From the NCBI GenBank assembly GCA_963665095.1, contig OY762069.1, positions 5,312,001-5,376,000 on the forward strand: a stretch of 64,000 nucleotides of DNA, in the 5' to 3' direction. The notes below the pieces were generated by a model. It made no database searches. It was not told the DNA's origin and worked only from the letters and a program-made list of their open reading frames with translations. Below are positions 1-64,000 of this stretch, in pieces (the stretch's first letter is position 1; each line of letters opens with the position of its first letter). The position numbers and the translations under genes were made by a program. The stretch is from an uncultured Desulfobacter sp. (GTDB taxonomy: Bacteria > Desulfobacterota > Desulfobacteria > Desulfobacterales > Desulfobacteraceae).

Positions 1-1
1 T

Positions 2-1390
2 CTTGAAAGTTACAAAACAGCCGCAGAAACCACTGCAAATGACGATACAAAAATCCAGGCACTATTGTCCAAAGCCACACTTCTGACCTCGTTTCTGGAT
101 GCGCCGGATGAGGCCTTAAAAGTGTATCAGCAGATCAGCAAGGGTGGTACCGCATCTGCTGAAATGGCTCAGTACCGTGAGGGGCTTCTCTATTTTGATC
201 TTAAACGGTACAAAGAGGCTGACGCCACCCTCAGAGCCTACCTGAGAAAATACCCCAGCGGGCGGTTTCGTTTCCAGGCCGAGGCGGTCGCCGGAGAGGT
301 CGCCAAGATCCTCAAGACCGGGCCGGCCCCGGTTGTGCCCATTTCACCGATTTTGAAGCAGGCCCCCCGGGTGCGGATCCGTGTCTGTAACTCAAGGGGG
401 AATGCGCAGATTTCAGGCTCTTCAGTATGCGTCCAGGGACTGGGCTGTCAAAAACAATTCAGCCTCGGGATGAGCAACGGTAAACTTACGGTTAACGGCG
501 CCCCGATATCCGGTGCTTTCGTCACCTTTACCGGCAAAGATCCTTTGACCATTGCCTGCGGCGGCAAAAATAAGCGCCTGCGCGGAGATCTGCAGGCCCG
601 GATTCACAAAGGCAAGCTTCTGGTTATCAATGTGCTGGATATTGAGGAATATCTGTACAGTGTGGTACCGTCGGAAAATCCCGCGTCCTGGCCCCTGGAA
701 GCCCTTAAAGCCCAGGCCGTGGCAGCCCGGACCTATGCCTATTACCAGCTTCTTCACCGGAAAGACTGGGCCTATGACCTGGTTGATTATGCCGGGGATC
801 AGGCCTATGAAGGCATGGCCAAGGAGCACAAGAATACTGCCAGGGCTGTTGATGAAACCCGGGGCATGGTTCTGACCTACGACGGGAAGCCGATACTGGC
901 CATGTTTTCAGCCAACAGTGGCGGGTATACAGCAGACTCTAAAGCTGTTTTTGATTTGAAAAAGCCCTATCTGATTGCCCGAAGTGATCCGGCAAGTCTG
1001 CATGGCAGCATGGCCAGCTGGACCAGAAAATATCCCAGGGTCAAAGTTGTTGCCGCACTGTCCAAAAGGGGGATTAACGCCACAGGCCTTGAATCCATTC
1101 AGAGCGTGGAAAAAGGACCGTCAGGAAGGATTATTAAGATTCGCCTTGTCAGGAAGGACGGATCTACTATGGTGCTGCGCAATCGGCCTACGCTGCGCAG
1201 GGCCCTGGATCTGCCGGAAATCCTCTTTGATGTTCACAAACAGGACGATATTTTTGTTTTTGAAGGCCATGGCTGGGGCCATGGGGTGGGCTATTCCCAG
1301 TGGGGATCGGCCCATATGGGAAAAACTAAAAACTTCCAGGAAATACTTGCCTTTTATTACGATCAGGCACGGATAGACAAATTGTGGTGA
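2..1390 (+). CDS. SpoIID/LytB-domain lytic transglycosylase-like protein with N-terminal TPR-like helices (5' truncated by window edge)
   Basis: Frame is open from base 2. Motifs LINVLDIEEYLYSVVPSE, EALKAQAVAARTYA and GHGWGHGVGYSQWGS are typical of SpoIID/LytB; TPR-like AQYREGLLYFDLKRYKEA near the start. Confidence 0.88.
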   Translation, partial: LESYKTAAETTANDDTKIQALLSKATLLTSFLDAPDEALKVYQQISKGGTASAEMAQYREGLLYFDLKRYKEADATLRAYLRKYPSGRFRFQAEAVAGEVAKILKTGPAPVVPISPILKQAPRVRIRVCNSRGNAQISGSSVCVQGLGCQKQFSLGMSNGKLTVNGAPISGAFVTFTGKDPLTIACGGKNKRLRGDLQARIHKGKLLVINVLDIEEYLYSVVPSENPASWPLEALKAQAVAARTYAYYQLLHRKDWAYDLVDYAGDQAYEGMAKEHKNTARAVDETRGMVLTYDGKPILAMFSANSGGYTADSKAVFDLKKPYLIARSDPASLHGSMASWTRKYPRVKVVAALSKRGINATGLESIQSVEKGPSGRIIKIRLVRKDGSTMVLRNRPTLRRALDLPEILFDVHKQDDIFVFEGHGWGHGVGYSQWGSAHMGKTKNFQEILAFYYDQARIDKLW

Positions 1391-1399
1391 TATTCAGGA

Positions 1400-3646
1400 A
1401 TGAACAGTATGCAGATTAGTATGAAACCGGCTTCCCAATTTTTCCCAGAACCGTTGACCATGGCCAGAAAGCTTGTCTTTGTTATTCTGCTTCTTTTCCT
1501 GGTCCTGTCCACAGACAGCAGCTTTGGCATAAGTCAGTCACTGGCCCAGAATATCGACACCCGCAAAGAAATCCAGGCGCTTCTGCAGATCCAGGAACGA
1601 CTCACAGGCGTCAACCGTCTTATCGCCAGAGAATCCCTGCTGGCCGATCAGGAAGGCCGGACACCGGATACAGCACTGCTTCAGGACTTGCGCTTTACCT
1701 ATCAGCGTACTCTCAATGCCATAAAAAAAAATATGAGTATGGCCGAACAGGAGGCCAGACTGAAGCAATCCATGGAAAGTGGTCAGGCGTATCGTGTGGA
1801 TAGCAGGGATGCGCACTCCCTGGGATTTTACGATAGTCTCCTGGACCGGCAGTCAACTGTGTCCCGGAAGGTCAGCCTTTTAAAGTCCTCAGCGGAAAAG
1901 ACAGCAGATGCCCTGGATGCTGCCCGGGCAGATCTGGCTGAGGCCGAGCAGACCTGGCGCAGGATCAAGGAAGAGGTGAAAGCCGAAAAAGGCGGTGATG
2001 CAGAAAACGATCCCCGTTATCTGCGGGCGCAATGGGGCAGGGAGTTGGCCCAGGCCAGGCTGGATCTTCTCAGTGTCAATCGTAAGGGAATTGAAACGGA
2101 TCTGGTGCTGGCAGGGCTGAAACAAAAAATCGCTGACCAGATGACGGAAAAGATACGCCAGGGACTCTCTTTTAAACCGGCCGCCCTGGAACAGGAAATT
2201 GCCCGCCTTGCCGGTGAAAAAGTTGACCTTGAACTGCGTTTGCAAAAGATCCTTGATGGTCAGAAAGCGTTTGAATCCGCCTGGCAGCAGGAGCAGTCAT
2301 CTGCTGCCGAAGATATGGCTGACAAGGCGTTTAAGGCACGTGAATCCTGGCAGGATACCTATGAGACAGCGCTTCAGCGAATTGAGCAGATAACCTATCA
2401 GCTCAATACCCAGGAAAAACTTTGGGGGTTTCGCTATTCCCTTCTGGAAGGAAAAATCCAGCAGAAGGCTTTGAATGAATGGAAAAAGGAGGCAGCCCAG
2501 ATTCAACAGCAGGTGCAGAACAGTGTAAGTCCCCTGCAGACCTGGCAGGCCAACCTGCACACTCAGATAACTACCCTGGAAAGGAGTATGGACAGCGTTG
2601 GCGGCAACGATACCAGATATCCGGCGTTTCAGCTGCAGGCGTTGAAAATGGCCAGTGAGTTTGGGGAGCAGTATCTATCCACGCTTCTGGCAACCGGACA
2701 GCTGGCAAATCGTCTTTTAAATGAAATTGCCCTGCGCAGCGATGATGCGACCCTGGTTGAAAAAATTAAAGCCAGACTCTTTGAGTTTAAGGATCTATGG
2801 CATTTAGAGCTATGGGTCATTGATGAAAACGGCGTGACCGTTAAAAAAGTCGTCACCGCCCTTGGTATCCTGATTGCCGGCCTGTTTTTTGTCCGGATCC
2901 TGATTCGGCTGCTCTCCCGCCGGCTTAAAAAAACAAAAATGGACCCTGGTGCTGTGGCCGCCCTGGAGAAGCTGACCTTTTACCTGGGCGGTATTCTGGT
3001 GGTTCTTTTTTCCCTGCACACGGTGAATATTCCACTCACCGCCTTTACCTTTTTAGGGGGGGCCATTGCCATTGGTTTAGGGTTCGGTACCCAGAACCTG
3101 ATCAACAATCTGATCTCCGGATTCATTATCATGGCGGAACGCCCCATCCGCATCGGTGATGTCATTGAAGTGGACAGTACCCTTGCAGTGGTGGAGGAAA
3201 TCGGTGCCCGCTGTACAAGAATAAAGACTGTGGAGAATATCCATATCCTTGTGCCCAACAGCCATTTTCTGGAGCAAAGCATCACCAACTGGACCCTGTC
3301 GGACAGGGCCATTCGCTTAAATATTTCAGTGGGGGTTGCCTATGGGTCTCCGATAAACAAGGTGCATGACCTGCTGGTGGAGGTGATGCAGGATTTCCCC
3401 TTTATTATGAAAAAACCGGAGCCCTATGTCGTTTTCACCGATTTCGGGGACAATGCGCTTGCGTTTGAGCTGCGTTTCTGGGTCAGGGTGAAAGGGGAGC
3501 CGGAGATGGCACGGACAACGAGTAAGGTGCGGTTTAAAATTTACGAGGTATTAGAAGACAATGACATTGTCATTGCCTTTCCCCAGCGGGATGTTCACCT
3601 GGATACAGCCTCACCGTTAAAAATTCAGTTTCTGGATAAACAATAG
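1400..3646 (+). CDS. MscS-family mechanosensitive channel with long coiled-coil N-terminal region (MscK-like)
   Basis: C-terminal GLGFGTQNLINNLISGFIIMAERPIRIGDVI, VGVAYGS, FTDFGDNAL and IAFPQRDVHL motifs. True start may be 1460. Confidence 0.9.
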   Translation: MNSMQISMKPASQFFPEPLTMARKLVFVILLLFLVLSTDSSFGISQSLAQNIDTRKEIQALLQIQERLTGVNRLIARESLLADQEGRTPDTALLQDLRFTYQRTLNAIKKNMSMAEQEARLKQSMESGQAYRVDSRDAHSLGFYDSLLDRQSTVSRKVSLLKSSAEKTADALDAARADLAEAEQTWRRIKEEVKAEKGGDAENDPRYLRAQWGRELAQARLDLLSVNRKGIETDLVLAGLKQKIADQMTEKIRQGLSFKPAALEQEIARLAGEKVDLELRLQKILDGQKAFESAWQQEQSSAAEDMADKAFKARESWQDTYETALQRIEQITYQLNTQEKLWGFRYSLLEGKIQQKALNEWKKEAAQIQQQVQNSVSPLQTWQANLHTQITTLERSMDSVGGNDTRYPAFQLQALKMASEFGEQYLSTLLATGQLANRLLNEIALRSDDATLVEKIKARLFEFKDLWHLELWVIDENGVTVKKVVTALGILIAGLFFVRILIRLLSRRLKKTKMDPGAVAALEKLTFYLGGILVVLFSLHTVNIPLTAFTFLGGAIAIGLGFGTQNLINNLISGFIIMAERPIRIGDVIEVDSTLAVVEEIGARCTRIKTVENIHILVPNSHFLEQSITNWTLSDRAIRLNISVGVAYGSPINKVHDLLVEVMQDFPFIMKKPEPYVVFTDFGDNALAFELRFWVRVKGEPEMARTTSKVRFKIYEVLEDNDIVIAFPQRDVHLDTASPLKIQFLDKQ

Positions 3647-3655
3647 GGGATTGAT

Positions 3656-5035
3656 ATGCGAAAGATATTATATTTTTTTCTGTTAGTGGTGATTTTCGGG
3701 CTCTGCTCCTCCGTTGTACATGCTGATTTCAAAAAGACCAAAATTGCGGTTCTGGATTTCCAGGTGCAGGGTCGTTTTGACAACCCGGATATGGGGGCCA
3801 TTGTTGCCGAATGGTTTATCACGGCCATGGTGCGGGAAGGCCGTTTTGATGTGGTTGAGAGGCGGCTCCTTGCGAAAGTGCTCAAGGAGCAGGAACTGGC
3901 CATGACCGGGGCCATTGATGTCAACAGCGCTTCACAGATCGGCAGGCTCCTTGGGGTCAAAACCATCATTTCCGGTTCCGTTATGAAGTTGCAGGATATC
4001 CTTGAAATCAATGCCAGAATTATTGATGTGGAAAGCGGATCCATTATTGCCGCAGAAAATGTCAGAAGTACAACTGCCACGCAACTGCACGATCTGGTGG
4101 ATGCGATGTCAAAAAAGATCATTCATAATTTCCCCCTGGAAGGATATATCGTCTATCGTAATAATGATAACGTTACCCTTGACCTGGGAATGAATTCGGG
4201 CGTTAAAAAAGGCATGACCTTTATGGTGTATAAAGAAGGGGAGGTGATCAAACATCCGAAAACAAATGAAATCCTGGATGTAAAACAGATTCGGACGGGA
4301 ACGGTGAGCATATTTAATGTGGGGGAAAAGATCTGTGAGGGGACGATTACCGAAGAGGCCTCTCCGGGGGCAGTTGATTACGGTCAGATGGTGAAAAGTA
4401 TCACCGCAACCCTCCCCGGAGAGCCACGACTATTTGTGGATACCTCTCCGGAGGATGCCAGGATTCGGATTCTTAACATTACTCCCAGGTACCAGCGGGG
4501 CATGATCCTTGACCTGGGACGATACCATGTTGAGGTGTCAGCGCCGGGTTATGAAACCGCCTATTTCTGGGTGAGTCTGGATGCAAAAGAAGATAAGCAT
4601 ATTTCCATCAGCCTGGTAAAAAGTATCTCTTCCCCTGCACCTCAGCCGGCTCAAATTCAGGCTGAAAGCAAACCCTATGTGTCTCCTGCCCCGGCCACAC
4701 CCCAGTCGACAGCCCTGAACGCTACCCAGAAAAACTATGTCAAGATGCTTACCTCCCGGTCTCTGGCAGATAAAAAACGTGCTGCCAAGCTGATGACCCG
4801 GGCCAAGTATTCCGATACAAAGGTACTGGATGTTGCGGAGGACGAGTTGCTGAAAGGATATCCCCGGGCCGAAACAGACAGACAGATGGTGGATACCATG
4901 TCGTGGTTATGCAATGCCCTGGGCGCTTCCGGAAATAGCAAATACCGGGGGACTTTGGGGGAGGTTGCCAAGAACAGCAAGCATAGAAAGCTGAAAGGTT
5001 ATGCAGAGAAGAATTATAAGCAGCTAGGCAAGTAA
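3656..5035 (+). CDS. Exported protein: CsgG/FlgO-like N domain, FlgT C-terminal-like domain, PEGA-like domain, helical C-terminus
   Basis: Signal peptide; KIAVLDF...FDVVERRLL...ARIIDVESG (CsgG/TolB-N-like); VTLDLGMNSGVKKGMTFMVY...HPKTNEILD (FlgT_C-like); LFVDTSPEDARI...GRYHVEVSAPGY (PEGA-like). Confidence 0.65.
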   Translation: MRKILYFFLLVVIFGLCSSVVHADFKKTKIAVLDFQVQGRFDNPDMGAIVAEWFITAMVREGRFDVVERRLLAKVLKEQELAMTGAIDVNSASQIGRLLGVKTIISGSVMKLQDILEINARIIDVESGSIIAAENVRSTTATQLHDLVDAMSKKIIHNFPLEGYIVYRNNDNVTLDLGMNSGVKKGMTFMVYKEGEVIKHPKTNEILDVKQIRTGTVSIFNVGEKICEGTITEEASPGAVDYGQMVKSITATLPGEPRLFVDTSPEDARIRILNITPRYQRGMILDLGRYHVEVSAPGYETAYFWVSLDAKEDKHISISLVKSISSPAPQPAQIQAESKPYVSPAPATPQSTALNATQKNYVKMLTSRSLADKKRAAKLMTRAKYSDTKVLDVAEDELLKGYPRAETDRQMVDTMSWLCNALGASGNSKYRGTLGEVAKNSKHRKLKGYAEKNYKQLGK

Positions 5036-5165
5036 AACCGCTTTGGCGGTATCCAAAGGCCTGCTTTTATCATTTATATAAAGTCTCAATAAGTTGTTGG
5101 GATACTTTCATGCGTTGTTGTGGGCGCAAGCCTGGCAATTGATATGACAGGTCAGCCCATGGCTG

Positions 5166-6452
5166 TCATTCCGGATAAAGACGACTTTCAAGTCCAAGTC
5201 CATAGGCCACACTGGTAAATGCATCAGAGGTCCTGATTTTTTCATATCCCCATCGTGATTCAAATACAGCCCGGATACCTGGTATATAAGAGGTGCCGCC
5301 GGTGAGGAAAACGGCATCAATACGGTCCGGGCTGATACCGGCATCAGCGAGGGTCTGATCCACGCAGGTGCCGATTTTTTCAACGAGATCCTCAATCATC
5401 TGTTCAAACTCATTTCTTTGAACCGGCTCCTCAATGTTAATATTATAGTCATTGAAAGAAACGGTACTTTCTTCATGGTCGGACAGACGGCATTTGGCTG
5501 CCTCAATGGCCTTGAACAAAAGATAACCGTAATTATCCTCAATCAGATGCTCAAGATTTTCCAGAAGCCGTTTGTCTCTCAGGCCGGCACAGACTTTCAG
5601 CTCCTTTATATTCTCCAGGGTTTTGGGCTGTCGGAGCCATGGGATACGGTGCCATTGCAGAAGATGGGTTAAAACCAGGGGGGACAGGCCTGTCAGGTTG
5701 TCACTGAACATGGATTTTACCTGAACCTGGGTGCCGTAATACCGGGCTACTTTGTGGCGCATGATTCTGGCGTCAAAATCATCACCGCCGTTATATAAGC
5801 CGCCCACGGACAGGATGCTTTGTGCCGGAGGGAAAGGACGGCTGCGATTCCCCACCTTGAGAACGGTAAAATCTGAGCTGCCGGCACCAAAGTCTCCCAC
5901 CAGTACAATCTGCTCTTCATTATCGGGTAAACTGGCTTCATAGGCCCGGGCTGCGGCCACCGGTTCCATTTGCAAATGGATCTCCTTGAACCCGGCAAGT
6001 TGTGCCGCCCGGATCAGGCGGTCCTGTGCGGTGCGTTCACGGATCTCTTCTGTTGAAAAAATCACCGGTCGACCCAGGATAACCCGATCAACCTCCCTGC
6101 CGATAATATTTTCTCCACGGGTTTTCATTGTTTTAAGGAGAATGGCGATGAGCTCTTCCAGGGTATAGCTTTTACCGTATACGGTTGTAGTTTTAAAAGA
6201 GGTGTCTGATAAAAAGGACTTAACAGACTGCATGTAGCGACCTTCAGCTCCGTTGTCAATATACTGTCTGACCCCTTCATGGCCCACAAAGGCCTTCGCT
6301 TTACCCTCTTCCTTGAAAAAATAGAGTATGGATTTCAAAGAGTTTGATATTGGATTGCCGGGATCAACGTCCAGGAGTCGTACCTGGTTGTCAAAATTTA
6401 CAGCCAATGCGGAGTTGGAGGTGCCAAAATCTATACCAAATGTGGGTCTCAT
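5166..6452 (-). CDS. yegD: Hsp70-family protein (YegD type)
   Basis: GIDFGTSNS, VILGRPVIFS, EPVAAA, VGDFGAGSSDF and VFLTGGTS motifs; 428 aa without substrate-binding domain. Confidence 0.85.
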   Translation of the reverse strand: MRPTFGIDFGTSNSALAVNFDNQVRLLDVDPGNPISNSLKSILYFFKEEGKAKAFVGHEGVRQYIDNGAEGRYMQSVKSFLSDTSFKTTTVYGKSYTLEELIAILLKTMKTRGENIIGREVDRVILGRPVIFSTEEIRERTAQDRLIRAAQLAGFKEIHLQMEPVAAARAYEASLPDNEEQIVLVGDFGAGSSDFTVLKVGNRSRPFPPAQSILSVGGLYNGGDDFDARIMRHKVARYYGTQVQVKSMFSDNLTGLSPLVLTHLLQWHRIPWLRQPKTLENIKELKVCAGLRDKRLLENLEHLIEDNYGYLLFKAIEAAKCRLSDHEESTVSFNDYNINIEEPVQRNEFEQMIEDLVEKIGTCVDQTLADAGISPDRIDAVFLTGGTSYIPGIRAVFESRWGYEKIRTSDAFTSVAYGLGLESRLYPE

Positions 6453-6708
6453 GGTCTTTCTTTACAAATATTTCCAGCATAACCGGATAAATAATGATTA
6501 AAAAAAACTTTATATTTACAGGATACTTAACCGTTTGAAAAGCCCCTGGTGAAAAATTTGTAAAAACAGAATTCTCTTCCCTTTGATATTGCCTTTCACA
6601 GTGCAAACATGGTTTAAAAAACAGGTTGAGTTCCATGGGCTTCCGGAATACAGACTTCTTAGACAGATCTGTTGAAAATAAGCTGAATCAATACCTGACA
6701 GGAGCATC

Positions 6709-7530
6709 ATGACAGAAGAAGAATTCAAAGAGATTACTTTTGATGGGTTTGAGCAGTACCGCTCGGCAAACAAAGAGGCTGATTACTGGATAGTTGACGT
6801 CCGGCAGGCGCGCGAATATAAGGCCGGCCATGTTCCCGGAGCCAGACTGATCCCCCTTAATACTTTAGGTAGCCGGCTGGCGGAAATTCCATTGGACAAA
6901 GATCTGTTTTTTTACTGCCGCAGCGGCGCCCGCTCTGAAGTGGCCGGCATTATGGCTGCTGAAAGCGGCAGGGACTGGGAGAAAACCTATAATATTACAG
7001 GCGGCTTTCGCTCACACCAGGGGCATTCCCTGGAAGGCGTTCCCCGCCTCCAGGTCTTTGACGAGAAAGAGAGCGAAAATAAACTGCTGTACCAGGCAAT
7101 GGAACTGGAAAAAGCAGCTGAACGGTTTTATGAAACAATTCTTTCATCTGCCCCGGAAGAAAAATTATCTGAAACCCTTGAAGTACTGGCAAAGGCAGAA
7201 AAAGTCCATGCCAGAACTATTTACAAATACTGGAAAGAAACAGTTGAAAAACCAGACCCGTTTGAAGATATCTATGGCAGGTTACAAGGCGATATTCTTG
7301 AAAATGGCCAGCCCCTTTCCGAAGTGACAGCCGCTATTCATGTCGGCGGAAAGCTGAGCTGGATTGACGTGATAGAAAGGGCATTATCCATTGAGATCCA
7401 GGCATATGACCTTTACCGGAGCATGGCAGACCGGCAAAGTGACAGCACCGCGCGGGATGCATTTCTCTCCATTGCCCAGATGGAGAAAGCGCATATGAAA
7501 ATGGTCGCTGGAATGGTCGGGGATGGTTAA
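6709..7530 (+). CDS. Rhodanese domain fused to rubrerythrin/ferritin-like domain
   Basis: IVDVRQAREYKAGHVPGA and YCRSGARS (rhodanese); AMELEK...AEKVH and ALSIEI...MEKAH (di-iron ExxH helices). Confidence 0.82.
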   Translation: MTEEEFKEITFDGFEQYRSANKEADYWIVDVRQAREYKAGHVPGARLIPLNTLGSRLAEIPLDKDLFFYCRSGARSEVAGIMAAESGRDWEKTYNITGGFRSHQGHSLEGVPRLQVFDEKESENKLLYQAMELEKAAERFYETILSSAPEEKLSETLEVLAKAEKVHARTIYKYWKETVEKPDPFEDIYGRLQGDILENGQPLSEVTAAIHVGGKLSWIDVIERALSIEIQAYDLYRSMADRQSDSTARDAFLSIAQMEKAHMKMVAGMVGDG

Positions 7531-7800
7531 AAGGATCATCAGAGTTAATTGGTCCACCGAGGTACAGAATTTAAAATTCAAAACTGGCAAAATATTCGTG
7601 AAGACTCCAGTGACAGTAGTCAATTCCAATGGCGTTATACCGATAATATAATAGTAAGTGGAAACAGGTAATTCTTTCCATCGCCGTTTCATCCCGGGGG
7701 AAAATCCTGCCCTGAAAATTCGAAATTTAAGAAGTTGTAAATGAGTTTCAATAAATATAATCTATTGAAATAATATCATTATTTTGCTTTTGCATTTACC

Positions 7801-7816
7801 TGGCATGATGGTTGCT
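7801..7816 (+). promoter_or_regulatory. sigma54 (-24/-12) promoter of fliK-flgD-flgE
   Basis: TGGCATGATGGTTGCT = GG-N10-GC consensus, 45 bp before the fliK ATG. Confidence 0.85.
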
Positions 7817-7860
7817 TTTTGTTGTGTGAAAGAAATTTACAAAACAATGAAAGGTGAATC

Positions 7861-9798
7861 ATGGCAACAGACGTTTCAGGCATAAATGACCTTCTGTCCA
7901 TCGGAACATCAGGTCTTCTTTCCGGAGGAACTGTTGTAGATGCGATGGGTGGCAGTGAAACGGTATCTGCGTTTCAGGGCCAACTGGACCAGGCCATGCA
8001 GCAGGGCCGGGAAAATGAAAGCGCCGGGGAGACCCTTTCTGTTTTGGATGACAGCGCAACAGAAGCATCCGATACGTCTATAGAGTTGGCTGCCGCGGAG
8101 CCATCGATGAAACGACCCGAGCTGGCCGGTAAAAAAGATGCTGGGCTGTCCACCATCGATAACGCCCGGGTGTATGTCAGGAAAGCCAAAGAGGCTTGTG
8201 AAGATCTGGAAACAGCCCTGGAGGAGAGTGCGGGCACACAGTTTCTTTCAGAGCTGAAAAGTTTTTTTCTATCCCTTTCCAATTGTGATCTGGACAATAT
8301 TTCTCTGGATGAGGACGGGCTTGAGGCCCTCGGAGACATGCTTGTCCAGGCTGGTTTTGATCAGGCTGCAGTGGAAGAGTTGATATCTGATCTGACCCTC
8401 ACCCTGGATGCCTCAAACGGAACTATCACCGTGTCCGAATTTATGGATAGTCTGTTTGATCTGCCGGCGGCGGATGAAGCGGATGTCACTGAGGCGGATG
8501 TACTCATGTCCACATCTGATCTGCCCTATATCCAGTCGCTGTTATCCATGATGGGTGTGGATGAGGAAAAAATTTCCGCGATCATGGATGAGGTATCCCA
8601 GGGTACGCGCGGATTTAATTTTGAAGCCTTTATTGAACAGCTTGAACAGCTTTTTGATGGGGCTGAAGAGACTGGTAGCTCGTATCTGGGCTCTCTTTTT
8701 CAAACGGATGCCAATGATGATTCATATGTCACCCTGCTTGAGCAGCTTGGCCTTGCCGCCTTTGTTGAGGAAGACGGACCCTTGACTTTAAGCCAGCTCA
8801 TTAATGCCTTTGAACAGAAATTTGACCAGCAGAAAGAGGATCTGGATTTGTCTGCTCAGGCGGATGATACGCTATCACTTTTTTCCGACACAGGTGCACT
8901 TTCAACAGACAGCGGCCGGCAGGCGCTTTTGAGCCAGTTGCTTTCCGGTATGCAGATTCAGGATTCTGCTCAAGAAAATATTCCGGCCAGCACCGTTGTA
9001 ACCACCGGATCGGATGCCATGACCCAGGAAATTCAGGATTGGTTTCAGACCAGTTTTCTCAACCAGGTCAAATCCTCTGATGCCACAACCCAGTCCATGG
9101 ATGTGGATACGGAGTTGAGTTTAGACCAGACGAACTCACTGTCAATGAATTACAGTGCTCAGAAGGAGGAACCGTCGCATATCCCCCTGAAGATCACCCC
9201 GCTTGAGGCCCCAGTGGGAGAAACTGCCGGTACCGGCACCTCCCAGCAGTCCGGAACCAGTAGTGGCACTGAAACGCAGACCCTGGTTTGGGGGGTGGAG
9301 ACATCCACCACGACCACCGGCGTAAATACATCCGGTACCCAGAAAGTCCACCAGGCCCTTTCCACCCTGCCTGATTTTGTTACCCGCCAGGTGGGAAAAA
9401 GTATTGTCCGGGCCGTCAGTACCGGTGATGACACCATCCGGATGCAGCTTAAGCCCCCTGAACTGGGGCGGGTGTATATGAGTATTGACCACAGCGGCAA
9501 CTCAATGAAGGTCAGCGTAATTACCGAACACCAGTCTGCAAAGGATATCCTGACGGCCAATGTCAATGAAATCAAGACCATCCTCTCCTCTTCGGGCATC
9601 AGCCTGGATAGTTTTGACGTGGATATGAGCAGTGATTTCAGGCAGTCCATGGCCGATGCCCGGGCCAAGGATCAGTCTGCGGGAAAGCGTCAGTCAAAAG
9701 ATGGGTCCGATGGGCAATCCCGGGAAGCCGATGCTGATAATTTAACTGTCCAGACCGCTGACATTTCTGACAGCGGATCTTTGCACTTTGTTGCATAA
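7861..9798 (+). CDS. fliK: Flagellar hook-length control protein FliK
   Basis: C-terminal IRMQLKPPELGRV...LSSSGISL domain; immediately upstream of flgD. Confidence 0.88.
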   Translation: MATDVSGINDLLSIGTSGLLSGGTVVDAMGGSETVSAFQGQLDQAMQQGRENESAGETLSVLDDSATEASDTSIELAAAEPSMKRPELAGKKDAGLSTIDNARVYVRKAKEACEDLETALEESAGTQFLSELKSFFLSLSNCDLDNISLDEDGLEALGDMLVQAGFDQAAVEELISDLTLTLDASNGTITVSEFMDSLFDLPAADEADVTEADVLMSTSDLPYIQSLLSMMGVDEEKISAIMDEVSQGTRGFNFEAFIEQLEQLFDGAEETGSSYLGSLFQTDANDDSYVTLLEQLGLAAFVEEDGPLTLSQLINAFEQKFDQQKEDLDLSAQADDTLSLFSDTGALSTDSGRQALLSQLLSGMQIQDSAQENIPASTVVTTGSDAMTQEIQDWFQTSFLNQVKSSDATTQSMDVDTELSLDQTNSLSMNYSAQKEEPSHIPLKITPLEAPVGETAGTGTSQQSGTSSGTETQTLVWGVETSTTTTGVNTSGTQKVHQALSTLPDFVTRQVGKSIVRAVSTGDDTIRMQLKPPELGRVYMSIDHSGNSMKVSVITEHQSAKDILTANVNEIKTILSSSGISLDSFDVDMSSDFRQSMADARAKDQSAGKRQSKDGSDGQSREADADNLTVQTADISDSGSLHFVA

Positions 9799-9809
9799 AG
9801 GAGGTAGGT

Positions 9810-10919
9810 ATGTCCGTATCATCAACAAGCTCTGCAGAAGTTCTTTCCAATCTGTCTTCCAGTTATATATCCACCACAGATGAAGACGAGTCCACTGAAG
9901 AGACCCTGGGCAGGGAGGAGTTTTTAACGCTGCTCGTGGCTCAGCTGGAAAATCAGGACCCCCTTAATCCCCAGGAAGGCACCGATTTTACGGCCCAGCT
10001 GGCCGAATATTCCCAGCTGGAGCAGCTGATGAATCTCAACGATACCATGACCTCCATGACCGATGTTTTTGAAACCAGTTCGGAAAGCGACGGGGTATCC
10101 TATATCGGCAGGGAAGTCACCGGATATATTGATTCTCTGGATGTTTCAGACGGTACTGTTACAAGCGGTTTCTACAATCTGTCTGAAGCAGCTGACGTCA
10201 TTGTTGATATATATGATTCCGACGGAAACAAGGTGACCCGGCTTTATGAGGGACAGATGGCTTCCGGTGGCCATTTGCTTACCTGGGACGGCACGGATAG
10301 TTCAGGGGACTCCGTGGCGGACGGTAAATACACCTACACGGTGCTGGCGGATTACGGTAACGGATACGAAGATGTTGAGACCACAGTGACCGGAACAGTG
10401 GATGGTGTGACCTATAACAACGGTACGGCTTACCTGGTGGTTCAGGGCGTACTGGTCTCCATGGATGATATTACCTCCGTGACTGAATTGACCGGTGAAT
10501 CAGAAACTGAGTCCATCATGGACTATCTGGGCAAAGGCATTAAAACATCATCTCCCATTGTCCTTATTGAAGACGGGGAGGTGTCCGGAGAGGACCTCTC
10601 CTTTGAACTGGAGGATGCAGAAGGGGTGACTGTAAAAATTTACGATGCCTATGATGAGCTGGTGAACACACTCACGCTTGATGCCGACGAGGTGGCCGAG
10701 GGAACCAATACCATTCACTGGAACGGCTACAGCTCATCCGGTAGTATTGTCAGTGACGGGCTTTACTACTACACAGTGCTCACCGACTCCGGTGACTACG
10801 CGTCCACGGATGTATCCGGCGAGGTCGAGTCCATCCGCACGGTGAATTCGGTCCAGTATCTGGTAATTGAAGACAGCGGCCGGCTGGTGGCCCTGTCCAA
10901 TGTGGAAGAAATTTATTAG
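9810..10919 (+). CDS. flgD: Flagellar hook cap FlgD with duplicated C-terminal module
   Basis: LGREEFLTLLVAQLENQDPLNP...AQLAEYSQLEQ N-terminus; two WDG/WNG...DGxYxYTV modules. Confidence 0.93.
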   Translation: MSVSSTSSAEVLSNLSSSYISTTDEDESTEETLGREEFLTLLVAQLENQDPLNPQEGTDFTAQLAEYSQLEQLMNLNDTMTSMTDVFETSSESDGVSYIGREVTGYIDSLDVSDGTVTSGFYNLSEAADVIVDIYDSDGNKVTRLYEGQMASGGHLLTWDGTDSSGDSVADGKYTYTVLADYGNGYEDVETTVTGTVDGVTYNNGTAYLVVQGVLVSMDDITSVTELTGESETESIMDYLGKGIKTSSPIVLIEDGEVSGEDLSFELEDAEGVTVKIYDAYDELVNTLTLDADEVAEGTNTIHWNGYSSSGSIVSDGLYYYTVLTDSGDYASTDVSGEVESIRTVNSVQYLVIEDSGRLVALSNVEEIY

Positions 10920-10988
10920 CAAAAATAAGCTGGTTGTCCTGATGTAAGGGCCCCCGCAGTAACATAACGATCTTAAGGAGAATTAAAC

Positions 10989-13769
10989 ATGTCATTATCG
11001 AGCTCACTTTATACAGGGACAAGTGGACTGAAAAACATGGGAAACGGTATGCAGGTAGTGGGCAACAATATTGCCAACACCAATACCGTGGGATTTAAAA
11101 GCGGGCGGTCCACCTTTTCCGATACCCTGTATGAAAATGTGGCCACCCAGGCTGGTACGGCCCAGATGGGCCGGGGCATGGCCGTGGGAAGTGTGACCAA
11201 TAATTTTGACCAGGGGTCGTTTGAATCCACCGGCAATACAACGGATCTGTCCATTGGCGGGGATGGCTTCTTCATCGTCCGCCAGAACGGTACAGAAAAT
11301 GATTATTATACAAGGGCCGGTAATTTTTATTTTGATGCGTCAGGCCAGCTGGTGAACCAGGAAGGCTACATTGTCCAGGGCTGGAATCTCGATTCTGAAA
11401 CCGGCGAAGATGTCGGGGCCATCGGCGACCTTGTCCTGGAGGCCTTTACCAGCGCACCCAAGGCCAGTACGGAAATTACCGCCATTACCAACCTGGATGC
11501 CGATGCCATCAGCCAGGCCGTTGTTCTGTCCAATGTATGGGACTCGAGTGCAGATACCTATATCAGCTCTTCAAGCTATGAGTATCAGACCACGGTCAGT
11601 GTGTATGACTCTTTGGGCAGCTCCCATGATATTACGATCTATTATGATAAGAAAAGCGGTACGGAATGGGAATATGTGGTGACCTGCAATCCGGAAGAGG
11701 ATAAGCGCAACCTGGTTCAGGAGACAAACTCTTTAGGGCTTCTGGCCAGGGGGAACATTACATTTTCTGAGAGTTCCGGCGATATTCTGGATCTGACCAT
11801 GGAAGAGTTCACCGGTCGCCTGGGCAATTTTACGGCCAATGGTGTAAACTCCCTGGATGACATTGAGTACAATATTATTGATTATGAATCCATGCCCAAT
11901 GACGGATACGGATTTGAGTTTGAATACGACGGCAGTTCATGGGATTTCGTGGATACCGACGGAGACAATGTCATTACCGCAGCCGATAAGCCGGATAGTT
12001 ACAACACGGCCACCATTATCTATTCCGATGCCACCACCATCCAGATTTCCCTTGACGGGGAAGATGAGGTGGATCTTGAGATCCAGTTGTCCCAGGCTGC
12101 GGTGGCAACCGATTCCCTTGGATTTGACATCAATGCTGAAGAAGACCTGCATATCCAGGGAATTGAAGGCTTAAGCTATTCCGGGGATACAGCCAATGAT
12201 AATACCAGTCTTGCCATCAATGACCCCGGCGTCATGACCCATGATGCCGAAGGCCTTGGCATTGTCTGGAATCCGACAACGGAAACCTGGTACTGGAGCA
12301 ATCCTGAAGTAGCCGATACCGACGGTACTTTGGTGGGAGATGTGACCTTTGACGGCGTGGACCAGACGGCAGCCACAGTTGTCAACGTAACCAGTGCCAC
12401 CGCTTTTGATATGGTGTCTGACGACGTCACCCTGATGGTAGACTACCGGACCAATGAGTGGGACTGGAACATGCCCATTAAAGAGGATGATTTTGCAGAT
12501 GAGGTGTTTGATTTTTCTCCTACCAATAATCCCACATTGAGTATTATTACTGTCGGTTCCCAAGGGGCTGTGGCCTCCCTTGACGCTGCGGGCAACCCCA
12601 CAACAATTACACTGGCATGGGACGGCGCCTCCTGGGTCCCCAGTGCCGGCGGTGGACAGACTCAGATTGTTATTGACGCAACCAATAGCGATGATTCGCA
12701 GGTGCAATTTTATCTCTGGGAGGCGGATGGTTCCGGCACCACGTCCGCAGGAGCCTCAGTAATCCGCTATACCTTTGCGTCGAGCCTGAGCACGGCAGGT
12801 GGAGACAGCCTCACTTTCTCCATTGATCCAACACCTCCCGAGGAGTATCCGGAAGCAGTTCTCTCCACATCCGGTGCCACTACATCCGGCATCGCCATTG
12901 ACTGGAACAACGATGCCACCATGGATATGCAGCTCACCCCCTCTGCCAACGGCACCACTACGCTGGCTGCCGGCCTTACCGCTGTCTTTGATATTGATCC
13001 CAATGTCCCGCCGGAAGAGTATCCCGATGCCACGCTGACCGGAGACCAGACCAAGGTGGTCATTGACCTGGATGATTCCGGCTCCGGGTCTGACGACGAC
13101 ATCGTCTTTACCTTTGAGGATGATCTTAAATACGGCACCAGTACCGATCCCTATGATGACAGAAGTGTCATACACTTTGATATTTTAGGCTCTACTGCAT
13201 GGACCAGCATGGCAGATTCAGATCTGACTACGGACGGTTATTTCAGCTTTATTGCCGATTTTCTGGGTGGCGAATACGGCAGTACGGAGATGGATATCAA
13301 GCTGGATCTTGGCTCCTCCTATGACGGGAACAACTGGATCAACGATTCTTTATCCACCACCCAGTACTCCAAATCCTCATCCACCACCTACCAGGATGCG
13401 GACGGGTATACGGCCGGTGATCTAGAAGGCGTTGATGTGGCCTCCGACGGTACCATGACCGGCTCTTACTCCAACGGGCAGCTCATCCCGCTGTTCCGGG
13501 TGGGGCTTGCCAAATTTTATAATAACTATGGGCTTTATGCCGAGGGCGGTAACCTGTTTTCAGAAACCAATGAAAGCGGTCAGGCCATCACCAACAAGCC
13601 GGGTGAAAACGGTCTTGGCACGATTTCTCCCAACTCCCTTGAGATGTCCAACGTGGATATTGCCGATCAGCTGGTAAAGATGATTGAGATCCAGAGGGGG
13701 TATCAGGGCAACTCCAAGACCATTACTACGGTGGATGAGATGTTACAGACGGTCATCAACATGAAGTAA
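10989..13769 (+). CDS. flgE: Flagellar hook protein FlgE, unusually long (926 aa)
   Basis: GNNIANTNTVGFK, DLSIGGDGFF, YTRAGNF and C-terminal LEMSNVDIA...QRGYQGNSKTI. Confidence 0.95.
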   Translation: MSLSSSLYTGTSGLKNMGNGMQVVGNNIANTNTVGFKSGRSTFSDTLYENVATQAGTAQMGRGMAVGSVTNNFDQGSFESTGNTTDLSIGGDGFFIVRQNGTENDYYTRAGNFYFDASGQLVNQEGYIVQGWNLDSETGEDVGAIGDLVLEAFTSAPKASTEITAITNLDADAISQAVVLSNVWDSSADTYISSSSYEYQTTVSVYDSLGSSHDITIYYDKKSGTEWEYVVTCNPEEDKRNLVQETNSLGLLARGNITFSESSGDILDLTMEEFTGRLGNFTANGVNSLDDIEYNIIDYESMPNDGYGFEFEYDGSSWDFVDTDGDNVITAADKPDSYNTATIIYSDATTIQISLDGEDEVDLEIQLSQAAVATDSLGFDINAEEDLHIQGIEGLSYSGDTANDNTSLAINDPGVMTHDAEGLGIVWNPTTETWYWSNPEVADTDGTLVGDVTFDGVDQTAATVVNVTSATAFDMVSDDVTLMVDYRTNEWDWNMPIKEDDFADEVFDFSPTNNPTLSIITVGSQGAVASLDAAGNPTTITLAWDGASWVPSAGGGQTQIVIDATNSDDSQVQFYLWEADGSGTTSAGASVIRYTFASSLSTAGGDSLTFSIDPTPPEEYPEAVLSTSGATTSGIAIDWNNDATMDMQLTPSANGTTTLAAGLTAVFDIDPNVPPEEYPDATLTGDQTKVVIDLDDSGSGSDDDIVFTFEDDLKYGTSTDPYDDRSVIHFDILGSTAWTSMADSDLTTDGYFSFIADFLGGEYGSTEMDIKLDLGSSYDGNNWINDSLSTTQYSKSSSTTYQDADGYTAGDLEGVDVASDGTMTGSYSNGQLIPLFRVGLAKFYNNYGLYAEGGNLFSETNESGQAITNKPGENGLGTISPNSLEMSNVDIADQLVKMIEIQRGYQGNSKTITTVDEMLQTVINMK

Positions 13770-13779
13770 TTTTCTGATT

Positions 13780-13799
13780 TGCGTCAAAACATTGACGCA
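13780..13799. promoter_or_regulatory. Palindrome TGCGTCAA-N4-TTGACGCA, candidate FleQ/FlrA-type enhancer for the fliL promoter
   Basis: Perfect 8-bp arms; core GTCA-N6-TGAC about 170 bp upstream of a sigma54 element. Confidence 0.55.
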
Positions 13800-13824
13800 G
13801 CATGAGTGGAAGTGACGTTTTTAC

Positions 13825-13858
13825 ACCGGGAGCCCTGAAGAAGGGTTCCCGGTTTTTT
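13825..13858 (+). terminator. Intrinsic terminator after flgE
   Basis: ACCGGGAGCCCT-gaaga-AGGGTTCCCGGT hairpin followed by a T run. Confidence 0.85.
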
Positions 13859-13967
13859 GTCCGGTTCTCTTTTTTATAAATGGTTTTACAAGTCTGCCCT
13901 GTGTTTTCTATAATCTTATTCTGTAATCAGACTGTTTCCCCGTTTAATCAATAAAAGACAATCATGC

Positions 13968-13983
13968 TGGCATAAGGCTTGCT
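13968..13983 (+). promoter_or_regulatory. sigma54 promoter of the fliL-fliA operon
   Basis: TGGCATAAGGCTTGCT (GG-N10-GC). Confidence 0.85.
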
Positions 13984-14080
13984 AATATTCTTGACGTAGT
14001 TCGTTGAATCATGACATTCGCAAAACAGCCCGGAAGGGGCTGTGGGGTCAATGAGCAAAATCGAGGCGTTTGGAGGTGTC

Positions 14081-14674
14081 ATGGCTGAGGATGATATGCT
14101 GGAAGAAATGGAGCGAGATGGATCCGGTAATTCTCCGGAACCGGGTGATGCAGCAGGTAAAAAAGGTTTCCTGGGCAAACTCATGTCGGGAAAGAAAAAG
14201 CTGATCATCATTATTCTGGCTGCTCTATTGTTTCTTGGCGGAACGGGAGCAGGGGTATATATCTTTTTTTTCGGTGGAGAAGAAGAACCTCCCCCTGAGC
14301 AGGCAACCGAAGAGACCGTCACTGAAGAGAGCATTCAGGCTGCTCTGGAAGAACAGAGCAAGGCTATTTTTGAGGATATTGTGATGTTGGAGCCCTTTGA
14401 GCAGATTGCCTTAAAAGCCGGGTCGTACATGCACTTTATCAGTCTGGGCATCAGTCTGGAAATGATGGATCCGGGATTCAGAAGGCAAGTGTATACCATG
14501 GAACCCAGGATCCGGAAAATTATTGAAAATCAGGTTCGGCAAATGAGTTGGGCAGACTTGAGATCCGCCAAAGGGAAACTTGAATTAAAATTTATGTTAT
14601 TAAGCCGGATAAACAACCTATTTCCCAAAGCAGCCATAAGACATATTTATTTTTCTAATTTTATAATGCAGTGA
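14081..14674 (+). CDS. fliL: Flagellar basal-body-associated protein FliL
   Basis: GGAGG RBS before ATG 14081; KKKLIIIILAALL TM segment; C-terminal GKLELK...INN...IYFSNFIMQ; upstream of fliM. Confidence 0.9.
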   Translation: MAEDDMLEEMERDGSGNSPEPGDAAGKKGFLGKLMSGKKKLIIIILAALLFLGGTGAGVYIFFFGGEEEPPPEQATEETVTEESIQAALEEQSKAIFEDIVMLEPFEQIALKAGSYMHFISLGISLEMMDPGFRRQVYTMEPRIRKIIENQVRQMSWADLRSAKGKLELKFMLLSRINNLFPKAAIRHIYFSNFIMQ

Positions 14675-14681
14675 TGGTGCC

Positions 14682-15680
14682 ATGAGTGAAATTCTATCCC
14701 AGGACGAGGTCGACAGTCTACTTGACGGACTGGATTCCGGAGAAGTAGAAACCGAGACTGATGTACCGGAGATTGTCGAAGAGCCGGTTGAAGGGGTTGT
14801 TGCCTATGATTTCACCAGTCAGGACAAGGTGGTCAGGGCAAGAATGCCCACCTTTGACGTGATTAATGAGCGCCTGTCCAGGGAAGTCCGGGCAACGTTG
14901 TCCTCTCTTTTGCAGACCAACGTGGATGTTTCAGCCAACCCCTTTGATACCCTTAAATTTTCCGAGTTTGTCCGAAGTCTGCCAGTGCCCACCAGTCTGC
15001 ACGTATTCAGGATGGAGCCCTTAAGGGGGCATGGGCTGGTGGTATTTGAAAGCCAGTTGGTCTACAACCTGATAGACACCTTTTTTGGTGGAGAAGCCCT
15101 GGGCAAGGCCCGGGTGGAAGGCCGGGAATTTACCACCATTGAAGAGGTAATGATAAAAAAAGCCGTGGTGGCAGTGCTTAAGAATATCGAGGCCTCCTGG
15201 GTTCCAATAGAGCCGGTCAAGGCATCATTGATCCGGTCGGAGATGAATCCGCAGTTCACGGCCATTGTTCTGCCCACAGATCTGGTTATCGTCACCCGGT
15301 TTGAGATCGAACTGGAGCAGTCTGCGGGCAACCTTGTAGTCTGCTATCCCTATTCCATGATTGAACCCATGCGCAACAAGCTCTCCTCCGGTGTCCAGGC
15401 TGAAATTGAAGAGATTGATTACAACTGGCGGCGGATGATTGAAGATGTGATTGTCAATTCCGATGTTGAGTTAAGAATTCTTCTGGGGAAAACCGAGATT
15501 ACCGGTGAAAAGCTTCTCTATATGCAGCCTGGGGATGTGATTCAGCTGGATAATGATGCATCTGAGCCATTGCCCTGTTTTATCGGCGGGCTGGTGAAAC
15601 TGACAGGTTTCATCGGTGTTCAAAGGGGATTTCAGGCATTTAAAATCAAAGATAAAATTATAACTGATTGTGAGGGATAG
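14682..15680 (+). CDS. fliM: Flagellar motor switch protein FliM
   Basis: MSEILSQDEVDSLL N-terminus, YDF, GREFTTIE, RSEMNPQF. Confidence 0.97.
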   Translation: MSEILSQDEVDSLLDGLDSGEVETETDVPEIVEEPVEGVVAYDFTSQDKVVRARMPTFDVINERLSREVRATLSSLLQTNVDVSANPFDTLKFSEFVRSLPVPTSLHVFRMEPLRGHGLVVFESQLVYNLIDTFFGGEALGKARVEGREFTTIEEVMIKKAVVAVLKNIEASWVPIEPVKASLIRSEMNPQFTAIVLPTDLVIVTRFEIELEQSAGNLVVCYPYSMIEPMRNKLSSGVQAEIEEIDYNWRRMIEDVIVNSDVELRILLGKTEITGEKLLYMQPGDVIQLDNDASEPLPCFIGGLVKLTGFIGVQRGFQAFKIKDKIITDCEG

Positions 15681-15682
15681 AC

Positions 15683-16027
15683 ATGGTTGATGAAGACGAC
15701 ATTATAAATGAGGATTCCGACCTTGAGTCTGAAAATCTGGAGGAGGAGCGCGGTGCAAGGGAACTGGATTTTATTCTGGATATCCCTCTGGAGCTGTCCG
15801 TGGAGCTGGGCAAAACCAGAATGCTGGTTAATGACCTGCTGCAACTGGCCCAGGGTTCCATCATTGAGCTGAACAAGCTGGCAGGTGAACCCTTGGAAGT
15901 TTACATTAACCGCAAACTCATTGCCAGAGGTGAGGTTGTGGTGGTGAATGAAAAGTTCGGGGTGCGTCTCACCGATGTCATCACGCCCATTGACCGCGTC
16001 AAATCCCTGGCTGCCGAGGAGCAATGA
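15683..16027 (+). CDS. fliN: Flagellar motor switch protein FliN
   Basis: LDFILDIPLELSVELG...IARGEVVVVNEKFGVRLT. Confidence 0.97.
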   Translation: MVDEDDIINEDSDLESENLEEERGARELDFILDIPLELSVELGKTRMLVNDLLQLAQGSIIELNKLAGEPLEVYINRKLIARGEVVVVNEKFGVRLTDVITPIDRVKSLAAEEQ

Positions 16028-16455
16028 ACCCCTCTGCAGATATATGGGTGGAGTTTGCCAAAAGTTTTGGCATGCTCTTTGCCGTTCTGGCATTTTTCCT
16101 TTTGGGGCTTTACCTGGTACGCCGTTTTTCCGGCCGGATAGGGGCCAAAGGATCGGCCGGTCTTATCCAGGTGCTGTCTGTTCACCATCTCTCCCCGAAA
16201 GAGAAGCTGGTGCTGGTGACTGTCCAGGAAAAAACCGTGCTGATCGGGGTTTCCCCGGCGGGGATCTCACGTATTGAGGGATTTGAGAGGGCTGTTGAGA
16301 CAGGCCCTGTACAAAAATCTGCAGTCGGCGGTTTTCAGCATCTGCTTAAAAAAACACTGGTGAAAGAGGGGAAAAATGCCATCTCCCTGCGGGAAAGCCG
16401 CCTTTCCGGTTCAGGTGCCGGCCCGGATAAACCGGATAAAGGGGAGGTGTCATGA
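16024..16455 (+). CDS. fliO: Flagellar biosynthesis protein FliO
   Basis: One TM segment then LSPKEKLVLV...LIGVS; lies between fliN and fliP. Confidence 0.88.
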   Translation: MNPSADIWVEFAKSFGMLFAVLAFFLLGLYLVRRFSGRIGAKGSAGLIQVLSVHHLSPKEKLVLVTVQEKTVLIGVSPAGISRIEGFERAVETGPVQKSAVGGFQHLLKKTLVKEGKNAISLRESRLSGSGAGPDKPDKGEVS

Positions 16456-17228
16456 TCCGGCATGGTTCCCTTTCCAGATGGGCCGGATACACGTTTCTGG
16501 CCGTGGTGCTGGTGATAATCTGTACGGATATTGCCGGTGCGGTTACTTTTCCCATTCCGTCCCTGAAACTTGATGTGACGACGGCCACCGAGCCTGAAGA
16601 GGTGGCAGTGGTCCTTGAGATTATAGCCCTTTTAACCATCATAGCCCTGGCGCCGGCTATTTTGATCCTTATGACCCCTTTTACCCGTCTGGTGGTGGTG
16701 CTGCACTTCCTGCGCCAGGCCATCGGCACCCAGTCAAGTCCCCCCAATCAGGTGATTATCGGCCTTTCGCTGTTCATGACCTTTTTTATTATCCGTCCTG
16801 TGGCCCAGGAGGTGTATGACAGGGCCTTAAATCCATATCTTGAACGTCAGATATCCTATGAAACCGCCTTTGAAGAGGCCCAGAAGCCCATACGCAAGTT
16901 TTTACTGCTGAATACAAGGGAAGCGGATATCGCCCTGTTTGTCAAAGAAGCGGGTATGAAAAAACCTGAAACCCGGGATGATGTGTCGTTGCTGGCCCTG
17001 ATCCCGGCCTATGTGATTTCTGAGCTTAAAACCGCGTTTATCGTGGGTTTTATTCTGTATATCCCATTTCTTGTCATTGATATGGTGGTGGCCTCGGTGC
17101 TCCTGGCCATGGGGATGATGATGTTGCCACCCGTAATGATTTCCCTGCCTTTTAAGCTCATGCTGTTTGTGCTTGTGGACGGCTGGCATATGATTGCCGG
17201 TTCTATGATTAAAAGTTTCGGAGTATAG
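16452..17228 (+). CDS. fliP: Flagellar export gate FliP
   Basis: MTPFTRLVVVL, PPNQV, LGMMMLPP-like MGMMMLPPVMISLPFKLMLFVLVDGW. Confidence 0.97.
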   Translation: MIRHGSLSRWAGYTFLAVVLVIICTDIAGAVTFPIPSLKLDVTTATEPEEVAVVLEIIALLTIIALAPAILILMTPFTRLVVVLHFLRQAIGTQSSPPNQVIIGLSLFMTFFIIRPVAQEVYDRALNPYLERQISYETAFEEAQKPIRKFLLLNTREADIALFVKEAGMKKPETRDDVSLLALIPAYVISELKTAFIVGFILYIPFLVIDMVVASVLLAMGMMMLPPVMISLPFKLMLFVLVDGWHMIAGSMIKSFGV

Positions 17229-17230
17229 GT

Positions 17231-17500
17231 ATGACCCCTGAATTCGTTATTGAATTTGCCAAGCAGGCCATTATTCTGACTATTTTACTTTCCATGCCCA
17301 TGCTGGGGTTGGGACTTATTGCAGGACTTGCCATCTCCATTTTCCAGGCCGTCACCCAGATCCAGGAGATGACCCTGACCTTTGTGCCCAAAATCATAGC
17401 TGTTTTTTTAGGGCTGCTGTTTGCCGCGCCCTGGATGATCGAAAAGATGACTACATTCACTGCCAATATTCTTGCCAATATCCCCATGTATATCCGGTGA
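17231..17500 (+). CDS. fliQ: Flagellar export gate FliQ
   Basis: FQAVTQIQEMTLTFVPKI motif. Confidence 0.97.
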   Translation: MTPEFVIEFAKQAIILTILLSMPMLGLGLIAGLAISIFQAVTQIQEMTLTFVPKIIAVFLGLLFAAPWMIEKMTTFTANILANIPMYIR

Positions 17501-17518
17501 CAGTGGTGAGGTGGATTT

Positions 17519-18307
17519 ATGGAACTGCTTGATCTCATTGATCCTGTCCGGTTCAGGACCTTTATGCTGGTGCTGGCACGGGTATCGGTGTTTTTATTCC
17601 TGTTTCCCATTTTTACCTCATCCGTCTTTCCCAACCGGTTGAAAATGGGACTGGTCCTGGTGTTAACCCTGCTGTTTTATACGGTGGTGCCGGTGGATCC
17701 GTCCCGATTCCCCAAAGATGTATGGACCTTTGGGCTGATGCTGGGTGCTGAAGTGCTGGTCGGGTTCTGTCTGGGGCTTTGCCTTCGGATTTTTTTTGCC
17801 GGTGTCCAGCTGGCCGGCCAGGTGATCGGTTTTCAGATCGGATTTGCCATGATTAATGTCATGGACCCCCAGAGCGGGGAGAATGTGTCTGTCATGGATC
17901 AGATCGGTTACTGGGTGTGTATAACTATATTTCTGGTGCTCAACGGACATCATATCATTATCATGTCCATGATCGACAGTTTTGAACTGGTGCCTGTGGG
18001 CGGATTTGTCATGCACCCGGCACTGATGCCAAAAATCATTGACGTGGGCGCAGGGCTGTTTGTGGCGGCTGTCAAGATCAGCGCCCCGGTCATTGCCACC
18101 CTGACCTTTGTCAATACAGGCTTCGGGTTGATTTCAAAGTTTTCCCCACAGATGAATGTCATGATAGTCGCGTTTCCGGTGAAGATAGCCGCAGGGCTGT
18201 TTTTTTTCGCACTCACCCTGCCCATCATCGCCATTGTCACCCGGGATTACCTTGAACCGTGCCGGAAACTTTTTCTGGCACTGTTATTTTATATAGGCGG
18301 AGGATAA
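17519..18307 (+). CDS. fliR: Flagellar export gate FliR
   Basis: AGQVIGFQIGF, NGHH and PQMNVMIVAFPVK motifs. Confidence 0.96.
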   Translation: MELLDLIDPVRFRTFMLVLARVSVFLFLFPIFTSSVFPNRLKMGLVLVLTLLFYTVVPVDPSRFPKDVWTFGLMLGAEVLVGFCLGLCLRIFFAGVQLAGQVIGFQIGFAMINVMDPQSGENVSVMDQIGYWVCITIFLVLNGHHIIIMSMIDSFELVPVGGFVMHPALMPKIIDVGAGLFVAAVKISAPVIATLTFVNTGFGLISKFSPQMNVMIVAFPVKIAAGLFFFALTLPIIAIVTRDYLEPCRKLFLALLFYIGGG

Positions 18308-18310
18308 AAT

Positions 18311-19387
18311 ATGGCCGAAGATCCTGAGAGCGGCGGCGAGAAAACCGAGGACGCATCGTCGCGAAAGCTCGACAAGGCAAGGGAGGAAGGCCAGGTTGCC
18401 AAAAGTGTTGAAATTCCTTCGGTCTTTGTCTTGTTGGGCGGTGTCACAGCATTGTATGCAACGGCTTTTTTTATTTATAATAATTGCGTGGAAGTGTTTC
18501 ACTTTGATTTCAGATTTGCAAGGGTTCCGGAACTGACGGCCCTGGATCTGATCCCGCTGATGGGTTTCCACTTTAAGAAAATGTTTTTTATGTGTCTGCC
18601 CGTATTTGTGGCCGTGTACGTGGTGGCGCTGATATCCAATATCGCCCAGGTGGGGTTTCACGCCTCCTGGAAGGCCCTGGAGCCCAAGCTTGGAAAGCTG
18701 AATCCCATCAACGGGTTCAAGCAGAAATTTACCTCCCGGGCCGTGATTGAATTTGTGAAATCATTGTTGAAGATCGCGGTGATTTCCCTGGTATGTTATC
18801 TGGCGGCTAAAGCTGCCCTCAACAGGATTCTGACGCTGTATGACAATACCGTTGCCCAGATTCTGTTGTTTTTTCTCATTGAATCTTTCTGGATATTTAT
18901 CAAGGTATGTCTGGTGATGATTGTCGTGGCCATCCTGGACTACGCCTATCAGAAATGGAAATTTTTAGAAGACCAGAAAATGACCAAAAAAGAGGTCAAG
19001 GATGAGCGCAAGCAGACAGAGGGTGATCCGGCTGTTAAATCCCGTATCCGCCAGCTGCAGGTGGCAGCGGCCAGAAAACGCATGATGGCCGCCGTACCCG
19101 AGGCCGATGTGGTGGTGACCAACCCAACCCGTCTGGCAGTGGCCCTTCAGTACGATAATTCAAAGATGGATGCGCCCATGGTAGTGGCCAAGGGTGCCGG
19201 TGCAGTGGCAGCCAATATCCGGAAAATTGCCAGGGAAAATGATGTGCCGCTGGTGGAAGATAAAGTATTGGCCCGGAATTTGTATAAAGCAGTAGATATC
19301 GGGCAGCAGGTTCCCTTTGAACACTACCAGGCTGTTGCGGAACTGCTGGCCTACGTGTACCGGCTTAAGAACGGCCAGACCGGTTAA
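18311..19387 (+). CDS. flhB: Flagellar export protein FlhB
   Basis: EKTED...KAREEGQVAKS, KMTKKEVKDERKQTEGDP, VVTNPTRLAVALQY. Confidence 0.97.
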   Translation: MAEDPESGGEKTEDASSRKLDKAREEGQVAKSVEIPSVFVLLGGVTALYATAFFIYNNCVEVFHFDFRFARVPELTALDLIPLMGFHFKKMFFMCLPVFVAVYVVALISNIAQVGFHASWKALEPKLGKLNPINGFKQKFTSRAVIEFVKSLLKIAVISLVCYLAAKAALNRILTLYDNTVAQILLFFLIESFWIFIKVCLVMIVVAILDYAYQKWKFLEDQKMTKKEVKDERKQTEGDPAVKSRIRQLQVAAARKRMMAAVPEADVVVTNPTRLAVALQYDNSKMDAPMVVAKGAGAVAANIRKIARENDVPLVEDKVLARNLYKAVDIGQQVPFEHYQAVAELLAYVYRLKNGQTG

Positions 19388-19458
19388 GGTTTTTAAAATG
19401 GGTCTCGGACAGTCAATTTTTTGGCATCTGATGTCAAAAAACTAAACAAGGAGGATAA

Positions 19459-21564
19459 ATGGCGGCAGAAAGCGTCGGCATTATGGCAGGATTAAGGAAG
19501 GAATCATCAGATATTCTGATGGTTTTTGCCTTTATCGGCATCCTCATGGCCATGATTCTGCCCCTTCATCCCATTATTCTGGATTTTTTTCTGGCGCTCA
19601 ATATCTCCCTGGCTGTTGTCGTACTGATCACCACCATGTATACCCAGAAACCCCTGGATTTCAGCATTTTCCCCTCGTTACTGCTTATGCTTACCCTGTT
19701 CAGGCTATCCCTGAATGTGGCCTCCACCCGGCTCATCCTTTTGCACGGCAGTGAAGGTCCCGAAGCTGCCGGGGCCATTATTATGTCCTTCGGGGCCTTT
19801 GTGGTGGGTGGTAATTATGTGGTGGGACTGATTATTTTTATCATCCTGGTGCTGATTAATTTCATGGTTATCACCAAAGGTGCGGGCCGTATTGCAGAGG
19901 TGGCAGCCCGGTTTACCCTGGATGCCATGCCCGGTAAGCAGATGGCCATTGATGCGGATCTTAACGCCGGCATGATTGATGAGGTGGAGGCCGGGGAACG
20001 AAGGTCTGCCATTGCACGGGAGTCTGAATTCCACGGGGCCATGGATGGTGCATCCAAGTTTGTTCGCGGTGATGCCATTGCCGGTATTGTCATCACCCTT
20101 ATTAATATCGGGGCCGGCTTTATCATCGGTGTGGTCCAGCAGGGCATGGAACTGCGTGAAGCGCTGGGCAATTACACCCTGCTGACCGTGGGGGACGGCC
20201 TGGTCTCCCAGATTCCGGCGCTGCTGATATCTGCTGCTGCCGGCCTTCTGGTCTCCCGCTCCGGCGCGGAAAGCAAGATGGGTCAGGCCTTTGCCCAGCA
20301 TCTGTTTTCCAGCGCCACACCGGTGCTGGTGGGCTCGGTGATTATTTTTCTCATGGGTATGATTCCAGGACTTCCCTCCATTCCGTTCATGACCTTGGGG
20401 CTGACCATGGGGACCCTTGCCTGGTACTTTTTGAGAAAAGAGGAAAAAGAGGTTGAGGAGAAGCAGATTCAGAAGCAGGCGGCGGCCCAGGCCCAGGAAG
20501 AAGCACCGGGCAAACCTGAGGATGTGGATCATCTGCTGCGTCTGGATACCATGGAGCTGGAAGTGGGATATGGGTTGATCCCTCTGGTGGACAAGCAGCA
20601 GGACGGAACCCTTCTGGGGCGCATCAAAGCTATCCGGCGGCAGTTTGCCACGGAGATGGGTATCATTGTTCCCCCCATTCATATCCGGGATAACCTGAAC
20701 CTGAGTCCGGCCCAGTACCGGCTGATGATCAAGGGGGTGGAGACAGCCGGTGCCGAGCTCATGGTCAACCATTATCTGGCCATGGATCCCGGCGGGGTGG
20801 CCCAGAAAATTGAAGGCATTGAAACCATTGAACCGGCTTTTAATCTGCCGGCACTCTGGATACCCATGTCCCGGGAAGAGGAAGCCAAGTTTTCCGGCTA
20901 TACCGTGGTGGATAACTCCACGGTGATTGCCACCCATTTGACGGAGATCATCAGAAGTAATGCCCACAACCTGCTCAGCCGCCAGGATGTCCAGCATCTT
21001 TTGGACAACCTGTCAAAATCCAGTCCCAAGGTTGTGGAGGAGCTGGTGCCCGGTCTTTTAAGTGTGGGTGCCGTTCAGAAAGTGTTACAGAATCTCTTGC
21101 GGGAGCGTATTTCCGTCCGCGATCTTTTAACCATTGTTGAAACCCTGGCTGATTTTGCGCCGGCAGGCAAAGATCCGGATCTGCTGACAGAGTATGTCCG
21201 CCAGCGTATTGCCAAAGGTATGCTGGCCCCGTTCCTGCAACCTGGAAAAAAATTGCAGGTCATTACCCTGGACCGGCGGCTGGAAGAGGTATTTACCAAG
21301 AATGTCAAACGTACGGAACACGGCACCTATCTGGCCCTGGAACCGGCCCTGGTCTCTGAATTTGTCGGGGCCGTGTCAAAACAGGTGGATAAGCTGATTA
21401 CCCTGAATACCCAGCCGGTGCTCATGACCTCTCCGGTTCTGCGCCGTCACGTCCGCCGGCTGCTGGAACCGACCCTGGCCACTGTAGCGGTTGTCTCCCA
21501 TGCAGAGATTGTGGATGATATTAACCTGCAGGCTGTGGGAAAAGTGAGTTTGAAGAATGAATAA
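19459..21564 (+). CDS. flhA: Flagellar export protein FlhA
   Basis: RIAEVAARFTLDAMPGKQMAIDADL, GAMDGASKFVRGDAIAG. Confidence 0.98.
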   Translation: MAAESVGIMAGLRKESSDILMVFAFIGILMAMILPLHPIILDFFLALNISLAVVVLITTMYTQKPLDFSIFPSLLLMLTLFRLSLNVASTRLILLHGSEGPEAAGAIIMSFGAFVVGGNYVVGLIIFIILVLINFMVITKGAGRIAEVAARFTLDAMPGKQMAIDADLNAGMIDEVEAGERRSAIARESEFHGAMDGASKFVRGDAIAGIVITLINIGAGFIIGVVQQGMELREALGNYTLLTVGDGLVSQIPALLISAAAGLLVSRSGAESKMGQAFAQHLFSSATPVLVGSVIIFLMGMIPGLPSIPFMTLGLTMGTLAWYFLRKEEKEVEEKQIQKQAAAQAQEEAPGKPEDVDHLLRLDTMELEVGYGLIPLVDKQQDGTLLGRIKAIRRQFATEMGIIVPPIHIRDNLNLSPAQYRLMIKGVETAGAELMVNHYLAMDPGGVAQKIEGIETIEPAFNLPALWIPMSREEEAKFSGYTVVDNSTVIATHLTEIIRSNAHNLLSRQDVQHLLDNLSKSSPKVVEELVPGLLSVGAVQKVLQNLLRERISVRDLLTIVETLADFAPAGKDPDLLTEYVRQRIAKGMLAPFLQPGKKLQVITLDRRLEEVFTKNVKRTEHGTYLALEPALVSEFVGAVSKQVDKLITLNTQPVLMTSPVLRRHVRRLLEPTLATVAVVSHAEIVDDINLQAVGKVSLKNE

Positions 21565-22663
21565 AAAAATCTATCGCGCCCCCAATATCCAGAATGCCCT
21601 TGCCAGCATCAAGGAAGAGCTGGGACCGGATGCCATGATTCTTTCCACCCGCAAGGTGCCTAAATCACCCAAAGATCCCTATGGCAAGACCATGTTTGAG
21701 GTCGAAGCCGGTCTACCTTCAGAAGGTGAAAAGGAAACTCAAGATTCTGTCCCGTTGGCGCAGATGAAGGCCCTTCAGTCGGATGTAGCTGAAATTAAAG
21801 ATATTCTTTCCGTGGCCGGTTTTGGGTCTGGCATGCCGTCCATTCTGTGCAGCCATTTTGAATCCGTGGGTGTGCTGGCCTCACTGCTGCGCTGTGGCGT
21901 GAGCGAGCGTCTGGCGGCGGACCTGATTGACCGGGCCGCCACCGGACTGGAAGCCGGACTGGATACAGCCGGCCGGATGAATCAGCTGAAAAAAAAGGTG
22001 ATGAATCTGTGTCTGGACCGCTTGCGTACCCAGGATTTTTTTATCCGCAGCAACAACTCCGGCCTGCCCCAGGTGGCCGCCTTTGTGGGCCCCACAGGGG
22101 TTGGAAAAACCACCACCATTGCAAAGCTTTCCGCCTTCCTGACGTTTAACCGGAAAATGCGGGTGGGGTTGATTTCCGTGGATAACTACAGGATCGGGGC
22201 CTTTGAGCAGCTGAAAGCCTATGCCGGGATCATGGGGGTCCCATGCGTGCCTGCCTTTTCCCGTCAGGATCTGTCAATCGCCCTGGACCGGATGAGGTCC
22301 ATGGACATGGTGCTCATTGATACGGCCGGCCACAGCCATTATGATAAGTCAAAAATTGATGAAATCCTTGAACTGATCCGGAACGATTTCAAAATCAGCG
22401 TTCATTTAACCTTGAGTGTTACTTCTGAATTGATTAATATGAAAGAAGCGGCGTCGGCTTTTTCCGTTTTTAATCCAGATACCTATGTATTTACAAAAAT
22501 AGATGAAACCAAGCGATGCGGCAAAATTCTCGACCAGCTGGCAAGCTTTGACCTGCCGGTGTCACTGGTGACAAACGGTCAGAAAGTGCCCGAGGATTTG
22601 ATTCTTCCGGACAACCATGAGCTGTTGAAGATAATTCTAAAAAAAGACGCCAAAGGAGATTAG
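21557..22663 (+). CDS. flhF: SRP-type GTPase FlhF
   Basis: GPTGVGKTTTIAKL, DTAG, TKIDET, GQKVPEDL. Confidence 0.96.
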   Translation: MNKKIYRAPNIQNALASIKEELGPDAMILSTRKVPKSPKDPYGKTMFEVEAGLPSEGEKETQDSVPLAQMKALQSDVAEIKDILSVAGFGSGMPSILCSHFESVGVLASLLRCGVSERLAADLIDRAATGLEAGLDTAGRMNQLKKKVMNLCLDRLRTQDFFIRSNNSGLPQVAAFVGPTGVGKTTTIAKLSAFLTFNRKMRVGLISVDNYRIGAFEQLKAYAGIMGVPCVPAFSRQDLSIALDRMRSMDMVLIDTAGHSHYDKSKIDEILELIRNDFKISVHLTLSVTSELINMKEAASAFSVFNPDTYVFTKIDETKRCGKILDQLASFDLPVSLVTNGQKVPEDLILPDNHELLKIILKKDAKGD

Positions 22664-23557
22664 GTGGACCAGGCAAAAGGACTGCGGCAGATGGCCAGAA
22701 CAAACGCCACACAGCGACGGAAAAAGGGCCCGGCCCCGGGGTCGGACAGCTACCCTAAAGTCATTGCCGTCACCTCCGGCAAGGGCGGGGTAGGCAAAAC
22801 CAATATCGTGGGAAACCTGGCCGTTGCCATGACCCGGCTGGGTAAGCGGGTTGTGGTTATAGATGCGGATGTGGGGCTGGCAAATATTGATATTGTTTTC
22901 AACTTAAGACCCCGGTACAATATTCGGCATCTCATTTCCGGGGAAAAAACACTGGCGGAAGTGATGGTGACAACAACCCATGGTATCCGTATCCTACCCG
23001 GGGGGTCAGGATTTGCCGACCTGACCCAGATGGGTGAAGGGGAAAAACTCACGCTTTTATCTGAGTTCGAGACCCTTTCTGATACCACAGATATCATCCT
23101 TCTGGATACCGGGGCCGGTATTTCATCCAACGTGCTTTATTTTAATGCGTCGTCGGACCAGTGTCTGGTGGTGGCTACTACCGAGCCTACCTCGATCACC
23201 GATGCCTATGCACTGATGAAGGTGATGTCCCAGAATTACAGTCTGAAACATTTTAAACTGGTGGTGAATATGGTGGAGAGCCAGGCCGAAGCCAAAAAGG
23301 TGTATAGCTCCCTGAGCAACGCCCTGGATAAGTTTTTAAAGAATGTGGTGCTTGAATATGCCGGATTTGTTCCCTTTGATACGGCACTGCAGAAAGCTGT
23401 TCGAAACAGAAGTATCCTTTTGGATGAAGTGGACGGCGGCCCTGCCGCAGATGCCATGACAAGGCTTGCCCGGCATTTTGTCAATGACAGCCGGACAACC
23501 CAGAACCAGGGGAATTTAAGTTTTTTTATGAACAGGGTATTTGCAGCCGCCCAATAG
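22664..23557 (+). CDS. flhG: MinD-like ATPase FlhG (FleN)
   Basis: DQAKGLR N-terminus, VTSGKGGVGKT, EPTSITDAYA. Confidence 0.95.
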   Translation: MDQAKGLRQMARTNATQRRKKGPAPGSDSYPKVIAVTSGKGGVGKTNIVGNLAVAMTRLGKRVVVIDADVGLANIDIVFNLRPRYNIRHLISGEKTLAEVMVTTTHGIRILPGGSGFADLTQMGEGEKLTLLSEFETLSDTTDIILLDTGAGISSNVLYFNASSDQCLVVATTEPTSITDAYALMKVMSQNYSLKHFKLVVNMVESQAEAKKVYSSLSNALDKFLKNVVLEYAGFVPFDTALQKAVRNRSILLDEVDGGPAADAMTRLARHFVNDSRTTQNQGNLSFFMNRVFAAAQ

Positions 23558-23568
23558 GAAACCAATTC

Positions 23569-24315
23569 ATGGAATACCCGCAGATAAAAAGCCGTAAAGA
23601 ATGGGAAGCCTGGCGGCAGGAGTGTATCGTCAATTATGCTTATCTGGTCAAGTACATCGCCTCCCGCTTTGCCATGCGTCTGCCTTCCAGCGTGCTTTTT
23701 GATGAACTGATGTCGGCGGGGTCTCTCGGACTTATTGATGCCGTGGATAAATTTGATCCCGGCAAGCATGTCAGTCTTGAAACCTATGCCCGGTATCGAA
23801 TCAAGGGTGCCATCCTTGATGAACTGCGCAGCATGGATACCTATTCCCGGTCCATGCGCAAAAAAATTCAGGATATCTCCAAGGCGGCAAAGACCATTGA
23901 GGACGAGAAAGGCAGGCCTGCAGAGGAAGACGAGATCTGCAATGTTCTGGGTGTGGACCTGGAAACTTACCATAATATGCTCACTGATATCCATGGGGCT
24001 GCCGTCTTAAGTCTGGATGATTTCATTAAAACCAAAAAGAACGATGCCTATTCACAGACCCGGTTTCAATCCGGACTTAAAGGAGATGAAAACCCTGAAG
24101 ATGATTTCAATCGGGCGGAGCTGAAGTCGGTATTGGCAGATGCCATCAAAAAATTGACGGAAAAAGAGCAGATTGTCGTGTCACTTTACTATTATGATGA
24201 ACTCACCCTGAAAGAGATCGGCGAAGTTTTGTCTTTAACGGAATCCCGCATTTGCCAGATTCATACGGCGGTTCTTCTGAAATTGCGGACCCGGCTTGAA
24301 AGTTATGGAAGATAA
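23569..24315 (+). CDS. fliA: RNA polymerase sigma28 factor FliA
   Basis: LVKYIA...GLIDAVDKFD...RIKGAILDELR; LYYYDELTLKEIGEVLSLTESRICQIH. Confidence 0.96.
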   Translation: MEYPQIKSRKEWEAWRQECIVNYAYLVKYIASRFAMRLPSSVLFDELMSAGSLGLIDAVDKFDPGKHVSLETYARYRIKGAILDELRSMDTYSRSMRKKIQDISKAAKTIEDEKGRPAEEDEICNVLGVDLETYHNMLTDIHGAAVLSLDDFIKTKKNDAYSQTRFQSGLKGDENPEDDFNRAELKSVLADAIKKLTEKEQIVVSLYYYDELTLKEIGEVLSLTESRICQIHTAVLLKLRTRLESYGR

Positions 24316-24326
24316 ATGGCTTGAGC

Positions 24327-24342
24327 TGGTCTGATATTTGCT
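24327..24342 (+). promoter_or_regulatory. Probable sigma54 promoter of the accessory operon
   Basis: TGGTCTGATATTTGCT (GG-N10-GC) in the fliA-24410 intergenic gap. Confidence 0.65.
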
Positions 24343-24409
24343 TATCTTAATTACCAGTTATCAACAGCGTAACAGTTTGTATCAGTGATTTAAAACCATA
24401 GGGGGAGTC

Positions 24410-26143
24410 ATGTCAGACCCGGTTGCAGAAGAAGACGATCTAATATCCCAGGACGATATTGACAAACTGTTGGATATGGGGGACGACGATGCGGGCGAAC
24501 TCTCCCAGGACGATATTGACAGCCTTCTCAACGGGCCTTCTCCGGATGAGGATGCTGCCGGAGAACTGTCCCAGGATGACATCGACCGGATGATGGCGGG
24601 CAGTGCGCCGGAACCGGAGGCGGCAGCGGAAGAGGAGGACGCCGGGGAGCTCTCTCAGGACGACATAGACCGCATGATGAGCGGTAATACATTGGGCGGG
24701 GATGACGATCAGGAGGATGAAGACCTTGAACTCATTTCCCAGGATGATATTGACCGGCTCATGAATGATTCTTCAGATGAAGATCCTGATGATGACGATG
24801 ACGAGATGATTTCCCTGGAGGATATTCAGAGTGTGATGGTCGATGATGATAAAGGCGATAACACCCCTGACGCGGCTGAGTCAGACCCTGGTCCTGACAC
24901 CGGGACAATGGAAAGTGCCGATACCCCGGAAGATATTGGCGCATCCCCAGAGCAAATGGAAACAGAATCAGTGCAGGAAGAGCCAGAACAGGAAGAGCCA
25001 GAACAGACAGAGCCAGAACAGACAGATGATGGGACAGCCGGTTCTGAGGCCGAAGAAGTTCCTTATGATCCCTGGGATGAGCCTATTGATGAAGGGCAGG
25101 CCATGGATGTATCCGACTGCATGATTGCCCAGGAAACCATGGACGCTCTGATTGAGGCGGGCGTGATCAGCCCGGATACACCGGCAGAAGATGCCGGGGA
25201 TGCCGGGGGAGAGCCGGAACCGGCAGATTCTGGTGATGAAGATTTGTCTTCCAATGACGATCTTTTGGACGGTTTGGACCTGATGTCAGCAACAGATGAC
25301 GCTGAGGATGATGTCACCCAGGAAGATATAGACGCCCTGCTGCAGGGGGGCGATGAAGAGGATGATTTCCTGGATGAGGATGAGGATATCCTTATTTCCC
25401 AGGATGATATTGATACCCTGCTTATGGCTGCAGATCAGGAAGATGAGGATGTCCTCGGTGACCTTTCAGGCGAGGATGACGACACATCAGAACCCCGGGA
25501 TGCCCTTGATGATGAGCTGGAAGCTGAAGATTCGGATCAGGTCGTTTTGGAAGGGATTGAAGGCGCTGAAATTCCGGAAAGGGATGACCGGAAACCCAAA
25601 GGTCCGTCAGCCGGCAAGAGAATCAAGGCCCTGCTCAGTTCAAAAGTAATGCTGGCTGCGGCTTCCGTTCTTTTATTCATGGGAATATCCGTCCCCATAA
25701 GCTATTTTCTGTTTTTTTCCAGTGATCCGGTGCCGCTTCCTGAAAAACAGTCCGGATCCCTGACGGATATTGACCTTGGGCGGGACGTTCCTTTGGCCCG
25801 TTCCGGCCTTGAAGACACGGTGATGCCGGCCACCCGCCGGTCCGGAACCATTCTTTTACCCAATTTTATTATCCTTGCCTCGGATCAGAGTAAAACCATG
25901 ACCTATGTTTATGCAGATGTCTCTATTGATTATTCGGATCAGAGAGCCTATGATGAAATTAGTAATAATCTTGCTTTTTACCGGGATTTGATCTATGGGG
26001 CGATTCAGGCCCGGCTGGTGTCGGAAAAGAACAACGAAGTAACCAAGGCCGATCTGCTGTGGGACGTGGAAACCTCCCTGAAAAAAGTGCTGCCGCCCCA
26101 TTATTTTGACAGGATCACGTTTAAAACCTTTAAAGCCACTTAA
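24410..26143 (+). CDS. Acidic repeat protein (about 9 xSQDDIDxLL-type motifs) with a TM segment and C-terminal FliL-like domain
   Basis: Repeated ELSQDDID motifs; TM KVMLAAASVLLFMGISVPISYFLFF; C-terminal LPNFII...YRDLIY...ITFKTF resembles the FliL periplasmic domain. Confidence 0.75.
   Translation: MSDPVAEEDDLISQDDIDKLLDMGDDDAGELSQDDIDSLLNGPSPDEDAAGELSQDDIDRMMAGSAPEPEAAAEEEDAGELSQDDIDRMMSGNTLGGDDDQEDEDLELISQDDIDRLMNDSSDEDPDDDDDEMISLEDIQSVMVDDDKGDNTPDAAESDPGPDTGTMESADTPEDIGASPEQMETESVQEEPEQEEPEQTEPEQTDDGTAGSEAEEVPYDPWDEPIDEGQAMDVSDCMIAQETMDALIEAGVISPDTPAEDAGDAGGEPEPADSGDEDLSSNDDLLDGLDLMSATDDAEDDVTQEDIDALLQGGDEEDDFLDEDEDILISQDDIDTLLMAADQEDEDVLGDLSGEDDDTSEPRDALDDELEAEDSDQVVLEGIEGAEIPERDDRKPKGPSAGKRIKALLSSKVMLAAASVLLFMGISVPISYFLFFSSDPVPLPEKQSGSLTDIDLGRDVPLARSGLEDTVMPATRRSGTILLPNFIILASDQSKTMTYVYADVSIDYSDQRAYDEISNNLAFYRDLIYGAIQARLVSEKNNEVTKADLLWDVETSLKKVLPPHYFDRITFKTFKAT
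24974..25024 (+). repeat. In-frame 15-bp tandem repeat (about 3.4 copies) encoding QEEPE/QTEPE
   Basis: caggaagagccagaa x2, cagacagagccagaa, cagaca. Confidence 0.85.
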
Positions 26144-26157
26144 TAAAGGTGATATTG

Positions 26158-26460
26158 ATGACCACTGTGCATGGACATAACCAGATTTTTCAGCAATCCG
26201 GTCTTGCCCAGGAGTTGAACCACCAGATCCATTCGCCCAAGCCGGATCCGAGTCAGGCTGCGGTTCAGCAGCAGGATCAGCAGGTGGTTGAAAACACAAC
26301 GGTCCAGGGCAGCGAAGATACGGTAGCCTTGAAACAGGAAAAAGAGAAAGAAAAAAAGAAGAAAGAACGCCAACTCAGAAAGGCTAAAGCCCGGAACCCT
26401 GAAAACGATCTGCCGTCGGATCCTGATGCTCCGGGCCGGCTTCTGGACACCACTGCATGA
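26158..26460 (+). CDS. Small hypothetical protein with C-terminal GRLLDTTA tail
   Basis: AAAGGTG RBS; co-oriented, with stop/start overlap to the next gene; Q-rich then K/E-rich. Confidence 0.6.
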   Translation: MTTVHGHNQIFQQSGLAQELNHQIHSPKPDPSQAAVQQQDQQVVENTTVQGSEDTVALKQEKEKEKKKKERQLRKAKARNPENDLPSDPDAPGRLLDTTA

Positions 26461-27056
26461 ATCTGCCTGTTCCCGTTGAATTTCTGGTTGTTCTCTCTTT
26501 AATCTTAGACCTGTTTCTTATTTTTTTGCTGTTTCTTTTTGTCCGCCGTGCCGGACGCCTGCAGGCTGCTGTCTGTCATGAGCAGGAACCGGACTTTGAA
26601 CAGATAGCCGACACGGTGCAAAAGGAAGCTCAAGTTGCTGCCAAAGAGGCACTTACCAAGGCCTCAGGAATGATTGAACCGGTATTGCAGGCGTCAAAAG
26701 AGGCGGCAGAGGAGTTTGAACGCCTGGTGAAGGAAAAACAGCAGCTGACCCGGAAACTGGACCACTCTCTTGATTCAAAGCTGATCAGTATTAACCTGCT
26801 TTTGTCCAGGGCCAACACGCTTTACAATCAGCTTGAAAATCAGCACAACAGCATTTTAAATACCCACCCTCAACGTTCGCCGTCCTTGTTTCACAAAGAG
26901 AAAGACGTCATTGATCAGCAGCAGCAGATAATAGACCTTTACTACCGAAAGGTGGATATTGATTCCATTGCAGAAAAGCTTTCCATTCCAAAAGGAGAGG
27001 TGCAGCTTGTCATTGACCTCAAGGAAAAGTTTATTGCAATGGAGAACGCCAGATGA
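26457..27056 (+). CDS. Membrane-anchored coiled-coil protein with C-terminal HTH-like tail (DUF2802-like)
   Basis: N-terminal TM; C-terminal IDSIAEKLSIPKGEVQLVI matches the DUF2802/DUF6115-type tail. Confidence 0.65.
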   Translation: MNLPVPVEFLVVLSLILDLFLIFLLFLFVRRAGRLQAAVCHEQEPDFEQIADTVQKEAQVAAKEALTKASGMIEPVLQASKEAAEEFERLVKEKQQLTRKLDHSLDSKLISINLLLSRANTLYNQLENQHNSILNTHPQRSPSLFHKEKDVIDQQQQIIDLYYRKVDIDSIAEKLSIPKGEVQLVIDLKEKFIAMENAR

Positions 27057-28432
27057 TTCCGGACCTGTCGCTTTTCCCTGCGAAAAATATTTCCTCAGGG
27101 CCGCCTGGGGAGAATTTACCGGACCTGGACTTAAAACCCGGCCAGACGATCAATGCAAAAATCCTGGATGTTGTGCCCGGAACCCGGGCTCAATTGCTTA
27201 TCGGCAGCAGTACGGTTGAGGTGTCCACTCGGTTGCCTTTAACGCAGGAGATGGAGATTCCCCTGACCCTTGTGGGCACCCGGAACGGTGTTGTGCTGAA
27301 ACCTGCTTTGCCTGAAGCAACGTCTGCCCCGGGAAGTGATATCAGCCTTCAGATAGTTTCCGATAAAAAGGGGGCTGCTGTTCTGGCTGAGTTTGATATG
27401 ACGCCAGGCCGGACACTGACGGCAAAGGTACTTGATGTCGTACCCCGGAACCGTGTCCAGCTGGTTACAGGGGGAAAGCAGCTTACCGTCTCAACCCAGC
27501 TGCCCTTAAAGCCGGGTATGGAAATTTCTTTAACAGCGGCCCAAACCCGGGACGGCATCGTACTTAAACCATCCGCATCTCAGGCGTTGAGCCTGCCAGG
27601 GGATGGTGCCCAACCTCTTCCCGGGACTGAGAAAGCCTTCCAGACCACCCCTTCCTCCTTTATTTTCTCCAGGATTTTTCAGGGGCTGGCTGAGCTTGGC
27701 CAGACCAGAGAACCGGTACTGAACAAGATTCTCATGGGGCTTGCCTTGAAGTCAGGGCAGCGGGATGATCAATTCCTGCCAAGAATTCTGGAGGATGTCG
27801 GCCTGAATTTTGAAAAGAAACTGGCAGACGGTATTGAGGGCGGCAAAGGCGGAAAATCTGTAAACCCGTTAATGGAGCAACTGGCTGACAAAGATTTAAA
27901 AGCGGCGGTTCTCACCCTTCTCGGATCAGAGGGTCAGAGTGAAAAGGCAGAAACCTTAAAGCATATTATCCGGACCCTGGACAGTTTCGGACAGTTAAAT
28001 GCCAAAGCCGGGGAAGGGGGACAGACCCAGGATGGGAACCGTTTTCTGATTCCCTTCCCGGTCTGGACTGAAGAGGGGTTTGATTTCGGTCAACTGATGG
28101 TGGATGTGGGCAGCGGACAGTCAAAGGGGGCAGAAAATAAACTGATCAATATTTCCTTTTTATTGAATATGACGGCCCTTGGCCCCCTGCGGGCAGATTT
28201 TTCTATCCTGGATAAAACCCTGGCAGGTGGGTTTCTGCTGGAAGATCAGGAGACCTGCGACTACATTGACGGACTGATTCCTGAGCTGAGAAGCCGCCTG
28301 TCAGGTATTGGATACAAGGCAGGAACGATCAGCTGCCGGGTGGCTGAGCCTGACCAGATAACTCCTGCCAGCCTGATGATCTCTATGAAAGAGGCCTCTG
28401 CAGATGAGGAGAGCCTGGATATTGTGGTGTAG
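27053..28432 (+). CDS. Second FliK-like protein with duplicated N-terminal beta-domain
   Basis: C-terminal FLLNMTALGPLRAD...LRSRLSGIGY (FliK_C-like) ending SLDIVV; two LxPGxTxxAKxLDVVP repeats. Confidence 0.7.
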   Translation: MIPDLSLFPAKNISSGPPGENLPDLDLKPGQTINAKILDVVPGTRAQLLIGSSTVEVSTRLPLTQEMEIPLTLVGTRNGVVLKPALPEATSAPGSDISLQIVSDKKGAAVLAEFDMTPGRTLTAKVLDVVPRNRVQLVTGGKQLTVSTQLPLKPGMEISLTAAQTRDGIVLKPSASQALSLPGDGAQPLPGTEKAFQTTPSSFIFSRIFQGLAELGQTREPVLNKILMGLALKSGQRDDQFLPRILEDVGLNFEKKLADGIEGGKGGKSVNPLMEQLADKDLKAAVLTLLGSEGQSEKAETLKHIIRTLDSFGQLNAKAGEGGQTQDGNRFLIPFPVWTEEGFDFGQLMVDVGSGQSKGAENKLINISFLLNMTALGPLRADFSILDKTLAGGFLLEDQETCDYIDGLIPELRSRLSGIGYKAGTISCRVAEPDQITPASLMISMKEASADEESLDIVV

Positions 28433-28434
28433 TT

Positions 28435-28707
28435 GTGGCGCGGGATAAAAACAGAAAAAAAGCCGTTGCCTTAAGGTATGACCGGCTTAAAGACGATGCG
28501 CCAAAGGTTATGGCCAAGGGGCAGGGCAAGGTGGCTGAAAATATTATTGCGCTGGCTCTGGCCCATGGCGTTCCAATCAAAGATGATCCGGATCTGGTGG
28601 AGGTGCTGGCATCTCTTGAAATTAACCAGGAGATCCCTGCAGAAATTTATGTGGCAGTGGCCGAGCTTCTGGCCTTTGTCTATGCCGCCAATGCGGATAA
28701 AACCTGA
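28435..28707 (+). CDS. Stand-alone FlhB C-terminal domain protein (FlhX/YlqH-like)
   Basis: KKAVALRYD...APKVMAKGQG...IPAEIYVAVAELLAFVY, homologous to the C-terminus of FlhB in this window. Confidence 0.9.
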   Translation: MARDKNRKKAVALRYDRLKDDAPKVMAKGQGKVAENIIALALAHGVPIKDDPDLVEVLASLEINQEIPAEIYVAVAELLAFVYAANADKT

Positions 28708-28709
28708 TG

Positions 28710-28973
28710 CTACTCTTTTTCAAGCTTTTTTGAATCAACCAGGCGGTTGCATTCATGGCAGACCATCCTGAAATCGCGAACCTTTCCCCTGAACAATTTG
28801 TGCCCGCAAAAAGGGCAGTGATAGTCTTTCAGTTCTGCGTCCGGATGACTGGCTGCGGGTCCCCAATGGCCGGATGGGGGCTGATTTGAATCATCATGTT
28901 CCTTGTTTAAGGCGTCCCGGTCCTGATGATTCGGAAAGAAACCCGGCCGCGGGTAATTGGCATCGTCTGTCAT
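28710..28973 (-). CDS. Small zinc-ribbon protein (Com-like CxxC...CxxC)
   Basis: CPFCGHKLF...VCHECNR; AAGGA RBS before ATG 28973. Confidence 0.6.
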   Translation of the reverse strand: MTDDANYPRPGFFPNHQDRDALNKEHDDSNQPPSGHWGPAASHPDAELKDYHCPFCGHKLFRGKVRDFRMVCHECNRLVDSKKLEKE

Positions 28974-29285
28974 AATCTTCCTTCTCAAATTTAAGTTGAC
29001 ATCCGTATAAGGATGCGGTTTTTTGCTTTATCCTTTATTGCGCCTGAAGGCAAGCATAATTTCTTTGTAAATCAAGATATCCAATACAATGGACAGCCTT
29101 TCTCCCGGTAAAAAAGGTGGGAAAAAATTTCTGGGTGTGTCAATTCCGAACGACTCATGCGTTGGTCTTTTGGCGCATGGCTTCAGGATATTCCATATTT
29201 CCCGATAGGCCGGGCCTGCTGAAAAAGGAAGAATCCTTTTTGATATCAGCCACACAGGTTCATTGTAACAAATAATAAATTAAAA

Positions 29286-29301
29286 TGGCATTCCATTTGC
29301 A
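29286..29301 (+). promoter_or_regulatory. sigma54 promoter of flgF-flgJ
   Basis: TGGCATTCCATTTGCA (GG-N10-GC). Confidence 0.82.
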
Positions 29302-29373
29302 TTAGTCCATTGGCATAAACGTCAATCTGTGCTGGGAAAAGCCAGTGCAGCCTTGGAAAGGAGTTTATGGCCA

Positions 29374-30066
29374 ATGATTCTTGAAATGACGCGGCCAACC
29401 CAGGGCGGGTTAAGGCAGGAGCGGAAACTTGAGGCGGTTTCCAACAACCTGGCCAACTCATCCACTGTTGGGTTTAAGAAGGATATTGTCAGTTTCGACG
29501 AGGCGTTTAAAGCCCGTGTGGACCAGGATTTCTCCCAGGGCGATGTAATCCAGACCGATAATCCGCTGGATGTGGCCTTAGGCCCCCAGGGGCTCTTCAA
29601 GGTGGAGACTCCGGACGGTATCCGGTATACCCGGAACGGTAATTTTTCCTTAAACAGCGAAGGTATCCTGGTGGATAAAAGCGGCAACCCGGTCATGGGA
29701 CAGGGCGGAGCCATATTTCTGAATGTTGTGGATCCGGACACCAGCGTCAATGTAGATGAATCCGGACAGATTTTTGTGAATAACGAAATTCTGGATACCT
29801 TTGATGTGGTCACCTTTGAGGATATGACCAAACTTGATAACATTGGTGACAACCTTTTTGTTTATACCGGAGATAGTGCAGATGAGATCACCCTTGAAAA
29901 TGCCAGAGTCGAGGCGGGTTCCCTGGAACACTCCAATGTCAAGGTGGTGGAAGAAATGGCAAAAATGATTGACTATCAACGAATGTTTGAAATTTATACC
30001 AAGTCTATGAAAACTTTTGATGAGATTGATTCAAAGGCCATTAATGACGTGGGTACCTTTTCATAA
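29374..30066 (+). CDS. flgF: Flagellar basal-body rod protein FlgF
   Basis: SNNLANSSTVGFKKD, TDNPLDVAL, YTRNGNF, LEHSNV; upstream of flgG. Confidence 0.9.
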   Translation: MILEMTRPTQGGLRQERKLEAVSNNLANSSTVGFKKDIVSFDEAFKARVDQDFSQGDVIQTDNPLDVALGPQGLFKVETPDGIRYTRNGNFSLNSEGILVDKSGNPVMGQGGAIFLNVVDPDTSVNVDESGQIFVNNEILDTFDVVTFEDMTKLDNIGDNLFVYTGDSADEITLENARVEAGSLEHSNVKVVEEMAKMIDYQRMFEIYTKSMKTFDEIDSKAINDVGTFS

Positions 30067-30078
30067 AGGAGTGCACAT

Positions 30079-30861
30079 ATGATACGGTCGCTTTGGTCGG
30101 CAGCCACAGGGATGATGGCCCAGGAAACGCAGATAGGAGTTACGGCCAATAACCTTGCCAACTCTTCCACTACCGGGTTTAAAAAATCCAGGGCTGCATT
30201 TGAGGATTTAATGTATATGACCCAGCGGGTGGCCGGCCAGACAACGCCTGGCGGCGGGCAGGTCCCCACCGGGATTCAGGTCGGTATGGGGGTTAATCCG
30301 GCAGGTATTCAGAAAATTTGGACCCAGGGCGACTATGTTCAGACAGACAATCAGCTTGATTTTGCCATCCAGGGGGAAGGCTTTTTCAGAGTGCTGCACG
30401 GGGACCAGGATATGTACACCCGGGCAGGCGACTTTTCCCTGGACAGTGAGGGGTATATTACCAGTCAGGCCGGCGACCGCCTTCAGCCTGAGATTGCCAT
30501 TCCCCTTGAGGCGGTCACCATTACCCTGGACGAAGATGGCACTTTGACCGTGTTTGGAGATGACGAAACCGTTCTGGCAACCGAACAGGTCCTTGTCTCC
30601 ACTTTTATCAATCCGGCCGGGCTCTATGCCGCAGGCGGCAATCTGTTCAGGGAGACCGAAGGTTCCGGTCCCCCCCAGGAAGGCACTCCGGGAGAGGACG
30701 GGGCCGGCACGGTGGTGAATTTCTATATTGAGAATTCCAATGTGGATATCGTAGAGGAGATGGTGAGTCTGATTTCAGGCCAGAGAACCTATGAGGCCAA
30801 TTCAAAGTCCATCACCACCTCCGATGATATGCTGGCCACGGCCGTGCAGTTAAAATCTTAA
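30079..30861 (+). CDS. flgG: Distal rod protein FlgG
   Basis: MIRSLWSAATGM, FEDLMY, PTGIQVGMGV. Confidence 0.96.
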   Translation: MIRSLWSAATGMMAQETQIGVTANNLANSSTTGFKKSRAAFEDLMYMTQRVAGQTTPGGGQVPTGIQVGMGVNPAGIQKIWTQGDYVQTDNQLDFAIQGEGFFRVLHGDQDMYTRAGDFSLDSEGYITSQAGDRLQPEIAIPLEAVTITLDEDGTLTVFGDDETVLATEQVLVSTFINPAGLYAAGGNLFRETEGSGPPQEGTPGEDGAGTVVNFYIENSNVDIVEEMVSLISGQRTYEANSKSITTSDDMLATAVQLKS

Positions 30862-30891
30862 AGAGGGCTCTGAACAGGGTTACTTCAGCTT

Positions 30892-31881
30892 ATGAAGGGA
30901 AATTTTTATCATAAAAGCGGGTTTTTGTTGGCGGCGACGCTTGTGTGCATGCTTTACACCTTTGTTTTACCTGCATGGGCAAAACCGGAAGAGACGATTT
31001 CCATTCACGTGCACGGGACAGCCGAAGTGACCGGACCGGTTATTCTGCTTAAAGATCTTGCCACCATCAATGCGCCTGATTTTTTTCAAGAAGAGCTGGC
31101 ACGTATTGACCTGGGAAAATCGCCCAGGGCCGGCCGGATGAAACAGCTTTCCGCAGAGAGGATTACATCAGCAGTAAACGCCATAGGGCTGGAGGGAAAA
31201 CAGATTTTTGTCCAGGTCCCTAAACAGGTCTTTGTCAAACGCGCAAGCCAGGCCCTTGATCCTGCCCTTGTGGAAAAAGATGTCATCCATTTTTTATCCG
31301 GTTTTTTCCCAAAAGGAGACTTTGAACTGACAGCATTCAGGGTCCGGGGGATTCAAGCCTATCCTCCCGGGGATTTATCTGTGGTGTTTGATAAACGGTA
31401 CACGCCTTCCGGCAACGGACGACTCCTGTTACATGCAGACGTATGGGTAAACGGCACCAGGCTGGACCGGCTCACCATCACAGGCCGCCTGACCTTGTTC
31501 CGGTCTGTGGTGGTTGCATCAAAACGGCTGGAAAGAGGGCAGATCATTACGTCGGCAGATGTGACACTTCAATCCATGGATGTATTTGGACAGAAATCAG
31601 ACCTGCTGTTTTCAGTGGATCAGGTGGACGGCATGGTCATGACCCGCACCGTGGATATCGGGGCGTGTGTGACACGGGATGAATTCCGCCAGGCCCCAAC
31701 CATTGAAAAGGGGGCTGTTGTCAAACTGGTTGCCCGTAAGAACAGGCTCTCCATTGTCACCCTGGGGGTATGTAAAGAAGACGGCTATAAGGGTCAGCCT
31801 GTGGCGGTTGAAAATTTAACCTCGGGAAAAATTGTGCGCGGTCTGGTACAGGAAAACGGCACCGTGGAAGTGGTCTTTTAA
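30892..31881 (+). CDS. flgA: P-ring assembly chaperone FlgA
   Basis: Signal peptide; SAF-like VVVASKRLERGQII; EDGYKGQPVAVENLTSGKIV. Confidence 0.9.
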   Translation: MKGNFYHKSGFLLAATLVCMLYTFVLPAWAKPEETISIHVHGTAEVTGPVILLKDLATINAPDFFQEELARIDLGKSPRAGRMKQLSAERITSAVNAIGLEGKQIFVQVPKQVFVKRASQALDPALVEKDVIHFLSGFFPKGDFELTAFRVRGIQAYPPGDLSVVFDKRYTPSGNGRLLLHADVWVNGTRLDRLTITGRLTLFRSVVVASKRLERGQIITSADVTLQSMDVFGQKSDLLFSVDQVDGMVMTRTVDIGACVTRDEFRQAPTIEKGAVVKLVARKNRLSIVTLGVCKEDGYKGQPVAVENLTSGKIVRGLVQENGTVEVVF

Positions 31882-31895
31882 TGAAGGAGATAATA

Positions 31896-32636
31896 ATGTC
31901 GGCAGTACAAGGAAAAATCCTAAGAACATGCATTTTCTTTATTCTGACCAGCATGGTCATGACTTTTACCGGGTGTTATTTTACGGGAAACAACGCTTCC
32001 GTTGGCGTTATCCCGGACAGGGCTGTGCCGGAAGGCGCCATGACACAGCCGGCAGTAATGCCTGAATACACCGTGGTCCGGCCTTCGGAAGGCTCTTTGT
32101 GGACGGCTCAGAACCGGTTTCTGCTGGATGATACCAAGGCCGCCTATGTCGGAGATACAGTGATTGTTGATATTGTTGAAAATGCGTCATCTGCCATGGA
32201 GGTGAACTCAGACGGGTCCAGGTCCACCAGCATGGAAATAGGGGTTCCCACGCTGAATTTATTGGGAAAACTGACAAATTTTGGTGGGAAGGGTGATGAT
32301 AAGCTGGTGGGTACCAGTTTTGATAATTCCACTGAAGGAAAGGCCACAAGCGACCGGAACGGGCAGGTGACGGCCTCTATTTCAGCCCGGGTCACAGAGG
32401 TGCTGCCCAATGGTAATTTGAGCATTTTCGGGAGGCGGGCTATGAAGGTGGACAATGAGGTGGAGTATATCATGGTGTCCGGGATTGTCCGGCCCGATGA
32501 TATTGATTCTGACAACCGGGTGCAGTCCACCTCCCTTGCCGATGCCCGCATCGAGTATTACGGCAAAGGGGCTCTGGCGGACAAGCAAAAACCTGGCTGG
32601 GGCACACGCATTATAGATAATGTCTGGCCCTGGTGA
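31896..32636 (+). CDS. flgH: L-ring lipoprotein FlgH
   Basis: Lipobox FTGC; GSLW; ARVTEVLPNGNL; GIVRPDDI; ADARIEY. Confidence 0.95.
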   Translation: MSAVQGKILRTCIFFILTSMVMTFTGCYFTGNNASVGVIPDRAVPEGAMTQPAVMPEYTVVRPSEGSLWTAQNRFLLDDTKAAYVGDTVIVDIVENASSAMEVNSDGSRSTSMEIGVPTLNLLGKLTNFGGKGDDKLVGTSFDNSTEGKATSDRNGQVTASISARVTEVLPNGNLSIFGRRAMKVDNEVEYIMVSGIVRPDDIDSDNRVQSTSLADARIEYYGKGALADKQKPGWGTRIIDNVWPW

Positions 32637-32661
32637 TAATGTGAAAAAAGGAGCAGGTGAC

Positions 32662-33687
32662 ATGGACCGGATGGTGAAAAAAACGTGGATCAGTTTTTGG
32701 GTTCTGTTGCTTTTTGGGGGTCTGATTGAACCCGCATCAGCCTCCCGCATCAAGGATATGGCCGCTATCCAGGGAGTTCGTTCCAATCAGCTCACCGGAT
32801 ACGGCCTTGTTGTCGGACTCAACGGCACCGGAGATAAGAACAATATCCTGTTTACCCGCCAGTCCCTGACCAATATGCTTAAAAAGATGAACCTTCATTT
32901 TAACAAGAGCCAGATCAAGGTGAAGAATGTGGCAGCGGTCATGGCCACAGCTGAAATTCCCCCCTTTGCACGGATCGGGGACCGCATTGATATTACGGTT
33001 TCCTCTCTAGGGGATGCCACCAGTCTGAAAGGGGGCACCCTTTTGATTATGCCCCTTAAAGGGGTTGACGGAAATGTCTACGCCATTGCACAGGGGGCAG
33101 TGAGTCTTGCCATTCCGGCCGGCACGGGGGATCGGAACAGCCATCTGCTCGTGGCCCGGATTATTAACGGGGCTAGCGTGGAGCGCGAGATTCCATTTCA
33201 TCTGGAAGGCAAAAAACAACTGACCCTGTCTTTGTTCCGGTCTGATTTCACCACAGCCCGGCGGGTGGCAGACACCATCAATGCGGCTCTAGGGGAGGGC
33301 ATTGCCCAGACCATTGACGCCAGTGCCATCTCTTTGAATGTGCCTGAGTCCATGCAAAAGGAGCATGTGGCGGAGTTCATTGCCGATGTGGAGGGGCTCT
33401 CCGTGGTGCCGGACACCATTGCCAAGGTGGTCATCAACGAAAAGACCGGTACCGTGGTTATTGGCAGTGAGGTAACCATCTCAAGCGTGGCAGTGGCCCA
33501 TGGGGATTTAAATGTGGTGATCCAGGGACAACCGCCCCAATACCTGATGGAGCTGCCCGGAACCTCCACCATTGGGGAGCTGGTCAACGGACTCAACTCC
33601 TTAGGGGTGCGTCCCCGGGACCTGATCAGCATCCTGGAGAGTATCAAGGCAGCAGGGGCGTTGCAGGCAAAACTGGAAATACTATAA
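32662..33687 (+). CDS. flgI: P-ring protein FlgI
   Basis: RIKD...GVRSNQLTGYGLVVGLNGTGD; C-terminal AAGALQAKL. Confidence 0.97.
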   Translation: MDRMVKKTWISFWVLLLFGGLIEPASASRIKDMAAIQGVRSNQLTGYGLVVGLNGTGDKNNILFTRQSLTNMLKKMNLHFNKSQIKVKNVAAVMATAEIPPFARIGDRIDITVSSLGDATSLKGGTLLIMPLKGVDGNVYAIAQGAVSLAIPAGTGDRNSHLLVARIINGASVEREIPFHLEGKKQLTLSLFRSDFTTARRVADTINAALGEGIAQTIDASAISLNVPESMQKEHVAEFIADVEGLSVVPDTIAKVVINEKTGTVVIGSEVTISSVAVAHGDLNVVIQGQPPQYLMELPGTSTIGELVNGLNSLGVRPRDLISILESIKAAGALQAKLEIL

Positions 33688-33734
33688 TTTAATTGGGGTC
33701 AGAGTAAAATTAAATTGCTAATTGGAGAGGATTT

Positions 33735-34046
33735 ATGACAATTCAGATGCCTGCAGCATTGACTCCTTTCACTGAGGTTCAGGATGCCGCTGAAACGGCT
33801 GAGCAGCTTAAACGGGAAAAAGACCTTGAAAAAGCCTGCCAGGGGTTTGAGGCTCTGATGCTCAATACCCTGATGAAAGCCATGCGGGCCACCCTGCCTG
33901 GAGACAGCCTGTTTCCTGAGAGCAATGCCAATGACATTTACCAGTCCCTGCACGATCAGTATTTAACGGACCATCTGACCCAGGAAGGACAACAGGTGAC
34001 CGGGTTTAAAGAATTTTTATACCGGCAGCTCCAGGATTCGGTTTAA
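33735..34046 (+). CDS. flgJ: Single-domain rod-binding FlgJ (no muramidase domain)
   Basis: LEKACQGFEALMLNTLMKAMRAT...IYQSLHDQ; only 103 aa. Confidence 0.88.
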   Translation: MTIQMPAALTPFTEVQDAAETAEQLKREKDLEKACQGFEALMLNTLMKAMRATLPGDSLFPESNANDIYQSLHDQYLTDHLTQEGQQVTGFKEFLYRQLQDSV

Positions 34047-34143
34047 GTCCGGATATCCCTTCGCATAATCTATTTCTACCGGTAGCCCTTTTTCAATATT
34101 CCTCTTTTTTTATCGCCATTTGCCATCCTGCCTTACCTGACCA

Positions 34144-34159
34144 TGGCATAATAGTTGCT
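34144..34159 (+). promoter_or_regulatory. sigma54 promoter of flgN-flgK-flgL-csrA-fliW
   Basis: TGGCATAATAGTTGCT (GG-N10-GC). Confidence 0.85.
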
Positions 34160-34272
34160 CTTTATCTCCTTATAAAACATGAAAAACGGAAAAACTTTCC
34201 GTATTCTAAAGATGAGCGGTGTTTTAATTATTTGATATCATAGATGATATTAATAAGCCAAGGAGGATAAAC

Positions 34273-34776
34273 ATGGAAAAAGTTGCCGACAGGATTCAGC
34301 AGATGCTTCAGGAAAAATTTGCCTGTTACCAGCAGCTTCGCCTGGTGCTGGAAGCTGAAAAAAAGGCAATCGGCGCCATAGACCTTGGCACAATCTGGGA
34401 TACTACCAGATCCAAAAAAGAGCTGGCAGGAAAAATTGAAGAGATACGCAGTCAGCTTCGTTCAACCTGCCAGGACAGTTTTTCAGGGATGAAGATTGGT
34501 TCGGAACCTTTTTCTCTGGCATCACTGGTCAATGAGCTGCCCCTTTCCGGTAAAACCAAAGCAGGTTTGAGAAGAATCAAACGGGCCATTGACGAGGAAA
34601 AGGATCAGGTGGCCCATTTGGCAAAATTTAATCAGATTCAGGTTCGGAAATACCTTTCTGTGGTGGATGATATCATGTCTATGATCGGAAGCAATGCCGG
34701 TCAGTCCAGGTACACAGGAAGAGGCATGGTGACCCAGGAAAGAAAGAATAACTGCCTGTTCAGAGCCGAGGTATAA
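34273..34776 (+). CDS. flgN: Flagellar export chaperone FlgN
   Basis: Helical 167-aa protein directly upstream of flgK, with a C-terminal Y..xG motif (RYTGRG). Confidence 0.78.
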   Translation: MEKVADRIQQMLQEKFACYQQLRLVLEAEKKAIGAIDLGTIWDTTRSKKELAGKIEEIRSQLRSTCQDSFSGMKIGSEPFSLASLVNELPLSGKTKAGLRRIKRAIDEEKDQVAHLAKFNQIQVRKYLSVVDDIMSMIGSNAGQSRYTGRGMVTQERKNNCLFRAEV

Positions 34777-34777
34777 T

Positions 34778-37700
34778 ATGGCCGGCCTGTCATCCACCCT
34801 TAATATTGCCAAAATGGGCCTAAGCGCCCAGCAGTACGGACTCAATGTTACGGGTAACAATATTGCCAATGTAAATAATGAGGATTACAGCCTTCAAAAT
34901 GCCGATCACACCACTACAGGGACCATGTCCTATGGCGGACACCTGCTTGGCACCGGCGTGGATGTGGAGCAGGTGGAGCAGCAGGTGGATCAGCTTCTGG
35001 AAAACCGGCTCACCGGCGAAACCTCAACCCTGGCGGCCCTGGAAGAGGCAGAGTCCTATGTTACTATTCTTGAAGGATATTTTGATGAAAGTTCGGATTC
35101 CAGCCTTACGTCTGTGCTCAGTGAGTTCTGGAATGCCTGGCATGATCTGGCTGACAATCCCATCGGATCTGCGGAACGCGGCCTTGTCTATGAGCAGGCC
35201 CAGCTGCTGGCCGACCGCTTCAATACCATTGCCGAAGATCTTGACAGTCTGACCCAGGATCTGACCAACGAGATCTCTTCCACGGTGGCAGATGTTAACA
35301 CCCTGGCTGAAGAGATTGCCCGGCTCAATTACGAAATAAAGAAGATTGAATCCAGCGGCACCGCCAATGACCTGAGGGACCAGAGAAATGCACTCATTGA
35401 TGAGCTGGCGCAGCTGGTCAATGTGGATATTATCCAGGAGGGTGACGGGGACCTGATTATTAATGTGGCCAACGGAGCCCCTCTGGTCAACGGAATCAAT
35501 GCCTACAGCCTCTCCATGGACCAGGGTCAGGTGATGTGGCAGGGATCATCCGGGTATGAAATGGACATCACTGATGATATCTCCGGAGGCAAACTGTGCG
35601 GCTGGCTGGATATCCGGGATCAAACTATTCCTAAATACAGAGCAGAGATAGATGAGCTGGCATCGGAGATGATATGGGCCATTAATTACCAGCAGTCCCA
35701 GGGTGTGGGGCTGACCTATTACACGGGCACGCTCACCGGGGCCTATTCCGTGGACGACTCGGGATGGCTCTCTTCATACGATTTTGGCAATAAAATTAAT
35801 TACGACGGCGATGTCACCGTGTGGATACAGGACACGTCTGAAGCTGAAACCGCCTTCCGGCAAATTATGGTGGACATGGGCATCTCCTCGGCAGACACCA
35901 CTGACTGGAGGGGCATCGAACCCGGCGGCGACCAGGCGAGCTATGAACTTACTGTGGTGGATGCAGGGGATGTGGGGGATAAAACCGTATCCCAGACCAG
36001 CGGTGACTATCTGGCTCAGATCATCAGCACCACTTCCGGCGGGGCCACTTCTGCCATTGACAATATCCTGGCCGAGCAGACCATTTCCTTTTACAACACC
36101 TCCACGGGGACCCAGACCATTAAAGTGGCTGATTCCAACGGGGATGCCAAGCGGTCGGCCGCTGATATTGCCGAAGCCATGAACGCCATTGACGGGGTGG
36201 AGGCGTATGCATCTGTCAACTCCGTGGAGTTTGATATCTCAGGGATTGCCGGCACTGCAGATGACGGGGATGAGGTGAAGTATTCCCTGTATGTGGACGG
36301 CATTGTGTATGAGCAAAGTTTTATTGTGGATTCAGGCGTTGGTACCCTGGCTGAACAGTTTGAAGACTCCCTGGTGGATGCGGCCCAGGCTCTTAATGAC
36401 CTGAATGAGGACACAGACCTCTATGCCGACGGCCTTGTTATTACAAGCGATAAGGGCGCTACCCTGGGCATCCAGGATTTTGAAGTCCAGGATAACGCCG
36501 GAATTCAGCTGGATACCTTTACCAATTTTAATAACACCGATATCGTCACCTGGACCATTACCACAGACGGAGTGCCCACCACCAATACAGATATCAGTGT
36601 GGATCTGACCAATGTCAATGATGCCACAGACCAGGGCGAAATGGCCTCTGTCTTTTACAGTGCCCTGGCCGGTGCCCTTGATGAAGATACCTTTTCAGTG
36701 ACGCTGGATTCCGATAACAATGCCGTGATTATCCGTACCCTTGACGGATCCAATATCACCCTGCAGGCAGCCGGTAATGACACCGGGGATGATGCCACAG
36801 TGAATCTGACCAACCTTGCAGGCACCGGGGCTGCGTCCGGCAACAGCATCCTTGATTTCAACGCCGGGGCCAGTGATGTGGAAATTTTTGATTCCATCAC
36901 AACATCGGCCGCCACCCTTGGTTTTTCCATTCCGGGGTCCGGGTCCACGGCCATGGCCGGCACCACCTCCGTGATTACGGAAATTTCTTATACCGGGGCC
37001 GGTGCCACCACCGCTGCAGCCATCATGTCCACCATCACTATCCTGACAGATGAGGGCATTACCATTAAATCCAATTCCCGGGATGCCCTGGGGCTTTTCG
37101 GCTCCTCAGGCGTGGCCACCACCGGCAGTTCCATTATGACCCTGGGGGGCGAAGACGGATTTGAGGGCTTTGATGCCGGAGACACCATTACATTTGAGGT
37201 GGACGGCAACCTTGTGGACATCACCGTATCCACAGCTGCCGGAGCCACCACCGATTATGCCCTGGCAGGGTTGCTGATGACGGAGCTGTCCGCGGACCTG
37301 GCAGGCTTGCCCTACACCATTGTGCGGAACGGCAATTCCGTTTCCATTATCAAAGACACGGACGAGGAAGACCCCATTGCCATTACCGGATTTACGGACG
37401 CCACCACTGCCGATGCCATATTGTCTGTTTCTACGGGCACGGGCACCGGTACCGAGGACCCTGATAACGGGCAACTGGAATCCGGCAATGAATACAGAGA
37501 TTTTTCCACCTCATCCCTGTACGATGACGAGGCGGTAATCTACTGGCAGAAACGGGGTATAGACGGGCTTTATACCGGCGAGTCAGGGCTGGTCACCGTC
37601 TCGAATGAGGGCTTGGTGGAAATAGTGGAAAGCGGGGTGACCACACTCTCCTTTGAAATTTCCGGCGGCAGCCTTGTGGCGGGGAATACACTTACCGTCA

Positions 37701-39022
37701 ACACCGATGAAAACGGGGAAGTAGATCCCCTGGATTTCACCATCACCAATACCGCCAACAGCGTGAATGATATCTATACCTTTGAGGTGGTCTCCGGCGG
37801 CACCGTCGGGCATGTGGGAGAAGAGGACCTGGTGATTCAGTGGTCCAATTCTGTTTCTTCGGGCACCTTTGTTATTGAGGGGGATGATCCCCCCAAAACT
37901 CCGGCATCTCCGGTGGAGGTGACCGTGGACGGCATGACCTTAAGTTTTTATGACGGCACCCTGTTTACAGGGGATGTCTTCACCATCACCACGGATGAGA
38001 CCGGCACGCCTCTGTCCACCAATGAAAATGGAAAGTATACCGGTGAAACCATGTCAGACTGGCACTGGACCCTGGATTCCTTTGTGGATCAGTTTAACAG
38101 GGATGCCGGCGGGCTTACTGCCACGGTCAATGGCCAGAATCAGCTGGAGATTTCGGCTTCTGATGATTATCACGTGATTGAGGATATGATCTATTCAGGT
38201 TCAAACGGATTCAGTGCGGATAATGTCTCCATGGAAGTCCTTAATTATGCGGCCCTGGATTTTTCCGCCTATGACTTTACGTTTATCCGCGACGACGACG
38301 GCTCCTGGGGGATTTTGAATGATGCCACCGGCGGAGTAGCCCAGATTATTCCTGAAGGGGGAAACGACAGCGAATTTGAGGTGGACCTGAATGGCGACGG
38401 GATCGGGGATCTGAAGATAGAATTTTCCAAGGATGTTTACGGAGAAGGCTATATTCAGTTTGACCTGGTGGCCAGAGACGCCTCTGATATCGGCTTTGCC
38501 TGTGGAGATGACAGTGCCACTGCATCAGGATTGTTGGCTGCTGCCGGTATCAACACCTTTTACGAAGGGGCGGATGCGTCCGGAATGACGGTCAATACAC
38601 TGATGGCAAACACCAACTATATTGCCGCAGGGGTTATTGACAGCGAAACCGGGGAGATCACAGAAGGGGATAACAGTAACGCCACAGCCTTTGCCGATCT
38701 TCAGTACGAATCTTTGACCATGAAAGAGTGGACCTATGTCAGAGGGTCGGAAGCGATGTCCAGCCTCACCGAGGCAACCCTGGATGAGTATTACCAGACC
38801 ATGATCGCTGCTTTAGGGCTTGAGTCCAGCGCCATTCAGGGCTCCAGAGAGTTTGCCAAGCTTATGGTGGAGCAGCTTACCGAACAGCGAAATGCCGTGT
38901 CTGCGGTATCCCTGGATGAAGAGATGGTGAACCTGATCAAATACCAGCAGGCCTATTCTGCAGCATCAAAGTTGCTGACAACCGCAGATGAGATGCTCGA
39001 TACCCTGCTGTCCATAAGGTAG
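34778..39022 (+). CDS. flgK: Hook-filament junction protein FlgK, giant (1414 aa)
   Basis: LNVTGNNIANVN, NDLRDQRNALIDELA, SAVSLDEEMVNLIKYQQAYSAASK. Confidence 0.95.
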   Translation: MAGLSSTLNIAKMGLSAQQYGLNVTGNNIANVNNEDYSLQNADHTTTGTMSYGGHLLGTGVDVEQVEQQVDQLLENRLTGETSTLAALEEAESYVTILEGYFDESSDSSLTSVLSEFWNAWHDLADNPIGSAERGLVYEQAQLLADRFNTIAEDLDSLTQDLTNEISSTVADVNTLAEEIARLNYEIKKIESSGTANDLRDQRNALIDELAQLVNVDIIQEGDGDLIINVANGAPLVNGINAYSLSMDQGQVMWQGSSGYEMDITDDISGGKLCGWLDIRDQTIPKYRAEIDELASEMIWAINYQQSQGVGLTYYTGTLTGAYSVDDSGWLSSYDFGNKINYDGDVTVWIQDTSEAETAFRQIMVDMGISSADTTDWRGIEPGGDQASYELTVVDAGDVGDKTVSQTSGDYLAQIISTTSGGATSAIDNILAEQTISFYNTSTGTQTIKVADSNGDAKRSAADIAEAMNAIDGVEAYASVNSVEFDISGIAGTADDGDEVKYSLYVDGIVYEQSFIVDSGVGTLAEQFEDSLVDAAQALNDLNEDTDLYADGLVITSDKGATLGIQDFEVQDNAGIQLDTFTNFNNTDIVTWTITTDGVPTTNTDISVDLTNVNDATDQGEMASVFYSALAGALDEDTFSVTLDSDNNAVIIRTLDGSNITLQAAGNDTGDDATVNLTNLAGTGAASGNSILDFNAGASDVEIFDSITTSAATLGFSIPGSGSTAMAGTTSVITEISYTGAGATTAAAIMSTITILTDEGITIKSNSRDALGLFGSSGVATTGSSIMTLGGEDGFEGFDAGDTITFEVDGNLVDITVSTAAGATTDYALAGLLMTELSADLAGLPYTIVRNGNSVSIIKDTDEEDPIAITGFTDATTADAILSVSTGTGTGTEDPDNGQLESGNEYRDFSTSSLYDDEAVIYWQKRGIDGLYTGESGLVTVSNEGLVEIVESGVTTLSFEISGGSLVAGNTLTVNTDENGEVDPLDFTITNTANSVNDIYTFEVVSGGTVGHVGEEDLVIQWSNSVSSGTFVIEGDDPPKTPASPVEVTVDGMTLSFYDGTLFTGDVFTITTDETGTPLSTNENGKYTGETMSDWHWTLDSFVDQFNRDAGGLTATVNGQNQLEISASDDYHVIEDMIYSGSNGFSADNVSMEVLNYAALDFSAYDFTFIRDDDGSWGILNDATGGVAQIIPEGGNDSEFEVDLNGDGIGDLKIEFSKDVYGEGYIQFDLVARDASDIGFACGDDSATASGLLAAAGINTFYEGADASGMTVNTLMANTNYIAAGVIDSETGEITEGDNSNATAFADLQYESLTMKEWTYVRGSEAMSSLTEATLDEYYQTMIAALGLESSAIQGSREFAKLMVEQLTEQRNAVSAVSLDEEMVNLIKYQQAYSAASKLLTTADEMLDTLLSIR

Positions 39023-39037
39023 CCGCAAGGAGGAAAG

Positions 39038-41359
39038 ATGAGAGTTCCTACTATATCGCTTTACAGCAAGACGACCTATCAGCTTAACGGGCTGACCACC
39101 GACCTCAGTGACGCCAACGAGGTCATGGCCACACAGAAGCAGATCAATTCCATTTCTGATGATCCCATTGGCATGGCCCAGGTGTTAGGAATCCAGGAGA
39201 GCCTGGATTCCCTTGAACAGTACAGCACCAATATTGACATGGGCATTACCTGGCTGAACGGGGTGGAGGAATCCCTGGATTCAGTTCAGGAGCAGATCCT
39301 GGAGATGAAAACCCTGTGTCTGCAGCTGGCCAATGCCTCGGTGAGTGCATCGGAGCGCGCCGATGCTGTGGAGACCATTGAAGGTAAAATCGACCAGATT
39401 CTGAATCTGATGAATACCCAGGTTAACGGGTCATACATTTTCGGGGGTACGGATACCAATACCATCCCCTTTGCCTATGATGATCCGGATAACCCCACCA
39501 GTGTGATTTATCTGGGGAATTCTGAGGCCTTTACTATCACCAACAGTGAAACCTCTCAAGTTGAAGTGGGCCGGGACGGCAGCGAGGTGCTTACCGAGGA
39601 CCGGATCATTGTGGATTCCACCAACAACAAGATCTTTTTTGAGGAAGATCCCGGAGACGGTGAGAATGCCAAGGTGATTCTGGAGGCCACCATTCCTGAT
39701 GGGGACTACACCAAAGAAGAGCTGGCTGTGGTGGTGCAGAACGCCATGACCCGGATCTCCACGGATGAAGGATATGGGGTGACCTATATGGTGAGTTATG
39801 ATGCAGATGCGGATACCTTTTCCTTTATTAATGACGGGGCCTATGAGGGATATATGGGATTTACCCTGCTCTGGGAGTCCGGCGAAGATCCTCAGATCGG
39901 CAACATCACCACGGACGGGATTTTGCTTGAAGGGGTGGATATTGAACTGGTGGACGGGAATGCCCTGATCTATGAAACTCCTGAACCGGACGGGACAGCA
40001 CCGGTACGCCTGACCTGGGATGAAGACGATGGCGTCTGGAACGTGGTCAATGATCCGGGGTATAATCTGCCTCTTCAAATAGACGGTTCTGACTCTCATG
40101 TGGAACTGGATCTTACCGGAAACGGGGTGGCCGACATTGTGATCAACCTGGAGTCAGCGGCAGAGGATGGCGGATATATTGAGTTTGACATCACTGCGGC
40201 ATCCAACGAGCAGAGCATCGGGCCTGACATGGGATTTACTTCGGATGTGAGTTATACGCCGCCTCTTTCTGATTCTGCGGTTGTGCTTAAATCCTTTGAC
40301 AGCACAAATAATGTGATTGATTTCATAGAGGTAACAAGTTCTGGCACATCTTCTCAGCTCAGTGCGGCCATTCCTGCCGGAGACTATTCCAACATGGAAA
40401 CCCTGGCCGCCACCATTGAAACTGCCATGGAAAGGGCTTCGGCCAATGATGCGAACTATGAAGTGACCTATAGCTGGGATTCCGGAACCTTTACCATTGA
40501 GGAGGCAGGTACCACACTGACCGAGCTGCAGCTTTTATGGGGCACAGGCACCAATGCCGTCAACAGCGCGGCTTCTCAGTTGGGGTTTGACCCCATAGAC
40601 GATATCACTCCTGCTGCCACCGGCTATACCGGGGACAACCAGGTGGCACTTTTTACCATCACAGCAGACAGCAACGATAAAATAAATTTCAAGGAGATTC
40701 TTCCAGGCTTATCCGGTGAAGATGTATCGGAACTGACAGCCACGATTCCGGCCGGGACCTACTATGATACTCAAAGTTTTGCAAGGGCTGTGGAAGATGC
40801 CCTGGAAGATGCCTCTGCCGCAGACGGCAACAGGGTTGACTATGACGTCACATATGATTATAACAGTGGCACGTTCAGTATTGAAGAAGATGGTACTTTG
40901 GGCCGCAAGCTGGAGGATTTCCAGCTGTTGTGGAAAAGCGGTTCTGATGCAGGTGAAAGTGCCGCCCAGGTCTTAGGATTTTCCGAAACAGATGTCTCTG
41001 CAACCCCCATTGAAGGGGATACAGCCACCTGGGGGATTTTTGAAACCCTGTTTGATCTGAAAGAGTATCTGGCATCAGATGATGTGGATGGGATTCAGCG
41101 GACCCTGACCCGTCTTGACAACCATTATAACAGTATTACATCAACACTTGCAGATACCGGTATCAAGTACAACCGGCTGGAAGTCAGTCAGCAGGTAATT
41201 TTGGAAAGTACAAACAGTCTGACAGAAAGAAAATCAATGATTGAGGATGCGGATTATATTGAGGCAACCATGAATTTAACAGCCATCCAGACAGCATATG
41301 AGGCGTCATTGAATTCGACGGCTAAAATTATTAATGTCAGCCTGGTAGATTATTTATAG
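39038..41359 (+). CDS. flgL: Hook-filament junction protein FlgL, enlarged (773 aa)
   Basis: MRV..., SDDP, NGSYIFGG, IEDADY...AYEASL...SLVDYL. Confidence 0.94.
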   Translation: MRVPTISLYSKTTYQLNGLTTDLSDANEVMATQKQINSISDDPIGMAQVLGIQESLDSLEQYSTNIDMGITWLNGVEESLDSVQEQILEMKTLCLQLANASVSASERADAVETIEGKIDQILNLMNTQVNGSYIFGGTDTNTIPFAYDDPDNPTSVIYLGNSEAFTITNSETSQVEVGRDGSEVLTEDRIIVDSTNNKIFFEEDPGDGENAKVILEATIPDGDYTKEELAVVVQNAMTRISTDEGYGVTYMVSYDADADTFSFINDGAYEGYMGFTLLWESGEDPQIGNITTDGILLEGVDIELVDGNALIYETPEPDGTAPVRLTWDEDDGVWNVVNDPGYNLPLQIDGSDSHVELDLTGNGVADIVINLESAAEDGGYIEFDITAASNEQSIGPDMGFTSDVSYTPPLSDSAVVLKSFDSTNNVIDFIEVTSSGTSSQLSAAIPAGDYSNMETLAATIETAMERASANDANYEVTYSWDSGTFTIEEAGTTLTELQLLWGTGTNAVNSAASQLGFDPIDDITPAATGYTGDNQVALFTITADSNDKINFKEILPGLSGEDVSELTATIPAGTYYDTQSFARAVEDALEDASAADGNRVDYDVTYDYNSGTFSIEEDGTLGRKLEDFQLLWKSGSDAGESAAQVLGFSETDVSATPIEGDTATWGIFETLFDLKEYLASDDVDGIQRTLTRLDNHYNSITSTLADTGIKYNRLEVSQQVILESTNSLTERKSMIEDADYIEATMNLTAIQTAYEASLNSTAKIINVSLVDYL

Positions 41360-41363
41360 ACCT

Positions 41364-41618
41364 ATGCTTATTCTGACACGAAAAGTTGGTGAGAGTATCG
41401 TCATTGGCAATGATATTATCGTCAAGGTGGTTGAGACCGGCAAAAACAGTATCCGGATAGGAATTGATGCTCCGAGGGAGGTTTCTGTTCTGCGCCAGGA
41501 GGTATTTGACTCCATTCAAAAGGAGAATATCCTCTCCTCTCAAAGTGGTGATAAGCTTGATATTGCACAGGCAGCCAAACTGATCGGCAATAAGGATAAA
41601 GACAAGGAGTCTGAATAA
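41364..41618 (+). CDS. csrA: Carbon storage regulator CsrA
   Basis: MLILTRKVGESIVIG...RIGIDAPREVSVLRQE, with C-terminal extension containing the EN motif of FliW-regulated CsrAs. Confidence 0.96.
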   Translation: MLILTRKVGESIVIGNDIIVKVVETGKNSIRIGIDAPREVSVLRQEVFDSIQKENILSSQSGDKLDIAQAAKLIGNKDKDKESE

Positions 41619-41624
41619 AGCGTA

Positions 41625-42050
41625 ATGAAAATACAAACAAGACAATTCGGGGAAGTGAATATTGATGATGATAAAATTGTCAATATGCCGGACGGCATTC
41701 CCGGGTTCAGGGAGCAGAAAAGATATGTGGTTCTTGAAAAAAAAGAGACTGCCCCCTTTTATCTGTTTCAATGCGTGGATGACCCGAATCTGGCATTTGT
41801 CGTCATGGACCCGTTGCGGTTTTATCCGGAGTATACGCTGGATGTGAAAGATTTTGACAAGACTATCAAGTGGAAATTTGGAAGGGAAGAGCTGACCTGT
41901 TTTGTGATTGTCACCATCCCCCATGGCAGGCCCCAGGATATGACAGCCAATTTTATGGCACCGCTTGTGATTAATAATGAAAGGAAAGAAGGGATGCAGC
42001 TGATCCTTCAGGACAGCCCCTATTCACATCAGCAGCCGCTTCTGAAGTAG
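41625..42050 (+). CDS. fliW: Flagellar assembly factor FliW
   Basis: IQTRQFG, GIPGF, AFVVMDP, MTANFMAPLVIN. Confidence 0.95.
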   Translation: MKIQTRQFGEVNIDDDKIVNMPDGIPGFREQKRYVVLEKKETAPFYLFQCVDDPNLAFVVMDPLRFYPEYTLDVKDFDKTIKWKFGREELTCFVIVTIPHGRPQDMTANFMAPLVINNERKEGMQLILQDSPYSHQQPLLK

Positions 42051-42056
42051 ATTCAG

Positions 42057-42479
42057 TTAGACGTCCGCACTGAAAAGAAGGCCTGACAGGTCCTGCATTT
42101 TTTCGCGAAGTTCAAGGATTTCTTCCGCAGGGAACTGCTTTATAATTTCATCGGTCTCTTTATCCAGAATTTTTACTACAATATCTTCGGTCCCGTCATC
42201 AATAGTGAAATTCAGCCTTGTCTGAACGGTGTTGGCAAACTCTTCAAGGGCTTCTACCATCTCTTCGACATCTTTCCGGGTCAGCTGGACAGAATCCCCT
42301 GAATCTTTTTTACTCTGATCTGACGCCTGACGTTCAGTCAGGCTATTCGCCAGAGAGGTCGTCTTTTTTACCTCTGACAGGCTGGTAATTGTCGCACTCT
42401 GTACTTCAGGCGTCTCCTGGCTTTTGACTACAGTTTCCGGTCTGTCGGTATTAATTGCTGCATTTGCTGACACATTCAT
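42057..42479 (-). CDS. flaG: Flagellar protein FlaG
   Basis: LNFTID...VVKILDKETDEIIKQFPAEEIL...GLLF. Confidence 0.92.
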   Translation of the reverse strand: MNVSANAAINTDRPETVVKSQETPEVQSATITSLSEVKKTTSLANSLTERQASDQSKKDSGDSVQLTRKDVEEMVEALEEFANTVQTRLNFTIDDGTEDIVVKILDKETDEIIKQFPAEEILELREKMQDLSGLLFSADV

Positions 42480-42502
42480 GTGCTGCCTCCTTGTTGTGCC
42501 GC

Positions 42503-42904
42503 TTACCGGCTGATACTTAAGACTCTTGGCCTGTTCTTTGTCAGGCCGGCCGGTCTGTATCCCTGAAGGGCTTTTCTGCCATGCTTCAGATGGCTGATGC
42601 TTGCTTCCAGATGGCTTTTGTGTTTTTGTATCTCAACCCCAATGGTTTCGTCAACCCTTAGAATGATCCCAAGTCGTTTCTTCAGCTGGTTCAGGGTGTT
42701 GATATCCTCCGGGCCTCTGGATGACCCGGTGGTGGCAATAAAGTCATTGATGGCTGTTTTCAGCGCCTCTGATGCAGATCTGCGCTCCAAGGTCATCCGG
42801 GACATGTCAGGCAGCTGCTCTGACTTCAAAAGGGTCAGGTGTCTGTCCTGAAGTATTTCATAGTCGTTGCACTGCTTTGATATGTTTTCAACAAGTGCTT
42901 CCAT
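42503..42904 (-). CDS. Probable FliT-like chaperone
   Basis: Small helical protein after fliS ending KALQGY...; assignment mainly positional. Confidence 0.55.
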   Translation of the reverse strand: MEALVENISKQCNDYEILQDRHLTLLKSEQLPDMSRMTLERRSASEALKTAINDFIATTGSSRGPEDINTLNQLKKRLGIILRVDETIGVEIQKHKSHLEASISHLKHGRKALQGYRPAGLTKNRPRVLSISR

Positions 42905-42918
42905 GATTCATCCTTATG

Positions 42919-43404
42919 CTAAATGGCGATACTTGTTCTGTGTCCGTGTTTTTCATATCCGGAATATCCTGCCGGGGTTCCGGGTTTTTGCTGCATGGCC
43001 CCATTGCCAATATTTTTTGCGGTTTTCCCCGCACCCATGACACTGGTTTCCCAGATCCGTTTGAGTTCCATCAGATATCTGTTTGCCCGTTCCAGGGTCT
43101 CAATGTCATTGGTGATGGATACCTTGGCCAGTTCATGCATCATGGTGATGTATAGGTTTCTTAAAAAGATGATCTCTTCTGTCATGTTATCATTGTTAAG
43201 GGATGCATTAAGTTCTGAAATAATGGCAATGGCTTTGCCGGTATTTTCACCCCGAAGCTTCGGGTCTTTTCTTTTCACCCCTTCCTTGGCCATGTTGATT
43301 CTCTTGATGGCGCCTTCGTAAAGCATGAGGATCAGTTTCAGGGGATCAATTTCACTGCTTACCTGTACTTTTTGATAGGAATTGAGGGCATTGTTGTAAA
43401 CCAT
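42919..43404 (-). CDS. fliS: Flagellin chaperone FliS
   Basis: NSYQ...DPLKLILMLYEGAI...KAIAIISELNASL...LRNLY. Confidence 0.95.
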   Translation of the reverse strand: MVYNNALNSYQKVQVSSEIDPLKLILMLYEGAIKRINMAKEGVKRKDPKLRGENTGKAIAIISELNASLNNDNMTEEIIFLRNLYITMMHELAKVSITNDIETLERANRYLMELKRIWETSVMGAGKTAKNIGNGAMQQKPGTPAGYSGYEKHGHRTSIAI

Positions 43405-43434
43405 TAACTTAACGCTCCTTTTTGCTGCAACCGT

Positions 43435-45477
43435 CTAATCATCATCATTGTCGGTTGCACTGAAAATTTGTGATACATAGGACTGCATGGATTCCATTTC
43501 TGCCATATAGGAGTCCATTTCAATATACTGCAGGGTTAATGTTTCGTATTTTTTATCCAGCCGTTCGGTTTCGTTTTCAATGTCTTCTTCCAGGTTGTCA
43601 ATCTGAACATCAATGGCACCGGTCTCACTTTCAATGTGTCCGCCAAGCTTGGTCAGCTCCAGAAGATGGTCATTGAGAAGATCCCCAAGGCCTTCGTTGT
43701 CATCATCTCCGATAAAAAGGGCCTGGACATCTTCAAAGTTGCTTTCCAGCATGTCATCCAGGGTTTCTTCATCAATGCTGACGGTGCCATCGCTGCCAAT
43801 TTCAAACCCCAGATCATAAATGGTGGATGAGCCGACTTTTGTTTGAAAGACATTGAGCAGCCCGCTCATCATGGTGTCCACAGAGGTGTATTTAGCCAGG
43901 GATCCCCAGGTCTCTTCGTCTTCATCATAATCATCATTCTCGTCAATTTCCGCGACAAGATCGTTGAATAAAGAGACCAGTGTGGTGATATTTTCCTTGA
44001 TATCCTCAGTGTCCTGGGCAACAGAAATGGTGGTGCTGCCTGTTTCTGAAATGGAGAGGCTCATGCCTGAAATTACGTCACTGATGCTGGCGTTACTCTG
44101 GCGCTGGTATTCAATGCCATCTACTTTGATAATCGCGTTGAGGGTTGATTCTGCCGGAGTGATTGTCGCATCGCTGGTGAATCCAAGATCCGCTGCCGCT
44201 GTGGAACCTGCATCACTCCAGTTGAAGGTGACACTTGCCAGATCTCCAGCTTCCGAAATCTCCAGTTTCCCTGAGCTCTCATTCCATGATACCTGGTAGT
44301 CGGCCCGGTTTCCACTCGCTTCAGATGCGGCTTCAAGAGCCTCTTCAACGGCAGCAGCCAGGTCTTCACCATTGTTGTACACGCCGTCCTCAATTACAGC
44401 GGTCAGCGTAGTGACAGTGCCATCTTCAGATTCTTCCTGGAAAACGATGTCGGTATCTGCATCTGCCTGGCGGATAACAATGGGGGTATCAAATGAGATG
44501 CTGTCCTCCGATGTCATGATAAATCCGGCGCCGCTCTCCTCTGTCATGGCAAGATTGGAAAGCTGGGAAGTAATGGATATCCGGTTGTCTTCACCGGTGG
44601 CATCGGCTTTGAGTACCAGTTGATAGGGTTCGTCTCCGTAACCGGTATCAATGATGGATGCGGTCACCCCGGGATTGTCTGAGGCGTCATTGATCAGTTC
44701 GGCTAAATTTTCGAGACTGGTGTCAGCACCCACACTGATGGAGACTTCCGTATCTCCAAGCATGTATGAAAAAGTGGTGTCTTCAGCCGAAAAATCCATA
44801 CCATCGGGTTCGTTGGTAATCATGACCCGGTCGTCTTCGCCGGAGCCGCCGGCAGTGGAGGCAATTGTTATGTGGTAAAGACCGTCATCGTCTGTGTTAA
44901 CCGTGGCTTCAATGCTGACACCATCCGCTGTGGCAGCCGTATTGATCGCAGATTCAAGGTCCGTTATGGTATACCCGCCGGTGCCGCCGGTGATGGTGAT
45001 GGTCTGCCGGCTATCGCCATACCCGTAGGCGATGGTCATCTCCTCGTCTTCGGCAAGGACAATGTCGGTGGCTTCAACGCCGTCTTCGGATGTCTGACTT
45101 GTGGGGACATATACGGTGTTGGTTTTGGCAGCAACACCGTCAGAGATAAAGGAACTCTGGGTGGCAAGTTGCTCCACTTCCACGGTATAGGATCCTAATT
45201 CGGCACCATCTGAGGAGGAGACACTGAGGATTTCGGAGGAGACAGATACGGAACGCGCCATGAAATTTGAGCTTAACGACAGGGCAGAGGCATTGGTTTT
45301 CATATCAAGCAGCAGGGCATTGAGTACATTGAACTCATCCTGGGTTGCCTGAAGATCAGTGATTTTCTCTTCTTTGGTTGTGATGGTGGCTTGGTCGGCT
45401 TCCCGCAAGCTGTCCAGAATATCCTGGACATCAAGGCTGGAGCCGAGCCCCAGTGAAGTTATTGTGCCTGTAGCCAT
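43435..45477 (-). CDS. fliD: Filament cap protein FliD
   Basis: ITSLGLGSSLDV, VEVEQLA, GVTASII, RQSNASISDVISG, C-terminal coiled coil. Confidence 0.94.
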   Translation of the reverse strand: MATGTITSLGLGSSLDVQDILDSLREADQATITTKEEKITDLQATQDEFNVLNALLLDMKTNASALSLSSNFMARSVSVSSEILSVSSSDGAELGSYTVEVEQLATQSSFISDGVAAKTNTVYVPTSQTSEDGVEATDIVLAEDEEMTIAYGYGDSRQTITITGGTGGYTITDLESAINTAATADGVSIEATVNTDDDGLYHITIASTAGGSGEDDRVMITNEPDGMDFSAEDTTFSYMLGDTEVSISVGADTSLENLAELINDASDNPGVTASIIDTGYGDEPYQLVLKADATGEDNRISITSQLSNLAMTEESGAGFIMTSEDSISFDTPIVIRQADADTDIVFQEESEDGTVTTLTAVIEDGVYNNGEDLAAAVEEALEAASEASGNRADYQVSWNESSGKLEISEAGDLASVTFNWSDAGSTAAADLGFTSDATITPAESTLNAIIKVDGIEYQRQSNASISDVISGMSLSISETGSTTISVAQDTEDIKENITTLVSLFNDLVAEIDENDDYDEDEETWGSLAKYTSVDTMMSGLLNVFQTKVGSSTIYDLGFEIGSDGTVSIDEETLDDMLESNFEDVQALFIGDDDNEGLGDLLNDHLLELTKLGGHIESETGAIDVQIDNLEEDIENETERLDKKYETLTLQYIEMDSYMAEMESMQSYVSQIFSATDNDDD

Positions 45478-45512
45478 TTTAATTCTCCGTATTCATAAAA
45501 TCTTATAATTAA

Positions 45513-45539
45513 TTATCGGTAAAATTCGGTAATACTTTA
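45513..45539 (-). promoter_or_regulatory. sigma28 promoter of fliD-fliS-fliT-flaG
   Basis: Minus strand reads TAAA-N15-ACCGATAA. Confidence 0.85.
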
Positions 45540-45554
45540 TATAAATCCAAAAAT

Positions 45555-45605
45555 AAAACGCTTCCAAAGCGGTGCCGGTGCATCCCCACTTCAGAAGCGT
45601 TTTTA
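45555..45605 (-). terminator. Probable terminator hairpin after the 951-aa flagellin
   Basis: AAAACGCTTC...GAAGCGTTTT inverted repeat with a long imperfect interior. Confidence 0.45.
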
Positions 45606-45638
45606 ATGCCTGCCTTTTTTAAGAGCCTGTCATACAGG

Positions 45639-48494
45639 TTATTGCAGCAGCTGCATGATATTTTCCGCTGACGCGTTGGCCTGGGCCAGGGCATAGGACC
45701 CTGTCTGGGCCAGCAGTGACAGGTTGGAAAAGGTCATGGATTCCTCTGCAAAGTCAATATCCCGGATGGTGGATTCCGATGCCAGAATATTGGTCTTGGT
45801 CACTGACAGGTTGGCAATGGTGGATGACAGCTGATTCTGGACAGAACCAAGATCAGCCCGGGTTTCGTCCAGGGCGGAAAGCGCGGCCTCCGCAATGCTG
45901 ATGGCCCGCTGGGCACCTTCCGAATCCAGGACGCTGATATCGGCCAGGGTATATGACTCCACGTCACTTAAGCCCACAGTGCCGGCATTGGCTGTGTTAA
46001 CGCCGAGGATAGATCCTGTGGCAATGGTGCTGCCCTCTTCGATCATCATATCCTCTGACAGGGTTGTATTGGCATCTACATACAGATCCGATGTCAGAAC
46101 ATCTCCTGCCTTGACTTCGACCTCAGTGGTAGAACCACCGCCGGTAGCGGTGTTGAGTACCATATCCTGGGAAATGACAGTGCCGGCTTTTAAAAGTGTG
46201 TCAGCCGCCAGGATACTGCCTGCTGTAACGGTCATGTCGCTGTCCAGAAGTTCCTGCCCTGCCAGGGTGATGGACCCTCCAATGGTTGACCCTTCGGCAA
46301 TGACGCTGCCGCTTTCAAGGGTGGATCCGGCTTCCAGTTGTGTCAGTTTGTAGGTTTGCAGGTCTGTTGCTGTGGAGTTAAGCTCCCCTCCCATTACATA
46401 GGTGCTATCTCCGAGGGTGGACCCTGCAATCAGCTTGGATCCGGCCGCCAGTTCCGACCCGGATTCTAGGGTCATATCGGTGGCCATTGTGGCGGTTGTC
46501 AGGGTGACGGTGACGGCGGCCCCGGGAATTGCTAAGGTGCCATTTGTATCAGTTCCTGCCGTAAGAATGGAGCCTGAGGCAATTGTAGAGGCAGCCGCGG
46601 GTGTGAAGTCCTCTGATAAAACCTGATCCTGGCTCAGGGTGTACGCCGCATTGGCTGTAACTGTGTCCCCGTCAACAATGACACCGGCCGTGGTGACCAG
46701 GGTCGGTCCGCTGTAGGTGGTACTTGCAGATAAAACCAGTGCTGTGCCGTCTGCCAGCTTGCTGCCGGCGGTGATTACGCCGGTGAGCCCGGTATGATTC
46801 AGGTTCAGCAAAATATTGCTTGCTGTCGGGTCTGTTGTTGTTGAGGCGCCTTCTGCGGAGTTATAGGTTGCACCGATTTCAAATGTTGCACCAAGCTGGG
46901 AGCCGTTGGTCAATACAGACCCAGCTTTGATTTTTGTATTGTCCGTGTCTGTGGAATTATACGCCACGGTCATGTCGTTGGCCAGGGTGACATCCCGGCT
47001 CAAAGTCACTGCAGAGGCCAGGGTATCGCCCACATTGTATGTCACGGTCGAACCGCTGGCAGTTGTGGTGAACGCGGTGGTAATAATGGTTCCCTTACCC
47101 AGAATGGTATTTCTTTCCAGGGTTGACCCGGCGGCTATCAGCATATCCTGCTCCAGGGCGTTCATCCCGTCCGTGGTATTATCTACAATATCGCCGGCAA
47201 CGGTGATGGAACCGCCAATCACTGACCCTTTGGCAATTTCTGTGGTGGGGTAGAGGGTTGACCCTGCCATGATTTCGTAGTCAAGCTGGGTGGAATCCAC
47301 CGTGGATTCCACAATAGCGTCCCCGCCCACAATGGTGCCTGCGGAGAGCGCAGAACCCACGGAGATGGTGGAGCCTGCGGCCAGGATGGAGTCTTCCACC
47401 GTTGTCATGTCGGCATCTATATCAATATCTCCGCCCACGGCCCCAGCGCCGATACCGCTGATCTGGAACTGGCTGACCCCGTTCTGGGTCAGTTCCAGGT
47501 ATCCGATGGTGGACATCTGGCCGGCCGTGCTGCCGAAAACACCTGAAATGCCGCCTTCCACCTCAATGGCCCGGCCGTCGGTTGAGTTCAGGGTCAGGGT
47601 GCCGTTGGAATTGATGTATGCTTCGATGCCGGTCTCTGAGGATTTGTCGTTGATGGCTGTTACGAGCGCACCGTTGGAGTCATTGTCATCGACCTGGATG
47701 TCACCGATGGCCACCCCGTTGATGGCAAAATTGTCCCCGGTGGAGCCTTCCTGAATGGCTGTGGTGGTCGTGCTTCTGACGATGGCATTGGCAGATATTC
47801 CGGTAACGGAGGTGTATTTGTTAATCTCGTCTTCAAGCGCCCCCATACCGTTATCCCGGTCATTATTAAATTGAATGTCTATGGTGCTCAGTTCGAGTTT
47901 TTCCCCGGTGATGGAGGATGTGATGGTGAGTTGTACCTCTCCGCCGCTGTCACTGGCCAGGGTCAGGTCGGCCTGGGAAATATGGCCGATGGAGTTGGCT
48001 TCGGTGGAGCCGATGGATATCTGTGCGGTTTCATTGGCAAAGGCACCGACCTGGATCACTTTGTCGGTGAAGACGCCGGAGAGAAGTTTTTGCCCGTTGT
48101 AGGATGTGGTCTTGGCAATGGCGTCCAGCTCTTCAAGCAGTTTATCAATGTCATTCTGGATGGCCCGCCGGGTGTCTGTAGTCTGCCCGTCAGATGCCGC
48201 CTGGATGGCTTTGGTTTTAATGGTGTTGACAATGTTGATTGATTCCTGGAGTGCCCCGTCGGCTGTCTGCACCATGGAGATGCCGTCATTGGCGTTTCTG
48301 ACAGCCTGGCCGATGCCGAGATACTGTGCCTGGAGCGAGTCGGCAATGGCCATGCCTGATGAATCGTCTGCGGCTTTGTTGATCCGCAGTCCCGTTGAGA
48401 GCCGCTCAAGGGATTCGCTCAAAGAGGTATCATTGGATACCATGCTGCGATGGGCATTGAGTGCGGCAATGTTGGTGTTAATTTTTAGTGTCAT
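45639..48494 (-). CDS. fliC: Flagellin, 951 aa (sigma54-driven, FlaB-like)
   Basis: INTNIAALNA, RLSTGLRINKAADD, RADLGSVQNQL, IRDIDFAEE, LAQAN. Confidence 0.96.
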   Translation of the reverse strand: MTLKINTNIAALNAHRSMVSNDTSLSESLERLSTGLRINKAADDSSGMAIADSLQAQYLGIGQAVRNANDGISMVQTADGALQESINIVNTIKTKAIQAASDGQTTDTRRAIQNDIDKLLEELDAIAKTTSYNGQKLLSGVFTDKVIQVGAFANETAQISIGSTEANSIGHISQADLTLASDSGGEVQLTITSSITGEKLELSTIDIQFNNDRDNGMGALEDEINKYTSVTGISANAIVRSTTTTAIQEGSTGDNFAINGVAIGDIQVDDNDSNGALVTAINDKSSETGIEAYINSNGTLTLNSTDGRAIEVEGGISGVFGSTAGQMSTIGYLELTQNGVSQFQISGIGAGAVGGDIDIDADMTTVEDSILAAGSTISVGSALSAGTIVGGDAIVESTVDSTQLDYEIMAGSTLYPTTEIAKGSVIGGSITVAGDIVDNTTDGMNALEQDMLIAAGSTLERNTILGKGTIITTAFTTTASGSTVTYNVGDTLASAVTLSRDVTLANDMTVAYNSTDTDNTKIKAGSVLTNGSQLGATFEIGATYNSAEGASTTTDPTASNILLNLNHTGLTGVITAGSKLADGTALVLSASTTYSGPTLVTTAGVIVDGDTVTANAAYTLSQDQVLSEDFTPAAASTIASGSILTAGTDTNGTLAIPGAAVTVTLTTATMATDMTLESGSELAAGSKLIAGSTLGDSTYVMGGELNSTATDLQTYKLTQLEAGSTLESGSVIAEGSTIGGSITLAGQELLDSDMTVTAGSILAADTLLKAGTVISQDMVLNTATGGGSTTEVEVKAGDVLTSDLYVDANTTLSEDMMIEEGSTIATGSILGVNTANAGTVGLSDVESYTLADISVLDSEGAQRAISIAEAALSALDETRADLGSVQNQLSSTIANLSVTKTNILASESTIRDIDFAEESMTFSNLSLLAQTGSYALAQANASAENIMQLLQ

Positions 48495-48592
48495 GGTCTA
48501 AGTTCCTCCCTGATGGTGTTTATCCATTGTGCAATGACGACGGGTTTAAAACCGCTGAAATTTAAAATTACATTTTTTTATAAATGAAAGTT

Positions 48593-48608
48593 GGCAAAAC
48601 CTGTGCCA
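48593..48608 (-). promoter_or_regulatory. sigma54 promoter of the 951-aa flagellin
   Basis: Minus strand reads TGGCACAGGTTTTGCC (GG-N10-GC). Confidence 0.82.
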
Positions 48609-48798
48609 AAGAGGAACGGCGAGATATAATATCTTTAAATCTCAGAAGGTTAGTTGTTTTTTTGGCGGGAATTTTAAAAGGGGGCGTGTTGAAAAAACAG
48701 CATCTTTTTCCGGGTATCTATTTGAATACAGGCAATATTTTCCTAAATGAGTTTTGGGTAGGAGCTTTCAGGAGAGGTGTATTTCTGGAACCAAACGT

Positions 48799-48830
48799 AA
48801 AAACCCCGGCAGGAGAAACTCCTGCCGGGG
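48799..48830 (-). terminator. Intrinsic terminator after the 793-aa flagellin
   Basis: CCCCGGCAGGAG-ttt-CTCCTGCCGGGG-TTTTT on the minus strand. Confidence 0.92.
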
Positions 48831-48856
48831 AAACAAGTTGCTTGTTATTATAAGGG

Positions 48857-51238
48857 TTACTGGAGCAGGCTGAGCAGGTTCTGGCTGGCAGCATTGGACT
48901 GTGCCAGTGCATAGGAACTTGTCTGGGCAAGCAGCGACAGGTTGGAGTAAGTCGATGCTTCCTGGGCAAAGTCAACATCCCGGATGGCGGATTCCGATGC
49001 CATGATGTTGGTCTTTGTGGTCGACAGGTTGGCTATGGTCGAAGTGAACTGGTTCTGTACTGAACCCAAATCACTTCGGGTGGAGTCAAGGTCGGCAAGC
49101 GCTGCCTCCGCAATGGAGATGGCCAGCTGTGCGCCTTCCTGGGAAAGCACATTGACGTCTGATAACCTCAGATTTTCAGTGTCACTTAAGCCTACCGTTC
49201 CGGCGTTGGCTGTATTGACCGCCAGCACGGTGCCTGTCATGAGAACACTGTCTTCTTCAAGGGTCATGCTGGTGGACAGACTCAGATCTGCGTCCAGAAC
49301 AACCGCGTCTGTTAATACATCACCTTTTGAATAGTCAACAGTGCCCACAGTGAAATCCTGGGTCACAACAGTCCCGGCTGCCAGGGTGGAGCCTGACTGG
49401 AGGGTGGACCCTGCAGATACTGTCATGTCACTGTTCAACGTTTCTATTCCAGACGTTGTTGCCGTACCGCCGATGGTTGAACCTTCAGCCAGCGTGGAGC
49501 CTGTGAGCAGAGATCCGGCAGTCAGCTCAGTTCTTTCGTAGGTAGTGGATGTTGCACTCGTTACAACGGTGTCTCCTAATTCGGAGCCTGCCAGCATGGT
49601 ACTGCCGGTAACAATGGTGGAACCGGCTTCAAGGGTCATATCTTCAGACAGGGTTGCATTTGCAGCCAGAGTGACGTCTGCGCCCAGCTGAGAGCCGACA
49701 TTCAGGATGGTGGAGGTTTCCAATACGCTGTCTTTTGCAAGGGTCATGTCTGCCTGAAGGGTAACATCTCCGTCCAAAGTAACATCTGAAGTCAGTTTGT
49801 CACCGACTTCGTATGTTACTGCAGAGGCACCTGTCCCAACTGTAAATTCAGTGGTGACAATTGTTCCTGACTCCAGAGTTGTCCCTGATGCAAGGGTGGA
49901 GCCTGCAGTGACCAGCATGTCTGAAGTTAGCGTTGCATCTGCAGAGCCCACGGTGATCATTGCACCAAGTTCCGTACCTTCGTCAATAACTGAAGTCGCG
50001 GTCAGCATGCTGCCGGCTACCAGTTCAAAGTCAAGTGAAGTATTGGTAACTGCGTCAGCCGTAATATCTCCACCAAGTATGGTTCCTGCCGCAAGGGTGC
50101 TGCCTGTACCAATGGTTGACCCTGCTGCCAGGATTGAGTCTTCAACCATCGTGGTTGTGTCAATGCCGATGTCCGCGCTGACAGCCCCGGCCCCAATACC
50201 ACTGATCTGGAACGTGGCCGTTCCGGCCTGACTGAGAACGATATGTCCCAGGGTGGACATCTGGCTGGCAGTGCTGCCCATAACCTCAGATACAGAACCG
50301 TCAATGTCAATGGCTCTGCCGTCCGAGGAGGTCAGTGTCATGGTGCCGTCTGAGTTCATGGTCGCGGTTACGCCGTGTTCCGTGCTTTTGTCATTAATGG
50401 CGGAAACCAGGGAACCGGTGGAATCATTGGCTAAAACAGATATTTCGCCGATGGTGATGCCGTTGATGGCAAAGTCACTGCTGGTGGAACCTTCTGTTAT
50501 GGCCTTTCCGGTGGTGACATTGACTACCGCATCTGCACTGATACCTGTAACAGAGGTGTACTTGTTGATTTCATCCGCCAGCGCACCGATGCCGTTTTCA
50601 GCCGCGTTGTTGGCCTGAATGTCAATGGTGGCCAGGGAGATCTCTTCGCCGGTGATGGAGCTTGTGATGGTCAGCTGGGTTTCTCCGCCGGAGGCACTGT
50701 CTAAAGTGAGCTCTGCTGTACTGATATGACCCACCTTGGTGGATTCGGTGGATCCGATGGAGATGGATGCTGTCTCATTGGCATAGGCCCCGATCTGGAT
50801 GTCCTTGTTGGTGAAAACGCCGGAGAGCAGTTTCTGTCCATTGTAGGACGTGGTCCTGGCGATAACATCCAGCTCTTCCATGAGCTTGTCAATGTCAGCC
50901 TGGATGGCTTTTCGGGTTTCAGTGGTCTGGGAATCCGAGGCAGCCTGGATTGCCTTGGTTTTAATTGTGTTAACAATGTTAATGGACTCTTCAAGAGCGC
51001 CGTCAGCCGTCTGAACCATGGAGATGGCGTCATTGGCGTTGGCAACAGCCTGGCCAATACCTAAATGCTGGGCTCTAAGTGAGTCGGCGATTTTCATGCC
51101 CGAGGCGTCGTCAGCAGCCTTGTTGATCCGTAAACCTGTGGAGAGGCGGCCGAGGGATTTACTCAGATTGTTGTCGTTGGAAACCATTGCCTTGTGGGCG
51201 TTTAATGCGGCTACATTGGTGTTGATACTAAATGCCAT
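48857..51238 (-). CDS. fliC: Flagellin, 793 aa (sigma28-driven, FlaA-like)
   Basis: MAFSINTNVAALNA, RLSTGLRINKAADDASG, IRDVDFAQE, NLLSLLQ; AAGGAGG RBS. Confidence 0.96.
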   Translation of the reverse strand: MAFSINTNVAALNAHKAMVSNDNNLSKSLGRLSTGLRINKAADDASGMKIADSLRAQHLGIGQAVANANDAISMVQTADGALEESINIVNTIKTKAIQAASDSQTTETRKAIQADIDKLMEELDVIARTTSYNGQKLLSGVFTNKDIQIGAYANETASISIGSTESTKVGHISTAELTLDSASGGETQLTITSSITGEEISLATIDIQANNAAENGIGALADEINKYTSVTGISADAVVNVTTGKAITEGSTSSDFAINGITIGEISVLANDSTGSLVSAINDKSTEHGVTATMNSDGTMTLTSSDGRAIDIDGSVSEVMGSTASQMSTLGHIVLSQAGTATFQISGIGAGAVSADIGIDTTTMVEDSILAAGSTIGTGSTLAAGTILGGDITADAVTNTSLDFELVAGSMLTATSVIDEGTELGAMITVGSADATLTSDMLVTAGSTLASGTTLESGTIVTTEFTVGTGASAVTYEVGDKLTSDVTLDGDVTLQADMTLAKDSVLETSTILNVGSQLGADVTLAANATLSEDMTLEAGSTIVTGSTMLAGSELGDTVVTSATSTTYERTELTAGSLLTGSTLAEGSTIGGTATTSGIETLNSDMTVSAGSTLQSGSTLAAGTVVTQDFTVGTVDYSKGDVLTDAVVLDADLSLSTSMTLEEDSVLMTGTVLAVNTANAGTVGLSDTENLRLSDVNVLSQEGAQLAISIAEAALADLDSTRSDLGSVQNQFTSTIANLSTTKTNIMASESAIRDVDFAQEASTYSNLSLLAQTSSYALAQSNAASQNLLSLLQ

Positions 51239-51396
51239 GTTCAATTCCTCCTTGAATTGTTTGGTACACGGGCGTCAATGCCCTTGGCTTAGTTCAGTTT
51301 TGAATTAAGTTTTGTGTGTCTGTTTATAGGAAACTTTTTCTTTGGTTCTGTTTTTAGAAGATCCTCCTCGTGTTTAAAGTTTTTGTCATGAAAAGA

Positions 51397-51423
51397 AAAT
51401 CGGATCTTGTGAGACAAACTTTA
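51397..51423 (-). promoter_or_regulatory. sigma28 promoter of the 793-aa flagellin
   Basis: Minus strand reads TAAAGTTT-N11-TCCGATTT. Confidence 0.78.
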
Positions 51424-51460
51424 AAAAAAACATTAAAATTCGGAAAAAAATGTACGAGTT

Positions 51461-53554
51461 TCAGATCCTGCCTGCAATTTTTTGGGCCCGGGCCATACGG
51501 GCGGCATCCAGTTGCTGACGGGTAATACCATCCTGTTTATACAAGGCATCTTCATTGGCCCACAATACCCCGTGCCACCTGGCATAAAAATGTATGGCAT
51601 CCTCGGCTGTTGTGTTGGCTGCAGGGCCTTTTTTTAACAGTTGAAGGTCTGGAAGGAAAATGGATGCCCGGGTGTCTTTCGTTTCGAACCCTGCTTTCAG
51701 GCACAGATCCATCAGGGCGTTGGCGCCTGTTCTGGGTGAAAAACCACCAAGGTCTGAGAAAAAAGTTCTGGACAGGCAAACCAGGTGGTCCAACATCATA
51801 AAGGCCCGCTCAATATTTGCCTGGGGAAACCTGTGGTCCAGGTGCTGATATGCGGATACCGGGGCGTTATTTGTGTTCAGAATAATGCCTGCATGGATGA
51901 TGCTGCCAAAGGCGTTTATTACTTTACCGCCAAATATTTTATGGGCCCCATAAGTTGAAAAGGCCTTGTTCAATGCGGTCAGCCAATGGGGCATAGGAGA
52001 TACCAGTTCCGTAAAGATGGCAATTTTTTCCCCCCTCATGGCCTGTACCGCTTGATTGTTTATTGTTTCCCATATGTTCTGACTTTGGCCCACTTTTATC
52101 CGGATCACATCCCCTGAAAGAGAGTCAAGGATGACAGATATTTCCGGGCTGATGTTTTCGGGTTCAATTAAAAGGACTTCGTAGTTTCCCTGTCCTTCGG
52201 AGTGTCTGGTAACACTTTCCAGCTGAAATAAAAAATCATCGGGCCTGCCGGCTGGTACCGGAATGACCAGGGTCCATTCATAGGCGGCAGGTTCAGGAAA
52301 GGTCAGCGGGGTTATCTGCACCCCGGCCGATGCCTGGATGGCTGTTTGCATGATATTAATGATCCGGTCATCCGCCCCAATGGTATGGGTGAGTTCATTC
52401 TTAAGAAAAATGTCAATGGCCTCAACGGACAGGTCTTTTTTAAAATCTGCTTTTTGGGCCAGCTGTTCTCCTAATTTTTCCGGGGTCATTTCAAAGGCCA
52501 CGCCCTGATCCACAAAGGAATAGGGCGTTTCGGTCCCGGACAGGCCGCTGAGCTGAACCAGGGGTTTTCCCAAGGCAATGGCTTCGATGCCTGTGGTGGA
52601 GGGGGCGGCCAGTACGCAGACATCCGAAGCAGACATTAAATCATAGGCAGTGTACTCCCCGTGGACCAGTACCAGGCTTTTGCGCCAGGGCTTTGGCACG
52701 GCCGATTCCCACGCCTCGTACGTGGGATATTTGCAGGCCGGATGAAATTTAATAATCATCTTTACATGGGTCAGTCTGGCAACACGTTCCAGCAATGGCG
52801 CAATTTGTTTATGATCCGGTGGTGTGGATGTGAATATGAGCAACGGCACCAGCTTGCCGTTGAGTTTTAGCTCTTTTCTCATTTTCTGCCGGATATTGTT
52901 TTGCGTCTGGTACTCTTTTTCTCTGGAAATATGGGTGTTGCCCACGGGAATAATCCGTTCCACCGGGGCCTCGTAATCACTGAACTTTTTTTTGATCCGT
53001 TCTCCCCAGACCAGATCCAGGGTTGAGTACTGGACATGCCCGGTATAGCCGAAACTTTGATTATAGCCCAGCCCCTCCTGCAGGGATATAAACGGCACAT
53101 TGAATTTTTTGGCCCAGAATGCCAGGGTCTTGCCCCACCGATTCAGTTCGTGCAATGCAAAACACAAATCCGGTTTTTCATCCCGGATCATATTCCTGAA
53201 ACCAATATATTCCTGGGCCATGGCGTAAAGGGTTTTATCCGTCACCGTCACCATCTGCGCGGCCAGGGCAAAATCACTGCACAGGGCTTTGCTGAAAACC
53301 CGGCGTTCCCTGAGATAGTTCTCCTGGACCTCCTGAAAATCATTTTCATCCAGATAATCAAATACATGGGCATAGTTAAGCCGGCATTCCACTGCTGTGA
53401 TCTCCTGGCTGCGCTCTGCCTGGGCCACCACATAACGGGTATCCGCCCCCAGTTGTGACAATTTTTCCATGACCGGAATAATGAATCGGGTATGGTGCTT
53501 TAATGCCACATAGGCGATGATCTTTTTATCTTTCCAGAAATGATCCTTATTCAT
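51461..53554 (-). CDS. Glycosyltransferase-like protein: GT-B region plus degenerate GT2-like region
   Basis: LVWGE, IIPVGN, IKFHP and STTGIEAIALGKP (GT-B); TLVIPV, YEVLLI, GGK...IIHAGI and FSDLGGF (GT2-like). Confidence 0.65.
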   Translation of the reverse strand: MNKDHFWKDKKIIAYVALKHHTRFIIPVMEKLSQLGADTRYVVAQAERSQEITAVECRLNYAHVFDYLDENDFQEVQENYLRERRVFSKALCSDFALAAQMVTVTDKTLYAMAQEYIGFRNMIRDEKPDLCFALHELNRWGKTLAFWAKKFNVPFISLQEGLGYNQSFGYTGHVQYSTLDLVWGERIKKKFSDYEAPVERIIPVGNTHISREKEYQTQNNIRQKMRKELKLNGKLVPLLIFTSTPPDHKQIAPLLERVARLTHVKMIIKFHPACKYPTYEAWESAVPKPWRKSLVLVHGEYTAYDLMSASDVCVLAAPSTTGIEAIALGKPLVQLSGLSGTETPYSFVDQGVAFEMTPEKLGEQLAQKADFKKDLSVEAIDIFLKNELTHTIGADDRIINIMQTAIQASAGVQITPLTFPEPAAYEWTLVIPVPAGRPDDFLFQLESVTRHSEGQGNYEVLLIEPENISPEISVILDSLSGDVIRIKVGQSQNIWETINNQAVQAMRGEKIAIFTELVSPMPHWLTALNKAFSTYGAHKIFGGKVINAFGSIIHAGIILNTNNAPVSAYQHLDHRFPQANIERAFMMLDHLVCLSRTFFSDLGGFSPRTGANALMDLCLKAGFETKDTRASIFLPDLQLLKKGPAANTTAEDAIHFYARWHGVLWANEDALYKQDGITRQQLDAARMARAQKIAGRI

Positions 53555-54746
53555 TGGGGGTTCCTTTTCCGCGCATAGGGGTCAGATGCCTTTTGGAGAT
53601 ATCAATAAGAATATATGACAGTTCCGTTTCCTGATTATGGCGGGTAATGATCTCTTTGACATGGCTGGTCAAGGCCGGTACGGATTTGATCCAGATTTTA
53701 TATCCTTCCCTGTTTTCAGGAACCATGGGGTCGTAAATAATGGTGGGGATGCTTAACGCCGAAGAAACTTCCGTACTGTAACAGTCTGCACAGGCCACCA
53801 CCGCATCTGCCATGGTAATGTCTGCCGGACGGTTCATGTCATGGAAGGAGTAGGAAAAAAAGGGCAGTTCTTCTCTGCATACGGTTTCAATGGTCTGCTG
53901 ATGGGTGTGAGCGCCCCGTACCTGGTCTTTGCCGTAGGAAAACATCAGATGAAGGTGTTTGCCCATGGGGGTGAGATGGCGCAGCAGGTCTTTATATTCG
54001 TAGGTCATGGCCACATTGTGGGGAATAAAAACAAGGGTTTTATTTTCAGGGATATCACGGGCCTGGTACCGCAGCCCCATGCTTTTCCGCCACAGGGGAT
54101 GGGTGGCCGGGGAGAAAAAGCGCCCTTCAAACTTCGGGATGCGCCAGATGCGGCTGTGAATGTCGGCGGCAGGGCTGTTCAGATAGTCATAGCTCTCGTT
54201 GCGGGTGGTAATCAGGCCGTCCATTAAAGAGGGGACCAGGGTCCACCGGGTGGTTAGGGACATCAGTTCATACCCCACAATGGGAACCCTGTTTATTTTA
54301 GCAAGATGGACCCACGCATAAAAAATTCTCTCTTCATTGGTTGCAGAGCCTAACGGGGTCGGCATCTGGATGACGATACCTGCCACATTTTTTTCATTGG
54401 GTGCCTGGATCAGTGTCTGGAAAAGGTTGCCGCTGCCAAGGTCATCCAGCAACAGCGCCTGCCAGAATTTCAGGCCGTGGGAAAAGTCATTGTCACCAAG
54501 CTGGGCCTGCTTTCGGCAGTATCCCTCATAGGAGTTGGACTTTTGTCCGGAGGATACACCAAAAACAGCAGGGTTGAGAATTGACACCTGTTTCAGTGTC
54601 TGGGGATAAATTTCCGGTACCAGAAATTTTAATGTCAGAAATTCTTTTGTCCGCCGCTGAATCAATTCGAAAAAATCAATAAGATTGGGCGTGACCTGGT
54701 TGTCCTGCAGCACCCAGTAAACAGTTGGCTTATGTGTCTGTGTCAT
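53547..54746 (-). CDS. Hypothetical protein, possibly GT-B fold
   Basis: ADAVVA...STEVSSALSIPTIIYD resembles a GT-B C-terminal lobe; overlaps the start of the downstream GT gene. Confidence 0.45.
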   Translation of the reverse strand: MTQTHKPTVYWVLQDNQVTPNLIDFFELIQRRTKEFLTLKFLVPEIYPQTLKQVSILNPAVFGVSSGQKSNSYEGYCRKQAQLGDNDFSHGLKFWQALLLDDLGSGNLFQTLIQAPNEKNVAGIVIQMPTPLGSATNEERIFYAWVHLAKINRVPIVGYELMSLTTRWTLVPSLMDGLITTRNESYDYLNSPAADIHSRIWRIPKFEGRFFSPATHPLWRKSMGLRYQARDIPENKTLVFIPHNVAMTYEYKDLLRHLTPMGKHLHLMFSYGKDQVRGAHTHQQTIETVCREELPFFSYSFHDMNRPADITMADAVVACADCYSTEVSSALSIPTIIYDPMVPENREGYKIWIKSVPALTSHVKEIITRHNQETELSYILIDISKRHLTPMRGKGTPNE

Positions 54747-55013
54747 GGTGAAACCGATTATTCGCAGATTTAGGGTGAATATTTTTGTACGGTGCCTCAT
54801 CCTGCCATAATTTGGTTCGGCTTTTCAAGACATTAAAAACACTAGTTGACGCACTGCGGCCTTTAAAGTTCAGGCCAAAGGAAAAATCAGTTGTATTCAT
54901 ATGGGGCATAAAATATAACCAGTACATCTTGGTCATGCGGTCTGTGCGGCCTGTTTGGAAAAGTCCCGGTTCATCCGCAGCCGGGCAGTGCCAGGTCTCG
55001 AAAGGATAATAAC

Positions 55014-56012
55014 ATGAATGGAAAAGTCGTACTAATTACCGGAGGAACAGGCTCCTTTGGGAAACAATGCGTCCGGATGATCCTTGACCGCTATCGTCCC
55101 AAAAAGCTGATTGTCTTCAGCCGGGATGAGCTCAAGCAGTTTGAAATGCAGCAGGTGTTTCCGGCCCGGAAAAATGAATGCCTGAGATATTTTATCGGGG
55201 ATGTCAGGGACAAAGACCGGCTGTACAGGGCATTTTCCGATGTGGACATTGTCATCCATGCGGCTGCCATGAAACAGGTGCCGGCTGCCGAGTACAACCC
55301 CTTTGAGGCGGTAAAAACAAATATTATCGGTGCCCAGAACGTTATTGATGCCGCCATTGATCAGAATGTACAGAAGGTGATTGCCCTGAGCACAGATAAG
55401 GCAGCCAATCCGGTCAACCTTTACGGTGCGACTAAACTTTGCTCGGACAAAATTTTTATTGCGGGAAATTCTTACACCGGCACCAGGGTGAAGACCATAT
55501 TCAGCGTTGTCCGGTACGGCAATGTGATCGGCAGCCGCGGCAGTGTGATCCCCTTTTTCCTTGAACAACGGAAGACCGGCGTGCTGCCGGTAACCGATCC
55601 GAGAATGACACGATTCTGGATTACCTTGGAGCAGGCCGTCAATTTTGTCCTTTTGTGTCTGGGGCGGATGATTGGCGGGGAGTTGTTCGTCCCGAAACTG
55701 CCAAGTATGAATATTGCGGATCTGGCAACAGCTGTCTGTCCTGCCTGCCGGCAGGAGATCATCGGCATCCGGCCGGGAGAAAAGCTGCATGAGGTGATGA
55801 TCCCGGCGGATGAATCCAGGATGGTAATCGCGTTTGATGACTATTACGTGATACAGCCGGATTTAAGTTTTTTTAATAAAGGTAACATCCCATGTGACGG
55901 AAATCATGGCCCTGTACCGGATGGTTTTGAATACAGCTCCGGGACCAATCCTGATTTTTTGAGTGTGGCCCGGATGCAGACGCTTATTCAACAGGTTGCC
56001 GGATATAAATGA
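55014..56012 (+). CDS. pseB: UDP-GlcNAc 4,6-dehydratase (inverting) PseB
   Basis: ITGGTGSFG, FSRDELKQ, HAAAMKQVPAAEYNP, NLYGATKLCSDK, RYGNVIGSRGSV. Confidence 0.95.
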   Translation: MNGKVVLITGGTGSFGKQCVRMILDRYRPKKLIVFSRDELKQFEMQQVFPARKNECLRYFIGDVRDKDRLYRAFSDVDIVIHAAAMKQVPAAEYNPFEAVKTNIIGAQNVIDAAIDQNVQKVIALSTDKAANPVNLYGATKLCSDKIFIAGNSYTGTRVKTIFSVVRYGNVIGSRGSVIPFFLEQRKTGVLPVTDPRMTRFWITLEQAVNFVLLCLGRMIGGELFVPKLPSMNIADLATAVCPACRQEIIGIRPGEKLHEVMIPADESRMVIAFDDYYVIQPDLSFFNKGNIPCDGNHGPVPDGFEYSSGTNPDFLSVARMQTLIQQVAGYK

Positions 56013-56713
56013 CCATGGGGCCTATTGCCGTTATTCCGGCCAGGGGCGGGTCCAGGCGGTTGCCCAGGAAGAATATTCTGCCTGTTTTAGGACGGCCCAT
56101 GCTGTCCTACCCGATAAAGGCGGCGTTGGACAGCGGGTGTTTTGATCAGGTAATTGTTTCCACCGAGGATGAAGAGATCCGGAAGGTTGCCCTGGCTGCC
56201 GGTGCCCGGGTAATGGACCGTTCTGAACATCTTGCCCGGGACAGAGCCACGGTTACTCAGGTCTGTCTTGACCTGCTGGCTCGCCTGACACAGGCGGCTG
56301 AATGTCCGGAGTGGATCTGCTGCATTTATGCCACGGCAGTATTCGTCACACCGGCTGATATCAGAAGGGCCTTTGAAACCAGGCAGAAATTTCCCAGGGC
56401 CAGCAGTATCATGGGGGTGTCCGGGTTCAATCTTCAACCCCTTCAAGCCCTTCAGGAAGACGGGGATGGTTTTTTAAAGCCTATATGGCAGGAGTACCAG
56501 CTTCAATCCCAGTTTCACCCGGAACTTGTGGCCAGCAACGGCACCCTTTACTGGGTAAAAACAGATGCACTGATGCAGCAGCAAAGTTTTTATACAGATA
56601 ATCTCATTGGATATAACATCCCCTGGATCCGGGCCATTGATCTGGATACGCCGGAAGATTATGATATTGCCTGCCGGATAGCGCCTTTATTTCTTGAGGG
56701 CGTAGACGATTGA
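56009..56713 (+). CDS. pseF: Pseudaminic acid cytidylyltransferase PseF (NeuA family)
   Basis: AVIPARGGSRRLPRKN, CCIYATA, DLDTPED. Confidence 0.85.
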   Translation: MTMGPIAVIPARGGSRRLPRKNILPVLGRPMLSYPIKAALDSGCFDQVIVSTEDEEIRKVALAAGARVMDRSEHLARDRATVTQVCLDLLARLTQAAECPEWICCIYATAVFVTPADIRRAFETRQKFPRASSIMGVSGFNLQPLQALQEDGDGFLKPIWQEYQLQSQFHPELVASNGTLYWVKTDALMQQQSFYTDNLIGYNIPWIRAIDLDTPEDYDIACRIAPLFLEGVDD

Positions 56714-57370
56714 AAATGCTTCGGCAAATTCAAATCCAGAACTGCTGCCCCGCATCCGGGCCAGGGCTTTGAGGGCTTCCGGAGAGCGCGGATGGGGGGA
56801 AGACCTTGCTTCGCTTTGGTACGCTGCCATGGCCTTTAATTTTGTCTCGATATTCGTGGTGATATTCATGAACAGGCTGGGTGTAAAGGGAGGGCTGAGC
56901 CGGTCAAATGCCCATTCTGTAGCGGAGGGGGTTTCGTAAGTGACAAGGGCATGGACCGGGGAGTCTTTCATTGGCCGGATGGCCGTCAGCGTAGCCCTGG
57001 ATGTGATGGTGTGATCAATGTTCAAATCCCCGCCATGGTGAGTGAAGACCGTTCGTGGTTGTAAGCTACGGACATATGATTCAATGGTTTTCACGATGTC
57101 CAGCAATGGCACGGTATCAAACCGGTTATCCGGGAAAGATTCAAAGGAGATGCTGGCTGCCCCCAGGATTTTGGCGGCATTTTCAGCATCTTCCTGCAGT
57201 TTTCGGACGGCGGCATCCTCTTCCGGCTGTGTCGTGCCGCCGCGTGAACGAATACCTTCTCCAAGAATAAGAATATGCGCGTCCGTGTTCTGCTCGGCGC
57301 ATTTGGCAATGGTTCCGCCGCACCCTAAGGTTTCATCATCCGGGTGTGCTGCAATGATTAAGACAGCCAT
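56687..57370 (-). CDS. PIG-L/LmbE-family N-deacetylase
   Basis: AAHPDDETLG, FTH...DLNIDH, EAF. Confidence 0.9.
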   Translation of the reverse strand: MAVLIIAAHPDDETLGCGGTIAKCAEQNTDAHILILGEGIRSRGGTTQPEEDAAVRKLQEDAENAAKILGAASISFESFPDNRFDTVPLLDIVKTIESYVRSLQPRTVFTHHGGDLNIDHTITSRATLTAIRPMKDSPVHALVTYETPSATEWAFDRLSPPFTPSLFMNITTNIETKLKAMAAYQSEARSSPHPRSPEALKALARMRGSSSGFEFAEAFSIVYALKK

Positions 57371-57421
57371 AAAATTCTCCTCAGTAAAAAGGGGAGCATA
57401 ACCAAAAGAGCCATAACTTGC

Positions 57422-58114
57422 TTAAGATTTATTTTTAAACGTGATGGTAACATCAGCCTCTACCCTGCCTTTTTTTAATGCTGCCCTGGAAAATTCCAGC
57501 CGGAGAGAATCTGTTTCCAGAAATGCTTTCGGGTACGTTTCAGCGTCCAGCATCCTTATATAGTCAAACACCTCATTAAGAGACTTGAGTGCTGAGATAT
57601 CTCCCTGTTCCGGTCGTCTGCGCTGGAACCAGACCGGCTCTCCTGACTGTGGAACGGGCTGGGGGCTGGTTTTAACAATTTCAACTATCATCTCCTCAAC
57701 CACGGTTTCCGCACGGATATAGATCTCTTCTGCGCTTCCGTGAAGTGATAACGGCTTTTTAAGATAGACCGGGCCTGCATCAATACCCTTCCCGCATTTG
57801 ATTGCACTGATTTGTGTTGTGTAAATCCCCCTTGAAATCAGATTTTGAAGGGGGGAACCGCCCCTGCCAAAGGGAAGATCCGTCATGTGGAAAATAATGC
57901 ACTCATAGTTTTCATAAATGCCGGGTTCAATGATATAAGACCAGTGGGTGAAGAAAATAATATCCGGGTTGATCTGTTCCAGACGGGCAGGCGTCAGTTC
58001 TGCTTTGTCTGTGATCAGGACGGTGTCTGCTTCTGTTTTTTTAGCAAGATTGTCTGTTATGGCCAGGGTCCAGTTTTGGCTGGCAGCAATGATATAGGTT
58101 TGCCGGTGGTTCAT
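57422..58114 (-). CDS. Sugar N-formyltransferase (Fmt-like)
   Basis: FHMTDLPFGRGGSPLQN, IDAGPVY, IRMLDAETYP; start taken at 58114. Confidence 0.88.
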   Translation of the reverse strand: MNHRQTYIIAASQNWTLAITDNLAKKTEADTVLITDKAELTPARLEQINPDIIFFTHWSYIIEPGIYENYECIIFHMTDLPFGRGGSPLQNLISRGIYTTQISAIKCGKGIDAGPVYLKKPLSLHGSAEEIYIRAETVVEEMIVEIVKTSPQPVPQSGEPVWFQRRRPEQGDISALKSLNEVFDYIRMLDAETYPKAFLETDSLRLEFSRAALKKGRVEADVTITFKNKS

Positions 58115-58323
58115 TTGATCATGGCCTTGATAAATTCGGTGGAAGAAATTATTGAAAAGAATCATAAGCAGTTTGATGTTTAAAATCAATGAAACATTCG
58201 TAGTGTGTGTCAGACCCATGCCATGGAATGCACGCTGTAAAATGATTGATCCCATATTATCGTCTGACATCAGGTCTGGTGCGTCACCCTGCATTTTAGC
58301 ATAGACTGGAAAAAGGAATTACT

Positions 58324-59373
58324 ATGGCCATGTTTATTGATTCATTTGAAATCGGTTCCCGCACATTTATCGTGGCTGAATTGTCTGCAAACCATGGCGG
58401 CAGCATTGAGACAGCCAAAAGAACAATCAAAGCGGCAAAGGAGGCCGGAGCCGATGCAGTAAAGATTCAGACATATACTGCAGACACCATGACTATAGAT
58501 TCGGATAACCCCTGTTTTATTCTTAATGAAGGCACCATCTGGGATGGCCGCAGTTTCTACAGTCTTTACCAGGAAGCGTTTACACCCTGGGAGTGGCAAA
58601 AGGCGTTGATGGATTATGCAAAGCACCTAGGCCTGGTTTTTTTTTCCACCCCCTTTGATAAAACGGCTGTTGACTTCCTGGAAGATTTAGGAACCCCGGC
58701 GTACAAGGTAGCGTCATTTGAGATTGTGGATATTCCGCTCATCGAATATATGGCATCCATGGGCAAACCCATAATGATATCCACCGGCATTGCAGGATTT
58801 GTTGATATCGAGCTGGCCGTAGATACCTGTCGGAAGGCTGGTAACGATCAGATTATCCTGCTGGCGTGTACCTCCTCTTATCCGGCTCAGATAGCGGACG
58901 CCAATTTAAACATGCTTCCCCATATGAAAAAGACGTTTGGCGTGGAAGTGGGCCTGTCCGACCACACCGCCGGAGATATTGTGCCTGTGACGGCTGTGGC
59001 ATTGGGGGCAAAGGTGGTTGAAAAGCATTTTATTCTGGATAAATCCGTGGGCGGCCCGGATGCTTTTTTTTCAATGCTTCCCCATGAGTTTGCCCGGATG
59101 GCCCAACGCATCCGGCAGGCGGAAGACGCCCTGGGCAGGGTTGACTACAGCATAACGGCGCAAAAAAAAAGAAGCCGCCTTCATGGCCGTTCCCTTTTCG
59201 CTATAAAGGATATCCGGCAGGGGGAACAGTTCACCCCGGAGAATGTGCGATCCATCCGCCCGGGATATGGCCTGCCGCCCAAGGAGATGGGAAAGGTGCT
59301 GGGTGCAAGGGCATCACAGGATATTAAGAGAGGAACACCGCTTGGCTGGCAGCTGATAACGCCGGTGGCCTGA
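58324..59373 (+). CDS. pseI: Pseudaminic acid synthase PseI
   Basis: AELSANH, KIQTYTADTMT, YKVASFE, GLSDHT, EKHF, C-terminal SAF domain (IRPGYGL). Confidence 0.93.
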   Translation: MAMFIDSFEIGSRTFIVAELSANHGGSIETAKRTIKAAKEAGADAVKIQTYTADTMTIDSDNPCFILNEGTIWDGRSFYSLYQEAFTPWEWQKALMDYAKHLGLVFFSTPFDKTAVDFLEDLGTPAYKVASFEIVDIPLIEYMASMGKPIMISTGIAGFVDIELAVDTCRKAGNDQIILLACTSSYPAQIADANLNMLPHMKKTFGVEVGLSDHTAGDIVPVTAVALGAKVVEKHFILDKSVGGPDAFFSMLPHEFARMAQRIRQAEDALGRVDYSITAQKKRSRLHGRSLFAIKDIRQGEQFTPENVRSIRPGYGLPPKEMGKVLGARASQDIKRGTPLGWQLITPVA

Positions 59374-59434
59374 ATTCCTCACAGGAACCTTTGCGTCCAA
59401 ACACTAAATAAAACAGCGGCCGGGAGATTGAGGT

Positions 59435-60262
59435 ATGGGTTACACGATTAATGCAGATGAAGTGCAAATAGGCAGATATGTCACCATAGAAGATGGTGTG
59501 TTTATTGGTGATAAACAGGGGGGTAACTGCAAGAAAGTCATTATCGGTGACGGGGTGTTCCTCGGTAAAAATTCCCGGTTTTTTTTGCCGAGCCTGGAAA
59601 TTGGAGACTATACCACCATTAACAATACGGCTTTTGGCAGTGGGGACAAGGCGTGCATCATAGGCAGTTGCTGCTGGTTTGGTCAGAATTGCATCCTGGA
59701 TTCCGAAGGGGGGCTGGAAATACATAACGGCGTCGGGGTGGGGGCATATTCCCAGTTGTGGAGTCATATCCTGTTCGGGGATACATTACAGGGCTGCAAC
59801 TGGGACCAAAAAAAAAGGCTGATTGTTGAAGATGATGTCTGGTTTGTGGGACATTGCATTGTTTCTCCTGTTCATGCCTATAAAAAAAGCATGGCCCTGG
59901 CAGGTACTGTGGTGACCAGGGATATGCAGGAGAACCATATCTATGCAGGTACGCCGGCAAAGGATGTGACATCTGTCCTGGGACATCAGTTCAATGAGCG
60001 GCATGTGGAAGAGAAGTTTGATATCCTTTGTGAGAAATACAAGGCATTTCTTCTGGAAAACCCTGATCTGCAGTCCCAGGCGGACAAAATTCAAATTGTT
60101 GCAGATGCGGGTGGTATAGAAAACATGGAAGGGGTGACCTATTTTAACGTGGCTGACCGGACGTACAATAAACTGCTGACAGAGATTGAGCACAGGTTTA
60201 TGAAGTACTTGCTTGTTCAGATTAAATTCTTTGACAGAAACAGGCAAGAATCCTTCATGTAG
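59435..60262 (+). CDS. Hexapeptide-repeat acyltransferase
   Basis: IGRYVTI, IGDGVFL, IGDYTTI, VEDDVWF, IYAGTPAK. Confidence 0.8.
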   Translation: MGYTINADEVQIGRYVTIEDGVFIGDKQGGNCKKVIIGDGVFLGKNSRFFLPSLEIGDYTTINNTAFGSGDKACIIGSCCWFGQNCILDSEGGLEIHNGVGVGAYSQLWSHILFGDTLQGCNWDQKKRLIVEDDVWFVGHCIVSPVHAYKKSMALAGTVVTRDMQENHIYAGTPAKDVTSVLGHQFNERHVEEKFDILCEKYKAFLLENPDLQSQADKIQIVADAGGIENMEGVTYFNVADRTYNKLLTEIEHRFMKYLLVQIKFFDRNRQESFM

Positions 60263-61301
60263 GGCCTGCACCCCTCAAGTGTGAAATCACTCTTTTTCTC
60301 CCCCGGCCGTCAATCAGCCTGGCGCAATTTTGGGTGATTTGGTCTTTTAACGAGGTATCTTGTAACAGAGCAGATGCTTTCTTTGAAATGTCGCCGGCGG
60401 ATAAATCCGTATGCCTGCCGGCATTTATTCCTGCGCCGCTTTGAGCTATCTGCGCCATGGACAGGGCCTGGTTGTCTGCAGTGACAATAAACAGGGATGG
60501 AATTTGCATATATAAAAGTTCCCAGGCAGTACTGCCGCCTGCTGACACAGCAATATCCGCCCACAACATAAGCCCAGGCATATCAGTGGCGTTGGTAATG
60601 ATCTGGCAGGTGTGTGCGGATTTAGCAGCTTCCCTGTGAATGAGGTGGCCGTTTTGATTGCCGGGCCCCAGAACTATTTTGATATTCAGCGTTTGTTTTT
60701 GCAAGTGATCCAGCGCAGTCAGAACTTTTAATGTCACGTTGTCCGGATCTGTCCCCCCCATTGTAACAAGTACATTGGCAGGGCTTCCTATCCGTTGCCT
60801 TTTCTGCCTGTTTGCAGTTAAAAATTCATCCCTTAACATAATAAAATCTGGTCCGGATAGAGTAATCGTATCCGGCAGTGTTTTATAAACAAATTTATGT
60901 GCCCCCAGGTTTTGATTCAATATGATATCTGCATGGTAAAAAGGCAGGTGGTTATAGTCATCAATGATCAGCAGTTTGATTCCGGCAGCTTTTATTGTTT
61001 CATGGTAATCCGGCAGAAAGTGATAACCATCTACCACAAGGGCTGTGGCTGCTTTTTTTTTTGTAATCGAAACTATGGTTTCGATGTCCATTGGGTCGGG
61101 ATAGGGTTTGTCAATCAGGCATATGTTAAAGTTTAAGGCTTTTAATCTTTCAATCAGTGCGTCATTGGGGAGAGAGGAAACAAACGTGACCTTTCCGTTC
61201 TGTTTCTCCCATTCCTGTGCAAGGGAGATGCAGCGCATAATGTGTCCGGTGCCCATTTGTTTATCTGCATCGGCCCTGATGATAAGCGTTTGTTTTTCCA
61301 T
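60255..61301 (-). CDS. pseG: UDP-2,4-diacetamido-2,4,6-trideoxy-beta-L-altropyranose hydrolase PseG
   Basis: IRADA...GTGHIMRC, VDGY, VTMGGTD, AGGSTAWEL, IDGRG. Confidence 0.92.
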   Translation of the reverse strand: MEKQTLIIRADADKQMGTGHIMRCISLAQEWEKQNGKVTFVSSLPNDALIERLKALNFNICLIDKPYPDPMDIETIVSITKKKAATALVVDGYHFLPDYHETIKAAGIKLLIIDDYNHLPFYHADIILNQNLGAHKFVYKTLPDTITLSGPDFIMLRDEFLTANRQKRQRIGSPANVLVTMGGTDPDNVTLKVLTALDHLQKQTLNIKIVLGPGNQNGHLIHREAAKSAHTCQIITNATDMPGLMLWADIAVSAGGSTAWELLYMQIPSLFIVTADNQALSMAQIAQSGAGINAGRHTDLSAGDISKKASALLQDTSLKDQITQNCARLIDGRGRKRVISHLRGAGPT

Positions 61302-61339
61302 TTTTTTTGCGGAAGGGTGGTGATGTGTCCCTTTGCTTA

Positions 61340-63934
61340 TTACGTGGTTTTAGAAAAATTCAGGGCTGGCCGTTGCTGATGTGATTTGCCGCTAAGATAT
61401 ATCTCCCACATTTTTTGATAGGCTGCTTCCAGATCCCTGGTAAAAAGATCCGTATTAAATAAAGCGGTGGTATGCCTGTTTTGGGCAAGACGGGATTTAA
61501 TCTGCTCAAGTTTAAGAGGATTTAATGCCAACTCTGCAGCCATTTTTTCGTATCCAGCCAGGTCTTTTGCAATCAGGTCTGTCATGCCAATGGCTGTCAG
61601 GATACTTGTGGACATCCGTGAGGCAAAGTGAGACCCGGTCATGGTCAACACAGGAACCCCTGCCCAAAGGGCATCACTGGTGGATGCGGCTCCGCCTACA
61701 ATACGGGTGTCCAGCACCAGATCCGCCAGTCTCATCCGTGCCAGATGCTCTTGTTTGTCTAATTTGGGTGCAAAATGCAGTCGACCGGGATCCACTCCCA
61801 TATCCTGTGCTGCCCCTGTCAGGTTGTTTTCCATGGTCTGATTTTTACTGAGCAGCCACAGCACACTGTGTGGCACTTTCAGAAGGATTCTCATCCAGGC
61901 CTTGAAAATAACCGGGTCAATTTTATAGCTGGTGTTAAATGAACAGAACACAAACGCATTTTCAGGCAAACTTGTATCGGAGCGGTGCCATTTTCTGTCA
62001 GAGATTTTTTGTTCATTGTTGTTCACCTGGTAACAATGGGGGAGCCACACCGGCGTTTCCGCGTAAAATGGGAGGTCCTCTTCGGGAATGACTATGCGGT
62101 CCGCAATGATATAGTCAAAAAAATCAGCGCCGGTGGTGCCGGCCATGCCAAGGTACCGGGCCTGGACCGGGGCGGGGCGAAGGGAACAGATATCCATCCG
62201 GTCATTCTGGGTATGACCCATCAGATCAACAAGGATATCTACCTGGTCGGTGTTTATTTTTTCAGCCGCCTCAAGGGTGGAGGCCCGGCCCAAATCCACA
62301 AACCGGTCACAGTCTGCCTGGATCTGCCGGCGGTACTCGCTTCCGTCATCCTCGCAGGAGGCATAGCAGCAAATATTGAATGTATCTCGGTGGTGCCTGC
62401 GGAAAAGGCCGAGCATAATGTGGGCTGTGGGGTGATTGCGGAAATTGTTGGACAGATATCCAATGGTCAGTTTTCGGTTGCCTGTTTTTGTCCATGAAAA
62501 GTCGAAAGATGGCGAGAGGTTGGCTGTGCGCCTGGCAATAAAATTGCTCCAGGCCCGGGCCACCGCATGATTAAGTGCCGGGTCCGCGTGTCTGGAAATG
62601 TTGGAAAAAGGTGCTTCTGAAGGTTTTTCTCCGGATGCCAGGGCTTGTTGGGTCAAACGGTCAAGGCGGTCCCCTAAAACGGCAACTTTTTCCCACTGGC
62701 AGACATGTTGACACTGGTGGGTGAGTTCGGAAAGTGCTTCTGCCATATCCGGCTGAAAAAGCAATGCTGTTTCAAAACTTGTAATAGATTGATCCGTCCG
62801 CCCAAGCTTTTTTTCCAGAATTCCTTTATTCGCCCAGGCACTGGCACTCTCCGGTTCAAGCTCAATGGCTTTTTGGTATGCTGCCAGGGATTGTTCCATC
62901 TCTCCCATTTTTTCCAGAGCATTGCCTTTGTTGGTATGGGCATTGGCAAAATCGGGCTTGCTTTGAATCAGTGCCTCAAAGCAGGCAAGGGCCTGCTCCG
63001 GACAGCCCAGATCCAGCAGGGTGTTTCCAAGGTTGTTTTGGGCATTGATGTGGTGTGGTGAAAGGGATATGGTTTTGCGGAAGCAGGCAAGTGCATGGCT
63101 CAGTTCATGCTGCTCCTGAAAGACGGTTCCCATGTTGTAATAGGCGTCGGCGTAGTCGGGCTGAATTTCGATCGCCTTTTTGAACGCAGCAATGGCGTCG
63201 TCAAGGTCGCCCATTTTATATCGGGCGTTTCCAATGTTATAGTGTGCTTCAGCAAAATCGGGGTGGATGGTAAAAATTTTTTCAAAGCATAACATTGCCT
63301 GGCTGAAATCTCCCTGATTCATTAAAACCTGACCCAGATTGTTCAATATAGCAATATTACCCGGCTGAATTTGAAGTGCCGTCCTGTATTTTCCAATGGC
63401 CAGATCAGATTTCCCCTGTGCCTGGAACACAGTGCCCAGATTCAGATAGGCATTAATAAAATCCGGTTTAAGTGCCAGCGCCTTTTCATAGTGAAATACA
63501 GCAGATTCTGTATTGTTTTGGGCGCGAAAAACCGTGGCAAGGTTGTAATGGGCGTCAGTAAAATCCGGTTTGATTTTGATGGCTTTTTGATAACAGGGAA
63601 CCGCATCATCCAACAGGGATAACGCCATGAAGGCATTCCCCAGGTTGCTCAGATATACGGGATGGTTTGGTTCGCCTTTGACGGCCTTTTGAATCAGGTC
63701 TGCCGCCACTTTATTTTGCCCCGACTGAAGCGCAATGATCCCTAAAAGATGGAGTGTTTCCGGATGGTCCGGAAAACGGGACAGAATTTGTTTGTAAACC
63801 GTTTGCGCCTCAGTCAGGCGGCCGGCCTGATGAAGACCCTTACCCTGATTCAGGGCAGTTTCTATGCCTGAAGGCTTTTGGGGTTTTGGATTTTTTGGGC
63901 GGGATGGTTTTTTTCTGCCTTTTTTTTGACTCAC
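61340..63934 (-). CDS. TPR-repeat GT41 (O-GlcNAc transferase/SPINDLY-like) protein
   Basis: About 11 TPRs followed by IGYLS.NFRNHP, DILVDLMGHT, RPAPVQ, FCSFN..YKI, DALWAGVPV, LFNT. Confidence 0.92.
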   Translation of the reverse strand: MSQKKGRKKPSRPKNPKPQKPSGIETALNQGKGLHQAGRLTEAQTVYKQILSRFPDHPETLHLLGIIALQSGQNKVAADLIQKAVKGEPNHPVYLSNLGNAFMALSLLDDAVPCYQKAIKIKPDFTDAHYNLATVFRAQNNTESAVFHYEKALALKPDFINAYLNLGTVFQAQGKSDLAIGKYRTALQIQPGNIAILNNLGQVLMNQGDFSQAMLCFEKIFTIHPDFAEAHYNIGNARYKMGDLDDAIAAFKKAIEIQPDYADAYYNMGTVFQEQHELSHALACFRKTISLSPHHINAQNNLGNTLLDLGCPEQALACFEALIQSKPDFANAHTNKGNALEKMGEMEQSLAAYQKAIELEPESASAWANKGILEKKLGRTDQSITSFETALLFQPDMAEALSELTHQCQHVCQWEKVAVLGDRLDRLTQQALASGEKPSEAPFSNISRHADPALNHAVARAWSNFIARRTANLSPSFDFSWTKTGNRKLTIGYLSNNFRNHPTAHIMLGLFRRHHRDTFNICCYASCEDDGSEYRRQIQADCDRFVDLGRASTLEAAEKINTDQVDILVDLMGHTQNDRMDICSLRPAPVQARYLGMAGTTGADFFDYIIADRIVIPEEDLPFYAETPVWLPHCYQVNNNEQKISDRKWHRSDTSLPENAFVFCSFNTSYKIDPVIFKAWMRILLKVPHSVLWLLSKNQTMENNLTGAAQDMGVDPGRLHFAPKLDKQEHLARMRLADLVLDTRIVGGAASTSDALWAGVPVLTMTGSHFASRMSTSILTAIGMTDLIAKDLAGYEKMAAELALNPLKLEQIKSRLAQNRHTTALFNTDLFTRDLEAAYQKMWEIYLSGKSHQQRPALNFSKTT

Positions 63935-64000
63935 GGTGTTATTCCATACGGTTGAAGTAATCGCCAGTTTGATTCGAACGTTCAGGTGACGGTTGAAAAG

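Follow-up and report, generated by a model that had tools for sequence, protein, structure and literature searches.

Peptides that dock phosphorylated CheY (CheY-P) are known as single copies, carried by the flagellar switch components FliM and FliY or by phosphatases such as CheZ, and in the structures of FliM and CheZ peptides the bound face of CheY is alpha4-beta5-alpha5. The EIDAL motif of FliM is reported to bind CheY-P and, in Shewanella putrefaciens, to be both necessary and sufficient for binding FlhG (10.1101/2022.04.21.489128); FlhG-FliM/FliY and CheY-EIDAL binding are likewise described in PMC12826062 and PMC6946799, and the C terminus of CheZ is described as its CheY-P-binding region (PMC7750401). 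Among FliL-like proteins, MotF of S. meliloti is a second member that occurs beside the canonical one, and it is presented as a precedent for FliL paralogues that bind each other and the stator; the abstract of that paper makes no mention of a motif array (PMC9541039). Polar proteins of the HubP/FimV type are single-pass and have a large acidic, repeat-rich cytoplasmic region, and the acidic cytosolic parts of HubP-type scaffolds are reported to bind ParA-type partners (PMC8789113). Here, we describe an open reading frame, referred to as X, that shares features with each of these systems and is a real, conserved, and apparently undescribed variant. A literature search with most subscription journals outside its scope found no description of it.

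ORF X (24410..26143, + strand) encodes 577 aa and lies in a window of 64,000 nt from an uncultured Desulfobacter sp.; its product has an acidic tail with a motif array, a single membrane helix, and a FliL-fold domain. The motif copies, domains, and context genes listed below for the window are also on the + strand. The gene fliA (23569..24315) is directly upstream, as the first-pass annotation had stated, and flhG/fleN (22664..23557) is two genes upstream, whereas canonical fliL (14042..14674) is located elsewhere in the window, upstream of fliM; besides X and canonical fliL, a third FliL-domain gene is found elsewhere in the same genome. Conserved 3' of X is a gene for a membrane protein (26457..27056) with Pfam matches to DUF6115 (E 2e-6) and DUF2802 (E 0.03) that are both under the cut-off. 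This protein weakly resembles FipA, with matching position and architecture, FipA being described as a partner of FlhF that is encoded after this operon in gammaproteobacteria (PMC11620751). The gene order flhF-flhG-fliA-X-fipA-like is kept across Desulfobacterales in all examined loci whose contig extends far enough, and in the outgroup genome G097 the order is fliA-cheY-X, with an X that has no motif. A small ORF at 26149-26460 gave no BLAST alignment with the G097 neighbor, and a promoter/terminator scan of the gap between fliA and X, which found none, was uninformative.

The tail of X contains seven clean copies of the pattern [ILV][ST]Q[DE]DIDx[LM][LM]: ISQDDIDKLL (residue 12, 24443..24472), LSQDDIDSLL, which is the nearest to the FliM N terminus (residue 31, 24500..24529), LSQDDIDRMM twice (residue 53, 24566..24595; residue 81, 24650..24679), ISQDDIDRLM (residue 109, 24734..24763), VTQEDIDALL (residue 302, 25313..25342), and ISQDDIDTLL (residue 329, 25394..25423), the last followed by a conserved EDEDxLGD extension. 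Two further copies are degenerate, namely ISLEDIQSVM (residue 134, 24809..24838) and IAQETMDALI (residue 239), which forms the end of a central block, IDE..A.D..DC.I.QET.D.LI (25085..25153), that is kept in Desulfobacteraceae and may be a site for another partner. Closer to the membrane is a QVVLE box (25538..25552); of 49 motif-bearing orthologues, 39 have a similar box no more than 75 aa from the membrane helix. With a scoring matrix built from 231 repeats taken from other families only, the clean copies score 26-33 bits and the FliM N terminus 23.5 bits, whereas the degenerate copies reach only 1.5 (residue 134) and 2.5 bits (residue 239) and do not count as motif matches by matrix score alone. 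Thus, all nine peptides that the first-pass annotation had listed are present where it placed them, in one ORF, but its count of about nine copies separates into seven clean and two degenerate ones.

Several lines of evidence show that the repeat-array observation holds. A search of 27,683 six-frame ORFs from the 6.9-Mb genome matched the strict pattern only in X and at the N terminus of FliM, and among 20,000 shuffles of X residues 1-405 a single strict copy arose once and two copies never. A histidine kinase scores 27.5 bits with the same repeat matrix and is taken as a chance match. Codons at synonymous sites vary among the copies, in agreement with the earlier claim, and the linkers are unlike each other; because of these two properties we rejected a DNA-repeat artefact for this ORF. 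Asp and Glu make up 38.5% of residues 1-400, and in the AlphaFold model (19-row alignment, mean pLDDT 55.8) the nine peptides are isolated short helices in a low-confidence chain with no folded cytoplasmic domain. Searches of Pfam and NCBIfam with full-length X returned no meaningful match, and in the ESM Atlas the top score for residues 1-145 was 0.80, which is chance level.

X has one hydrophobic segment (peak residues 413-431, nt 25646-25702; predicted transmembrane helix 25646..25717), and its N terminus is not hydrophobic. Seven Lys/Arg residues are found in the 20 residues that precede the segment and one after it, and the same N-side excess is seen in 52 of 57 orthologues, with four equal and one reversed; in none of 56 orthologues does a motif follow the helix. 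Given this bias and the position of all motifs before the helix, X is predicted to be N-in with cytoplasmic repeats. Hydropathy, the positive-inside rule, and the helix in the model therefore support by prediction the single transmembrane segment and the topology that had been proposed at first. The domain that follows (25841..26140), predicted to be periplasmic, has the FliL fold: in a Foldseek search with the C-terminal model ranks 1-10 are all FliL (best E 1.6e-4), VIA-align superimposes the model on H. pylori FliL with Z 11.6 and an rmsd of 2.5 A over 96 residues and on Vibrio FliL with Z 10.7, compared with 7.6 for the next fold, and a comparison of profiles by hhalign yields 97.9% (E 4.6e-13) for canonical FliL. 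This confirms the fold that the first-pass annotation had assigned, although the domain scores 14.9 bits against Pfam FliL (PF03748), below the cut-off of 24.6, which is passed by three motif-less orthologues of X. X is, however, a FliL-fold paralogue and not canonical FliL: it shares with FliL (H. pylori 7sgn, Vibrio 6ahq, C. jejuni 9hmf) the C-terminal fold, the single predicted N-in helix, and the flagellar cluster, but canonical FliL has a short N terminus whereas X has 412 residues before the helix, with an acidic tail of about 400 residues that carries the array, and another sequence stands in place of canonical FliL's GK..LK stretch. MotF resembles X in being a FliL-like protein beside the canonical one but belongs to another lineage.

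The likeness of the repeats to the FliM N terminus of the window (LSQDEVDSLL, 14694..14723) and to the CheZ C-terminal peptide, both pointed out in the first-pass annotation, is borne out; FliM is the sole other match to the strict pattern in the genome, and CheZ tails of the same order read ISQENIDALL or LDQSDIDDLL. In 29 genomes the FliM N terminus follows L[ST]Q.EVD.LL, in which Glu and Val never vary, Gln is present in 28, and LxxxxVDxLL holds in all 29; the only FliM without Gln (LSKDEVDSLL, n=1) is from G508, which is 100% complete and has no CheY or CheW match. The 349 repeats of the X family read [ILV][ST]Q D D I D. L L, where Gln and the hydrophobic positions are demanded by the repeat pattern, Gln also being (nearly) invariant in an unbiased alignment. 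At the position of FliM's invariant Glu these repeats have Asp in 81% and Glu in 10%, and none of the seven clean copies of the query has Glu. The repeats therefore do not match a strict FliM EIDAL definition with Glu before Ile/Val, whereas they do match, in sequence and in the model, a docking pattern of [LI][ST]Q..[IV]D.LL in a short helix. CheZ tails could be parsed from 16 of 18 loci, and all 16 have Q..[IV]D.[LI]L and never Glu at FliM's Glu place; seven tails from array-bearing genomes read ISQ[EDK]NIDxLL, and a search with the repeat region found three alpha-type CheZ proteins with five tandem SQD[DA]IDx[LM]F copies each. In Vibrio FliM, E9 is described as pointing away from CheY and E9K as multiflagellate, and E10G in Salmonella FliM as reducing CheY activity (10.1101/2022.04.21.489128). 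Because the repeats of X retain the core common to FliM and CheZ but mostly not the Glu that is linked to flagellar number, we lean, modestly, toward CheY-P as the partner.

In other respects X differs from both types of docking protein. Minimal X orthologues have one N-terminal copy like FliM/FliY, with which the LSQ..[IV]D.LL core is common, but X proteins have up to 16 copies, Asp in place of Glu, and Ile in place of the lineage's Val, and the array is on a membrane FliL and not on a C-ring protein, X having no CheC-like or SPOA domain. The CheZ C-terminal helix is like the repeats of X, and some alpha-type CheZ tails carry their five tandem copies on flexible linkers; X, however, is membrane anchored and has no catalytic bundle. 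Neither a CheZ bundle nor a CheC-like domain in X was matched in Pfam or NCBIfam, and X is not a phosphatase of the CheZ, CheC, or FliY type.

Named homologues of X are found in Desulfobacter and its relatives, and the 84 proteins that were examined, including the query, have 1-8 strict copies each. In a sample of the family X is present in 63 of 81 genomes, that is, in 61 of 64 with a native-type FliM, in none of six with a divergent FliM (approximately 41% identity), and in two of 11 without a FliM match, both of which are fragmented. The three native-FliM genomes without X are fragmented drafts, one with a partial match at a contig end; X thus tracks the native flagellum. In a sample of the class the domain profile matches 79 of 251 genomes, some via canonical FliL. 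We fetched 56 orthologues for diversity, 19 from the family and 37 from other families; 49 have 1-16 copies with a median spacing of 36 residues, and seven have none, one of them through a sequence gap. An exhaustive search gave 234 representatives at E <= 0.001, and among the 104 that start with Met and have at least 200 aa (of 140 newly listed) 83 have two or more copies, 18 have one, some of these being truncated, and three have none. The shortest representatives are 226 aa long with one N-terminal copy. Copy number differs within one genus, and the X of G256 contains near-identical, recent duplications of the repeat unit, while the first, central, and last repeat variants are each conserved across genera. 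A quick tree was built from 61 FliL domains over 106 columns, without five rows that were truncated or gapped and without some of the family rows; in it, a branch with an SH-aLRT of 98 separates the 38 motif-bearing rows from the others, a topology that fits a single gain of the motif array followed by expansion. The truncated protein of G515, which is outside the tree, carries LSQEELDK copies that are degenerate, although the FliM of this genome is distant, and may conflict with a single gain.

The genome has CheW-containing chemotaxis systems and an enteric-type CheY (G000:C1:5155274-5155648) that is encoded beside cheX in a second flagellar cluster and matches CheY of Vibrio, Salmonella, and E. 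coli at E of about 1e-41 to 1e-43; cheX adjoins cheY in 15 of 20 loci. Receiver-domain matches number at least 150, and searches of the genome, which is 97% complete, gave no match to CheZ or CheC. Among the 56 chosen genomes, whose kinship makes them non-independent, a close CheY orthologue is present in 42 of 45 motif-bearing, four of seven motif-less, and four of four X-less genomes, and CheZ in 11 of 45, two of seven, and four of four, respectively. No CheW match was found in the motif-less G508 and G437 or in G007, whereas G514 and G506 have one. Because the genomes are related and partly incomplete, we regard the co-occurrence with CheY, CheW, and CheZ as a trend and not as a test. A strict rule by which the array replaces CheZ is ruled out by the 11 motif-bearing genomes that also have CheZ, so that the array is not simply a substitute for CheZ. 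Chemotaxis also does not require the motif, because G544, G543, G431, and G097 have CheY but no motif. The genome G007 (80% complete) keeps two copies with no CheY or CheW match; we counted this, together with the range of 1-16 copies, against a role in CheY-P binding. A complex prediction from the CheY alignment with X residues 5-45 gave a score of 0.02 (mark 0.32), which is evidence neither way.

In total, 185,579 genomes were scanned for three QDDID units spaced 24-34 codons apart, which gave 52 loci comprising 34 complete X genes, five X fragments, 12 unrelated proteins, and one unrelated repeat; the match in Aphanothece (L230) has a repeat of another kind and was excluded. The 12 unrelated proteins, labeled by reading their sequences, include a Shewanella HubP-type protein with QDDIDNLL repeats encoded between asd and truA, a zinc-ribbon (ZitP-like) membrane protein of Hyphomicrobiales that adjoins a single-domain receiver, three proteins of Nitrospinota/Nitrospirae, five of Planctomycetota and one of an unclassified bacterium that have TPR or coiled-coil ends, and one of Desulfovibrio that is PopZ-like by eye. 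The Nitrospinota/Nitrospirae proteins gave hhalign values of 21% (E 0.001) with canonical FliL and 4.7% with X. All 12 genomes encode FliM and CheW, a raw count without a background rate, and FlhG was matched in three and not in two of five that were checked, these being drafts searched with one query. Some of the look-alike arrays are in scaffolds outside chemotaxis loci; these and the HubP-type protein were also counted against the CheY-P reading. The recurrence of the array design cuts both ways, since it appears in flagellated, chemotactic bacteria, yet also in polar scaffolds.

The reading that we favor, at about even odds, is that X is a motor-anchored multivalent tether or buffer that places seven FliM/CheZ-type peptides, and with them several CheY-P molecules, beside the switch. 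Its membrane helix and FliL domain would anchor it at the stator ring, as with FliL and MotF, a location that we infer from the fold by analogy with these proteins (PMC10127578; PMC9541039). Each peptide would then fold as a short helix against the alpha4-beta5-alpha5 face of phosphorylated CheY of the flagellar cluster, and the copies, spaced by about 36 residues along a flexible tail, would raise and buffer local CheY-P, shifting the threshold or timing of switching. Because the genome has no CheZ or CheC match, the array may also present CheY-P to CheX, which, to our knowledge, has no tether of its own. A tether that concentrates or buffers CheY-P is what the first-pass annotation had proposed, and of its interpretation the FliL fold, the predicted topology, and the likeness to FliM and CheZ peptides stand, while CheY-P is a candidate partner and the suggested link of stator mechanics to switching is conjectural. 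The ISQENIDALL tails of CheZ, the tandem CheZ motifs, and the order fliA-cheY-X in G097 partly support it. A wider reading, on which we are rather doubtful, is that X is the first-described stator-anchored, non-catalytic multivalent CheY-P antenna, of a design that evolved several times by grafting tandem FliM/CheZ helices onto FliL paralogues, zinc-ribbon and TPR proteins, and CheZ tails, with copy number tuning local CheY-P.

The main rival reading, in which the partner is a different one, was missed in the first-pass annotation. With flhG two genes upstream, in a gene order that is conserved through the fipA-like gene, the array might instead mimic the FliM N terminus and tether several FlhG (FleN) molecules to the pole or basal body, which would help to limit flagellar number and take over part of the job of HubP together with the FipA-like neighbor. 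The reported binding of FlhG to the FliM EIDAL motif in S. putrefaciens (10.1101/2022.04.21.489128) and to FliM or FliY (PMC12826062) points in this direction, as do the described partnership of FipA with FlhF (PMC11620751), the QDDIDNLL repeats of the Shewanella HubP-type protein together with the partners reported for HubP's acidic cytosolic part (PMC8789113), and the absence of a match to the FimV C-terminal domain (TIGR03504) in the whole genome. We nevertheless judge this reading unlikely. Asp occupies the place of FliM's invariant Glu in 81% of the repeats, an argument that is weak because the replacement of Glu by Asp is conservative; the loci of motif-less orthologues also carry flhG; two of the five unrelated-array genomes checked (drafts, one query) have no FlhG match; and in V. 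cholerae HubP the part relevant to FlhG is described as the last approximately 200 residues, perhaps without repeats (10.1101/2022.04.21.489128). Binding to CheY-P and to FlhG is not mutually exclusive, and the array could bind both.

The first-pass annotation had itself named a HubP/FimV-like acidic scaffold as the alternative. As family membership this is ruled out, since the domain order of X is opposite, with no N-terminal periplasmic LysM or C-terminal FimV/TPR domain, X ends in a FliL domain and is encoded in a flagellar operon and not between asd and truA, and TIGR03504 has no match; the JGI name "pilus assembly protein FimV" on four homologues of X, and on one more that is a fragment, probably reflects their acidic composition. 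With regard to function the scaffold idea still competes, because a Shewanella HubP-type protein has similar repeats, as seen in L190, and such arrays also occur in ZitP-like and other scaffolds. The tail could be a polar scaffold of a general kind, acidic and disordered and acting like HubP or PopZ, whose short amphipathic helices bind one another or partners such as MotA, FliG/FliN, ParA-type ATPases, and other receiver domains, with the likeness to FliM reflecting convergence on a simple helix. The acidic, disordered character of residues 1-400, the 12 scaffolds among the 52 scanned loci, the chance score of the histidine kinase, the FimV names, and the many receiver domains of the genome agree with such a role, but we hold it to be quite unlikely, given that conservation of the S/T-Q cap and I-D-x-L-L is as exact as it is in FliM and CheZ, where a generic helix would need less, that X tracks the native flagellar system, and that minimal orthologues have one N-terminal, FliM-like copy. 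It seems improbable that only one or two copies are functional and that the others are tolerated slippage products in an acidic linker, with no multivalent device: copy number does vary from 1 to 16, within a genus as well, some genomes such as G256 have near-identical recent duplications, and 18 of the 104 representatives are single-copy (some truncated), but old copies retain the peptide while codons and linkers diverge, the first, central, and last variants are conserved across genera, and 83 of the 104 have at least two copies.

Because the local CheY is close to that of E. coli, both the CheY-P and the FlhG reading are open to tests in vitro and in E. coli, and the natural alleles of X, with 0-16 copies, are a ready dose series. 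If FlhG is the partner, X would reveal how a lineage in which no HubP domain was found controls its number of polar flagella. If the CheY-P reading is true, a FliL-type protein with up to 16 peptides would represent a novel means of setting how sensitive the switch is, by local concentration at the motor and not by kinase or phosphatase rates, and the cytoplasmic end of FliL, which is reported to modulate motor output (PMC10127578), would gain a concrete partner.

Two genes stand directly behind X, the ORF that encodes an acidic motif-array tail, one membrane helix and a FliL-fold domain. A small ORF of about 100 aa (window 26149-26460), whose product starts with MTT..G.N..IQQ and had no match in a family search, is kept between X and a membrane-protein gene (window 26457-27056), which is itself kept 3' of X across Desulfobacterales and in the outgroup genome G097. 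The product of the latter gene has weak DUF2802 and DUF6115 matches and looks like FipA, a protein that passages of an eLife paper (PMC11620751) report from gammaproteobacteria only.

In the single-contig genome G045, X is broken right behind the membrane helix into frames of 388 aa and 143 aa (L015), reflecting either a real frameshift or a sequencing error. X found no match in six Desulfobacteraceae genomes (G011, G039, G049, G058, G061, and G066), all of which have a divergent FliM, and CheZ is present in the four of these that were examined, suggesting that the flagellar system was replaced in this set.

Elsewhere in the source genome, a third FliL-domain gene (G000:C1:6566623-6567510; 295 aa), located outside the flagellar clusters, encodes a protein with a lipoprotein-like N-terminus and an additional N-terminal domain. 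Upstream of flgB lies a block kept in Desulfobacterales (G000:C1:5152724-5156715); besides cheX and cheY, it contains genes for a receiver plus HD-type protein and for a sigma-54 activator that lacks a receiver domain. The window also encodes a FlgK-like hook-associated protein of exceptional length (34778-39022; 1414 aa).

Arrays of the docking motif, the FliM-N/CheZ-C-type peptide, recur on other proteins. Three alpha-type CheZ proteins (P0090, P0092, and P0094) each carry five tandem copies in their tails. QDDIDA-array proteins of Nitrospinota/Nitrospirae (L217:1338-5273, L196:3-1454, and L231:2982-3845) have an N-terminal zinc ribbon in two of three cases and, also in two of three, a membrane helix with a C-terminal domain that may be weakly FliL-like (hhalign 21%); they are possibly a parallel invention. 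Two uncharacterised, mostly Planctomycetota families (L198, L213, L218, L188, L193, and L226) contain 7-9 QDDIDAL copies per protein, one family having a membrane helix and a TPR-like end and the other a coiled coil. SQDDIDSLF copies occur in a Hyphomicrobiales zinc-ribbon membrane protein (L192:2841-4160), which we take to be ZitP-like; a single-domain response regulator gene lies directly downstream, and FlhG had no match in that genome. Finally, QDDIDxLL repeats in a HubP-type polar landmark protein of Shewanella (L190:1641-5234) and a PopZ-like protein of Desulfovibrio (L197:3009-4556) raise the question of whether HubP repeats are mimics of the FliM N-terminal peptide.
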